From NCBI RefSeq assembly GCF_030028105.1, contig NC_092400.1, positions 20,274,001 to 20,338,000 of the forward strand: a stretch of DNA of 64,000 nt, given 5' to 3'. Both the position numbers and the translations under genes were made by a program. Under the pieces are notes generated by a model that saw only the letters and a list, made by a program, of their open reading frames with translations, was not told where the DNA came from and did no database searches. The DNA is from Mobula birostris (Eukaryota). This document shows, piece after piece, positions 1-64,000 of this stretch (position 1 is its first letter; each line of letters begins with the position of its first letter).

Positions 1-3000
1 TCTCCTTTAAGCCATTTTATTGCTGTAGCAGTTTCAGGAAGTGCAGAGGTAGTTGACATTACTGCATTTGCCATATATTTGAAAATTATATGCAAGACCT
101 ATTTTTGCTTTATGTATATATTTAGAATATAATAAGGAAACAGATAGGATGTTAATAGCTATGTTTCTTGCTAAAAATATGATGGTAAAACTATTCATCT
201 TTAACTCTTACATTATTTCCATATTTGTTCTGAGCCTAATAAACCAAATTAATTGTAGAAATTGTTTGTGTCACTAATAGTTCTGTCTGTCAAAATCATA
301 AAAGCATGAATATAACAAGGCAGACAAAACAAGTGGCAAATGCAGTTATAAAAACTCCAAGATTAATTTGGAATTTCAGTATTTTAAAATACAAATCGGT
401 TTTGATTCAAATGGAAAACTAATCCAAAATGAATTGAATTTTGAAATTAAAATTAATTATATATTTTTAAACAGATTGGATTTATTTTAAAACTGAGGAA
501 TATTAGATAGAGCTGCAGAGTTTTTTTTTTCCTCACTTGGAATGTGCCAGCTTAGTAATGCTCTTTCAAATTTGATGGTTTTTGGATTTTAAATTTGAAC
601 TCCTATAGTCTACCTTTTCAGAGCACCATCTGAGACAGCAGTGTCCTGAATGGATCTTTAAATGTAAGGCTAATCTGAAAAACCAATTACGTATTTATAG
701 TGCAACAGGACATTTGACTCAAGTGGTGAATAGCAGTGTTTTCCATTGCTAGCTCAGCTGGACTTCTAAGATTGCATATTATTTGGAGAGGCAATCTAGC
801 TATTATTCCTCTCTGATCAAACACTGCAGTTACGTTGAACAACGTTTATTAGTATTTGAAACTGTGCTTATGCAAAGTAGGCTCCCTTGTCAGTTATACC
901 ATTTGTCAATTATTATTTGTGCATTCATTAATGAATGTTCAACTTCTCTGTGTACACTTACTTTAATCTTAATATTTCTGATGAGGGAACTGCCTTTATC
1001 CTAGAAACTTTTCTACTCGTAGAAAAGGTTCAAGCTATTCTGGAAAATGTTATCTGTTTCCAAATTATTGTTATTTTTCAACAGTAAAACAGAATTCACT
1101 CTTGATCCTTCTAATGTTTCTCCTCATAATTATTCTCCCACCACTCCTGTGTTCTCTTGTGTGTTCTGACACTTTGACATCAATTCTTAAAGCAGTCTTC
1201 AAAACCTGACAAACTCCATGGCAAGACCAGCTTAATCAAATGTATTATACCACATTTCTCTGCTCCCCACTGCTACCATAAAACACTATTGGTCTTGTCT
1301 CAATCTGTCTAGAGTCATTTTGATTATTGAACTGAAACCTTGTGGCACTACTCATCCAGTGAATGTGAATTTTTGACTTTCCAAAATGTTAGTTTCATCT
1401 CGCAACAGTGAATTGCATCTAGCACAATAACTCTCATTTTTTTTTTGAGTCCTAAAATTAAAGTGTATAGATGCTGGAAATACAAGTTTGTGCAATATTT
1501 TGACATTGTTTCTAGTTGACTGACTTTTCAAAATGTATCTAGCAATGAAACCTGAATCCAACTGATATTATTACTGGAACTCAGTTTCCTGACCATGGTC
1601 TGCTACATGCTGCTGCATTTCCAATTGTACTTCTCTATTTTTCTAAAAGCAGGCCTTTTGAAAACTCTCATGCTGCACCCACTTCATTTTTACCTAATTG
1701 CCTTACATAAAAAAACGTCAAGTTGGACATGACTATTTAGTGAATCTGTTGTCTGTCCTTGTTTGATTCAGCCACTTCCAAATGCTTTTTAAAATTTGAC
1801 CCTGAACTAAGGATTCTAAGAGGTATCAGGCTGTCCTTGGTTAACTGATTTATTTTCTGTCCTTGAACTTTGAATTGAGCCCAGAGCTTTCTTTTGTACT
1901 ACTACCTTGCGTACAGCAGGGAGTATTCTATTTCCTCTATGCATTCTTTCCTACCATTTGTGGACTCTGCTATTTATCTCCTCTGTATAATTTTTAACCT
2001 GAGTTTTTTTCATGTTATCTATTTAAGAAATCTTATTTCTAGATTTGAAAGCAGTGACCAAATGAGTGAGGGACATGGTTAACCAAGGTAGTTGTGATGT
2101 ATTAAAGAATACTTCTATTAGGTAAAATCTTCTAGCGATAAGTTTTATCGCAGGACATTGAAAAGATGGTTAAGATTACTTCAAATTACAATGTATAAAC
2201 TATCGTGAATTTACTCAGTACCAATAGCAGCAGGTAGTCTACAAATCAGAACTAGTCATTACTTCCAACAATGCCTTATTATTGTAGTCTTATTAATCTT
2301 ATAGCAGCCAGGATTTTTTTTTAGAATAATCCTATGGGAGAGTGTTTGCCCATGGATTAAAAATGCCAAGATTAAGCTAAGCATACATTTGGAAGAACAT
2401 TTGGTACATTGAGAGACAGTAGATAGGATCACCACAATTTCAGTTAATCATGCATTTCTCCTCCTCCTGTTGATCAGTGCCTTTAGTTTAACAGACCAAC
2501 TGTTGAGATCTCCCTCCCCAAAACCAGTCACAGCCCTCAAGATCTTTAAACCTCACCTTTTTGGCCGAACAGTTTGGTTATTTCTCCTTTCACATGCTCT
2601 TTATCTTCAGTACATAAATTAAGTACCTTGAGATATTTTCCATATTAAAAATTCATCATATGCAAGTTCATTATTTTTATTCTATTCCAGCGGGATTAAA
2701 GTGTAAGGATTATGCTTATATTTGCTCAAATAAAATGGGTACATTTAATTAAGTCTTAAAAGTTAAATTTACAAAGCCAGCTCCGGTTTATATTTTTTTA
2801 AAAAATGCATCTACATGCAGCAAATGTATTTACAATTATCAAGTGTAAGGGACTAAAGTGACTGTTACTCTGGACACTCGTGCATGTAACCTTATGAAAT
2901 TTACCTGGATAATGAGGAATAAAGCTTTTGTTGCAAGGACTGCTGTATGTAAGCATTTACTTATCGGTATTAGCGAGAGCTCTCCAATTATTATTGGCTA

Positions 3001-3569
3001 GCCAGTTGCATTTTAATCACATGGGTTCCTACGAATTTGTTTAATACATACAGCCAGTTTATCCTCATGGTTCAGCTGAACATGACTGGCTTCAACTCCA
3101 CTTTGCCTGAATTCCATAACCCTCTATTTCCCTTATAATTCAAACCACCTTAACTTTAAGGAAAATATTAAATGGATTTCATCCTAAGACCATGCTCTTC
3201 TTGATTGCCCCTACCAAGAAACCAACTTCATTTACCCTGTCAAGCCAACTGAAAATTGGCAGAAAATATAGGCCAAATATTCTTCATAGGTCAATCACAT
3301 CATTCTGGAAGTCCACCCAGTGAACCTCTGCTGTGATGCCTTCGTGGCAAGTATATCCTTTCTTAAATGAGACAAAACAAACTTCAAGTCTTACACTTTT
3401 AGCAACTTTGCTACTTACTCCAACCTGTTTGCAATAAGAGCAACTTTCTAAGAGTGTACCTATATGTCAATAATTTTTCTGTATAAAGGTTTGTCGATTC
3501 TCTGATCACCAAGTCTTACACTTCCATATTCTGCTTTTTGATTCTTCCTACCAAGGTTGGGTTTGGAGT

Positions 3570-3790
3570 TGTGTATTGTTTTGTGGCAGCAATATAGTGA
3601 AGGCATAACAAATTACTAAAAGTTACAATTTCAATAAATAGTACAAAAGGAATAATGAGGTAGTGTTCATGGACCGTTCAAAAATCTGATGGCGAAGGAG
3701 TAGAAGCTATTCCTGAAACAATGAGTGTGCGTCTTCGGGCTCCTGTACCTCCTCCCTGATGGTGGTAACGAGATGAGGGCATGTCCCAAA
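3570..3790 (-). mobile_element. Rex1/Babar-like LINE 3' fragment
   Basis: rc encodes ...[21 protein letters not shown]-like RT C-terminus; similar to copies at 39.9 kb and 54.9 kb. Confidence 0.7.
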
Positions 3791-4204
3791 CAAAATCACT
3801 AACTTCCTCAGGTTATACCACTCCTTGGTCCATTGTGCAGAACTCATTTGCGGTCTGTCTCCTGATAGGTTAACTTCTTTGTATCATCAGCAAACCAGGC
3901 TACAAAATACTTAGTCCATTCATTCAAGCCATGTAGTTGTAAGTAGCTATGGCCAGAATATTAATTCCTGTGGCAACCCAATAGCCATAGCTTGTCATTT
4001 TGAAATTGACCCATGTTTCAGTACGCTGTATTGTCACCTACCCAATCCTCTTATTAATGTTAATACCTAACCTTATATTACCATGAACCTTTGTGCAGTA
4101 ATGTTTTATGTAACAACTTACTAAGTATAAATGTACCACATTGACTGGTTTCCTTCTGTTCATGGTGATTTTACCTAAATAAATTGGCAGAAAGGATTTC
4201 CCTT

Positions 4205-5330
4205 TCATAAGAATAGAATATCTTTATTGTCATTGTTGTGGAGCAATGAGACACAGTTTAGCAGCTCAATGTTTTGCAGCATGACAAAGAATATATACAT
4301 AAAATAAACTCTAAAACATCAGGAGTGCAGTCCAAAATTAATAATATACGGATGGGGGGGGGGGTAGGACTATTGCACACCTGCCATTCCTGGAAGTGTG
4401 ATGCATTTCGCTACCGCCGTCTTAGGAGGGAGGCAGGAGAAGGGAAGGGGGTGTTATACATTTCACTGCTTATGGGTAGAAGCTGTTAAGGAGTTTCTTT
4501 GTTTTCGTCCTTAATGCTCTGTATCTCTTCCCAGAAGGTAGAGGGGAAAACAGGTGATGTCCAGGGTGAGTGGGATCCTTTGAAATACAAGTAGCCTTCT
4601 TTTGAAGTCTGCCAGTATAAATGTCTCTGAGGGAGGGTAATGTTGTGCCAATAACCCGCTCTGCTACCCTCACCACCCGCTTCAAGTCCTTCCTGTTCTG
4701 TTCTGTGCAGCTGGCAAACCACACTGCACAGCAATACGTCAGGAGGCTCTCTACAGTTGTCCGATAGAAGTTGGTCAGCAGGTGATGAGGGAGGAAAGCG
4801 TGCTTTAGCTTCCTTAGGAAGTAGAGCCTCTGTTGGGCCTTCCGCACCTGATAAGAGATATGGGCAGTCCAGGTGAGGTCAGCCGAGATGTGGACGCTGA
4901 GGAACTTGAAACTCTCTACTCTCTCCACCTCGTTCCCATATATGTGCAGAGCAGAGTGCTCGACACGCTTTGATTTCCTGAAGTCTACTATCAGCTCCTT
5001 GGTTTTTGTGATGTTCAAGTCCAGGTTATTATGACAACACCATTCTGTCAAATGCTGTACCTCCTCCCCATAGGCTGTCTCATCACAGTCTGATATGATG
5101 CCTATAAAGGTGGTATCGTCAGCAAATTTGACAATGGTGTTGGTGGAGTGAATGGTAGAGCAGTCATGGGTGAAAAGAGAATAGAGGATGGGGCTAAGAA
5201 CACACCCCTGTGGTGTACCGGTGTTCAGGATGAGAGTAGATGATGTGTGTTCTCCCATCCTGATACTTTGATACCTTGGAGTCTGTTACTCAGAAAATCC
5301 AGTACCCATGAGCACAGTGAATCACAATGA
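4205..5330 (-). mobile_element. Rex1/Babar-like non-LTR retrotransposon, 5'-truncated (RT C-terminal ORF 4470-5258)
   Basis: GTPQGCVLSP, KFADDT, KAQQRLYFLRKL and LPSGKRYR motifs; short (TTCTA)n tail near 4210. Confidence 0.88.
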
Positions 5331-6740
5331 CTCTAATTGTAATATATTCTAACGTCTTGTTACCACTTTCTCAATAATAGACTGAAGTATTTTTGCCACT
5401 TATTTTATAAAACACTCTTTAAAAAGAGTTGACATGCCTGGTCACACTTTGTATTCTGGTAATAACCCTGTAAGTTCTTCATGCTCAAGTAGCTCTCCGA
5501 CCCTCTTAAAATTATGGAATCAGCTTTCACCAACCTTCAAGAATAACAACACACTTTTCCTTTAGAACTTCCTGTCAATTATTTTAAATTATTGACTCAT
5601 TTACCAGAAGAAGTAATTTACTGGGGGGGGGGGGGTGAGAGAAAGAGAAGAGAAGAGACTTCAATTAGGTCATTTTTTAGTAATTTACCTATAATCCTAA
5701 TGCCAATAATTTCCTTTCTTTTCCTATATCCCAAGATGTGCTTGCATAGTAAATCTTAGAACCTTAAGGATTCCAATTTTTTAACATCTTTCTTGAAAGA
5801 CAAAGTCTAAAATTGTAACCAGTGATTCCTGTTGGTCTGGCATCCTTTCCTGCTCCATTCATATTTCTAAGTAACCCAAATGTGCTTTTTTTTTAAACCC
5901 AAGATACCTACATCCCTCCAATCTTTAAATACTCCAAATTTCCTCTGCCTATGACTTTACAAAAATCAAACCATTTACACTATACAAATCTTGTTTTAGA
6001 ATGAAAATACCCAAAACACTACAATTCCCACACTTGTTAAAAATCAGGTAAAGTAAATCATAAAACATTGGAAAGTTCTAACAGGTGTTCACTGCAATAT
6101 TATTTGTTACACAATTTCTGAACTTCATATTCACATGGTCATAGCATCAACTGAGGAAGGGGCTGTATTGTTACATATAGTTTGAGTATTAGCATTCATA
6201 CTTAAATAAAAATTTCAGATACCTGTCAACAACTCTCACTTCATGAATAACTTCAATAGAGCCCAGTTGATATTAGCATTTTATTTGCACTTTTTTTAAA
6301 TCAGCTAAATCTTTGCCAAACCTTTATTAATCTAAAAGCTTTCAATTAATTCTCGCTTTTATACAATTTAGAAAATAATGTTTAAACACCAGAAATGTAA
6401 ATCCTGTAACTAACATAATCAAACTAATTTCATATTAGCGTTCCAATACCAGTTACAGGAGCGGGATTTTTATCATTAATACGAGCAAGGATGTGTAAGT
6501 AGCATTAAATGATAACGTACTCTGATCCAACATATGCGATATGAGAGCATTAAATGAGAATCAAGACACAGCTTTAAACTTACCAAGGATAGCAGCTTTT
6601 TTTGTTAACTGAACACTGTTTAGGCACCAGATTTTGCAGATACAATTATTAAGACCAGCCATTAAGTAGAAGCTTTCAAGTAAACAACATATCAAGCAGT
6701 CAACTTTCAAACGAAAATCTCTTCAGAATGACACTGTTCT

Positions 6741-6746
6741 TTTATT
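6741..6746 (-). terminator. Candidate ARPC3 polyadenylation signal AATAAA
   Basis: tttatt on + strand about 100 nt downstream of the stop; further candidates near 6280 and 6323. Confidence 0.5.
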
Positions 6747-6841
6747 ATATCCAAACCCAGTATAAAATCTTACAAGACAAGATAAAAACTTTGTACATCT
6801 TGCTGCGTGACATATTTGCATGACGTTTTGCATTTATAACA

Positions 6842-6904
6842 TTACTGTCCTGGTGCTGATAAGCTCTTGTTCATGAATTGCTTCTTTATAAAGCACGTCC
6901 ACCA
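6842..6904 (-). CDS. ARPC3: ARPC3 exon 7 (stop TAA)
   Basis: [20 protein letters not shown]. Confidence 0.96.
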   Translation of the reverse strand, partial: WWTCFIKKQFMNKSLSAPGQ

Positions 6905-9900
6905 CTGGAAAAATCAAGAACAAAAAAATCACTGATGTAACATTAAATCACGGTGCATATAATCATATCTGAATTATTTCTGCACTGTTCTAAAGTCTAC
7001 CATACTATCCAATCCAAATTTCAACTTAATGTCAATTTTCCGCCATTACCTTCTAATCCAGAACCTGGAGTAAGTTTCAGTACTTATTACTCATTTCCCT
7101 CCTGAAAGTCACTTGCAAGTTTTCATTTAAAATTCTTTCATGGGATTTTGGCTTTGCAGGCTGAGTCAGCACCTTTGAGGTGGTGGCGGTGGTGAGCTGC
7201 CTTCCTGAACAGCTGCAGATCTTGAGGTCTAGCGAACCCTTAATGCTGTCAGGGTGAGTGTTTCAGCACTTTCACCCAGAAGGAACAGGGATGTTTCCAA
7301 GTTAGGGCTTGGGGGCAACTCTAGGTGGTGGTACTCCCATGTCTATGCTGCCCTTGTCCTTCCAGCTGGTAGAGATCATGTATTTGAAACGTCCTGTAGG
7401 CCATCAAACCTGGCATCTCTGCCTCAGGGACGTCACAAGTATATTCCATAACATAAATAATTCATTTTGCACTCATGATCTTAAAATCGGATTGAAGGAG
7501 ACGAAGATAATCTGAACCAGCTGTACAATGTGTAAGCCAAGCAATCCAAAGCAGCAAAAATAAAACTGGAAACTTGCATCAAAACTGATTTTAATTCTAA
7601 TCCAAATTCAATGCTCTAATTTTAATCAATCCAAAAGTGTTAAAGTATTATTGATTCTTAAGATTCAAGGTTGCTTAATGTCATTTCCAGTACACAAGTG
7701 TAAAGGAGAACAATATCATTGTTACTCCACATACAATTTTGCGTGCGCACACACATACACATATTAAGATAAACAACACAATAATAACAAAAACACAGTA
7801 AATACAAACAATAAGCTATCCTTTTGTATATACATGTACACAAGGTCCTGGCTTGGATGCTATGTTGCCTCTTCCTTGATAGGAATAGAACATGCAGTCC
7901 ATCAGTAGGGCGGCTGGGCCCTTTCACAACACTGCCAGCCTTTCTCCAGCATCTTTCTGTACACATGTCCTGGTAGGGAGGATGTGGTGTTGGTGATGTG
8001 TCCGGCAGCTTTGAGTACTTGTAGTAAATTCTCCCTGTCCAATGCAGTGCAGTTTCCATGCCCTGCAGTGATGCAGCATATTAGGATGCTCTCTACTGCG
8101 CATCTGTAGCAGGTTGCAAGTAGTGATGAGCATAATCCAGCTCTCTTCAGCCTCCTGAGAAAGCAGAGGCATTGGTAAGCTTTCTTGATTATGCAGGATG
8201 TGTTTTGGGACCATGAGAGGTTGTGCAAAATGTGCACTCCCAGGAGAGTGAAACAGCTCGCAGTTTCCACGGTTGTACCGCTCATGTAAAGAGGGGTGTG
8301 GGTGCTACGGGTTCTCCTGCAGTTGATAAACATCTCCTTTGACACTGAGGAAGAGGGTATTTGCCTGGCACCAGCCCTCGAGCTCTGCCACCTCCTCTTA
8401 AAGTTTCAATACTGCAATTTCCAACAAAATTCATCAACGTCTTAGATAATGTTTGCAAAGATTCTTACAAATAATTTAATTTTTAGTGCACGGAAAACCA
8501 GCACTACACGGTGATCCCAGGTGACACCTTTGGGCTCTGCTTACTGCAGATAACTTCAGCCTGGATTTGCTGGAGGAACCAGGGTGGCAGTGTGTGATAA
8601 GCTGTTGCTAGAAGGGCCAGGTTTAATAGCTTATATTTATGCAGCTAAGTGACTGACTATCACTAGAGAAATAAGTAACAAGTACCGAAACTGTAACCCA
8701 TGCAATAGCAAAAATCACAGACAAAAAAAATTAGGTCTGGATGGTGTGGCAGATTTTGGACCACTGCAGGCAATTTTTACATAAAACACAGATAAAATGC
8801 CATGTTTTAAGTTGTTGTAAGACAACAGCAATACACTTGCATGCCAGACAATACATTGCTCTTTAACCAAAGTACATCCCCAGATTATAAAAGGCCACTG
8901 AATTATTTGTAAGGATAATATGTAACACAGTTTGAAAAGTGCAGGCCAAAGCTTGTATGCATATGGTTGTTCCTCTCCATGTCTTGTAGCATCAGGCGGG
9001 AACCTTGCCGTTTCTTTAGCATTTGTCAGTTTTTTCTTAAAATGAGGTCAGGTTGCTAGCTCGACACTCAGTCGAGCACAAATGGAAAGCGTGCGAGGAG
9101 CTGGCTGGATTTGAACCCGGGACCACTCTCCTCGTAGTCCACTGCAGATGCCAATACACCACCAGCATATAGATATCCTTAGCACACAAAGAGATCAGTC
9201 TCATTTCAAATGAACCAGAAGACTGCAGTTAGTGGAAACATTCACAAAGTGTTGTTCTGAAAATTATTGTCAATTCCAGTAATAGCAGGGCAGAAAGCAC
9301 TTTGCTTTCACATTGTGTGCACACAACAGTACTTCGCTTAATGACATTCCCAAAAATGATAATCAATCAGCAAATGAAAAATAAAATAATTATTAGAGCC
9401 ACTAAAAATATTCTGGAAGTTATATTAAATGTTACACTCTACATAATAATTCAACAATCAAGAAAGAAATAGGTTTCTTAAAAAACTTAATTGCTCATGA
9501 TCATTCATGTATAGTATTTTGGCACTTCCCAATAATTCTTTTGACTTCATTGAATTATTAACATTTTTGGCGAATCCACTTTCAGAAGCAACACCAGTTT
9601 AATCTGAGTAATGCTAGAACTCAGGAAACAGATGTCTCTGTTCAATAAACCACCTATTCAACAGAGAAACCGCACACATTAACACTACACAAAATCTGCA
9701 AGCGGGTGTCATTTGAGAAGATAGTGAATAGGTTAAATTTAATAAACCACTGCTAGGACAGCAATGTTTAGTACTTTTCAAATAGTTATTTTGTACATTA
9801 TTTAAAGCAGGATAGTTGAAAAACTGCAGATGCTTATAAACTAGTTCAAATTTGAAAGGACAGCATGAAATTTCTGCATTGGAATGCAATTTTAAACATC

Positions 9901-12900
9901 TTGACTCACACAACTGCCACTGGTGGGTGTTATTACACTTTTGCTTTGCTTTTTTATCAACAAGGTAAATCATATGCCAATGTGTGTGTTTTAACCAACT
10001 GCTTGAAAGATTTCAGTTTAGACTCAGAGGTACACTCCTCCCAGGATAACACAGTTATTCAATATTCTTCTCCTGGCCCAAACAAAATGCAGCATGCTGT
10101 TATAAACTGAAAATTCCAGGCAAGTTTAATGATAAGACCAGGAGATTTTTTCTAGTGATGAGTCTTAATAAACATTTTAAAACCATCAGCTGTGATTAAA
10201 CTTTACTGGACACTATTTATTGTTTTAATGTGGTTATAAGAGAATGAAGTCCTTTCTTAAAAGTCACAACTAGATCCCTTACCTTGCTGGGCTTGTCAGT
10301 CTGTTGATCAAATACTTTTTCACAAAGTCTCAGTCCAGTTTCTTGCCTGATCTGCTGCAAGTAAGCCCTCATCATTTCTGTAAAAGTAACCAGAATTTTC
10401 AGGATCTGGAACAAATCTGTTCTCAGGACTTGTACTATACGGCAATAAACTGGAACAACTGTCTAGCTATTTTTAGAAGGAGCAACTTCTGCACAGGCAC
10501 AACTGATAAACCAGTACCTTCATACTGTGAAATAATTTCTAAATCCCAATGAGGTGTAGTTAGACTATTCAAAGCATTTTAAATATAATTTTGATCAACT
10601 TCATTACTAATATCGTTTCCACGTACCATCTTCCTGCTTGTGTCCAGGCTTTGCATACATAGCATTGAGGGGAAACCCTGGCTCTCCAGGAATGGGAAAG
10701 TTGGTTATTCCCAAGGTGTACATTTCTTTCTCCCCTTGACTTTTGGAGTTACACTATGTTGAGGGAAAATATAAAAACAAAATAATCAAGTCCTCAAAGA
10801 TAAAAATAAGTCGGACTGTTTTACATTACAAAGAAAACTATCCAACAACTTGACAACTGATTACGAAACGACATCAGCAACCACAGCGGTAAAGAGTTCC
10901 TGGGGTTGTTCTAACTTTAACCTAGATAGAAGGAAGTGATCAATTTTCAAACAAATGCCTCACAATACAGAGCCATTTCAACTTCTGTTCCGCCTAATAG
11001 AAATCACTTCCTGATGTTATGAAGCAGTTCACGAATCGCATCATCTCAAGCAGCAATACAGAAGTTAAGCTGTGTAAACTGCCCATACCTTATAAGGGCA
11101 AAGCAAAGAAAAATGAAGCACACATCAGTGCTCCCTACCTTTTGCAGCTTTTTGAGACATTCAGTGATGTAAAGGGTGATATAAATTAAGGTTCTATCAG
11201 CTTCATTCTGTAATAAAAGCACCAGAGTGTTAGATAAATATGGTGCACAGTGTTGAAATAGAAACATATAGTGTATGTATCACTGTTTAATTAATTCCTG
11301 GCTGATCTGTATTTTAACTTCATCGCCCTGCCTTAATTCAGTAGCCTTTACTTGCAATGTCTAAGGAAAACCATTCATAGTTTATGGATTCTCATTTAAT
11401 CTAATCAAGAGCTGCAGATAATTTTATTTTTATAACAACTTACTGTACTCAAGATACACATTAAACAGGACATTCTTAGTAGATATATTTACTGGTTAAA
11501 TCTCCAAAATGATTCAACACAAAATGTAAAATGACTTAGAAAGTTTTGTACTAGTTGTTAAACTAAGTAACAGAGGGTTACTCTGTATAACAAATGTACT
11601 TTGGCCTTATGGCATGTAGTCTTGTTATGTCCCTTTTCCAGTTTGTTTCTTTTTCCCTGCTTTTGATGTCCACATTGTAGAGGGTTTTTAATTTTACATC
11701 AGTAACAGAACAAGGAGAAGTCATAGTCATACTTTATTGATCCCGGGGGAAATTGGTTTTTGTTACAGTTGCACCATAAATAAAAAAATAGTAATAAAAC
11801 CATAAATAGTTAAATAGTAATATGTAAATTATGCTAGGAAATAAGTCCAGGACCAGCCTATTGGCTCAGGGTGTCTGACCCTCCAAGGGAGGAGTTGTAA
11901 AGTTTGATGGCCACAGGCAGGAATGACTTCCTATGATGCTCTGTGCTGCATCTCGGTGCAATGAGACTCTGGGCTGTATGTACTCCTGTGCCCAACCAGT
12001 ACATTATGTAGTGGATGGGAGACATTGTCCAAGATGGCATGGAACCTGGATAGCATCCTCTTTTCAGACACCAGCGTCAGAGAGTGATTCACCTTCAGGC
12101 TTCTATGCTTCTTAGGATTCTAACTTGGCTTCTTCCCACCCTGATCTCAGGAAATCATAATGAACAACAGCCAGTGCAAAACCAAATTCACTCATTTTAC
12201 ATCAAAGTGAATTCACTCTTATCATACTCTATAATTTCCATTATTCCCTTCAATACTTTGCAGATATGACAACTTTCTAAGTTGGCAAGAAGAGGAACTT
12301 ACCTTTATTTCATAGTTTTTAAAGAAAACATTTGCCTTAAAATAGTAGATAGCTTCATCAATTATATCAGTATCTTTGGCTGGAAGAGAAAAGTAGCAAT
12401 GCAACAATAATCAATAGACATGCCAGTATCCCCTAAGCCAATAATTAATCATTTTTGTCCTCCCCAACCTGAATTCTACTAAAGCAGAATACCCCAACAG
12501 CTAATTAGCATTCTCTTTATTAGCAAACTAAAGAAGAAAATATTATACTGAGAGAATACGAAAGAGTGAACACATTACTAGGATTCATAGTTTGGTTTCC
12601 ACAGTTCCATTGCCCCCTAAGAATGCAAGATATTTCCTAACCTACTTATTGCTTTAAACTGAGTGAATTTAGTACTCTTTTAAGAATATGGAACAAGTCC
12701 TCACAGGAGATGAAAACTGCATTTTTGATTACTTTTAGATTCAAAAGGCACTTGTGCACAATAATCCTTTCCAGATAATTTCTTCACCCAGGCATGCTCA
12801 CATCTTTCTAGTGAGGCTAGGAAGAACAATTTACTTCATAACCATGCCTTACTTTCTCTAAGGAAATTAGTAGAAAAGACTGCTGCTAACACCACTATTA

Positions 12901-13957
12901 CCAAGTTTAGACAGCAACAAGATTACTTGCCTTGTAGTTTCTCAAAATATTACCAATCATTGTCTTCAATTTGTTTAAATTATTAGGTTCTCCGAGAATG
13001 AAAGACTTGCACTCAATAAATGTAGCGTCATGTTCTCGATGTGTTACTACAGTAATCAATTAGTAACGCATATCTGGACAAATGCCCTGTGGCTCAGGAA
13101 CTTTAAGAGCAATACACTGCCATACATATGCTTAAAATCTATGCATGCATATAATGTTTTGTTTGTAAAAGAACAATGGTGTTTGTTGGTCAACAAATCT
13201 TTTACTATCTTAATCAGGGTGACGCCAAAGACAGATTTGTCTGCATTGCATGCAATATTTTATATATGTGGTTATAACTTCTTGTCGGTAGCTTTAATTT
13301 CCTGTTTGCAGCATGAGCGTTTAGAATTTACTGCACACTTGCCTCACCCTCACTAGGAACTACCTCAAAATAACTTTACAGTTATTAAACAGAGTTAGAT
13401 TACAACACTAACATTTAGACTGTATTCCTTAAGCACAACGCTACAAGTGCATAAGAGCACTGCACTGAATTTATGAAGTTCAAAACTTACTTTCCTTTGG
13501 AGCTGGTCCTTTGAATTGAGTTTTCAGTGGCAATAATGCCATATTTCCAATTAGTTTTACATCATGGTCCATGAGGGTTGAATGATAAGCCTGAGGAGGA
13601 AAACAACGATTTGCATTCGTCTTGAATGTTCAAAATTCATATTCCAAATTACGACACGGGAGATTTTTTTTATCGATCTCAAGACGCAGAATAACCCAAA
13701 TAAAGATGCAGGATATCAGCAGTTAATATTATGAATCTGCATTCATTCATTTCAGAGCGATAAAGGCGAAGGCACACACAAAAAAGGCTCCCAAAATAAT
13801 TTTAACATTGTTTAGGCCTCACTGGCCTACTTCCTGATCTCTCGCATTTATTTATTTGACATTTCGGTGTAACGGATTAACATACAGTCACGGCAGCTTA
13901 AATATAGGGCAATAAGCACAAATAAAACACAAAATGATATGTAAAACTTACCGGCAT
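6842..13957 (-). CDS. ARPC3: Actin-related protein 2/3 complex subunit 3 (p21-Arc), 7 coding exons, 178 aa: join complement(13952-13957,13491-13590,12303-12379,11139-11207,10627-10753,10283-10377,6842-6904)
   Basis: Spliced translation [84 protein letters not shown]...[20 protein letters not shown]; all introns GT-AG; exon sizes 6/100/77/69/127/95/63 sum to 537 nt. Confidence 0.97.
7135..7410 (-). mobile_element. Degenerate CR1/L2-type LINE 3' fragment
   Basis: ggtggtgagctgccttcctgaacagctgcag motif typical of shark LINE 3' ends. Confidence 0.5.
7655..8400 (-). mobile_element. Rex1-like LINE 3' fragment (frameshifted)
   Basis: [33 protein letters not shown]; short tandem tail near 7655. Confidence 0.82.
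8975..9166 (-). mobile_element. tRNA-derived SINE (family 2)
   Basis: rc has A box TGGTGTATTGG and B box GGTTCAAATCC; related copies at 20220-20462, 34100-34170 and 45620-45660. Confidence 0.75.
10283..10377 (-). CDS. ARPC3: ARPC3 exon 6
   Basis: [32 protein letters not shown]. Confidence 0.97.
10627..10753 (-). CDS. ARPC3: ARPC3 exon 5
   Basis: [42 protein letters not shown]. Confidence 0.97.
11139..11207 (-). CDS. ARPC3: ARPC3 exon 4
   Basis: [23 protein letters not shown]. Confidence 0.97.
11719..12085 (-). mobile_element. Rex1-like LINE 3' end
   Basis: [20 protein letters not shown] terminus, 3'UTR and (ATGACT)n tail. Confidence 0.8.
12303..12379 (-). CDS. ARPC3: ARPC3 exon 3
   Basis: [25 protein letters not shown]. 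Confidence 0.97.
13491..13590 (-). CDS. ARPC3: ARPC3 exon 2
   Basis: [33 protein letters not shown], flanked by ag/gtaag. Confidence 0.96.
13952..13957 (-). CDS. ARPC3: ARPC3 coding exon 1 (ATG CCG)
   Basis: ATGCCG followed by gtaag donor, at the edge of a CpG-rich promoter. Confidence 0.92.
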
Positions 13958-14190
13958 TTTAGAAATTTCAATAGAGCAACGAAATATTTCTGTCAGATTC
14001 TCTCGCTTCCGCTAGTCCCACCCTACCGGCTACGAGCACGTCCGGCCCCGGGAGCGAGCACGTCACTCCTACCACGTGATGCACGGAGACGCCGCTCTGC
14101 GTTTGCGCGAAGGAGAATTTTGTTCAAAATTGGCTCAGCTCGCTTTAGAATGGTTGGAGCGTTGTGTGCGTTTTATATGAAGTGCGCAGG
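13958..14190 (-). promoter_or_regulatory. ARPC3 5'UTR and CpG-rich promoter
   Basis: CpG-dense stretch in AT-rich background directly upstream of the ATG; E-box CACGTG near 14073. Confidence 0.75.
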
Positions 14191-14206
14191 TAATACTGTA
14201 CGGGTT

Positions 14207-15322
14207 TGGTAAATGCATTTAACTGTCATGTGGTGGAAAAGTATAGTGATTATACTCACATTTATACGGATGGTGCGAAGGAACCTGAAACAGGAGTGAC
14301 AGGGTTTGGGGTGGTTATACCAGCAAAAGAAATTGGAATCAGCAGAAGAACATCTGATAAGTTAGGGGTGTTTACAGTGGAGATGCTGGCAGTGTTGGTT
14401 GCGTTGCAATGGGTGCAGAAAGCCAGACAATTCAAAGCATTGATAAGCTCAGATTCATCCTCAGTTCTAGCAAGTTTAAGGTCTTTTCACACAAACAGTC
14501 GGCAAGATGTACTTTATGAAGTCCTTCAGTTAGTCGCAAGAATTGCAAATCAGGGAGGTCAGGTAAAATTTCAATGGGTTCCAGCACATGTAGGGGTGAA
14601 GGGGAATGAGAGGGTGGATGAGTTGGCAAAGAAGGCGTTAAAGAAAGAAAATATGGAAATGCACATTAGTATCAGTAAAGCAGAGGTTAAGTGTGTAATC
14701 TGGGGGAAAAAAATCAACCAAATGTGCAAGAAAGATGGGACAGGGAGGCATTTATATCAAATACAAAAAAGTGTTGCAGGTACTAGGGTAGGTAGTGGAA
14801 ACAGAAGAGAGAAAATTGTGTGGACTGGATTAAGGCTGGGACACTGTGCATTGAACAAAACATTGAAAATGATAGGGAAACACCAGACAGGAATGTGTGA
14901 GGAATGTCAGGAGGAGGAGTTAGTAGAACATGTAGTTCTGAGTTGCAGGAAGTATGGGATACAGAGAGAGATGATGAGAATTAAACTAAGGGAATTGGTG
15001 GTGCAGGAATTCACATTGAAAGGGTTGCTGGGTATGGGTGAGAGAGAGCACAGGTTAGGGTATTTTTAGCTTTCTTAAGGGTTACAGGGTTTTTTATAGG
15101 ATATGACGGATAAACCAGGAATAGGGTACTAGGATGGCCAAATATGGGAGGATAAAGTGTAGGTTAGGGTGTGTGTGTGTGTGCGTGTGTGTGTGAAGTA
15201 GATAGATAGATAGATATTGGGTGAGGGATTTAGAATGTACGTCTATTGCACACTCCGGAGCAGAAGGTGGCAGTAATGCACCATTAAACTGGGTGCCAAC
15301 CGCCGTAAAACGAGACAGACAG
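14207..15322 (+). mobile_element. I-clade (Nimb/I-like) LINE, 5'-truncated, with RNase H and CCHC domains; 15-bp TSD
   Basis: IYTDGA..E..SSDS..WVPAHVGVKGNERVD RNase H; CEEC..H....C knuckle; (GACA)n tail; TSD aatactgtacgggtt 14192-14206 / aatattgtacgggtt 15323-15337. Confidence 0.9.
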
Positions 15323-15944
15323 AATATTGTACGGGTTATCCACAATGACTTCACATTCAGTTCTTGCACAAGGTCTTCACTGTGAAACGTCGCCTCTTTC
15401 TCGCCCCACAGATACTGCCTGACCTGCTGTGTATTTGTTTTATATGTAATTCATTTTCATGGTTCCCCGGATCACTCTTACTGCTTGTAGAAAAGGGTAT
15501 TTACCTTTAACGCCCTAGCACCTCCGCAAATATTGTGCTTTTGGCAGATGTAGACCAGAGTTTTTGGAATAACCTTCGAAATCTTTAACTATATTTGTTG
15601 TTTAAGAACTAGGCCAGTGGCAAAACTGTATCAGTCTCCGCCATTCCCTTGGATTCATCAGCTGCAATGGAGAGGGGGAGCTTGCTGTATGGATAATAGT
15701 TCACTCTCCATATTGTACTGTTCTGGTTTGCGTATCACGTAGACAGTTGGGACGCAGCATCCATGGTCGACCCCGACCAACGCAAAGCCTCAAAGAACTA
15801 GGCTCCTACCAGAATGAAGATGGCACTTGAACTATGCAATTCCCTCTCGTTAACCACCCCTACTCTGACTGAGTCACTGGAGGCTGAAGTGGCCTTATTC
15901 GTCACAAGGATGCATTCTGTTGAAGTAACTCTGCATGGAATCTC

Positions 15945-16187
15945 TTCTTTTCTTTTCCAATCTTTTTACTAATATCAAAATGTTAAACATAACATAGTAT
16001 TAATACAAAGCTATTGGGATTACATTGTTAATAATTAGCATATATAAATATAAACTCAGTGAAAAAAGTTCACTCTTATTAAGGTTCAATTTATAACAAG
16101 AAAAATTACTAAACTGAGCCAACAAGGATAAAACTGCAGGAATGGATTTCTCAGGATTGGAAATATATAAGAAATCGTCTGCATATA
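15945..16187 (-). mobile_element. L1-type LINE mini-insertion (YADD RT fragment fused to 3'UTR), 18-bp TSD
   Basis: YADD..YISNP...FSNFSCYKLNLNKSEL; A-rich tail; TSD 15927-15944 / 16188-16205 with 2 mismatches. Confidence 0.75.
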
Positions 16188-16465
16188 AACTCTGCAAAGA
16201 ATCTCCCACTCAAAATATATATTCACACCTTCAAGAACAAAGATAGCAGAGATTCAATACAATTTCGAATAGCTACAATAACACTGTTTACTTCAATATT
16301 GAGAATGACAAATGGTTCCATTGTATTACATATTTACAGTGGAAACATTGAAATAAACTTAGGGTAGGATTAATGAAATGAGCAATGTTTGATTATTAGT
16401 CTGAAGGGCCTCTTTCCATGCTGTATTTCACAAAGATTCCCACAATCATCACATCCCCCCCAAAA

Positions 16466-17055
16466 CAGGGGTTTCCAATCTGGAGTCCATGGACCCCTCC
16501 GTTAATGATAGGGGTCCAAGGTATAAAAAAAAGCCCATAAGACATGGGAGCAGAATTAGGCCATTCAGCCAATTGAGGCTGCTCTGCCATTCCATCACGG
16601 CTGATCCTGGATTCCACTCAACCCCATATACCTGCCTTCTTGCCATATCCTTTGATGCTCTGACCGATCAGGAATCAATCAACTTCTGTCTTAAATATAC
16701 CCAGACTTGGCCTCCGCTGCAATCTGTGGCAGAGCATTCCACATATTCATTACTCTCTGGCTAAAAAAAATACTTATTTGCCTCTGTTCTAAAGGGCCGC
16801 CCCTCAATTTTGAGGCTGTGCCCTCTAGTTCTGGATACCCTCCACCATACGAAACATCCTCTCCACATCCACCCTACCTTCGGTAGGTTTCAATGAGATC
16901 CCCACACCCCGGCATTCTTCTAAGTTCCGGTGAGTACAGGCCCAAAGCTGCCTAATGCTCCTTATATGTTAAACCCTTCATTCCTGGAATTATCCTTGTG
17001 AACCTCCTCTGGACTCTTCCCAATCAGATATGAGCCCAAACTGTTGACCCCTGCT
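16466..17055. mobile_element. Short hAT-like MITE interrupted by a CR1 3' fragment (16537-17045, minus strand)
   Basis: CAGGGG end and similarity to 42936-43012 and 63300-63370; CR1 3' end cataagacatgggagcagaattaggccattcagcc. Confidence 0.7.
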
Positions 17056-18943
17056 CCAAAGGTTATTTGTACTTAACAGGCCTGTTATTAGTTACATTTC
17101 ATCGACTATCTGTGTTTACAGACCTCTCACCTTTTGCTGCATTCCCACAATGGAATGTGGTTGCTTTAGGAACAAACTTACAGCTCCTCTATACCCCGGA
17201 GCTATTTCGTTGATTACTTACCTGGAGTCACAGGTCAATTAAGTCTTTCCACCTGCACTGTCATGAATATTGCCACCAAGACTGTACAATTTGTGACCGT
17301 GTTATCTTCAGGAGAATATTCCAGTTAGTTATTATTTGTGCACCCATCTGGTCTGACCTGTTTAGTAGGGTAGGATCATTTGTTCTGCGGTAGCACACTT
17401 TATACCAGTTGCATCAACTTTCCAAGTACAATTAAAATATCTTCTAAACGTACTCCGTGATCCCAGAGTATGCTTCATTTAACCAAACCACAGATATCAT
17501 TGTCGGTAATGTGGGAGAAGAAAGGATAATATTGAGCTTATCCTCTGTAAACACAAAAGTTCATCACCATCCTCTCTGCTTCACAGTCATTGCTTTTCAG
17601 TAAGCACACAAACCTTCATGGTTAATGATACAAAATAAACTTTATTGATAGAACAGGGATGATAGACTGAAACAGACACTAAGACTGCTGTTCAGTTTTT
17701 AGTTCTACCTTTGAACGCCCGAGTTCAGAAGAACCATGCTGCTTTATAAATTATATTTTACCAACATTAAAACTATATCTCACAGATAAGGTGCTTCAAT
17801 CAAGCCAGGATTCAAGATAATTACGTGGAGTAGCTAACAATAGTCTTTAGTCATATGTAAACACTGTAAAAAACTTCTAATTAAAATATGCTTCAGCTTG
17901 TACCAAAATATGGAATTATGAATATTAATATCCCACAATTTTATAGTTGTAACATATCATTTCTCTCACTTTACACTTACACCATAAATTCAGGTGTTGC
18001 TTTGTGCTAATATTTGCAACATGAAGTCTGAAAACAGAGAATTACGCTTTTATTTCCATATAATACAAAAAAAATCAAAATCCATCTTTGCTATGAATGT
18101 ATCTGTTAACATAGTAACAAGAGAAGGAAATCATCTTCAGTCTTTTGCCCCATTCATTTACGTTAAGCATGGTCTGTACTTCAATTCCATTCTATGACCT
18201 TTGCTCCATATTCCAAACCAATCTGTTTAAAATCAGGTTTTATATTATCTTTAAGTTAGAACTAAATGTAAGAAACATCTGCTGATTATTTCAACATTAT
18301 ATAAACATTCGGTTGTAATCTTAATGTGATTAATTTTGTCCTCTTTTAAAGCTTTTGCTGTGCAGGCATAATGGGTACTTTGTGTGAGACATCATACATC
18401 ATACTGATCTCTGCTGAACCACATGACTGAAGCTACACATGGTGCAGTATTTGGCAGAAAGAATTTTGGAGCACACAAAATGAGATATATTAAGATAAAA
18501 ACCATCGCTGTTCACTGTACAACTTCTGACAGGTCTCATTTTACAACAGTTCGAAACAACATTTCAACATTCATAAAGTACCTGCAGAGATAAGCAATAA
18601 TTTAATGTGAAAATATAAAGATTCTCTACGAGTAAACAAACCTTTAAGTCCTGATCTTTTAAAACTGGTCTGTCACTCGTCATTCCAAACATCAGTGAAT
18701 GTTATTAGTATCATAAAAGGAAGGGCACTCAGCAGCGGGTAACTTACCAGCACATAATTATATCTAGTAGGTTCAACAATCACTTTCAAATACAAATTGA
18801 AAGATTTGAATTAATCTTCACACAATATAATAGTGCAAACAAGCTGAGTTCTCACACAAGGTTTTAAATTGTGTGGTATCAGGCATCTTTAGGAAGGCAC
18901 CTAATGTTTAACTGGGCCCAGATGCTTGGTTAGATCCAGGAAT

Positions 18944-19012
18944 TCAGTCAGCAGTCGCGCCTTGGAAAAACTGATGACTTGTGCTTGGTGCATCAAGCTC
19001 TTCATCTTGCTC
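18944..19012 (-). CDS. GPN3: GPN3 exon 8 (stop TGA)
   Basis: acceptor ttacag then [22 protein letters not shown]; acidic tail similar to vertebrate GPN3. Confidence 0.85.
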   Translation of the reverse strand, partial: EQDEELDAPSTSHQFFQGATAD

Positions 19013-22000
19013 CTGTAATGAAGGATTTGTGACTGAATTATGCAAGTAAACCCTGAAAAACTTCATTTTTTAGTCACTGAATGAGGCATTCTCTCATTAC
19101 TTGTTACATATTATCACAAGGATTTTTATTTGACATTCAATACCTTTTAGTTCTGAACTCTTAAGGAAAACAAAGCACAGTACAGGAAAGATCAGAGTCA
19201 GGATACTTGAAACAACAGTATTCAGTTACTGGTCTACACATAGATGATGAGAGGCATTGATCGCGTGAATAGTCAGAAGCTTTATCCCTGGGCTGAAATG
19301 GCTAACACAAGAGGGCAGTTTTACAGTGCTTGGAGGTAGGTACAGAGGAGATGTCAGGGTAAGTTTTTTTTAAATTAACGCAGACAGTGGAGTGTGTGTG
19401 GAATGGGCTGCTGGCGACGGTGGTGGAGGCGGATACAATAGGGTCTTTTAAGAGACCCCTGGATAGGTACATGGAGCTTAGAAAAATAGAGGGCTATGGG
19501 TATAGGTAATTTCTAAAGTAAGTACATGTTCAGCACAGCATTGTGGGCCGAAGGGCCTGTATTGTGCTGTGGGTTTTCTATGATTCTATCTCACTTTAAC
19601 AGCATCAGCATTTGAAAACTGCTGTCGTAAAAGAATGCATTTGAAAATCAATTGTGTTGTTCTCCCTTCTCCCCTGGAGGAAGTGGCTCATCCTGGAGCT
19701 TCACGGTTGTCAGAAACCCTGTGACAACAGATCTCTAAGAACTCATTCTTTTATGTGAAATTGTGTATTCTTTTCAGTTGTAGAAGGTAAAGCACAACCC
19801 TACCACTGTCTAACAAACAGCCTTGGCTTGAAAGGTACAGATTAGTTCACAAGTTAGCCAATCACAGTAAATGATTTTTTGATGTGGTTGCAAAGGTGGG
19901 TATTCACATTAATTGAGGAATGCAATATACTTGAACACCTAAGTTGTGTTATATACCAAGTCATTATGGAATGTCTGTGGCTCACGTTGACTAGGCTGAT
20001 GAAGACTGAGTGATGGGCAATAATAAAGGACTTCCAGTGTCACTATTAAAGGGGACTTGGCAAGCAGCGCCAATGAAAATCCATCATTCAAAATGCTGGA
20101 GGAATTCAGCAGGTCAGGCAGCATCTATGGAGGGGAATAAACAGTTGGTGTTTTGGGCTGAGTTCTTCATCAGGACTGGAAAGGAAGGGGGCAGAAGCCA
20201 GAAATAGGGTTTTTTTTTTTAGCATGTCGCACCAGACAGTCAGCCATTCTTGTCTGGTGTGTGGGGTCAGGATTGGTCTCCTTTCGGATTAACAGGGTCA
20301 CGATATGAACGTTCCTGACTTGACCCTTTTTTTTTTAAAAAAGCAAGGCCGAGTGGCTAGCTTGACGCTCAACCCAGCACGGATGGAAAGTATCCTCAGG
20401 GGGTGGCCCAACTTGGATTTGAACTTGCTCCGGAGTCCGGCGCTGATGCCACTGCACCACCAAAAAAGAGGTGAGGGAGTGAGAGTAGAAGCTGGCAGGT
20501 GAAAGCTAAAACCAGATGAGGGGAAGGAAGGTGTCTGGGGGTGGGGGGATAGGGAATGGTGAAGTACAGAAACTTTTGAGTTTATTAATGTCACTGGTGA
20601 AATCCCACACAGGAAAAGATTTGCACTCACCTTTGGTTCTTTGACTTCAAAGTCCTCTCCATACTGAATGGAAAAGTCGATGTGTTGCAAAACTATGCTA
20701 ATACATTCTTCATCTGAACGGTCAAATGGCAAAAAACGAACCATGCTGTAGTCATCAACCTACAGATATTTAATAAATATAACTAAAATGATTTTAATAT
20801 CAAATCCTCCAAATAGCTTATAAAATTCTGTATCTCCCAATTTTACTACAAATAACAGGATTAAGCCAATATTTATAACACTAAATATGCATACACAAAA
20901 ACAATTTGAAAAGACTGCTTTAGAAATGTTGGAGGTTCATTAGCACTTTTGAGAAATATTAGTTTAACAATCAAATCTGATTGTCAAAGTGTTTATATCA
21001 GAATATTCCCTAAATATGTGTCACATATTAAAGGCACCTATACAAAATACAGCATAATTTTAGCTAAATATCTACAGAAATAATGTTTTAAAGTTTAAAA
21101 CTTCCTAAATCATAAACTTTCCTATCAGTGTGTCAGTAGTAGTTTCAAAGAGTCAAAGTTCAAAGTATGTATACATTATATGACTATGAGATTCATTTCC
21201 TAACAGGCAGCCATGAAACAAAGAAACCCAAAAGAACCCATATAAAAAAACATTGTTGAACACCCAACGTGTGGAGAGAAAAAAAACATCATGCCGGTAC
21301 CAAAATAAAAGTACCCATTAAAAAAAACTATCGAACTCGGACCACAAAGACCACTCTGCTGGGATCATTACTAAAGCAGTGCGAATTCAGATGCTCTCTG
21401 CCCCATAAAATCAATGCTCATAATGATTATAAATTTGCATCCTTTGGATACCGTCCTTTCTGCCGGTAAAAAGTTTGTTTGCATTCTGTATCAAGCATTC
21501 CTAATTTTGAATATCAAATAACCTTTTAATTTTCTGCATGAATATTAAACTCCATACCCAATAACCTTTCATAAATGAATAGATTAAATAACTTGTGGAA
21601 AGACAGATGAATGTATATTGATATTTAATAACAACTGAATACTGGTATTGTTTCAAACAGAGTGAAATAGAGCATCCTATTAATCAGTCAAAAATACTTA
21701 CCAATCCACAAATTGCTTTGGTGAGTTTCTTAAATTTCTTGCTTTTCCAAATATCAGAGGAGTCCTGCATCAGTGAATACATATCAGGGTCCAAATACCT
21801 TCATGAAAGGAATTAGAAGGATGTATTATTGATATTGTCAGAGAACATTTTCTGTAAATAACACACAACTGTATTGATAGACAAATGTTTTGCAAAGTGG
21901 ATCTCCAAGTGTTACTTCCTGTTATGCTGATAACTCAGTATGATGGCACGAACACAATTTAACAGAGGAAATATGAGAAAGTTAACAGACTTTTAGGCAT

Positions 22001-25000
22001 TTTCTTTCCAAATGCCTTTATGCTGTCCAATAATAAGCTGCACAGTAAGACAAAATTGCAATCATCTCTATTAAAACAACATTCCAACATAATGAAGGGT
22101 GAATTTGCCTGTAAGCATTTAGTTATCAGAGCAAGTGACACTTGACCTTAAAGGAAAGGTGAAATGGCCAAGTAGTTCACTCTATAAAGGGAACACCATA
22201 AGAGACAGAAGCAGAGTTAGGCTGTTAGATACATGCGTTATGACCGAAGGAAGAAAAACGGCTGGTCTCGCTTACCACTTCGGTGCAAGGATGTTTATTA
22301 GGTGCGTCAAAAATCAAACTTACAAAAATTAGCAAAAATAGAGAAAAGAAAACTGCCAATATTTACAAAAAGTTATCTACCAGAAAACACAATAGTTCTG
22401 TACTTGTACTTGACCAGTGTGAACTGCTGGCAACCTTGAACTCTCCTACTAAGAGCGAAGAGGCCCGTTTATTATGCACCAGGACACACCATCTTTAAGA
22501 ACCAAAGTTAACTTAAGACTACACATGAATTAGAATATGATGCACCCCACAATGTAGTTACAATCATATTACAAAACAAACAGAAATATCTACCTGAAAT
22601 ACCATATTCAAACAACATATATCCATTTACACATCCCCACTACTAAAGAGATGAAACGTTGTGAAGAGTGTGGTGGGAAAGGCACCATTCAGCAAATCCA
22701 TTAAGAAAATATACCAGGGGAAGACACTGAAGCATGCACACTTGGTGCAACAACAGAATGACGGGGGGGGGGGGGTGTCTGTCTCCGTCACATAGGCCAC
22801 TTGGTCCATCGGGTAGGCTGGCAAAAAGGTAAAAATGTATATTCCAGGGACCAGAAAAAACCAACGGAAGGATGGAAACTGAGCATCTCAGTCCAGCCAA
22901 CACTGCTTGCATGACAAATGCCAACAAAATACCCCTATCCTGAGCTGCCTAATATTACTGTAGAAGCATGTAAACTAATATAAATTGTCTTACTACACTA
23001 ATGCATATGCCTATCAAGATGAAGGGGTAGTACTGCTAGGAGTGGCCCGCTGTACAACTAAATCTTGAACAATGTTTATTTCCAGTATATTGCTTTAAAC
23101 ACAGAAGTTTGAAGTAGGAATTTTACATACATTATGATTTTCCTTTTCTTTAGTAAATTTAAAATTCAATCCAGCAAGCCTTGAACATTTATTTGGAAGT
23201 TATATTGTGGATTTGCCTTACAGTTGGAAAAGAAAATTGCAGGCAAAGTAAGGTCAGTATTTACTGTCCATCTCCAGTTCCCAAATCATTTCAGAACTCA
23301 TGGGGTAAGGAAAGTCATTTCCTTCTCTTAAGGACATAAGTGATCCACTTATATTTTTATAATTAAAAGGTATCTTGAGGAGTTCTCACTTATTATTTTA
23401 ACCACGTCCTCTCTGAGCAGTTGTACCTTACTGACATCAGAACATCGAGGAGTACAGCACAGGAACAGGCCATTCAGCCCACAATGTTGTGCTGAACCTG
23501 CTAAAAAGCAAATCAAAAACACCCAAACGCTAATCTCATCATCTTCCTTATATCTATGTGACTACTCAAACATCTCTTAAAAGCCTCAAATGTATTTACC
23601 TCTACCACCATTCCAGGCAGCGCATTCCAGGCACCCACCACTCTGAGTAAAATAATTTACTCTTCATATCCCCTTTGAACCTACCCCCTCTCATCTACAA
23701 TGCATGCCCTCTGGTATTAGACATCTCAACCTTGGGAAACAGATATTCCCTATATACTCTATGCCTCTCAATCTTATAAACCTCTATCAGATCTCCCCTC
23801 AGCCTGCAACGCTCCAGAGAAAACAATCCAAGGTTGTATAGCCTCGAGATAGCACATGCCCTCTAAACCAGACAGGATCCTGATAAACCTCTTTTGCACC
23901 CTCTCCAAAGCCTCAACATCTTTCCTATAGTGGGGTGACCAGAACTGTGCACAATTCCCAGATGTGACCAAACCAGAGTTTTATAAAGCTGCAACACAAC
24001 CTCCTGACTTTTGAACTCAGTGCCTCAACTAATAAAAGTATTCCGTAAGTCTTCTTCACCACCTTATCAACCTGTGTAGCCACTTTCAAGGATCTGTGAA
24101 CTTGGATCCCAAGACCTCTATGGTCAGAAACACTGTTAAAGACCTTGCCCATAACAGTGTACTGTTTCCTCGTTTTGCCCTACTGAGGTGCAACACCTCA
24201 CATTATCGGAGTTAAACTCCATCTGCCATTCCTCAGCCCAAATCTGCAACTGGTCTGTATCATGCTGTATTCTTTGCCAGTCTTCTACACCATCCACAAC
24301 TCCACCAATCTTGACATCATTTGCAAATTTACTAACCCACCTTCCCACGTTTTCATCCAGCTCACTTATATACATTACAAACAGCAAAGGTCCCTATGGA
24401 AGTCCACTAATTACAGACCTCCAGCTTGAATAACTACCCTCTGTCTTCTATGCGCAAGCCAGCTCTCCCATCATTTTATGGCTACACCAACACATTCAGA
24501 AGCATCATCAAATCTTTTTCAAGTATGTACTGAACTGTTTCAGTTACGTCCATTTCTTTAGTTGTACGGCACTGGAAGAGTCCAGAGTATAGTTACTTCC
24601 GGGCCTTTTTTCAAGTCTCTGTACATGCTTAATATGAATTATACTTCAGATGGGGTTGACAGGTAGCAATCTTTGACGGTCTGTGGGCTTGAGTAAATAT
24701 TCCCAGTAGAAACTTCAGTGCAACCCCAGCATGGACGGTCCCAAGCCTGGGTGCGGAAAGAAGAGGACTGGGCTACAGAAAGTGCTACAGAAACGCCAAC
24801 AGAAGCTGTAAAGACCTCGAGGACTCTGGCAAGCTGCTGTTGGTAGCCTATGCCCCAGTCAGGGTGACAGGCTTAAGTAAGTAATTCATGTAAGAAACAC
24901 GAGAAAATCTGCAGACGCTGGAAATCCAAAGTGACACACACAAAATGCTGGAGGAACTCAGCGGGTCGGGTGTGAAATAAGGTTTCACTTACCTTTCAAT

Positions 25001-28000
25001 TTCTTTCTTTGCTTTCTTGTTAAGTAAGTCCATTTTTGTCATGACGTTGACCTGTGGAATTTCCAGAGAGACCATGGCGCTGAGAGCTGCCATTACTCCT
25101 GACACAAACTAAGAAAATTATGATATTACATATTTCATATTTTGCAGTGAAAGACAGAATTAAGCCATTCATATACAAATAATAAAACTCATACAGAATT
25201 TAAGTTTGTTGATGGAAAGATTTGGACTAAATATGCAATATAAAATCACAGATTTTATTTGTAATCTGTTGATTCTGATCATCTCAGCTGGTGCAAAACA
25301 TCTTTTGTGCTAATGGCCCCTATCAGGAGGGTGCATTACTGCCACCTACTGTTGTGGAGTATGAAAGGAGCCATGACAAGGATCAGATTGTGCCTCCCAA
25401 ACCTGTTTTATTTACAAAGTTCCCCAGGTCCCGACATGACTTAACTGTCTCTGCTTCAGGTGCCAGAATGTCTCGCAAACTAGGCACTCCCGTTCTGCCC
25501 AGTAGTCGTCTCAACAGCTTCCTACGTTCCAACGAGTATATGTGGCACACCGTGATCACATGTCCTTACAAAAATAAGACCACCTGTTCCCATGCTTACC
25601 AACAAACGCCACAGTGGAGTGCAAACCCAGACGTCCAAGCCAGTCTTGCTGACCACACACCCTTCCCAAAAGCACCCCCCCTCAAACTGATGGAAACAAA
25701 TTGTTATACCACCTCCCTGGTGCACCCCATCCCACAATTTCTGCCATTTCCCAATCCCAGCCAACCAAATACAAGATTTGGCTTCTTACTTTCCCATAGT
25801 GACTATAATATCTACCTCCGACTTTGTCAGCGCCTGCTCGGTTATAACATCTGCCCTTTCATTACCCGACACACCAACAGTCAGTAGGAAATGACCCCAA
25901 TGTTTTTAATCTAAAATGAGAAAAAATTCTTTGGTAATTGATCTCATGAAAAGCCCAGCCGAATTAACTCGTAGGGACCTGTATCAGACAAAACTATTGC
26001 TCTTTAGTCAAATAGCCAAACGGTATTCATCATCTAATCCTTAAATTAATTGTTCTCCACTTTGTCAAAAACTTTAAACTAAATGTAAACAAAGGAAAAT
26101 AAATCTGGGATCAAAGTATATTGCACTTTATTCTTTTACATGTCACTCACCTTAATAAAAATCTGCATATCTGATAATAAGGCAGTGGCATCAACCTCAA
26201 ATATTGAATTCCATAAAATGGAGGTGATTACCTTAAATGACTCCACCATAAATTGAGAATCAACAAGAAATACACCACAAACACGGAATTCCCACTGCTG
26301 TAACTGTTCGACAAGCTGCTTCATTATTGGCAGGTGTGTATATAGCTCAATCTGTCCTGTAAATAACAAATAAAGACACATTAGTGTAGACACCATTTGT
26401 AGATCCAGCAATCAAATCATAAAGGGCTCTGTTACAAAGTGAGTCTGGAAATGCAACTCCTGAGGGGTGCCTATTCACAGCCCCTATCACGATCAATTTA
26501 CAACAGAGGTGCTGCCTCCCCAACAGCCTCCAAATTGACTGGCATTATGGGCAATTCATTGAGTGACCTCTCCCAGGCCAACATCAAGGCTCTGATTATG
26601 CTCAGATGGGCAGGCCACATTAAACTGCAGACTTCCAAGCCCAAGATTAACTACTCCTCCAAGCTCCCACATCATTACCATTTCTCTGAGGACAGAGAAT
26701 ACACTTCAAAGGCTCCTTGAAGAAATATGACATCCTCACTGAATCACGGTAATTCCTGCACTGAGACTGTTCTGACCAACATAAGAGCATCGAAGGTCAT
26801 GTTTCTTCAAAAGTCGTAAGAGGGTGTGCAACAATTGAAATAACCAATACTTTCACACCATCAAAACATCTACCTTGTTATTCCTCTGTTTTGCAGAAGT
26901 CTTATGTAATTTATAGATTCTTACTTTATGTCTTTACACAAAACTGCAGCCAGAAAACAAATAAATTCACGTTACATGTCAATGAGAGTAAATCTGATTC
27001 TGCTGCTTTGGTGATGTCTGTTACCTCAGAACCCACGAAGCAAGTCAACCTTAATCTTGAAGCTCCACCCAAAGTAATCTCTAGACCATTGGAGAAGATA
27101 AATGTAACTTGCTGCCTACCTGGACAGTCGAATAGTATATAATCATCTTCCACGTGGCCAAGGCAATCTGCCAACCAATCAAAGTTGTTGGCAAAGTATT
27201 CCATGCAGAAAATGAGTCCACCGTTTGGGCCAAACCTTAACGTTTCATCCTCCATCACATCTTCCACTTGGATAAGCTCCCGGATATCTGCACCCATTAT
27301 CAGTAGAAAGATTAACGCACTGTGATATTTCAAGTTCAAAGAATTGCTATTTTAAAACTGAGCATTACATCAAAATAATGATTTCTAAACAAGCACAATT
27401 CAACGAATTGTATAAGAATGTTGAAAATAGAATTTTTAACAAACTAAGTTTTAATTTTCTTTCATAAAAACCAATCGTTATGACTATGAAATAAATGTCA
27501 TAGGATCAGAATTAAATATTTTAATTTGGACCTTTCAGGATTATTAAGAATATTGATAAAAATTGAGAGGGAATTTACTCAATATTAAAGGACCACAATG
27601 TCAAAATATTGAAGAAAGTCATTGGATTTTTCAATAGATATTGTCTTAGACTTGAGAGTAAATCACCACAAAATGAAATCTGAAGTATTAACCTATTTAA
27701 AGTTATTTGAAATAACGTACAACATATTTGAAATTTAAAGTATTAGGAAGGACCAGCTAAATTTCCCAGAAGGGAAAGGGATTGAGAGATATCAAGCTTA
27801 AGTGGAATTAAGGTTAACCTGTTTACTGGATACTGTGATAAGATTTCCTATTAAACATTATTCCAAAGACTTTCCTATTGCATAATATATTTTGATACAT
27901 TTCAATAGATTACTGTGAGTTTTTACTATTAAGGTATAATTGTTTGCATAAGACTGTCATGGATATTCACTGTCCAGTGGAAGCAGGGGTGTGGGGGCTT

Positions 28001-31000
28001 TCTTTCTAAACACTAGCAGCTGACACTTCAAATAGTCAGTGTGTTATTTTTGGGTAAGTTAAACTTCCAACCAGTATTCTTTGTTTACTTTCTGGTTGTA
28101 AGTGGGGACCAGTCTTCAGTGCTTAATTTAAATGGCAGTAGAGCTACTAGGACTTGATGTTTCAATCCCTATGGTAAGTTGGCACTCTCGATGTTGGCAG
28201 TGGGTTTGGAGTGGTGACAAGAAGGGAGGGTAGGTACGTCATCGGCGTCATCAGGTGGGCACCCTCCTTCTTTGACGTTTCGTTGATACGTCAAAAGCAA
28301 TAGTAGGTTTCAATTTAAAAGGACAGCTTTGCAAACAAGCACCATCTATACAGCACAGGATGCTGGCTCACAGCACGGGGCTTACTACTCAAGAGATGCA
28401 GTATAAGACAATGATGTTATGCTAATTGGGCTTGTATCAAACCAGACAATGCTGGCTAAGTTACTTAGTTTGAGGAAACTTGCAGACCAAATTGATAACA
28501 TCACTTAGCATATCAAAAGGCGGATCTGTTAATAGTTGGAAGGTTTATGTACTCAGGGAATCAGCTTTGCAGAATTAATTGTGGGTACCTGGGACTCTGT
28601 CTCCAGAAACTTTTAAACCACCTGTGTGAAAATGTATCTGAAAAAAAAATCACGAGTACGAAGTCACCCAAGTGGCAGAAAAACAGTATAAATAGACAGA
28701 GCAGTCCAGGCTTGTCAGGAATGGTCCAGTAACATCATGAATAGCAGAAAGATGGGGGCAAGGAGGACTATAATTCATTCCACTGTCTTGAATTCCCACA
28801 ACGGATGAATTGGTCGCCTGCAGCCCACTGTACCTGTGTTTTGGAACTCCTTTGTGTTTTTACAAATGGTTTGTAATTTAGAAAGCATTTATAAGATAGA
28901 AATTCTCTATGTTCTAAGTTTTGTTTCAATAATGTTAAAATTTAAACATAGTTCACTGAAAATAAATGAACCGTGTAAATGAACACAAGAGATTCTGCAG
29001 ATGCTGGAAATCCTGAGTAACACACACAACATGCTGGAGGAACTCAGCAGGTCAGGCAGCATCTATGGAAATGAATAAACAGTCGACACTTTGGGCCGAC
29101 ACTCTTCTTCAGGACTTACTGAATGACTTTGTTAGTTGGAAGCATCTCCTCTTTGGTAGCCAGGGGGTTCAAAAAGTGAGTAGTGGCAGCTAAACTCACC
29201 ATGGAAGATAAACAGGGAAGTGAACTAGATTTTGAACTTTGGGTAGTTACAGTACAACCTCCTTTTAATGAGAGTACCTGTGGTTATCTATATCTGGTAG
29301 GGTTTAAGGCCTTTGAGCTCAGAACTTCGCTGTCACTAACACAATACCATCACAAGGCTATGTTAATTGTTTAATGCACAATGATTAAGTACATTTGTAA
29401 ATCTCATATGTTTTTAAATGATCATTTTAAAGGTATTTTGCAAAGTCAACTTACCTGCCAGGACAGGATAGTCAAAGTATTCAGCAGCAGGGTCAAGATT
29501 TACCACTTGTACTGACCGATTCAACACCTCACAGTGCTGCTGCAGGGTAGAACAGTAAGTGCTCTGAAATTAAAAAACAACTTTTACACACCTCACGGTA
29601 AATACATCAATTAAATAACACAGAATTCTCAAAGAGACTGCAGATGCTGCGGGGGAAAAACATAAGATTGCTGAAGGATGTCAGCAGGTCTAGTTGTATC
29701 TGTAGGTGGGGAAGGAATCGTTGACCTTTCAGTTTGAAACCCTGAATCAGAATAGGTGCTGCATCTGTATCCAAAATGTTGACAATTCCCTTCCCCGCAC
29801 AAACTCTGCTTGACCCACTAACTGCCTCCAGCTGTTGAAGGCCTTTTTGCATTAAATTTTTCTATTTCTTGTCACATATGACTTGAAATTTGTGATATTG
29901 TGAAGGATTATTTCAGAAACATACCACATCAAAACCCATTGATAGTCAATCCAAAATTATACATTTAGGTTAACCATAAATTCCTATTAATTTTATAGAA
30001 TTATTTCCCCATGACTACATAATCACTGTCGCAACCTATCATACAGTACTGTAAAGAAAATACAGCTGCAAGAACAAGTTTGTGGACCCTTTGCAATGAC
30101 CTGGTTTTCTGCATTAATTACTCATAAAATGTAGTCTGATCTTCATCCAAGTCACAATAACAAACACAATCTGCCTCAAGAAATAACACACAAACAACTG
30201 TACTACTTCTTGTCAATACTGAGTACTCTATTTAAACAATCACGGTTCAGGTTCTCTGAATCTCTGGGGTAATGCTTTCTACAAAAGCTATTTGGAGTCA
30301 GGCGTTCCAATCAATGAGATGAGATTGGAGATGTGGGATGTAGAGGTGCCCTGCCCTATATAAAAAAAGAAAGTCAGATTATTGACGGAGCCTGTTCCTC
30401 TTGAGAAAGATTTGTTTATGTGCACCATGTCTTGATCAAAACAACTTTCAGAGGACCTTAGAAGAATTGTAGAGATGCATGAAGCTGGAAAAGGCTACAA
30501 AAGCATTTCTAAAGACCTGAGTGTTCATCAGTCCACTGTAAGAGAAATTGTCTACAAATGGAGGAAATTTAGTACTGTTGCTACTCTCCCAAGGAGTGGG
30601 CGTCCTGCAGAGATGACACCAAGAGCACAATGTGCAATGCTGAAGGAGGTGACAAAGAACCCAAAGGTAACAGCAAAAGACCTGCAGAAATCTCTAGAAC
30701 TTGCTAAAGTCTCTGTTCATGTCTCCACTAGAAGAAAATCACTGAACAGGAATGGTGCTCGTGGAAGGACACCAAGGTGGAAACCACTTCTCTCCAAAAA
30801 AAAACACCAATGCTGCACTTCTCAAGCTTACAAAAGACTACCTGGATGTTCCACAACACTTCTGGGACGATGTTCTGTGGACAGCTGAGACAAAAGTTGA
30901 ACCTTTTGGCAGAAATGCACACCACTATGTTTGGAGGATAAAGGGCACTGCACACCAACACCAAAACCTCATCCCAACTGTGAAGCATGGTGGAAGGAGC

Positions 31001-32623
31001 ATCATGGCTTGGGGCTGCTCTGCTACCTCAGGGCCTGGACAGCTTGCAGTCGTTGAGGAAACAATGAATTTAAAATTGTATCAAGACACTTTTACAGGAG
31101 AATGTCAGGATAGCAGTCTGTCAGCTGAAGCTTAATGGAAGTTGGTTGATGCAACAACACAATGATCCAAAACACAAGGGTAACTCAACAACAGAATGGT
31201 TTAAAAAGAAGAAAATTTGCATTTTGGGATGGCCAAGTCAGAGCCCAGACCTTAACCCAATTGAGATGCTGTGGCATGACTTCATGCAAGGCATCCCAGA
31301 AATATTGATGAACTGAAACAGTTCTATATGGAGGAATGGTCTAAAATTCCTCCTCACCATTCTGATCAGCAGCTACAGGAAACATTTGGTAGAGGTTATT
31401 GCTGCCAAAGGAGGTTCCACTAGTTATTAAATACAAAGGCTGTGAATGATTAAACAAGGTGTTCAATAAAGACATGAAAAGTAGAATTATTTGTGCATTA
31501 TTAGTTTAGGCAGATTGTGTTTGTCTATTATTGTGACTAGATGAAGAACAAACCACATTTTATGAGTAATTAATGCAGAAAAGCAGGTCATTGCAAAAGG
31601 TTCAGAAACTTGCAACTGTACATCAACAGATGTAGTGTAATGGTTAGCACAGTGCTTTACAGTACAGGTGACCTGGGTTCAATTCCCACTGCTGCCTGTA
31701 AGGAGTACGTTCTCCCCGTGACCACAGGGGTTTCCCCTGGGTGCTCTAGTTTCCTCCCACAGCCCAAAGACGTGCCAGTTGGTAGGTTACTTGGTCATTA
31801 TAAATTCTCCCGTGATTAGGCTAGGGTTAAATCAGGGGATTGCTGGGCAGTGTCGCTCGAAGGGCCTATTCTGTGCTGTATCTCAACAAATAAATAAATG
31901 CTTGTTATAACTTAAAGTACAAAAAGACTTTATCAAGTATTTCAAATTAAGCAGCAAAAAAAATGAAATATGCATTAAGATGTCAAAACTTTTGTACAAA
32001 AAATGGTATTCTTGGAAGACTAATGTAAATCCAGCCACAAAATTTTGTCCATGAGCTGAACCTTTTGTTATTATTGATCTATAGAGTGGACCAAGAATAA
32101 ATGAAAATTAAGAAGTGGTTTTAGGTTCCCTGTTAATAAAAAGTTGAGCATTTTTTTTAAATTATAAGGGATCTAATTAGAAGATTGCTGTTTGATACCC
32201 TGGGGAATGAAATGAATCACCAATAAAGGTTAACAGAAAGGTTAAAATACATTTCTTAATGGCGCTGTGAAATACGAAATGCTTTGAGTCAAGGACCATT
32301 GCATCTTTAATGGCTCTTTGCTGCATAAATGCTACAGTCTGAGTCTGAAGCCTCGAGGAATTATCTGCATCTCAAACATCATTAAATCCACAACAGAATA
32401 ACTGGAAAAAGGTTTGTTTTTGTACTGGGTTGGTAGTACTTGAACAAAAGCACGAGGGAAGGTCCAGTTCACAGCGAATTCAGGCCCAACTCCTCCACTC
32501 AACTTTGGGGAGCTGCGTGTTTGAATATCCACTCTCCACGAAAGTGCGCCATTTGCCGGCGGAGTCGGTAAGTACCTTTCCACTGCCGGCAGGCCCCATC
32601 ACGAGCTGGGCGTATCGAGGCAT
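18944..32623 (-). CDS. GPN3: GPN-loop GTPase 3, 8 coding exons, 286 aa: join complement(32576-32623,29455-29563,27120-27287,26232-26356,24993-25108,21702-21798,20631-20759,18944-19012)
   Basis: P-loop GPAGSGKST, NLDPA, GPNGG loop, DCPGQIE and TKMD motifs; GT-AG introns; 861 nt total with consistent phases. Confidence 0.97.
19245..19590 (+). mobile_element. CR1 (HER1-like) LINE 3' fragment
   Basis: Typical CR1 3' end gggccgaagggcctgtattgtgctgt followed by a (TTCTA)-like tail. Confidence 0.82.
20085..20565 (-). mobile_element. Penelope-like 3' fragment with a nested tRNA-SINE (20220-20462)
   Basis: tgctggaggaattcagcaggtcaggcagcatc end; degenerate hammerhead rc CTGATGAAG; purine-rich tract resumes after the SINE. 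Confidence 0.7.
20631..20759 (-). CDS. GPN3: GPN3 exon 7
   Basis: [43 protein letters not shown]. Confidence 0.96.
21150..21340 (-). repeat. LINE 3'UTR fragment (Rex-like family; also 33455-33610, 33850-34060, 47210-47440)
   Basis: shared aagttcaaagt...ccctgagattcatttt motif. Confidence 0.6.
21702..21798 (-). CDS. GPN3: GPN3 exon 6
   Basis: [32 protein letters not shown]. Confidence 0.96.
23440..24465 (-). mobile_element. CR1 LINE 3' portion (degenerate RT)
   Basis: [42 protein letters not shown]. Confidence 0.9.
24720..24884 (+). mobile_element. RTE-derived short element (5' piece joined to 3' end)
   Basis: ggacggtcccaagcc motif and (TAAG)n tail. Confidence 0.45.
24895..24970 (-). mobile_element. 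PLE terminal fragment about 20 nt from the GPN3 exon 5 donor
   Basis: aaacacgagaaaatctgcagacgctggaaat...tgctggaggaactcagc. Confidence 0.7.
24993..25108 (-). CDS. GPN3: GPN3 exon 5
   Basis: [38 protein letters not shown]. Confidence 0.96.
25325..25885 (-). mobile_element. Second I/Nimb-like LINE 3' fragment
   Basis: shares the 17-mer GGTGGCAGTAATGCACC with the 14.2 kb element; rc encodes a Cys/His knuckle remnant. Confidence 0.7.
26232..26356 (-). CDS. GPN3: GPN3 exon 4
   Basis: [42 protein letters not shown]. Confidence 0.97.
26540..26790 (+). mobile_element. RTE-clade LINE remnant
   Basis: LRWAGH motif and downstream KAxLKK remnant. Confidence 0.5.
27120..27287 (-). CDS. GPN3: GPN3 exon 3
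   Basis: [32 protein letters not shown]...ILFDCP. Confidence 0.97.
28981..29117 (-). mobile_element. PLE terminal fragment with degenerate hammerhead
   Basis: rc agtcCTGAAGAagagtgtcggcccaaagtGTCgactg. Confidence 0.75.
29455..29563 (-). CDS. GPN3: GPN3 exon 2
   Basis: [36 protein letters not shown]. Confidence 0.96.
29630..29840. mobile_element. Old fold-back PLE-derived element
   Basis: minus-strand PLE end through a decayed hammerhead, followed by an inverted plus-strand copy. Confidence 0.55.
30063..31618 (+). mobile_element. Full-length but inactive Tc1/mariner DNA transposon
   Basis: TA TSDs at 30061-62 and 31619-20; long imperfect TIRs; transposase with HTH GYKSISK and GRP, WTxETK, NDPKH and SPDLNPIE motifs, plus frameshifts and stops. 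Confidence 0.93.
31631..31898 (+). mobile_element. HE1-like V-SINE
   Basis: A/B boxes (GGTTCAATTCC), V-domain gtttcctcccacagcccaaagac, (TAAA)n tail. Confidence 0.85.
32576..32623 (-). CDS. GPN3: GPN3 exon 1
   Basis: [16 protein letters not shown] followed by gtact donor. Confidence 0.96.
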
Positions 32624-32800
32624 GCCGAGCCGTTCAGCGGGGAGAGCCGCTTCACCGTCCGGGGCGCCTACCTCCAGCACCGACCGCGCACCATAACTTC
32701 CAGCTACGGAAGCCGCTTGGTGATGACATCAACGCAAGCGCGCATTTCGCAATATTCGGCGTAATCGCGACTCGGAACAGGGGCACCCTCAACACCCGCA
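32624..32800. promoter_or_regulatory. GPN3 CpG promoter (divergent to FAM216A)
   Basis: CpG-rich; ETS-like CGGAAG, CRE-like TGACATCA and GCGCGCAT motifs. Confidence 0.7.
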
Positions 32801-34169
32801 GCTTTAACAAATCAGAACAATTTGCCACTGCATTCCGCGTCTAGTTCTTATGTTACATAAACGCATAAACTGTTGGAAATGCTCCGGAGCCTCTATAGAT
32901 ACGCAAGTCAGAATTAATTTTTGAGGTCAGTGAACTTCCCTTGACGTATGAACTGAGTTTTCCAAACAAAATTAACGCAATATATGATCCCGTGTCCCTG
33001 GAGTCCAGCTGCCAATGGAAGGACAACCTCCACTCTCCAATGTAGTCGGCGACGGAAAGCTGTCTCACACGACCTGGTCAGTCAGAACTGGTTCTTCTGG
33101 TGTTTGTCCGCAGTGTACTTGCATTTCCCCTAGGTCAATCAGTTGGTCTTAGCTCCACAACGCTTTCCTAGTAAACACCAAAAATGTGTCAACCACTAAT
33201 TTGTTCCCCACCCTAGCATAGGCGTTCTCTTCATTCACTCCATTTAAACAGGACCATTTCCTCATGAAAATTTAGCTTTTACCTCAGATGCTGCTTGACT
33301 TTCTAAGTCTTTCCAGCATTTTTTAATTTGTATTGAGGAGACATATTTTGCATTGTACATAAAAAAGCTGTAAAGTTGCCAATGCCTGGACTTGCCGTCA
33401 ACTGCAGAAGTAGCTTTCTGTAATATAACCTCCACATTCCTCACAATACCTCATAGCTGAAAGTAAATGTATTATCAATATGTATATGTCACCATAGACA
33501 ACCCTGAGATTCATTTTCTTGTGGGCATATTCACTAAATCTGATAACTATAATAGAATCAATCAAAGACCACACCAACAGTGTGGACAAACAAGATAGTT
33601 ATAAATTATCCTTCAGAGCAGGACAAGACACAGAAGGCATCCTGGTCATCCATTGCACCTAGTCCCATCTCCAGCCATCTCAACTCTTGTCTTGCCACTG
33701 GATCCAGATGGGAATTGGGAAGAGAGAGTGAGGCTGAGGCTGAGGCTGTGCAGCTCTCCCTCACTTAAATCCAAATCACGCGCTAGTCTTGACACCATCA
33801 TAATGGTGTTGAGGTCCTCATCGATGTTGATAATGGGCAAACACGTTCAGAGATTCAAAGACATTTATTATCAAAGTATGCAGTATACAACCCTGAGATT
33901 CATCTTCCCCACAGACAGACACGGAACAAGGAAAGAAGACATTGGAACTCCTTCAAAGGAAAACATCAAACCCCCAAACGTGCAAAAATATAATAAACTA
34001 CACAAACAGCAAAAAAAGAGCGAAAAACGAAGAATATAGAACACCAAACCACCAATCATTGAACCATCGATTTTTCCTCCCCAACCTCATTTGGAATATC
34101 AGGTGGCAACTTGGCTGTCTCTTTAGCATTTGTCTGTTTTACCAGGCCGAGTTGCTAGCTCGGTGCTCA

Positions 34170-34935
34170 AACAGGAGGTCCCTCTTGGTAGACCATTTCG
34201 ACGAGCACCTTCACTCCATCCGCCACAAAAAGTGGGATCTCTCGGTGGCCACCTATTTCCATTCTAATTCCCATTCCCATTCTGGTCCATGGCCTCCTCT
34301 GGTGCCACAACGAGGCCACACTCAGGTTGGAGGAGCAACACCTTATATTCCAAACAAGAGAAAGTCTGCAGATGCTAGAAATTCAAGCAACACACACAAA
34401 ATGCCAGAGGAGCTCAGCAGGCCAGGCAGCATCTATGGTAAAAAGTCCATGGATGCTGCCTGGCCTGCTGAGTTCCTCCAGCATTTCGTATGTGTTACCA
34501 TATATTCTATGTGGGTAACCTCCAATCTGATGGCATGAACATCGATTTCTCAAACTTCCAGTAATTGTCACCCCCTTCACCATTCCTCATTCCTGTTTCC
34601 CTCTCTCACCTTATCTCTTTACCTGCCCATCACCTCCCTCTGGTGCTCCTCCCCGTTTTCTTTCTCCCACAGCCTTCTGTCCTCTCCTATCAGATTCCCC
34701 TTTCTCCAGCCCTTTATTTCTTTCACTGATCAACTTCTCAGCTCTTTACTTCACTCCTCCCCCTCTCCTGGTTTCACCCATCACCTACCACCTTGTACTT
34801 CTTCCTCCCCTCATTCCACCTTCTTACTCTGACTTCTCTCCTTCCTTTCCAGTCCTGATGAAGGCTCTCAGCCTGAAATGTTGACTGTTTCCTCTTTTCC
34901 AAAGATGCTACCTGGCCTGCTGAGTTGCTCTGGCA
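34170..34935 (+). mobile_element. Penelope-like element 3' part (GIY-YIG C-terminus, pyrimidine tract, hammerhead) with nested hairpin insertion
   Basis: DHFDEHLHSIR..DLSVATYFHS, LEEQHLIF and LQSDGMNIDF remnants; CTGATGA core at 34855. Confidence 0.82.
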
Positions 34936-34989
34936 CTATGCTGTGGTGAGAATAAAGTCACAGTATTTTCCCTCCCTTTCAACACAAGT

Positions 34990-35560
34990 GTATGAGTGGG
35001 TGAGTGACCCTTTCTCTGAATCTTCTGCTCAGCCTGAGAACTTGACTTTGAGAGAAGATCAAGAACTTTTGTGAGCTGCACTCTGATCTTGCACTCAAGA
35101 TGAGATTTACTGACTTGCACCTGGACAAGTTCTGGATTTCTATGAAAAAAGGGTATCCTGCCATTCATAAGAAAGCAATGAACATTTTGCTGCAGTTTTC
35201 AACTTCTGATGTGTGTGACCAAGCTTTTTCTTGTTTAACAAGCATCTTCAAGGACAGAAATCATCTCATTTCAGTTGAAGGTGAAATCCATGTGTGCTTG
35301 TCTCAAGTTCGACCCAGAACTGAGAAATTTATTATGTTTCCCTTATGAGTTTTTAAGATTTATGGCGGGGAAAGAAAGAGATTAATTTCAAGAGAGGTAA
35401 GTAAAAATTCGCTATCTACTCAAAAGAGCATTGACAATTATTTTTTCGATTATTATATCTACAACTTACTGATCACGCTAACGTACCGTTAGCTGTAGAT
35501 GTAATAACTTTTACGCAGGGTTTCCCTGAAACCTCAAAATGATTTCAAGGGTTACGTCAG
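34990..35560 (+). mobile_element. hAT (Buster/Charlie-like) transposase C-terminal remnant
   Basis: FW..KKGYPAIHKKAMNILLQFSTSxxCxQAFS dimerisation-domain motif. Confidence 0.75.
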
Positions 35561-35579
35561 GGTCTAAACCTTACGTTGT

Positions 35580-36400
35580 TACATTCGGCTTGGAAACATT
35601 CTTTCAAAATGTTCATGGGGACATGCTTGTGCGCATGCCCACATTGAATCCCTCCTCAGCTGAGGCAGGGACTGTCACCAGAGACTAGGCCACTTCCCTG
35701 ACGCTTCGTGCATCAGGTGCCTGGCTGGGCTGGGAAGCCATGTACCCCAGGAAACAGGTTACCTTTCAGGAACGAGGGTCGGTTTGGCAGGATCTACAGG
35801 AGCCACCCAAGACTAGCGGAGCAAGAAGGTAAGGAATACATCTATAATTTCTTGCTCATTTTTATTCTCCTCCGGGCTGTGCCTTTAACAAGATGTACAG
35901 GGAATCAAACGGAGGCTGTTGCTTATCCTCGGAATACATCTGTGGATTCCGCTTTTGAAACACAACCGGCGCTTTACGTGCTTTCCTTTTCGCAAGATTC
36001 GACTTACTTGATTTTTTTTAAAATTAATTTTGTATTCGAGAGGAATCGTGCTGATTCTCAGCTTCTCAGTAGAATGTTTTGCTGGGCAACTGTTATTTTT
36101 ACACTTGGCACCTCCCTGCTTCAGTTTTTTACAGCGCAGAGCGCTTTCTCCCAGACCACTTCGCACCCCTTTCGTGTCCCGTGCCTGTGTGCTGGGATCA
36201 CGAAGTATTTGGCTAGCTTTGTTACGGTTTCCCACAAGTGAAGAGGGCAGTGTTTATCCAGTGATGACTGCACTCTAGCATTCCCGTTGGCGACGGAGGA
36301 CGTTAACATCCAAGAGCACGTTGAGAGAGGCGGATGACGAAGTTCGCTTTCGTCGCTGCGGTGCAGTCACCGTCACGGTTTCTCGAATTTCAGGTGTCTG
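35580..36400 (+). promoter_or_regulatory. Second CpG-rich region, probable FAM216A promoter/first-exon region
   Basis: Elevated CpG; NRF1-like TGCGCATGC near 35630; strong donor GAAG|gtaagg at 35828. Confidence 0.55.
35740..35828 (+). CDS. FAM216A: Putative FAM216A first coding exon (MYPRKQVTFQERGSVWQDLQEPPKTSGAR)
   Basis: gccATG Kozak context and AG|gtaagg donor (phase 2); linkage to the downstream exons is inferred. Confidence 0.45.
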
Positions 36401-36534
36401 GTATCAGTGCCAAGAACTTAAAATCTGTGACGAAAATCCAAAGTCGTAAATCTATCCATGCAAAACCAAAAAAAACCAAAACAAACACAAAATTCTGGAG
36501 TCACTTTTGTTTCACCCGCAAGCATTAACATTAT

Positions 36535-36795
36535 AGAACGGAGATGAAGGGGAATTTCTTTAACCAGAGATTGGTGAATCCATGGAATTCATTGTTCACA
36601 GGCGGTCGTGGAGGTCAAGTCTTTGGGTGTATTTAAGGCAGAGGCTGATAGGTTCTTGATTGGCCAGGGCATGAAAGGGTTACGGGGAGAAGGCAGGGGA
36701 CTGGGGCTGAGAGCGAAAATGGATCAGCTGTAATGAAATGGAACACTCGACGGGCCAAATGGCCTAATTCTGTTCCTCTATCATAAGGTCTTATA
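36535..36795 (+). mobile_element. CR1 3' fragment
   Basis: gggccaaatggcctaattctg 3' end. Confidence 0.8.
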
Positions 36796-37414
36796 ATGCA
36801 AGTATTTCTAGATGGTTGAAAGTAATTGGTGTTTGAGTTCCAAGCTGCCTTTCTCCAGGATCAGATTAAGAATTCCACTTATTCCCTGTAAGATTTAGCT
36901 TTTCAATATTTTCTGTTTAAGTACTTTGAAGAAAGACAGCTGTGGCTGTCCGCTCCAGTATTAGAAATCTGAGCATTATTTCATAGTAGACGCAGGGCAA
37001 TATAGAGCATTGGTTATTGATTTGCGGGTTCTCATTCAGACTAATGAAGGTGAGATATAGAACTCAGCAAGAGTTTGGTGTTTCCAACATACAGAATGTG
37101 TAGCAGTTAGATTGTCAGTTCAAACTGCAGTACTGAACGCTCTGACGGGAGGCTACAAGTTTGCACTGGAACTGTTGAGGCGGAGTGAACCAAATGGCAT
37201 TTCTATCGGAGCAAACTGCAGAAAACAATTAATCTGATGTAACATTTTCATTAAAATCTTGCATTTGCATAGCACTTTCAAACATTTTCCAAGACCCTTT
37301 TTTGGTCAACTCTAATTGCAGTAAAGGTGAGAACTGATTTGTGCACAATGAGCTCCCACAAGCAACAATATTATTATGACAAAATTATCTGCATCTGGAT
37401 AATCTAGGCCCTCA

Positions 37415-37690
37415 GGGCAGCATGGTTGTGTAGTGGTCAGCACTACGCTTTGCAGTACAGTCGACCAGGGTCAATTCCCGTCCCTGACTGTAAGGAGTGT
37501 GAACGTTCTCCCCATGACCACGTGAGTTTCCTCCGGGTGCCCTGGTTTCCTCCCACAGTCGAAACATGTACCGGTGTTAGGTTAATTGATCACTATGATT
37601 TGTCCCATGATGAGGTTAGGATTAAATCAGGGGATTTCAAGGCAGAGCTACTCAAAGGGCCAGGACTATTCCACACTGTATCTCAGTTTA
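37415..37690 (+). mobile_element. HE1-like V-SINE
   Basis: similar to the 31631 copy; V-domain present. Confidence 0.8.
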
Positions 37691-37948
37691 AAACAAAATA
37701 CACCAATGACAAAATCTGCAAAGACAATTTAGTGAGAATCTAAGAAAAATGGATGAGGAGAAATTTAGAATTAGTAAAAGAATAAAATAACTTCTGTAAT
37801 ACTGATTTTATTATGCTAAGTCATATTATTAACAAATGTCAGATTGGTACAAATGTAGGATTTCATTTTGCATTTCCTGTTCCATTTTCTTTCACTGGAA
37901 TACTCATACATTAGATGCAATATTATCTCAAAATGTTGTTCATTTTAG

Positions 37949-37985
37949 GGCACCAGGATTTCAAACTCCATGATTCAGCTGGTAG
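37949..37985 (+). CDS. FAM216A: Putative small FAM216A exon (boundaries uncertain: 37949 or 37957 to 37981 or 37985)
   Basis: ttgttcattttag acceptor and tandem gtag/gtagg donors; can end in phase 1 to join 40464. Confidence 0.4.
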
Positions 37986-38234
37986 GTAGGCACTTCTGCT
38001 TTCCTGGATGCGTCAAGGTAATTTAATCATTTATGAAGGTGACTTGGTTACCTTTGTAAGAGTTGACTCATTTGTTAGATTTAATAAATAAGCATGTATT
38101 CTCTTGGCTTTGTAGCTGAAAACCGATGTGCTGTTTTATTTATTACGCCTTAGTTGCTTTAGTGGTTTTGTGTTGATGTCGAGAGTGGGATATATGGATG
38201 TTGATTATAGGGGTCTCCCCACCATCTACTGGGG

Positions 38235-39285
38235 ACATAAGACCATAAGATATAGGACCAGAATTAGGCCATTTGGCCCATTAAGTCTACTCCACCATTT
38301 CATCGTGCCCAATCCAATTTTCCTCTCAGCCCCAATCTTCTGCCTTCTCCCAGTATCCCTTCATGCCCTGACCAATCAAGAATCTATCAAACTCTGCCTT
38401 AAATATACATAAATACTTGGCCTCCTAGCTGCCTGTGGCAAAGAATTCCACTGATTTACCACTCCCTGGCTGAAGCAATTCCTCCTCATCTCTGTTCTAA
38501 AAGGACACCCCTCTATTCTGAGGCTGTGTCCTCTGGTCTTAGACTTTCCCACCATAGAAAACATCCTCTCCACATCCATTCTATCAAGGCCTTTTTCCAT
38601 TTGATGGGTTTCAATGCTAGTGTCTTCCACAGTGAAGACTGATGCATAATATTTACATAGTTCGTCTGCCATTTCCTTGTCCCCCATTACTACGTCTCTA
38701 GCATCGTTTTCCAGCAGTCTGATATCCACTCTTGCCTCTCTTTTACACTGACTCCACAGCAGAACTAATTCTAGCCATTGCTGCTCTGCCATCATCCCTG
38801 CCAGTGTTCTTTTCCAATCAATTCTGCCAACTCCTCTCTCATGCCTCTGTAATTCCCTTTTCTCCATTGTAACACTGATATATCTGACTTTACATTCTTC
38901 TCAATTTCAGGGTGACTTCGATTTTGTTATGATCACTTGTCCCTAAGGGTTCTTTTACCTTAAGCTCGCTAATCAATTCTGGTTCATTGCACAACAGCCA
39001 ATCAAGAATAGCTGATCCCCTAGTGGGCTCAACTATTAGTTGTTCTAAAAAGCCATCTCATAGCCACTCTAGAAATTCCCCATCCTGGAATCCAGCACCA
39101 ATCTGATTTTCCCAATCTTCCTGCATATTGAAGTCCCAGACAACTATTGTGACATAACCTTTTTGGCATGCATTTTCTATCTCCTGTTGTAACTTGTAGA
39201 CCATGTCCTTACTACTGTTTTGTGTTCTGTATACAATTCCCATCAAGGTCTTTTTACCCTTGCAGTTCCTTAGCTCTATCCATTC
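38235..39285 (-). mobile_element. CR1 LINE with internal deletion (3' end joined to endonuclease/tether region)
   Basis: GIVYR..., WDFNM, MADELCKYYAS joined directly to KTRGHSLRI 3' terminus. Confidence 0.8.
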
Positions 39286-39544
39286 TGATGATGACCGCTG
39301 TTCTTAGCCCTGCCTGCCTTTAATTTCCTCTTGCTAATCAATCCCAAATGCCAGTTGGTTGCTGGTCTAAACTCATTTTCGCTGTAGTGACCTGCTGCTG
39401 GCTATTCTACTCGGACAGTGGACATATATCAGGGGCACTGCGTATGCAGGGCCTTTAGCTTATCAAGGATCCCGCCCATCCATCCAGCATCCACTCTGAC
39501 TTACTACCATCAGGCAGGAGACTCCGATGCAGAAAAACAAGAAT

Positions 39545-39787
39545 CACAATCAAGTTTATTGTCACCAGCATGTGCTGTGAAATTTGTTAACTGAGCAGCA
39601 GCAGTACAATGCAGTACATGATAATATAGAAAGAAAACAAATAACCAAGTAAATCAATTATGCAGTGTATATAAGGTAGGCACTTCTGCTTTCCTGGATG
39701 CATCAAGGTAATTTAATCATTTATGAAGGTGACTTGGTTACCTTTGTAAGAGTTGACTTGTTTGTTAGATTTAATAAATAAGCATGT

Positions 39788-39818
<31 letters not shown>

Positions 39819-40275
39819 GATATGTATAATGAATAGATTAAAAGTAGTTCAAAACCAGAAATAATATGTATTAAGAAAAGAAAAAAAGTGAGGTAGTGTT
39901 CATGGGTTCAATGTCCATTTAGGAATCTGATGGCAGAAGGGAAGAAGCTGTTCCTGAATCACTGAGTGTGTGCCTTCAGGCTTCTGTACCTCCTACCTGA
40001 TGGTAACAATGAGAAGGGGGCATGTCCTGGGTGATGGGGGTCCTTAATAATAGACGCTGCCTTTCTGAGGCACTGCTCACTGAAGATGTCTTGCATACTA
40101 TAGAGGCTAGTATCCAAGATGAAGCTGACTAATTTTACAATTTTGTACCTTCTTTTGGTCATATGCACTAGCACCACCCCCCTCCCCCCACCATCACGTA
40201 CCAGACAGTGATGCAGCCTGTCAGAATGCTCTCCCATGGTACACTTATAGACGTTTTCGGGTGTCTTAGGTGACA
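39545..40275 (-). mobile_element. Rex1-like LINE 3' fragment containing an inserted duplication and (CA)n
   Basis: [25 protein letters not shown]; an opposite-orientation fragment lies at 39400-39545. Confidence 0.82.
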
Positions 40276-40463
40276 AACCGAATTATTGTGTGGCTGCTGC
40301 CCATGATTGGAGAACAAAGCACGAGAGGGAGTTCCAAAGTTTTCGGGCGTTTGTAAAGAAAGTTCTGATAAATCAGCCAGTGTGGGCTCTCTGAATAAAT
40401 ATAAGTTCATATCTGGCAAGTGCACTGAGAGCTTGTTCTCCTTTTTCTGCTTCTGCCCTTTAG

Positions 40464-40612
40464 GGCTGGTGTGTCCACCGACGGTAAAAGCATCTGAAAC
40501 AAAGGAATGGAAAGCTAAGGAGAATCGTGGCATGTTGCAGCAATTGTCACTCAGTCCACAGCTGAAAACGATACACATTCCCAGATCAATGGAGAAAGCC
40601 CCTTTTCTGCAG
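40464..40612 (+). CDS. FAM216A: FAM216A internal exon
   Basis: ...LQQLSLSPQLKTIHIPRSMEKAPFLQ resembles FAM216 'QTIHLSKSMMEASFFK'; polypyrimidine tract plus ag acceptor, CAG|gt donor. Confidence 0.82.
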
Positions 40613-40879
40613 GTGTCTATTCAATATAACAGTATGCTTCTAAAGCCAATATATGCAACAACTTCTTAATCCCAATAACTTGGAAATGTACTTGAGGGTT
40701 TGGGGCATTTTGCAAACATATGAGAGCAAGGGTGTGTGTGTATGTATACAGATATTTCCCAATCAATTGCTTAGAAATTGAAGGCAAATAAATGAAAGTT
40801 GTGTTAATGAAATTGCAATAAAAAAGATCTGCAGATGCAGGAAATCTAAAATAGGAACAGAAAATGCTCGGTAGGTAAC

Positions 40880-41395
40880 TGGTTTATTATTGTCACATGA
40901 CCTAAGATACAGCGAAAATTTTTGTTTTGTATGTCATCCATACATATCATACCAAACATAACCACACTGTAGTAGTACAAAAAACAAAGCAATAAAATTT
41001 TAAATATAATGTTTCTGATACACAGAAAGTGCAGTGTGGGTAGACAATAAGGTACAAGGGATAAGACAAGAAGATTGTGAAATCAAGAATTCTCCTTTAT
41101 TGCAGGCTGACCTTGAGCCTGTTGGTTCATGTTTTCAAACTTTTGTTATCTTTTGCCCAATGGAAGTGCGGAGAAGAGAGAGATTAGCCAGGGTGGGAAG
41201 TGTCTTTGATTACGCTAGTGGCTTTGCTGAGGCGACAGGAAGTGTAGTCAGTCAATGGAAGAGAGCCAGGTTTTCGTGATGAATGGGCTGTATCCACAGC
41301 CTTCTGCAATTACTTGCAGCCTTGGGCAGAACAGTTGCCATACCAAGCTGAAATGTGTCAGGAAGGATATTCATAAAAATAGGTGAGGGTCAGGC
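40880..41395 (-). mobile_element. Degenerate Rex-like LINE 3' fragment
   Basis: tttattattgtcaca tail region plus decayed RT terminus. Confidence 0.55.
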
Positions 41396-41572
41396 ATCTT
41401 TGGAAGGAAAAACATCTAACATTTCAGGTCAAGATATTTCTCACATTTTCTGTTTTTTTAAATTAATGAAGGATCTAACTTTGTTAACACGATGAGTGCT
41501 GCACTTTGGGGTCAGGATAAAGGTCTAGTCCTTACTATGGGTGCTGTTGACATACCAGTCTTTACTCCAAAA

Positions 41573-41645
41573 CAAGAGAAAATCTGCAGATGCTGGAAAT
41601 CTGAGCAACACACACAAATGCTGGAGCATTTTATGTGTGTTGCTC
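41573..41645. mobile_element. 73-bp fold-back PLE mini-insertion, 11-bp TSD
   Basis: TSD ttactccaaaa 41562-41572 / 41646-41656; internal inverted repeat. Confidence 0.8.
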
Positions 41646-41794
41646 TTACTCCAAAAGTTCCTTGGGTTGACATTTATTGAAAAAAAAAGATGCACACTTG
41701 CATGACAGCTCCTACAAGTTCAGGCTTTAGAATCATTGGAGGAGTTTTTAAAGTGTAGTTACCCTTGCGATATAAAATGCACAAAACTGACTTT

Positions 41795-42062
41795 CATCCG
41801 GAGTATTGCATACAGTTCTGATTGCCCCACGATGGGAAGGATGTTGAGGCTTTGGAGAGGGTGCAGAAGAGGTTTACCAGGATGCTGCCTGGTTTAGAGG
41901 GCATGTGCTATCATGAGAGGCTGGATGAACTTGGTTTGCCTGCTATGTGGTCAAGGTAAATACATTAGAGGCTTTTAGGAGATGTTCAGATAGGCACATG
42001 AATATGAGGAAGATGGAGGGATATGGACAGTGTGCTGTGCTCTACTGCCCTAGGTTCTATCA
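41795..42062 (+). mobile_element. CR1 fragment (internally deleted)
   Basis: EYCIQF...[20 protein letters not shown]. Confidence 0.8.
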
Positions 42063-43524
42063 TCTCTACCAACCTTCTGTTTTCCACTTGTTAATTCCTA
42101 CTCCAATAAGTTGTAAATCTTGTACAATAACTGCTTGTTGGGTAGTGTATCAAATGTGTTTTTTCTCTTCAAAAATCAGATATACATCTCAGTTAATTGT
42201 CAAACAAAAACGGCGTAGACTTGCAAGTGCTGATATCAGATAAACTGGCCTGTTCTCCCTCTCCTTCATCAGAGTTTATTGTCACGTGCACAAGTATATA
42301 TCTGTAAAAGTGCAATGAAAAACTTGTTTACAACAGCATCACGGGCACGGAGCATCATGTAAGCAACAGTCACAAGAAAAACTTAAGTTGAACAAACTTT
42401 ACAAGAATTTCTTAAACATCAAGGATACACTTGTCATATTCCAACCCATAAGGGCTCCTTTGTAATTAAAGGATTTTTTACAAGAGCAGAAGCTGTTAAA
42501 GGAATGAAATTAAAGGAATTGTTTTAAGAGCAAAATAGGTTCACCAACTCTGCAGCCACCCTTTTTAAAACCATTACTTTATGGTAAGTATTTTTGATGG
42601 AATGACATAGAAAATAAAGTAGGCTGTTAGTTGCACAATCTGAAAAATGTGTAATACAATTAAATTTCCAGCTCACTTCATATTCTGAACTTTTTCTAGG
42701 CTTGCTGAACGGCGTCATCCATTTTAATGAGCTTAGCAATGAATAACTCCTCTAACATAGTGATCCATTCAATGCTGTGCCTATCTCAATAGTAGTGTTA
42801 AACAAAACAAATAGACTTCATGCACTGTGTAAAGAAACTTAATGTATTCAATTATATTTTGGACAATCTTTTCTATGCTTATGTTCAATACATTTTGTAA
42901 AAATGTGTTGCAAGATTTGGTTAAAACACCTGGTACAGGAATTCACAACCTGGGGTCCACAGACTATTTTGTTAATGGTAAGGCTCCATGGCATAATAAA
43001 GGTTGGGTAAATTTATCTACGAAAGTACATGCAGACTGACATTTCTTAAAATGAATTCTGTACAAGGTCCTTTGAGAAATGAATAATGGCTCTGGTGAAG
43101 TCACTATTTGTAAAAATTTATGCTTATGTCAGCTTTGTTTCGGTGGGAATACTTCCTGAATTAGTGACTGTGAACTTAAAGCCAGTATAGAAACCGAACA
43201 CAGAGTCTGGCCTGACTCCTCGGTAGGTGCCAAAGGAGTGTTGCATCGAATGGGGGTGCCATCTTTCAGATATCAGGTGTATTTGCTCAGCTGGACATAC
43301 AAACTCTTCTGGCACTGGCTGTAGGGAAGAAAACTATCCAGGAATAAATCCTCAAACAACACCATAAAATAAATTAAATTGTCCTTAATCTCACTTTTTT
43401 TTTATTTTTGTGATCTACAAATTACATTGCAGTCAAAATGTTAACTGCTGATGCTCAAAAGTTATTTATTGGTTACCAAGTTTCTTGAAATGCATTGTGG
43501 ATGTAAAAGTATTAGTGATTAATA

Positions 43525-43808
43525 TTTATCTATTGCAGTACAGCACAGAACAAGCACTTCTGGCCCTTCAAGCTACACTGCCCAGTAACCTTCAGTTTAA
43601 TCCGAGCCTTATCATGGGACAATTTGCAATGACCAATTAACTTATCAATTGGTATGTCTTTGGACTGTGGGAGGAGGCTGGAGCACCTGGAAAAACCCAT
43701 AGGGTCACGGGAAGAGTGTACGAGCTCCTTACAAAGGGTGGTGGGAATTGAACCCGGGTCGCTGGTACTGTAAAACATCGTGCTAATTGATACGCTACTA
43801 TGCCGCCC
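43525..43808 (-). mobile_element. HE1-like V-SINE
   Basis: rc A/B boxes and V-domain. Confidence 0.85.
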
Positions 43809-44878
43809 CATTCAAATACTTAAGCTCGTGATTGTAATTTGCTCCGTTTCAGAAAAAGCTACAAAATAGTAACAGAATTAGTCAAACATAATTCCATTAT
43901 GCTTATTAAGTTATTGTTTCAGAATACGTTTGATGATTTGCTGAGAAGTGTGCAATTGTAAAACTTAAGTGAAGGACCAGATGTTCCTTTCAGGACTTGC
44001 TCCGTGGAGGGTCACATGACTAAAATAATTGTTTAATTGATGATTTTTGATGCCAAGTGCAATAGCTGGGGTTGAAAACCTGTGGAAATAGTGAATATCC
44101 TATAGCCTTTGTCTTTGTGAAATGAATGATTATGTCCTTCTGGTTTTGGCTTTAGCCAACTGTGGTTATAACGCCACCTCCAAATTGATTAACAATAACA
44201 GATGTCCATTGCTAGTGTACTGTATTTGAAGTGATGGGGTGATCAATTTAAGTATTTTTAAATAACCAAAGCATTCTTCCACTTTTGATTTTCATTCGCA
44301 TGATCGATGTTTAATTTGTAATTTGGTTCTCCTCGATGATAAACCAGCACCATTGGTCAAAAGAAAGAAGGGTAATATTGTCTGTTACGATACTGTTATA
44401 ATATTGTCTAATATTGTCCCCTATTACAACTTGATTCTTTCTTCAGAGTGATACTGAAACCAGTAAGTATCAAGAGTTGGATGGTCTATGCAAACACAGG
44501 CATTGTTGAAGTTGCATTCCTTCACGTGAGATGATAATACTACCCCTGCTGTTCTATGCTCTAGTTCGAATGGGGGCTCAGTAGATGCGAAACACTTTTG
44601 GACATTACTGAGAGAGACAAAGGTTTTTCATTTTATGCAATCACATTCATAAGGAAATAATGGTCAATAAGGAAGATTTCTGCCTTTATTTTTATTAGTG
44701 GATAACGGAACCTATACTTGTTCAATGTTACAGAATTTTAATCTGTGTATTAATTAAAATTTGATTAATTTGGGATTTGCTGCAACTGGTTTAATTTGTG
44801 TTCAGGCTAATAAGAATGGACAGATAGTTCTGAAAAGGAGTTATGAGTCCCTTTAGCATATTGTTGTTTATATTCCAG

Positions 44879-45005
44879 CACCCGAGCTTGAAAACAGGGC
44901 AGAAGCGATATCTATTTAGTATTGCTAACATCTATAGCACAGATCATATGCACAGGCTGATGGAGAGGCAATACATAAATATGCTGCAATGCCGCACAAA
45001 GCTTG
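44879..45005 (+). CDS. FAM216A: FAM216A conserved core exon
   Basis: HPSLKTGQKRYLFSIANIYSTDHMHRLMERQYINMLQ matches the FAM216 motif HPDLTxGQKRYLxSIAxIY; ccag acceptor, gtaagt donor. Confidence 0.92.
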
Positions 45006-45436
45006 GTAAGTAATGAACATGTGACAATTAAGAAGCATTTCCTGTGTTTTATATCAAAATTCAAACCAACTAATTTGAGGGGTTTTTTTGTACCCTGTTG
45101 TCTAAGTATACACTGAGCTTGATGTTTGTGCAACTGGAAAAGCAGAAAGCAGAAACATGAGAAGCAAGAAAGGTTCCAGTTGGTAAGGGGCAGAGACCAA
45201 GGTTCACGAACTTGTGTTCAAATCTATTAGTTGCACAGATGGGTAAATTAATTGTCTTTGATTTGTTGACCATTTAAGCTGATTGCTTTACTGTGCTTGA
45301 TCCTAATCTTGAAATTGCATGCAGTCTTAGTTAATCGTAAAAAATTTTGGGAGAGCTTTTAAAGTGTTTATTGTGAAGGATTGTGGCTTAGGAGCGGAGA
45401 TACAATGAATGCATTTTAATTCCATTTGATTTTAGT

Positions 45437-45660
45437 TTTATTTATTGAGATACAGTGCAGAATAGGCTGGCGACCGGCCTTTTAACCCTAACCGAAGGCC
45501 AATTAACCTCCTCACTAGTAGGTCTTTGGACTGTGGGAGGAAGCCAGAGCACCCGGAGAAAATCCACTCATTCCACAGGGAGGACATACAGAGGATGTTG
45601 GGATTGAACTCTGAAGCATGCAAGGAGCTGGTTGGATTCGAACCCGAGACCACTCACCAG
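45437..45660 (-). mobile_element. V-SINE fragment plus tRNA-SINE fragment
   Basis: tttggactgtgggaggaagccagagcacccggag; B-box ggattcgaaccc. Confidence 0.7.
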
Positions 45661-45731
45661 CCAGCTATGCTGGTTGGCACCTGGTTTTTTAACATGTACT
45701 CAATTAATTTGATTATGTTTTCTTATCTCAG

Positions 45732-45925
45732 GGTATATCACCTCACATCAATCTCAGAAATACTCTAATTATATCAGAAAGCAATCCCAGAAAGAAACTT
45801 GGAGGCAAAATAAGAGCAACAAGTCATCTACAGCTCAGAGCTCAGGGAAAGAGTCACCTATCTTGCAACCCGGAAAACCAATTTCTCTCCCCCTGCTGGG
45901 AGGTAGCAGTCAGAGGTCTGCATAG
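45732..45925 (+). CDS. FAM216A: FAM216A exon (reads to TAG at 45923-45925, or spliced at 45902)
   Basis: phase-1 acceptor tctcag; GYITSHQSQKYSNYIRKQSQKETWRQ resembles human GVLTHHRSRLSSRYSQKQHYPCTTWRHQ. Confidence 0.7.
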
Positions 45926-46574
45926 CTTACATTAATTTCATGTTTGTCTTTGCATCTTAATGAAAATTACAGCATAGAACCTGTGGACAATTAAGAACTA
46001 CAGGTTTTGAATATCTCAACTCTTTGTCTGATGTTCCAGATCTCAATTTCAACACTGCCGGCTGATTGAAAGGCAGAGTATCACCAAGTTGAGGCTTTTG
46101 CATGTAACACCCTCACATGCACCACGTTGTTAGTTGTTCAATTGATCTTGTAATCTATCTGATTGGTGGGGATTGAAGTATTTGTGAGTAGTATTGGCAT
46201 TTGGAATCCATGTCAACTCTTTATAGAACAAAACATACCTATTCTGCCTATCAATTAGTTACAGATGTGTAATTAAAAAGCTTTGTAATCAGAATTAGGG
46301 ACTATTTATTTTAGGATCTCTAGTTCTGACCAACCTGTTAATGAACTTTAAGTGTACTGCATATCCTCAACTGCTGGATCTTTGTCATAGAATTAACATG
46401 AGGTTCTATTAATCCATCTGAGAAAAAATTAACAATATCATTATTGTTAAGGATATTAATTAGGACAGCCACCCCATTACAGCATCACTGTTCCTCCTAA
46501 GGCAAACTACTACATGATTCTTACTCAAATAAACTCCAGGCAGAGAAATTGTGATTTAGTGAGTTTATGAAGAT

Positions 46575-47108
46575 AGGTGGAGGGGCAGTTAGTGTTGAGG
46601 GAGAAGGGAGTTTGCAAAAGGACAGACAGATTAAGAGAATGGGCAAAGAAGTGGCAGGTGGAATGTAAAGGAAGGCAGTATATCATAATGCACTTTGGTA
46701 GAAGGAATAAAGGTGTGGACTATTTTCAAAACAGGGAGAAAATTCAGACATCAGAGGTGCAAAGAGGTTTGAGAGTCCTCCTGCAGGATTTCCTAAAGGT
46801 TAACTTGCACATTCAGTCAGTGGTAAGGAAGGTAAATGCAATTTTAGCCTTCATGCCAAGAGAATGAGAATATAAAAGCAAGGTTGGTCAGAGGGTGGTG
46901 AATCTGTGGAATTCATTGCCACAGACAACTGTGTAGGCCAAGTCTTTGGGTATATTTAAAACAGAGGTTAATTGATTCTTGGTTGGTAAGAATGTCAAAG
47001 GTTATGGGGAGAAGGCAGTTGAGAGGGATAATTAATCATCCATGATTAAATGGCAGCAGACTTGATGGGCCAAATGGCCTAATTCTACTCCTACGTCTTA
47101 TGGTCTAT
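46575..47108 (+). mobile_element. CR1 LINE fragment
   Basis: DRLREWAKKWQVE..MHFGRRN; 3' end gggccaaatggcctaattct. Confidence 0.82.
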
Positions 47109-48416
47109 ATTGTGAAGAAACAAGAAGTCATGAAAAGTCAGGTAATGTTATATTTAAAAGAACTCACAAATTTTTATGTACATTTAATCGGCAAGTAAAG
47201 AGGAAAGTACAAAGTTCAAAGTAAATTTATTATCAAAGTACATATGCTGCTTTATACTACCCTGAGATTCATTTTCTTGCAGGCATTTACATGGAAAAAG
47301 AATACAATAGGATTTCATGGAAAAACTATACATAAACAAAGACGGACAAACAACCAAAGTGCAAAAGATGACAAACGGCAAATTAAAAAAATACTTGAGT
47401 TGTGAAGTGTCCTTGAAAATGTGTCTGGAGGTTGTAGAATTAGATTGCACCTGTAATATTAAGATATTAAGGTGGTCCCTGAGATTGACAGAATTTACTT
47501 CTATTCCAGATGGATTCAGACATGACGCTCATGGCCGATGAGAGCCACTCATTTTACAACACCTGAGACAACAGACGCTCCAGTAGATAGGTGGTAGTTT
47601 CCTGAGATAGTGCCCTCCTTTCACTGTTTACACCGGCTTCTCTGTGTATGGAAGAGGTTCTTAGTAACATCCTGTACATTCTTTCTCCTGTTTTGTGAGT
47701 CTGGTATTAGATGGGCAACTTAGCTTATCCAATCAAGCCAACAGTGCAATTCAGGACTCGATGCAGGTTATCCCACTGAATTTGGAGCATTTTACAGCAG
47801 TAATGAATTTTATGGTGCCGTATTTGCTAATGCAAGAATCAAAAGCTGACAGGAAGGCAGAGGTGCCTCAAGCTTTGCGCTGAGTTGATGTCTTGATCTC
47901 AGTTTCCAAAGGCTTAACAGTCACTAGATTTTGTCAAGATTCTACTTTATTGAGATAGTAAAACCAAACTATTCAAAATGAGTGGATCGCTGCACAACAC
48001 GTTACATGAATGCAAGGGCACCCTTCAGTGTGGTAAAGTTCTATGTGTTTCTGGTACTGTCATCACGGATCATACCTATAAAGGCTAGAGCATTTTGATT
48101 TTTCAGAAATACACAAGATATGGTGTAACAGAAATAAAGGAGTTGCATTGTTTCAAAGTTACAGGTTGTATTTTGGAACTTCAGCCATGGTTAAAGCAAC
48201 TAAGATCAGGTCCAAATGACATTTGAAAATGTAAGTAATCACTTAGTGCAAATGCAGTTATGTGAAAAGGTAAAAAAAAAAGTCCGAAATGGGTGATGCA
48301 TGCTAGATAGAAGCAGAAAATTCCCTCAAATCTGCCACATACGATGAAGTAATTTGCTTCAATGTATGTAGCAACCTGTCCAAATGGCTGACAAATCAAC
48401 ATACATGCGCTCGCAC

Positions 48417-48450
48417 TCGCTCTCTCGCGCGCGCGCACACACACACACAC
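48417..48450. repeat. Compound microsatellite (CT)n(CG)n(CA)n
   Basis: directly visible; alternating purine-pyrimidine tract. Confidence 0.85.
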
Positions 48451-49746
48451 GAACTAACATTAGTCAGAAGTTAATCCAAGTTGTCATTGCATCCCAAGTT
48501 TTTAAAAAATCAGCGTACAAATATGCCTTAGTTATTGCTTCCTTACCAGTACAAAACAGAAAAAAAGGGCTATCTGCTAATACATAGAGGTATATTAGTA
48601 CAAGTAGAAGGGTGGGGGAAGAGGAAGGTTACTGAACTGACTCGGGATTAATTTTCTAAAAGTAGTTAAAAATAATGGGTCATTTTTCAGTCCCTAGCAA
48701 AACATTCAACCGATATTGAAACACTTTAAAACCACAATCAACATCTAGGATATTCTCAACTGTAATGATTGACAGTACCTAGCATCTTAAAGAAATTCTC
48801 GCTTCCCACAAAACTTCCTGCAAAAGTTGGTAGCTAACAGTTCGTGAGTCTGAAGGTTTGTGTGGCAGAAATTATGCATTAATGTGGGGCTTCTCACTCT
48901 TTCTTTTCTCTTAAATTCAGTTCTCAGCTGGATGGTTATTGAACTAGGAACAGCTAAATATCAGTGAAGAAAAGTAGGAAAATTAAGATTATTTAACAGA
49001 TTTGTTCTTCATTGGTCCTGGTTGGTATCACTGCCAATCACCATTTTATCAAGTTCACACTTAGTTCTTGTAATAAATGTATTCTTTTAAACTGGACAAA
49101 ATGTTATATTTTTATTACGTGCAGTTTGAATGTATGCATCTATGGAAAAATTTAAACTGTAATATTTCTTTAGTCCTTACTGCCCAACTTAATGTTGATA
49201 CAACAGGAGATCAAGCAAATAACCAGATTCTCCATGTCATGTTTGAATAAATATTCCATGAATCAAAGATTGAAATGCAAAGAAAATTGAGTTCCCAAAG
49301 CATAACCTCAGAGCTCTTGAAACAGAAGTGACTTTTACATATTTGTACCAGAACATGAGTTTGTAAAGAAGTTGACTGGGAATATTTAAGACTGTACACT
49401 GCCAAACATCAGCAAATTCCAAGTTTCTGGTTACTTTTCCAACTAAATGCAGACCTAAATATAGGTCAGAAATGTCTGTTATGTGTAGATTTGGAGCCAT
49501 TTGAAGTACTACCAACAGAAACTCAGCAACATTCATAAATAGATGAGTTATTTCTTGATTGAACTGCTGAATTGATGTCTTAAAACAAAAAGGGCTGTCT
49601 GCAATTGACATTGATTTCACACACAATATGCATTTCAATAGCACTTTGTATATTTAAGATTTGTACATTAAGCTTCTCTATTCTCACACCTAATCTGTGC
49701 TACTACTTTGCTTTCATATGCAGTTTCAAAATCTATTTTCTTTCAG

Positions 49747-49808
49747 TGTTTAAGATGGAGAGTTCAAGATCAAATAAATTTACAAAAACAAATCTTCACA
49801 GAAAGTGA
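49747..49808 (+). CDS. Possible FAM216A terminal exon (VFKMESSRSNKFTKTNLHRK*)
   Basis: Strong acceptor tctattttctttcag, phase-compatible with a donor at 45902; no recognisable homology. Confidence 0.25.
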
Positions 49809-51039
49809 ACATTGGTGATCTTGGGTCTTCATCCAGCTTCTGATCAGCATCAAAATAGAATTCCAAATGGACACAAAGAAGAGGACTTGAAGCACAGTCA
49901 AGATGTAAACTACTCTCATAATCGGAGTGATTTCTTGTGATGCATTTTGGAGAACATCGCCTTGTTTTAATTCTAATTGTTACTGAACTTGAACTTTTCA
50001 ATCCCATATTAAATTTGGAAGATTTTACTGCCCCAAAAGATTTTTTTTTCCTATTTTGGCCCACTGATGAATTACAGCTCAGATTGTGAGTGATAATGAA
50101 AGAGAAATTAGTTAAGAAATACCCTGAATGTAACCATTAAGATTGTCACAAAACAATAAGCAATCAAGCTGTTTAATCAACAGGGGCAGCAAGTTTATTC
50201 AAATGCACAAACTCAAGCCCAGCATTCAAAGTTCATTTTGAATGCTCAAATATAAATTTTAAATTACCATAGTATAAAAGACATATTGATTTTCAAGATT
50301 ATTTTGTCATCAGATCCTCTCACGGTGCTTTCTACTGACAATTTTGTCCCCAGCAGGAATGAAGCTCATGGCAGCTTGCAGCTTCTTGACAGCCTCTACA
50401 ATATAGCATCCATCCTTTTAGGTTCAGAAACACCCAGCCCGAGGATGTCCTTGGGGCAGCCCACAAGCATCATACATGTTTCTAGAGTCAATACAGCACA
50501 CCCATCATGTTCAACAGAACCACACAAGGCAACAGCAAAATAAGCCCCTTTCCCACCCAACCATCCACTCCCTCACAGACAGACAGACCTGTAACCCCAG
50601 GACAGGCTGCCTTTGGGCTTCCTGTGTCTTAAGGTCAAGATGTTTGCACACAAATATTCCAATCTGTCCTAGTCGCTGGATTTTGATTTCAAATCAAAGT
50701 TCAAAGTAAGTTTTATTTTCAGAGTACATACATGTCACCACATACAACCCCGAGGTTCTTTTTCCTGTGGGCGTACTCAGCAAATCTATAGAACAGTAAA
50801 TATAACAAGATTCAGTGAAAGATCAAGTAGAGTGCAGAAGACAACAAACTGCAAATATAAATATAAATAAATAAATAGCAATAAATAAGGAGAGCATGAA
50901 AAAGCAATATAAACAGTCCTTAAAGTGAGATCATTGGTTGTGGCAACATCTCAATAGTCAGGTGAGTGTAGTTATCCTCTTTTGTTCTAGATCCTGACGG
51001 TTGAGGAGTAGTAACTTTTTTTGAACGCTTTTTGAACCT

Positions 51040-51460
51040 GGCCTCCAACCTGATGGCATGAACATTGACTTCTCTAACTTCTGCTAATGCCCCACCTCCC
51101 CCTCGTACCCCAGCCGGTATTTATTTATTTATATACACACATTCTCTCTCTCCTTTTTCTCCTTCTGACTATACCCCTTGCCCATCTTCTGGGCTTTTCC
51201 CCCCCTTCCCCCCGGACCTCCTGTCCCATGATCCTCTCATATCCCTTTTGCCAATCACCTGTCCAGCTCTTGGCTCCATCCCTCCCCCTCCTGTCTTCTC
51301 CTATCATTTTGGATCTCCCCCTCCCCCTTTCAAATCTCTTACTAGCTCTTCCTTCAGTTAGTCCTGATGAAGGGTCTCGGCCCGAAACGTCGACTGTACC
51401 TCTTTCTAGAGATGCTGCCTGGCCTGTTGCATTCACCAGCAACTTTGATGTGTGTTGCTT
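51040..51460 (+). mobile_element. Penelope-like element 3' fragment
   Basis: LQPDGMNIDFSNF end of GIY-YIG ORF, long pyrimidine tract, hammerhead motif. Confidence 0.82.
51360..51395 (+). ncRNA. Minimal type I hammerhead ribozyme motif (PLE-associated)
   Basis: AGUC-CUGAUGA-A-GGGU(CUCG)GCCC-GAAA-C-GUC/GACU: intact core, stems I and II, palindromic ACGU stem III. Confidence 0.75.
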
Positions 51461-51873
51461 GAGATCATGGAGGAGATGTTTTTGCCAATCTGAACTCACT
51501 GGTGTCTGCAAGTGAGGAAATCCTGGATCCAATTGCACAAGAGGTATTGAGGCCCAAGTCTTGGAGTTATTGATTAGTTTTCAGGGGATAATGGTATTCA
51601 ATGCTGAGCTATGATCGATAGAGCATCCTGATGTACGCATCTTTGCTGTCCAGATGTTCTAGGGTTGTGTGGGGAGTCAATGAGATGCCATCTGCTGTGG
51701 ACCTGTTGCTCCAGTAAATAATTGGAGTGGATCTAAGTCACCTCTCAGGCAGGAGCTGATATGCTTCATCATCAGCCACTCAAGACACTTCATCACTGTG
51801 GATGTAATTCCAACTGGCAGATACCATTCTCTTCTTGGGCACTGGTATGATTGAAGCAGGTGGGTACTACACA

Positions 51874-51980
51874 TTAACACGAGAAAGTGGTCCTAATGAA
51901 GAGCCTCGGCCTGAAACGTCGACTGTTTACTCTTTTCCATAGATATTGCCTGACCTGCCGAGTTCCTCCAGCATTTTACG
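51874..51980 (+). mobile_element. 107-bp PLE mini-insertion with mutated hammerhead, 12-bp TSD
   Basis: TSD gggtactacaca 51862-51873 / 51981-51992; CTAATGA...GAAACGTCGAC. Confidence 0.8.
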
Positions 51981-53466
51981 GGGTACTACACACTGCCGAA
52001 GCGAGAGGTTAAAGATATTTAGTGGATACACCAGCCAGTTGGTCAGCACAGGTCCTCAGCCAGGTACCCCTTCAGGTCCAGATGCTTTCCTTGGATTCAC
52101 CCTCCTGAAGCAAGCCCACGTCAGATGTGAGGATTTGCGATGGTTCCTCCATGATCTGACAGTCAAAGTGAGCATAAAAGGCATTGAGCTCATCTGGAAG
52201 CAAAACCCTGCTGTCCCCCAATTTGCTTGATTTAACTTGGTAGGAGGTTATTGCATTCAAACCCCACTACAGCTGTCGAGCATCCCTCATTGGTTCTAGT
52301 TTGGTCCGGAATCTCCACTTCACCTGTGAAATGGCTTTCCGGAGATCATACTTCCACCTCTTGCAGCATTCTTGATCTCCTGACTTGCCTCCGATTTGGC
52401 CCTCAGCAAATTTCGGATCTTATGGTTCATCCAGAGCTTCTGACTGGGGAAGATGCTGAATGATTTTTTGGGTCACACTCTTCTACAGCTGTTTTAATAG
52501 AGTCTGTTACAACCCTGGTGTCGTTGTGCAGGTCCTCTGATGAATGCTTGAACACGACCCAGTCCAAAGACTCAAGGCAATCCTGTAATTGTTCCTCAGC
52601 CTCCCATGACCAGAGTTGTCCTAATCTCTGGAGCTTTGCTTTTTAGGCTGTCTGTATGCAGGTAGGAGGACAGGGAAGTGATCCGAGTTACCAAAATGTG
52701 GTCTATGCAAGGAATGATAGGCATACCTTACCTTAGTGTAGCAGTGGTATAGTGTGATAGGACCTCCGGTGCTAAGTCTATACGCTGATGATAAATGGGC
52801 AGGGTTTTCTTCAAACAGGCCTGGTTGAAGCCTCCTGAATATAATTTGAAATGCATCGGGGACCGGTGATTTCTTGTCTGCAGTGTCGTGACTGCTTGCT
52901 TATAGTTGGTTGCTGGCGATACATAAACTGTGGTCACAATCACAGAGAAAAACTCTCAAAGCAAATAAAATGGTCTACATTTGATCAATACGAGTTCCAA
53001 GTTGGGGGAACACGAGTTTGACATAATTGCCATGTTGGATCACCAACAAGAACTGATAATAAAACACACGCCACTTCCCTTTGCCTTACCAGAATCTCAA
53101 ATATTGTAAGAGTAGACTAAAGAAGTTGTAGCGTACTTTTTTTTTCTTGAGTGACATCTTTTGAAGCTGTTCACTGTGCTCATGATTCAACAAGTTCCCC
53201 AATTCTCAAAAACCCTCAATAATAACCATTACAATAAAAGTATCAGAAAAGCAAAGCTCAGTCAACATCTTCAAAAGTTGGCATTCTTTAGTGTACTCTA
53301 TTTGAAATCAAAGATCAGTAACCAGGATATTTTGGAATACTTGTATTTCGAAGTGCGAAAAAAACAATTTTCTCAAGAATAAACAAATGCACAAGAGTAA
53401 ATAGAAATGTAATCGGATAAATCTTCATCAAGAAATCAGAATCAATATTAAGAGCTTGAGATTACA

Positions 53467-53472
53467 TTTATT
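53467..53472 (-). terminator. Candidate VPS29 polyadenylation signal
   Basis: tttatt on + strand about 390 nt after the stop codon. Confidence 0.55.
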
Positions 53473-53855
53473 TGTGGAATGGTAGACAAGTACTTTATAT
53501 GGACCAGCAGGGCTTCAAAAAGCAGAAACAAAAAAAAAACAATGGCTAAGAATGTCATGCATATTAATTACATGATCAACTACACCATTTCTGAAAGGAA
53601 ATATTTACAGGATTGAAAACCCTTTCATTCAAGAATGTGGCACCTTTTTCCATCAAGGATCTAAACTATCTTTATATCAGTTTGTTCAATAAAGTTCCTT
53701 TCATATTGCTGGAATAGTTAACAACTAGTTTTAGTGGAAATTAAACATACAATTCACACACATAATACAATTAATTTGATCAAGGTTGAAAAGGGAAATA
53801 AGATTGAAAGGGAAAAGGAGTGAAATTATACATATAAAAAACAGCTGACAAAAAA

Positions 53856-53973
53856 TTAGGACTTCTTGTATTCAATCCGTTCTACTTTTACATCATCAGA
53901 AATCAGCTGGTAAACATAAGTGACTACTGTGGATGCCTGAATGTCCATTAGTACGAATGAAGGGATGATATTT
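53856..53973 (-). CDS. VPS29: VPS29 exon 4 (stop TAA)
   Basis: [38 protein letters not shown]. Confidence 0.97.
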
Positions 53974-56900
53974 CTGGAAAAGAAAACAAATTAGTTAGTC
54001 TCTATACAAACGAATCACCATTTTTCAACTATGGACAGCATGAAAATTAAATGCAAAATTGCTTTACTCAAGTTTTTAGCATCAAACCTCAGTGAAAACT
54101 GGAAATGAATGTTGTGTTCAACTTCATCAAGGCCACTATGAACAAATGAATACTAAGAAAATATTAACTATCTAACTTGGTATCTCATTAAACTATATAA
54201 GATACAAAACTGAAGTTGTCTTTGAGTTAGTTATTAAATGAACAGACCAAATTTCATTCTTGACTATGTCCATTGATATTTCATCTTATCTGTAGTATCT
54301 TCTGAATTTTGAATGAATACACTAATCCATCTACATTTTCAAGGAACAGAATGTAAGATGAAGGAAATTTCCAGTATTTCATAATTGGCTTTATTTATAT
54401 GGCAATTACTGTTATACGTTCATTTTATTAGGTTCTCTTCACTAATGAAATGGGATCCATGTCAATATTGTACATTATTTCATCTTGGAAAATTCCACAG
54501 ATAAATACCTTTGAAATGCCAGAACTAATTAAACACAGCAGCAATGTCCCTCAAGCTTTTCTTCTTCTCAGACAGTCCATAAAATGAGGCAGATATTGAC
54601 TAATGGGGGCAGGCAGGCATGTAGTGTGGCAATTTGCTGCTTCCACAGGGCCTCTGATCTCCTGGCATATGGACTGCTGGGACTCAAATCTATCCCACAT
54701 ATTTTTCCATTTCAAGCACAAAATGGGCCACAGATTCCCAAGGAGGAATAAAAATATTTAGCAGCAGCAGTATAATGCAATACATAACAAAGTAAATCAA
54801 TTACACTAAGTATATATATTAAATAGTTAAATTAAAAATAGTGCAAAAACAGAAATAATACACAAAAAAGTGAGATGGTGTTCAAGGGTTCAATGTCCAT
54901 TTAGGAATCGGATGGCAGAGGGGAAGAAGCTGTTCCTGAATCGCTAATTGTGTGTCTTCAGGCTTCTGTACCTCCTTCCTGATGGTAACAATGAGAAGAG
55001 AGCACGTCCTGGGTGATGGGGGTCCTTAATAATGGACACCGTCTTTCTGGGGCACCACTTCCTGAAGACGTCTTGGATACTATGGAGGCTGGCACCCATG
55101 ATGGAGTTCAGTATTTTTACAATTTTCTGTAGCTTCTTTCGATCCTGTCCATTTGTTGCATTTCTTCAAGGAAACTTTTACTGCCACAGATCTCTTTTTC
55201 CTTTGTCTACTTGGCAATCTTTCCCTAACAGAGCTCAGAATAGACTGTACATTTTTGAGTGTGGTAACATGGCTGCCCAACATAGTTGCCCGGGTATAGC
55301 GAAAGCCTCAGTACCAGTGTTGTCGGCCTGATTTTAGGCTGCTGCTTTCAGTGAATTTGGAAAACTGAGTGCAAGGCCTATCCTCTCACAGTTCAGTGAA
55401 AAGTGATGATGACCTAGATAACTCATTGTTGCAGCAATAGCCATTTCTGCCAGTCTTTTGTAATTTTTGACTCAGATTTCTTTTATTAATATCATTTGGC
55501 TTGCTGCAACTACCAAATTAACCCATTTAGAGTCATTGTATGAAATATTCCCTTTCTTCTACCCATTCCCATCTCCACCTTCTCTACAACTGAAAACCAA
55601 CAGCTTTCTCTTGTTCCCAGTTTAGATGAGGGGGGTCTCAGATCAGTTTTGTTTCATCCCCCACACATGCTACCTTATCCGCTGAGCGTTTCAACATTTT
55701 CTGTTTTTAATTCCAAGTTTCTGGCATCTTTTTTTTGAGATTTTCTTGATACTTTCGGATGTCCACTTGAATCAGAGGATTTGCAAATCCATTTGTAAAC
55801 TTTCAAAAGGTGTGCTAACTGAGCAATGTCAACATAGGTTGTTTGAATTAAAGCTTCAGTTACCAGACATTAGAAAGTCTAATGACACAGAAGAATGCAA
55901 ATCTACAGTATATGAATGGTATTCATGTTTGACTAAATTGTACCTAGTAATATTAAACTGCAAGCTAGAATGGTGACTGCTTCCTTGTGGATGGGGTACT
56001 TGGAATTATCATTTTTCCTCAACTGTAGCCAAGAGCAAGATTCTTCCTTTATATGGGGAACTGATCATCTTAACACCCCCAACCCCTCCCAGAATAAACC
56101 ATGACTTTATTTAAAATTTTCACACAGCAGTAGCTAGGAAATATTATGGATAACTTATTTTCATATCATTTATTTTATCCTATATCCAAATGTACTTACC
56201 CTTCCAGTGCGTTACCGGCACCTGTGGCTGAACCTGGATTGATATAGAACTTGCTCTCTTGTTCAAAGGCCTCAAACTTGTGCGTGTGTCCAGATATGAG
56301 GATATCTACATCTAGCTGCCGTTGCAGTAGAGCCAGACTAGTCATGTCTCCCCAGGGAATCACCTGGTGACCATGGATCAATCCAATTTTGAATTGCCCC
56401 ACTGTTACCACCTTCTGCTCTGGATAATTCAAATTCTGAAATGAAGACAACAGTAAGTGTTTACCTGACAATCATCCTTAAATGTGAAAAGATGAATGCC
56501 AATACACACAACGTCATAATCCAGTTCTTCATCTCATTTACTTATCATGATGGAAAACTCACCAAAGAAAATGATACAAAGGATAGAAAAAGAAGAGATG
56601 ATTTACTCTTTCTTGTTCTCCTCTGGATATGAACACAAACTTATTGAGAAAAATTGCAAACTCAAATATGCATGTACTATTTTGACATGTTATTCATTGC
56701 TATCTGCTTTATGATTATTAGGCAAAGAGCATGGAAAAAATGCCCAGTTCTTTTACAACCTCATTATTTTCTTTAGCCAGCTGATTGTACATACCCAACA
56801 GAGAGTTCAAAGGAAAATAATATGAAACAATTTTAACATGCCCCTAAAACTGCTTATAAATCGGTAAGTTATAATACTGTATGGAGTGTCCAGCAAGGGG

Positions 56901-59900
56901 TAGCCTCTCTGGTGAAAGGGTTTTCGTGTCCTCCTTGGGACAGCTCACCCACCCTTGGTCCTCACCAAACACTCACCACCTGTTGCTCCAAGTAACTATT
57001 TGCATGTGACAGTGGCCACACCCTTGTACACTGCTTGGACAGGTTAAACCTAGGTAGGGTGGTCTGTTTGCCTCAAATGCTGGTGAGATAGTGAGATAAG
57101 GATATGCCTACCCTGGTATGTGAATTCAGTTTCAGTGGACTGGGCAGATGAGATTAACAGTGAGATCCAACAGCCAGGAAGGCAGTTCTGCAGCGCTCCG
57201 TGGAGAGCGAAGGGTGTGCGAGATACCGAAGACTTCATGGCCATCCATTGCAAACAGAGAAGTCTCCAGTTCTGACGATAACTCGTACCACCAGAATAGG
57301 TTGAGAGAGTGAAACTAACCCAGTGCAACGGCCTTTTCATTTTAAAAGCTTTCCCGCACAGATTCCTATCATCATTGTTGAAATCAACGGATAACCAACA
57401 TATAATACTGCAGATCTTTCCATAACGATGAGATGAGTTGTGTACTTGATAAATGTAACTTGTTAACAGCCTCTATTTATAATTTGGATATTTTGCAGGA
57501 ACAATATCTGGCAGAAAAAAAGGGTATTCCATGCACTTGCACCATCCACCTGATATTAAAAAAAAGTTAGTACCGTGTTGATTTGAAAATCTTTTGTCTA
57601 GTATGATACTTATCCAGAACACTAATCCCAACAGGATCAGTGTGCAATTAGAAAACTAACATTTGAATGATATTTTAAGTACGGATTCTACAAGTTTGGT
57701 CATCGTGTTTTAGTCACAGACCGATGAAACAATTTACTAGAATCTTGCAAGGTGAAGCAATATTTTCAGGAAACAGTATACCGTATTGCACAAGGAAATT
57801 AATTAAAAACGAGAATTATTCATTGCGTATCTATTCTGTCTGAGTGCATGAATGTCAATTAAAATATAAATTGCCTACAGTTTGGATATTCCAGCCTTTC
57901 ATGGGAAAACTAGTAGTTTGGTAGAGAAAACTGGGATCTTGCAATGTTCTATGATATCAGGCAAAGCAGCAGCAATAATGAAAATTAGCCTTGCTAGGTA
58001 ACACATCTGTTCTACATTACAGTCAGCTGTGTTGGTTGTCCCAAGTTTCCAACGGCTGCAGAGTAGCAATTTGCTGTAATCCAGCTTCTGATCTCCCACA
58101 GACAACTCAAAGGTTAAATATTGCAACTCTGCAATACCAAAGTTAGCATATACCCACTAAACAGGAGGAGTGAAGTAGACTGAATTTAATTTATACACAG
58201 AAACCTAAATTAAGATTGGGAAGGAGGAATAGGAATTTCTGTATGTGAAAATGACGGATTGATACAGGAGTTGTAATTTTTTAAATATTTCCAATACCAA
58301 CTTCTGAAAAAATGAAATGAAAAATATTTTTCCACAACTAGTGAAATGTTTTGCAGTTTTATTTTTTACCAGTAAAATATCTAAGCTTAAATGTATCAAT
58401 CTTATTTCTGGCATAGCATGTATGCCAATTAATCCTACAACTTCCTGGCGTTATATTTAAATCTATGTGTGTAGATACTACAATATTATGTAATAAGGTT
58501 TACTATTGTTATAAATCCAAATCTTAGGGCAACGAGGAAAATCCAAAGCAAACAACCACTGATCATGTTAGCATGGTCCTAAACAGAATGGAGTGTTCTT
58601 AATAGTGGAACATCTTAACCATACAATTGGCAGAGATAAAACTGAAAAAGTTTTGAGAATAAATTTAGAGGGGGAAAAAAGTTGGTAAATCTCATGTGAG
58701 CAAAGGATATTGGGAATGGTGAAGGTGGAGTGTTGTGGGGGGGGGGGGTATGCGACAGGTGGCAGAGGAGTGCCAGGGTGGGGGGTGGTGCACGCGCAGG
58801 CACACCCAGCCCTGAAACACCAGGAAAGGTCATTTGATTTCAAACAATTGGTTTATTGACCATTACGTATGCATGTGCTTAAGAATTTTATCATAGTACT
58901 GTATGTCTAAGTGAGCTGATCTTTGTAACTAGAACTTGTTCATGAAAATATCACTGAAAAACATGCAGAAATGCTAAGATCTTTACTCGTAAGGGTGAAG
59001 GATATACTGTCATAATTCTGAGGTCAAATACCCATTTTACAAACTACTGAGAGAAAAGAAAAAGTTCCGTGATATACCAACAAAGAATCATTGTTTGAAG
59101 GGAGACTGACGGCATGAAAATAATTGTTTTACAAACATGATGCCATTATTTTCTTTCCCATTAATTGTTCAGAGATGATGAATTTCTATAGCAGCCAAAA
59201 ACTGTGACATTTAGCATATCCCTTACCTCATCAAAGTCTCCTCTGACAATGTGGACATCTCCAGCCAGTGTTTTAAGATAATCATAGCTCTCTTTGGTGC
59301 AAAGATTTCCTGTGCACAAAATATGCTGGATTTTACCAGGTACCAACAACTTCTTGAACTTGGCTGGCAAAGTGTTACAGCGGTGAGGAATGTGAAGGTC
59401 TCCCAATACCAGCACCAACTGTAGGAAAAGTGAAAAACAAGAAGTTTTTATAAACTCTTCTAAACATGCATATTAGCAAATAGAACAGGTCAGTACATTA
59501 CAGAAGGCCCTGTGGCCCATGATGTCTTTGATGCCGATTTAAAGTGCACAACTGCCTGCATGTTGACTGTATCCCTGCCTGTTCATGTGTCTGTCTAAAT
59601 GCCTCTTCAAACATTATATATGATTTTATTGTAAGGTTTTAATAGTAAAATAACTATAATGAACATAATATATTGCTTCACGATGTAATTCAAAATCTAA
59701 TTCCTGCCACAAATGAATAAATCACAGTGCTTACAAGGCTGCTCTTGGCAATGATTGATATCAAGTCTTTCTCATCACCTTGAATTCAAGGGTAATAGTA
59801 GAAAGAGTTCACTCTCAATAATCAGTTCCTGGTTAAGAAAGACATGCTTGGAGAAATACACAGTGGATCCTGCATACACTAGGTTAGGAAGTCAATTTTT

Positions 59901-62900
59901 GATGCTAAAACTTTTAGTTGTTTATATTTCACATCACCATCAGGATCAGGATTTTCCTCATGAATTTTGTATGACACTTACTTGATCAACTCATGGATAT
60001 GCAGTTAACAGTCCAAAGTAGCGTTTAAGCCGTTTACTCTTTTCCAGGTCCACAAAGTTCACTTTCCAGTTTCAGCATACCGTAAAAGGTCTTTAACATT
60101 TTCTTCATCAGACAATTGCACCCCATAAACTTACAGTGAGAGCATTTAAAGTTGCCGTCAGGCTGAAGAACTTCAACACCAAGAATCTTGATTTGACAAA
60201 CAGCATAGTTGAAATTGGTTGCTTCTTAATAGGACAAGCATTATCCAATTTTCTTTTTTTTTGTTAGCATTTTTCTTTTTTTAAATTTTATTTTTATTTG
60301 GATAAGGAATTCACAAGTATCATGTACTTTTTTCACACGTATAACCTTTTCCATTTTTTTATATGTATAAAACAATAATTATTTATACATTCTTAAGTAC
60401 ACATTGAGATGATATAAAAGGAAATTAGACACTTAAATAGATAATTATGTACAGTGGTAATTCTAATCTATTAGGCTAAGTAATGGTATTAGTTGTTAAG
60501 AAAAATAGTAATAATAGTTTCCATATATCTCTTCTGGACCACTGCTACTGGTCCAAAATGTTGTATGTAAACCTATGTAACAACCATTGTAGGTGTTTAT
60601 ATCCTAACTTGTTCATGCTTGCTCCTGCCCCCAGACATAATTATCCAATCCCTATGTACTTATTTACTTAATTTTATCATTTTTATCCCTTTCCCAAATC
60701 TTTTCCTTTACTTGTATTAATTCTCTATTTTCCAAAAGAAAACAAAAACAGTAAACATTTAGACTAGGGGTGCTTATGTTAGCAATATTACTGTGTTGAT
60801 GAGAAGAGCAGCATAAATCATTAGGAGAGTCATCTAAAGTCTGCTCGCATTGGGGTTATATATTCAATCCATTTATTCCAGATTTGATAAAATTTTTCTT
60901 TTTGAATTCTCAGGGAGTAAGTCAACTTTTCCATTTTAAATATTTCCAAGATAATTTTGTGCCAATCTTCTAATGTAGGTGGTATTGGATTTAGCCACTT
61001 TCTAGTGATTGACTTCTTACTTGCCGCTAAGAGGGCCTGCAGCAACTTTATATCTTCCTTCTGTTCAAGAAACAATACATGCCCCAAATAGAGCGTCTCA
61101 AAGTTCAGAGGTATCTGGAACCTAAGTACCTTAACTAATGCTCTATGAATACCTTCCCAAAATAGACTTAATTTAGGGCAATCCCAGAAAATATGAAAAT
61201 GATTTGCCTCCTTGGAGCCGCACCTTCTCCAACACATCACATTTGTATCTTTATATTTTTCCTGATATGGGGTCTTGAAGTATCTTATAATATTTTTCCA
61301 ACAATGTTCTCTCCAAATCAAAGAATTAGTTGAGGACCACTGAAAGCTGCATATTTTCCCCCAAGCCTCCTCTGAAAGTACCAACCCCGCTTCTTTCTCC
61401 CACTTCTCTTTAATATACAATGTGTTTACATTTTTAGCATGGGAGAGTGCATTATATAATCGAGAAACTGATTTACTAGGTATTGAACTGCAAGCCGAAT
61501 TCAGAATCTTGAAAAATTCTAATTCTACTGTTGATAGGTCTGTATATCTACAACTCTGGTTAACATAGTTTCATACTTGAAGGTACCTAAAAAAGTCATT
61601 GTGTTCTAGGCCATGTTTGTCCTGCAGGATTTGGAAACTTTGTAATACTCTTTTATCTATAAATGAGAGGTAGGTTGTAAGACCTTTCTTTATCCATAGT
61701 TCAAATCTTTTATCTCCTCTGTTGGGAAGGAATTCGGTATCACAAGCACACCATCTGAAGAGTTTTAACATGTTATTAATTCCACACGAATTAACCACCT
61801 GCATTATCCAATTTTCACAACTGAAAATGCAGGACTGCCCAATAAACAAAGCATCTTTTTGTACACTGAGCAGTTTCAACTTCATCTGTGGATTGATAAC
61901 ACTCCTTTTCAGTGTGTCAAGTGCTAAGAATGTTTTTGCATCGATATGGACCTCTCTGGACATTTAACTACCCAGAAAGGGCACATGTCCATAGTCTAAA
62001 ACACATAATCCCTGATGACAACTAGTGGAGCTGGACAGGCTGAAAGATTACTGCCATCCTTCTAAAATCAATTATCATGCTAACTTTCAGGAAAGTAATT
62101 GCATGATGGCTTACGATTGACGTCAAATCATCTTGGATGTGGTCCAAAAGAATAAAAATAAGAGTTCACCAAGTTCATTCAATACCTTCATTTTACATGC
62201 TAGACCAAGACTGAACAGCCAGTTTTGAATATGATCTTAACTCCCATTTCAAGATCATTAAAAAACCTCTGAAAAACACACATAAAATCCAAAAGAATAT
62301 CTACACAAGATTATTCAGTAAAACTGTCCCTATAAGTAGTCATTTTACCTATAACTAGTCCCAATATTGACTGATTAATTAACATTATTTGAGATATAGC
62401 TCTGATGGGTCCACAATCTAACTCCAGAAATAACACTAATCACACCAAAAACATCTGATAGCTAATGGATGCATCTTCCTTGACTGGTATTGGAAAACAT
62501 GGCAGAAATATTTATGTACATAAAGATATTAAATTCAATTTACTAACATTAATTATTCCCAAAAAATGCAATTTAGCAAAATCACATTTAAATACCACTA
62601 TGTAAAAGATTTTTAAAATAATGAAATAAACATTGCTGATAATAAGGCCATAAAGATACAAGAGCAGAATTAGGCCATTTGGCCTATCAAATCTGCTCCA
62701 GCATTTCATCATGGCTAATCCAATTTTCCTCTCAGCCCCAATCTCCTGCCTTCTTCCCGTATCCCTTCATGCTCTGACCAATCAAGAATCTATCAATCTC
62801 TGCCTTCAGTATACCTACAGACTTTGCCTCCACAGTTGTCTGTAGCAATGAATTCCATAGATTTACCACTCTCTGGCTAGACAAATTCCTCCTCATCCCC

Positions 62901-63881
62901 CTTCTAAAAGGATACCCCTCTGTTCACAGCCTCTATTCTGAGGCCGTGTCCTCTGGTCTTAGACTCTCCCACCATAAGAAACATCCTCTTCACATCCACA
63001 ATATCAAGTCCTTTCACCATCCGATAGGTTTCAATCAACAACACCAACTATTAACAAGGTAACTACAGTAGTGTCAACATGAAACCAATAATACCTTACG
63101 TATGGGGTGTTAAATTAAATTCCCCTGACCTTGTAATAGCTCTGTTTACACGTGTAACTTTCAATTATTTAGCAATTAATTTTAAGCAGACAGGAAAGCT
63201 TACTTCCCCCAAAGCATTACGGAGGGGGTTAAGAGGCCTACAATGATACTTCATTTTACTTCCTGCAGCATAAAAAGGCATATTCTACAAGGTTTCAAGC
63301 CTTAACCTTTTTTATGCCATGGACCAACATTTAAGCAAGGGGTCTGCGGACCCCACGTTGGGAGCCCCAGTTTTAAGTCAGGTCAAACTACGGAATATGT
63401 TCCGCTTAAACGGTAAACAAAACAATTAAACATTTTAAATTGGTCATACTTTAATGGATATTCCTGATTAATAAAATAGCATGACAATTCAATTATTTTT
63501 TCCAACACCGAAGACATACAGTCGTTTAATAAAATCGCATTATCAGGGACTGACTATTGCACAGATCATTCATAGAACATAGGAAGAAGGGGAGGCACCC
63601 GGGCTGTCGCTGCTGGATGGTACCACCGCCACTTGCCTGTACAGCCCCTACCCCCGAGCAGAGGCTCGTCTAGTCCAGCTGACAGGCATCATGTGACTGC
63701 CCCAAACTCACTTGCAGGCCCTAGACACCAACCACCGCCCCTGGACAATTTCAAACTCTCTGCTCCAACATTAGGCACGTTAAAAGATCCAACGCGTTGT
63801 TGTTTATCAAGACAACCAGACAAAAGAAAAACAAACGACAGCACTGCAACGCGCGGCTCCCGAGCTCCGTAAACTCACCAT
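53856..63881 (-). CDS. VPS29: Vacuolar protein sorting-associated protein 29 (retromer/retriever subunit), 4 coding exons, 182 aa: join complement(63879-63881,59227-59418,56200-56435,53856-53973)
   Basis: [15 protein letters not shown]...GHTH...INPGSATG...[19 protein letters not shown]...ERIEYKKS*; GT-AG introns; 549 nt. Confidence 0.97.
54760..55155 (-). mobile_element. Rex1-like LINE 3' fragment
   Basis: close relative of the 39545-40275 copy. Confidence 0.8.
56200..56435 (-). CDS. VPS29: VPS29 exon 3
   Basis: [30 protein letters not shown]...[14 protein letters not shown]. Confidence 0.98.
56885..57400. repeat. Probable interspersed repeat (RTE-like non-autonomous?)
   Basis: GC-richer block in an AT-rich intron; family assignment uncertain. 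Confidence 0.35.
59227..59418 (-). CDS. VPS29: VPS29 exon 2
   Basis: [64 protein letters not shown]. Confidence 0.98.
60254..61800 (-). mobile_element. L1-clade LINE, 5'-truncated and young; 16-bp perfect TSD
   Basis: ORF2 C-terminus with CWRRCG..A..FHIFWDC knuckle; poly(A) tail; TSD gcattatccaattttc 60238-60253 / 61801-61816; single in-frame TGA at 61571-61573. Confidence 0.92.
62645..63035 (-). mobile_element. CR1 3' fragment
   Basis: same family as 38235-38615. Confidence 0.85.
63879..63881 (-). CDS. VPS29: VPS29 exon 1 (ATG only)
   Basis: aaaATG|gtgagt within a CpG-rich region. Confidence 0.88.
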
Positions 63882-64000
63882 TTTCCAAGCGTAAGGACGA
63901 AGACCAGCTTCTGAATGAACAAACGCAACACCTAGTGCAGGGGCAACCAATCAAATTGCAGATTAGGAACCGGTCCCGACGGCGCTGCCAACAGGACAAT
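63882..64000 (-). promoter_or_regulatory. VPS29 5'UTR/promoter (partial)
   Basis: CpG-rich; CCAAT box near 63947. Confidence 0.65.

What the first reader, a model, noticed from the sequence alone, without database searches (positions are those of the whole stretch)
51360..51395. Intact minimal hammerhead ribozyme in a Penelope-like element
Seen: AGUC CUGAUGA A GGGU-CUCG-GCCC GAAA C GUC GACU, i.e. both catalytic core boxes, a 4-bp stem II with tetraloop, and stem I (AGUC/GACU). Predicted cleavage is after GUC at 51391. Stem III is reduced to the palindrome ACGU. Established: PLEs carry minimal type I hammerheads thought to cleave as dimers. Inference: this copy may still be active, and it lies where FAM216A(+) read-through and VPS29(-) transcripts converge.
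Basis: partly seen in the sequence, partly recalled or inferred. Interest (0 to 1): 0.7.

Follow-up and report, generated by a model that had tools for sequence, protein, structure and literature searches.

The report
Leftover retrotransposon hammerhead, likely antisense
This is a real, sequence-intact copy of a known tiny self-cutting RNA motif at the end of a broken jumping gene, one of about 44,000 intact copies in this genome, and here it most likely does nothing because it probably lies backwards in the neighbouring gene's RNA.

Summary
Observation confirmed: 51360-51395 has both core boxes, 4-bp stems I and II, the ACGU palindrome and C17 at 51391. It ends a 422-nt, 5'-truncated Neptune-type Penelope-like element (51041-51462). 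The genome holds 860 identical 36-mers, 43,896 matches to a strict intact pattern and roughly 870,000 homologues. After insertion the core decays like its flank, so intactness reflects age. There is no compensatory covariation, but two source subfamilies differ at 1 of 30 functional positions against 16 of 76 flank positions, so selection acts on source elements. RNA contigs (strand not shown) from two studies stop at 50019-50033 on the FAM216A side. A second block runs from about 50185 into VPS29's last exon, so the motif is probably antisense in a long VPS29 3'UTR. In read-through context, folding predicts that an upstream pyrimidine tract sequesters the core. The nearest partner copy carries G5A. 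No sampled copy ends or starts at the cut site (0 of 37). Verdict: ordinary member of a class described in 2014, likely inert here. This scan has noted the family many times on other DNA. The one lead is a predicted position-dependent folding switch.

The parts
51360..51395 (+). Minimal type I hammerhead: stem I arms 51360-63 / 51392-95, core CUGAUGA 51364-70, bulged A 51371, stem II 51372-83 with CUCG loop, GAAA 51384-87, palindrome ACGU 51387-90, predicted cut after C 51391
   Evidence: Sequence; matches the min-HHR features of PMC4209133; 860 identical copies
51041..51462 (+). 5'-truncated Neptune-type Penelope-like element: last codons of the RT-GIY-YIG ORF (stop 51085-87), pyrimidine-rich pLTR, hammerhead, end at +98 from C3 without the 30-nt tail
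   Evidence: differs from the majority of 30 close alignments at 18 of 422 positions
51320..51359 (+). Pyrimidine tract predicted to pair with the core box and the 5' arm of stem II, blocking the hammerhead fold
   Evidence: Partition-function folding; prediction only
51890..51978 (+). Second, older-subfamily element end, 530 nt downstream, with G5A in the core and a broken stem II but an intact ACGUC/GACUG substrate strand
50183..53973 (-). VPS29 last exon (stop 53856-58; proximal AATAAA 53467-72) and a likely long 3'UTR running to a distal AATAAA at 50194-99, which would contain the motif in antisense
   Evidence: Spliced contigs 53973/56200 and 56435/59227 and a chain of locus-specific contigs; signals; strand of the long part inferred
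47283..50033 (+). FAM216A last exon (acceptors 47283 and 49747) ending just after ATTAAA 50008-13, about 1.33 kb before the motif
   Evidence: Contig ends 50029, 50028, 50019, 50033 in four runs of two studies; exon joins translated; weak Pfam FAM216B hit upstream

Best explanation
The motif is a sequence-intact minimal hammerhead at the 3' end of a 5'-truncated Neptune-type Penelope-like retroelement copy, one of about 44,000 intact copies, and at this locus it is most likely an inert passenger. Shown: anatomy, family, copy number, neutral decay of inserted copies, conservation between source subfamilies, and copy ends far beyond the cut site. Inferred: the ribozyme is kept by selection on transposing source elements, where it would cut only as a dimer and probably with the element's protein. 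The element RNA is reverse-transcribed uncut from two start sites about 65 and 100 nt downstream of the cut site. Here the mature transcript that covers it is probably the long VPS29 3'UTR, which carries the non-catalytic antisense strand. FAM216A mRNA probably ends 1.3 kb earlier, and any read-through would likely misfold the core.
For: Copy number. Family ORF up to 1014 aa with RVT_1 and GIY-YIG hits and a C-x4-C-xx-C linker. Neutral decay in 39 sampled copies: non-CpG core 5/348 vs flank 29/1247 (p=0.40), CpG functional 33/234 vs neutral 33/193 (p=0.42), 11 of 39 fully intact. Source-level conservation: 1 of 30 vs 16 of 76, p=0.036. Ends: 15 of 37 at +81..+99, 21 of 37 at +121..+136, 0 of 37 at the cut, matching the two initiation sites and uncut template reported for the anole element (PMC11167929). 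Transcript ends. No core box on the minus strand of the element. Folding: stem I probability about 0.6 from the motif front, 0.00 when embedded. Partner copy G5A.
Against: Contigs give no strand, no true ends and no level, so the VPS29 assignment is a weak hint by the tool's own standard; no DNA run was laid as a control, and one laid run (X2) is flagged as probably DNA though it shows the splice joins. A contig of depth 3.3 crosses the gap 50049-50204 in X1, so some read-through or DNA is present. Every catalytic base is intact, and family RNA is abundant, so trans-dimers are possible. G5A copies (351) are fewer than a G-to-A change at a neutral position (1,051); about a third of the listed latter come from one subfamily and the contexts differ, so this neither shows nor excludes selection on copies. 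The neutral-decay sample is small.
Confidence: 0.82

Rival explanations
1. The copy acts as a back-up terminator: FAM216A read-through RNA is cut here, in trans with another element RNA or in cis with the copy 530 nt downstream (then at 51920, on the partner's substrate strand), limiting overlap with VPS29 transcription.
For: Intact core, correct strand for FAM216A, 1.33 kb past its likely poly(A) site. The partner's substrate strand is intact. A contig of a related organism carries the 3' junction with no differences (X6, 51436-51537, 27 letters on the element side), so the insertion has been retained for some time.
Against: Stems are predicted not to form in context. The active dimer fold scores -16.7 kcal/mol against -30.5 for an inactive duplex. 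Published min-HHR activity is nil as monomer and low as dimer (PMC4209133), and absent without protein in the anole element (PMC11167929). Little sequence is seen past the FAM216A end. About 28% of young copies are intact anyway.
Confidence: 0.07
2. The motif is a catalytic relic even for the element: it is conserved because it overlaps a promoter, RNA 5' end or protein-binding site, not because it cleaves.
For: No compensatory covariation. No copy ends or starts at the cut, while 8 of 37 start at -10..0. Cleavage was not needed for insertion in vitro in the anole element (PMC11167929).
Against: What varies between subfamilies is what a hammerhead tolerates: loop letters, N7, G-C to G.U at 11.1, and the fifth stem I pair. 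Homologous motifs cleave in vitro (PMC4209133; PMC11167929).
Confidence: 0.1
3. Chance arrangement of short boxes or an assembly artefact.
For: Weak folding z-score; no Rfam hit.
Against: 0 hits in reversed controls; fixed place 280 nt behind the ORF stop in all long copies; both junction regions seen in independent contigs.
Confidence: 0.01

Closest known systems
Minimal hammerheads (min-HHR) in pLTRs of metazoan Penelope-like elements, Cervera and De la Pena 2014 (PMC4209133; parts 1-2 of 4 read)
   Same: Type I, core boxes, extra base between 9 and 10.1, G10.1-C11.1, palindromic 15.2-16.2 with no stem III, 4-5 bp stem I, mostly single dispersed copies, some as opposite-strand pairs 100-700 bp apart.
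   Different: Stem II is 4 bp rather than the 7-8 bp described for Schistosoma. Copy number is 43,896 strict-intact here against about 4,000 (coelacanth) and 9,000 (Xenopus) there. Sequence is uniform within young subfamilies. No cartilaginous fish is named in the parts read.
Neptune clade of EN+ Penelope-like elements (as summarised in Craig et al. 2021, PMC8557442; passages read)
   Same: Single RT-GIY-YIG ORF with C-terminal endonuclease, CX2-5CxxC linker, heavy 5' truncation, inverted partner copies, optional 30-40 nt tail at one end.
   Different: This copy keeps only the last 15 codons and has no inverted or tandem partner of its own. Clade was called from the linker, not from a tree; the linker is shared with Nematis.
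Poseidon element PAc of the green anole, Frangieh et al. 2024 (PMC11167929; parts 1-2 of 4 read)
   Same: Two 3' end classes about 30 nt apart downstream of the hammerhead; copies made from uncut RNA; no ends at the cut site.
   Different: Other clade; in PAc the ORF starts inside the hammerhead, which was not established for this family.
Non-LTR retrozymes of animals (PMC7229834, passages; bioRxiv 10.64898/2026.07.22.740005, part 1 of 5 and passages)
   Same: Type I hammerheads, very high copy number (up to 120,000 in axolotl), link to Penelope-like elements.
   Different: Retrozymes are tandem non-coding repeats; this is a single truncated end of a coding element.

Membership tests
Metazoan PLE min-HHR | Core boxes CUGANGA and GAAA with NUH cleavage triplet | tested here: met
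   CUGAUGA 51364-70, GAAA 51384-87, GUC 51389-91
Metazoan PLE min-HHR | Extra base before stem II and G10.1-C11.1 pair | tested here: met
   A51371; G51372-C51383; G.U in part of the family
Metazoan PLE min-HHR | No stem III; palindromic 15.1-16.1 | tested here: met
   ACGU 51387-90
Metazoan PLE min-HHR | Located in the pLTR of a Penelope-like element | tested here: met
   Same segment follows RT-GIY-YIG ORFs of 790-1014 aa in 5 of 5 long copies fetched
Metazoan PLE min-HHR | Compensatory changes in stems I and II | tested here: inconclusive
   Not above shuffles in 66 distinct rows (covariation 0.142 vs 0.153); double changes only 23 and 26 genome-wide at two pairs tested. Stems are invariant between subfamilies instead, so there is little variation to test.
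Metazoan PLE min-HHR | Mg2+-dependent cleavage as a dimer | not testable with these tools
   Needs an in vitro assay; contigs cannot show ends
Neptune-clade PLE | RT followed by C-terminal GIY-YIG in one ORF | tested here: met
   Family copy L123: RVT_1 E 1.6e-5, GIY-YIG E 0.0025, both below Pfam's curated cut-off; absent from the window copy by truncation
Neptune-clade PLE | CX2-5CxxC linker between RT and EN | tested here: met
   C-x4-C-xx-C before the GIY-YIG domain; feature shared with Nematis (PMC8557442)
Neptune-clade PLE | RT phylogeny groups with Neptune references | not tested
   No reference set of named PLE RTs was fetched
Non-LTR retrozyme | Tandem non-coding units, each with a hammerhead | tested here: not met
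   Single truncated end with ORF remnant; neighbour is a separate, different-subfamily fragment
Rfam hammerhead families | Covariance-model match | tested here: not met
   No hit at gathering score or up to E=10; expected for a motif without stem III

The most novel reading that the evidence does not exclude
The element carries a built-in positional switch. Its own pyrimidine tract pairs with the hammerhead core whenever the motif is embedded (3' pLTR, or any host transcript), and the motif folds only when the RNA begins at its front edge, where copy starts cluster. This would explain why the 3' copy stays uncut for reverse transcription and why a vertebrate genome tolerates more than 40,000 intact hammerheads.
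Probability: 0.3. Interest if true: 0.55.

Novelty: new member of a known kind. Interest (0 to 1): 0.2.

Why it matters
The locus itself matters little: it is one of tens of thousands of copies and is probably read backwards. The family is a useful test bed. The role of hammerheads in Penelope-like elements is still open (PMC8557442, PMC11167929), and this genome offers long open ORFs, several young subfamilies and large numbers for end-mapping. If the predicted upstream block is real, it gives a simple, directly testable reason why these ribozymes look weak in vitro and harmless in host RNA.

Tried and rejected
Rfam: no hammerhead match; only chance snoRNA hits. Covariation: not above shuffles (68 of 95 full-span sampled copies plus the window copy were aligned, leaving out 3 with deletions in the motif and the 24 lowest-scoring). 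Double changes at pair 10.2/11.2: 23, of which 17 A-U, the double-transition outcome. At pair 2.2/1.2: 26, of which 15 paired against 10.7 expected, p=0.04 uncorrected; far too few for an amplified variant. Fifth stem I pair as covariation: rejected, it is C.A in the UUCG subfamily. G5A versus a neutral G-to-A site (351 vs 1,051): confounded by a subfamily and by context. Sequencing runs: no RNA holder listed on record; the runs laid are guesses, with splice joins in their contigs. My first FAM216A exon joins were off by one to two bases and were corrected. One search filtered out copies ending near the cut, so ends were recounted without that filter. Lunse et al. (PMC5785218) is not held; it is known here only from its title and a review's sentence (PMC6765202, passages). 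Literature searches for hammerheads of cartilaginous-fish Penelope elements: one search found 0, one search found 1 review (listing only), one search found 1 genome paper (listing only), one search returned unrelated papers; one search found 0 for an alternative-structure switch. Subscription papers and supplements (for example alignments in PMC4209133) were not seen. Retrozyme, exonised ribozyme and trans-cleavage of the antisense strand were considered; the antisense strand offers only 3 bp of stem I and would simply form a long duplex.

Full report
Observation. The boxes alone are barely above chance in the window (12 against a mean of 6.07), the folding z-score is -0.61, and Rfam has no match. 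The full descriptor is far above chance: 21 hits in 77 usable 10-kb samples (78 fetched), 20 of them this family, and none in reversed sequence. It meets the features listed for minimal hammerheads of metazoan Penelope-like elements (PMC4209133, parts 1-2 of 4 read).

The carrier. The motif lies in a 422-nt fragment, 51041-51462, that matches many places at about 90%. Relatives that extend further upstream read into a GIY-YIG frame. Five long copies have open frames of 790-1014 aa ending in the same 15 codons that open the window fragment. The longest gives RVT_1 and GIY-YIG hits, both under the curated cut-offs, with a C-x4-C-xx-C linker, the mark of Neptune and Nematis elements (PMC8557442, passages). 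No tree was built. The genome is 4.0 Gb; that it is likely a ray is a recalled resemblance, echoed by earlier notes. The window copy keeps no RT or endonuclease and differs from the majority of 30 close alignments at 18 of 422 positions.

Copy number. The exact 36-mer occurs 860 times. A strict pattern that keeps all core bases and stems occurs 43,896 times, control 0. A profile finds 167 homologues in 770 kb, which extrapolates to about 870,000 (735,000-1,010,000), and a looser descriptor to about 110,000 (63,000-167,000). The window itself holds 10 profile hits. Published figures are about 4,000 and 9,000 min-HHRs for coelacanth and Xenopus (PMC4209133) and up to 120,000 retrozyme copies in axolotl (PMC7229834, passages).

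Is intactness meaningful? In 39 sampled copies of the window's subfamily, chosen by flank letters from 95 full-span hits, non-CpG core sites differ at 5/348 and the flank at 29/1247 (p=0.40). CpG sites inside the structure differ at 33/234 and neutral ones at 33/193 (p=0.42). Eleven of 39 copies are fully intact. So an intact copy is common and needs no local function. Covariation among copies is not above shuffles, and double changes at two pairs number only 23 and 26 genome-wide. Selection shows instead between sources. A second young subfamily with a UUCG loop (26 motifs from 20 chosen stretches) differs from the window's subfamily at 1 of 30 functional positions, a G-C to G.U change, and at 16 of 76 aligned flank positions plus 10 gap runs (p=0.036). 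This is one pairwise comparison.

How copies are made. Of 37 sampled copies that reach the motif, 15 end at +81..+99 from C3, 21 at +121..+136, one alignment stops at +32, and none ends or starts at the cut. The window copy ends at +98. Two end classes about 30 nt apart match the two reverse-transcription start sites and the optional tail of the anole element, where uncut RNA was the dominant template and the ribozyme cut only when protein was added (PMC11167929, parts 1-2 of 4). Eight of 37 copies start at -10..0 (7 of 17 starts within -100..+54 in the first count, p=9e-5). That agrees with earlier notes e1-10135628, e1-10285374 and e1-9551905.

Gene context. Pfam supports GPN3-like, FAM216-like (weak) and VPS29-like exons; the names rest on these hits plus recalled motifs and synteny. 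The one run search listed no holder on record as RNA, but contigs of the laid runs join VPS29 exons across introns. On the FAM216A side contigs stop at 50029, 50028, 50019 (study P1) and 50033 (study P2), just after ATTAAA at 50008. A second block starts at 50204, 50212, 50184 and 50183 in four of five runs (50447 in X3), beside a minus-strand AATAAA at 50194-99. In X1 it continues as locus-specific contigs of depth 75-111 on both sides of the element into VPS29's last exon, with one contig of depth 3.3 across the gap. No listed contig spans the element itself. The simplest reading is a long VPS29 3'UTR that holds the motif in antisense, where there is no core box, and a FAM216A end 1,335 nt before C3. 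Contigs show no strand or true ends and no DNA control was laid, so this is an inference.

Would read-through RNA cut? Folding gives stems I and II a probability of about 0.6 when the RNA starts at 51354-59 and 0.00-0.02 when 30 or more nt of native upstream sequence are present. Across copies, stem I falls below 0.1 in 27 of 28 CUCG-loop copies with native upstream and in 8 of 28 with shuffled upstream. In the UUCG subfamily the effect is weaker (median 0.93 without, 0.24 native, 0.50 shuffled; 22 copies), and 2 UCCG copies agree. Copies share ancestry, so this is three observations, all predictions. The active dimer fold scores -16.7 kcal/mol against -30.5 for an inactive duplex. The nearest same-strand copy, at 51890, has G5A and a broken stem II, so a cis dimer could at most cut that partner.

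Verdict. A real, ordinary member of a class described in 2014, carried by a dead fragment, kept intact by youth and chance, and probably read backwards at this locus (0.82). The scan has noted the family before: 366 findings in at least 20 genomes hold the search words. My searches found no paper on hammerheads of ray Penelope elements or on an upstream block, but subscription papers, Lunse et al. and supplements were not seen. The predicted positional switch is the only lead worth a bench test. Interest 0.2.

Noticed in passing
window 45902 to 47283 and 49747: FAM216A appears to use two last-exon acceptors, one at 47283 inside a repeat and one at 49747, giving different C-termini (stops at 47335 and 49808) and sharing the 3' end near 50030.
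   Followed up: partly
window 50183-53465: Likely long VPS29 3'UTR isoform beyond the proximal poly(A) signal, seen in two organisms, ending about 150 nt from the FAM216A 3' end and holding two element ends and a LINE-like repeat.
   Followed up: partly
L033, L036, L057, L091, L107: In 5 of 5 sampled inverted pairs with both ends scored, one arm ends near +95 and the other near +128, and the longer arm lacks the tail; L125 agrees, L110 is the reverse.
   Followed up: partly
L128-L147: A distinct young subfamily with UUCG loop and different flanks but the same core and stems; often in inverted pairs.
   Followed up: partly
window 50830-52960: Both element ends sit in an older minus-strand LINE-like repeat; in relative L103 about 700 nt lie between the two flanks of the 51041-51462 insertion, suggesting a target deletion. 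No target-site duplication was identified.
   Followed up: partly
window 34397-34940: Nested element pieces in a likely FAM216A intron: a short inverted pair of ends at 34397-34486 and a sense older copy with core boxes at 34855.
   Followed up: no
window 30436-31135: Broken frames resembling a Tc1/mariner transposase (recalled resemblance).
   Followed up: no
window 14194-15069: 291-aa open frame resembling the RNase H end of a LINE (recalled resemblance).
   Followed up: no
L080 near 6761 (+): A descriptor hit unrelated to this family, with a 5-bp stem II and 8-nt loop; may be another hammerhead family or chance.
   Followed up: no
L123 (G000:C11), L124 (G000:C7): Family copies with uninterrupted frames of 1014 and 922 aa, so the family is young.
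   Followed up: partly
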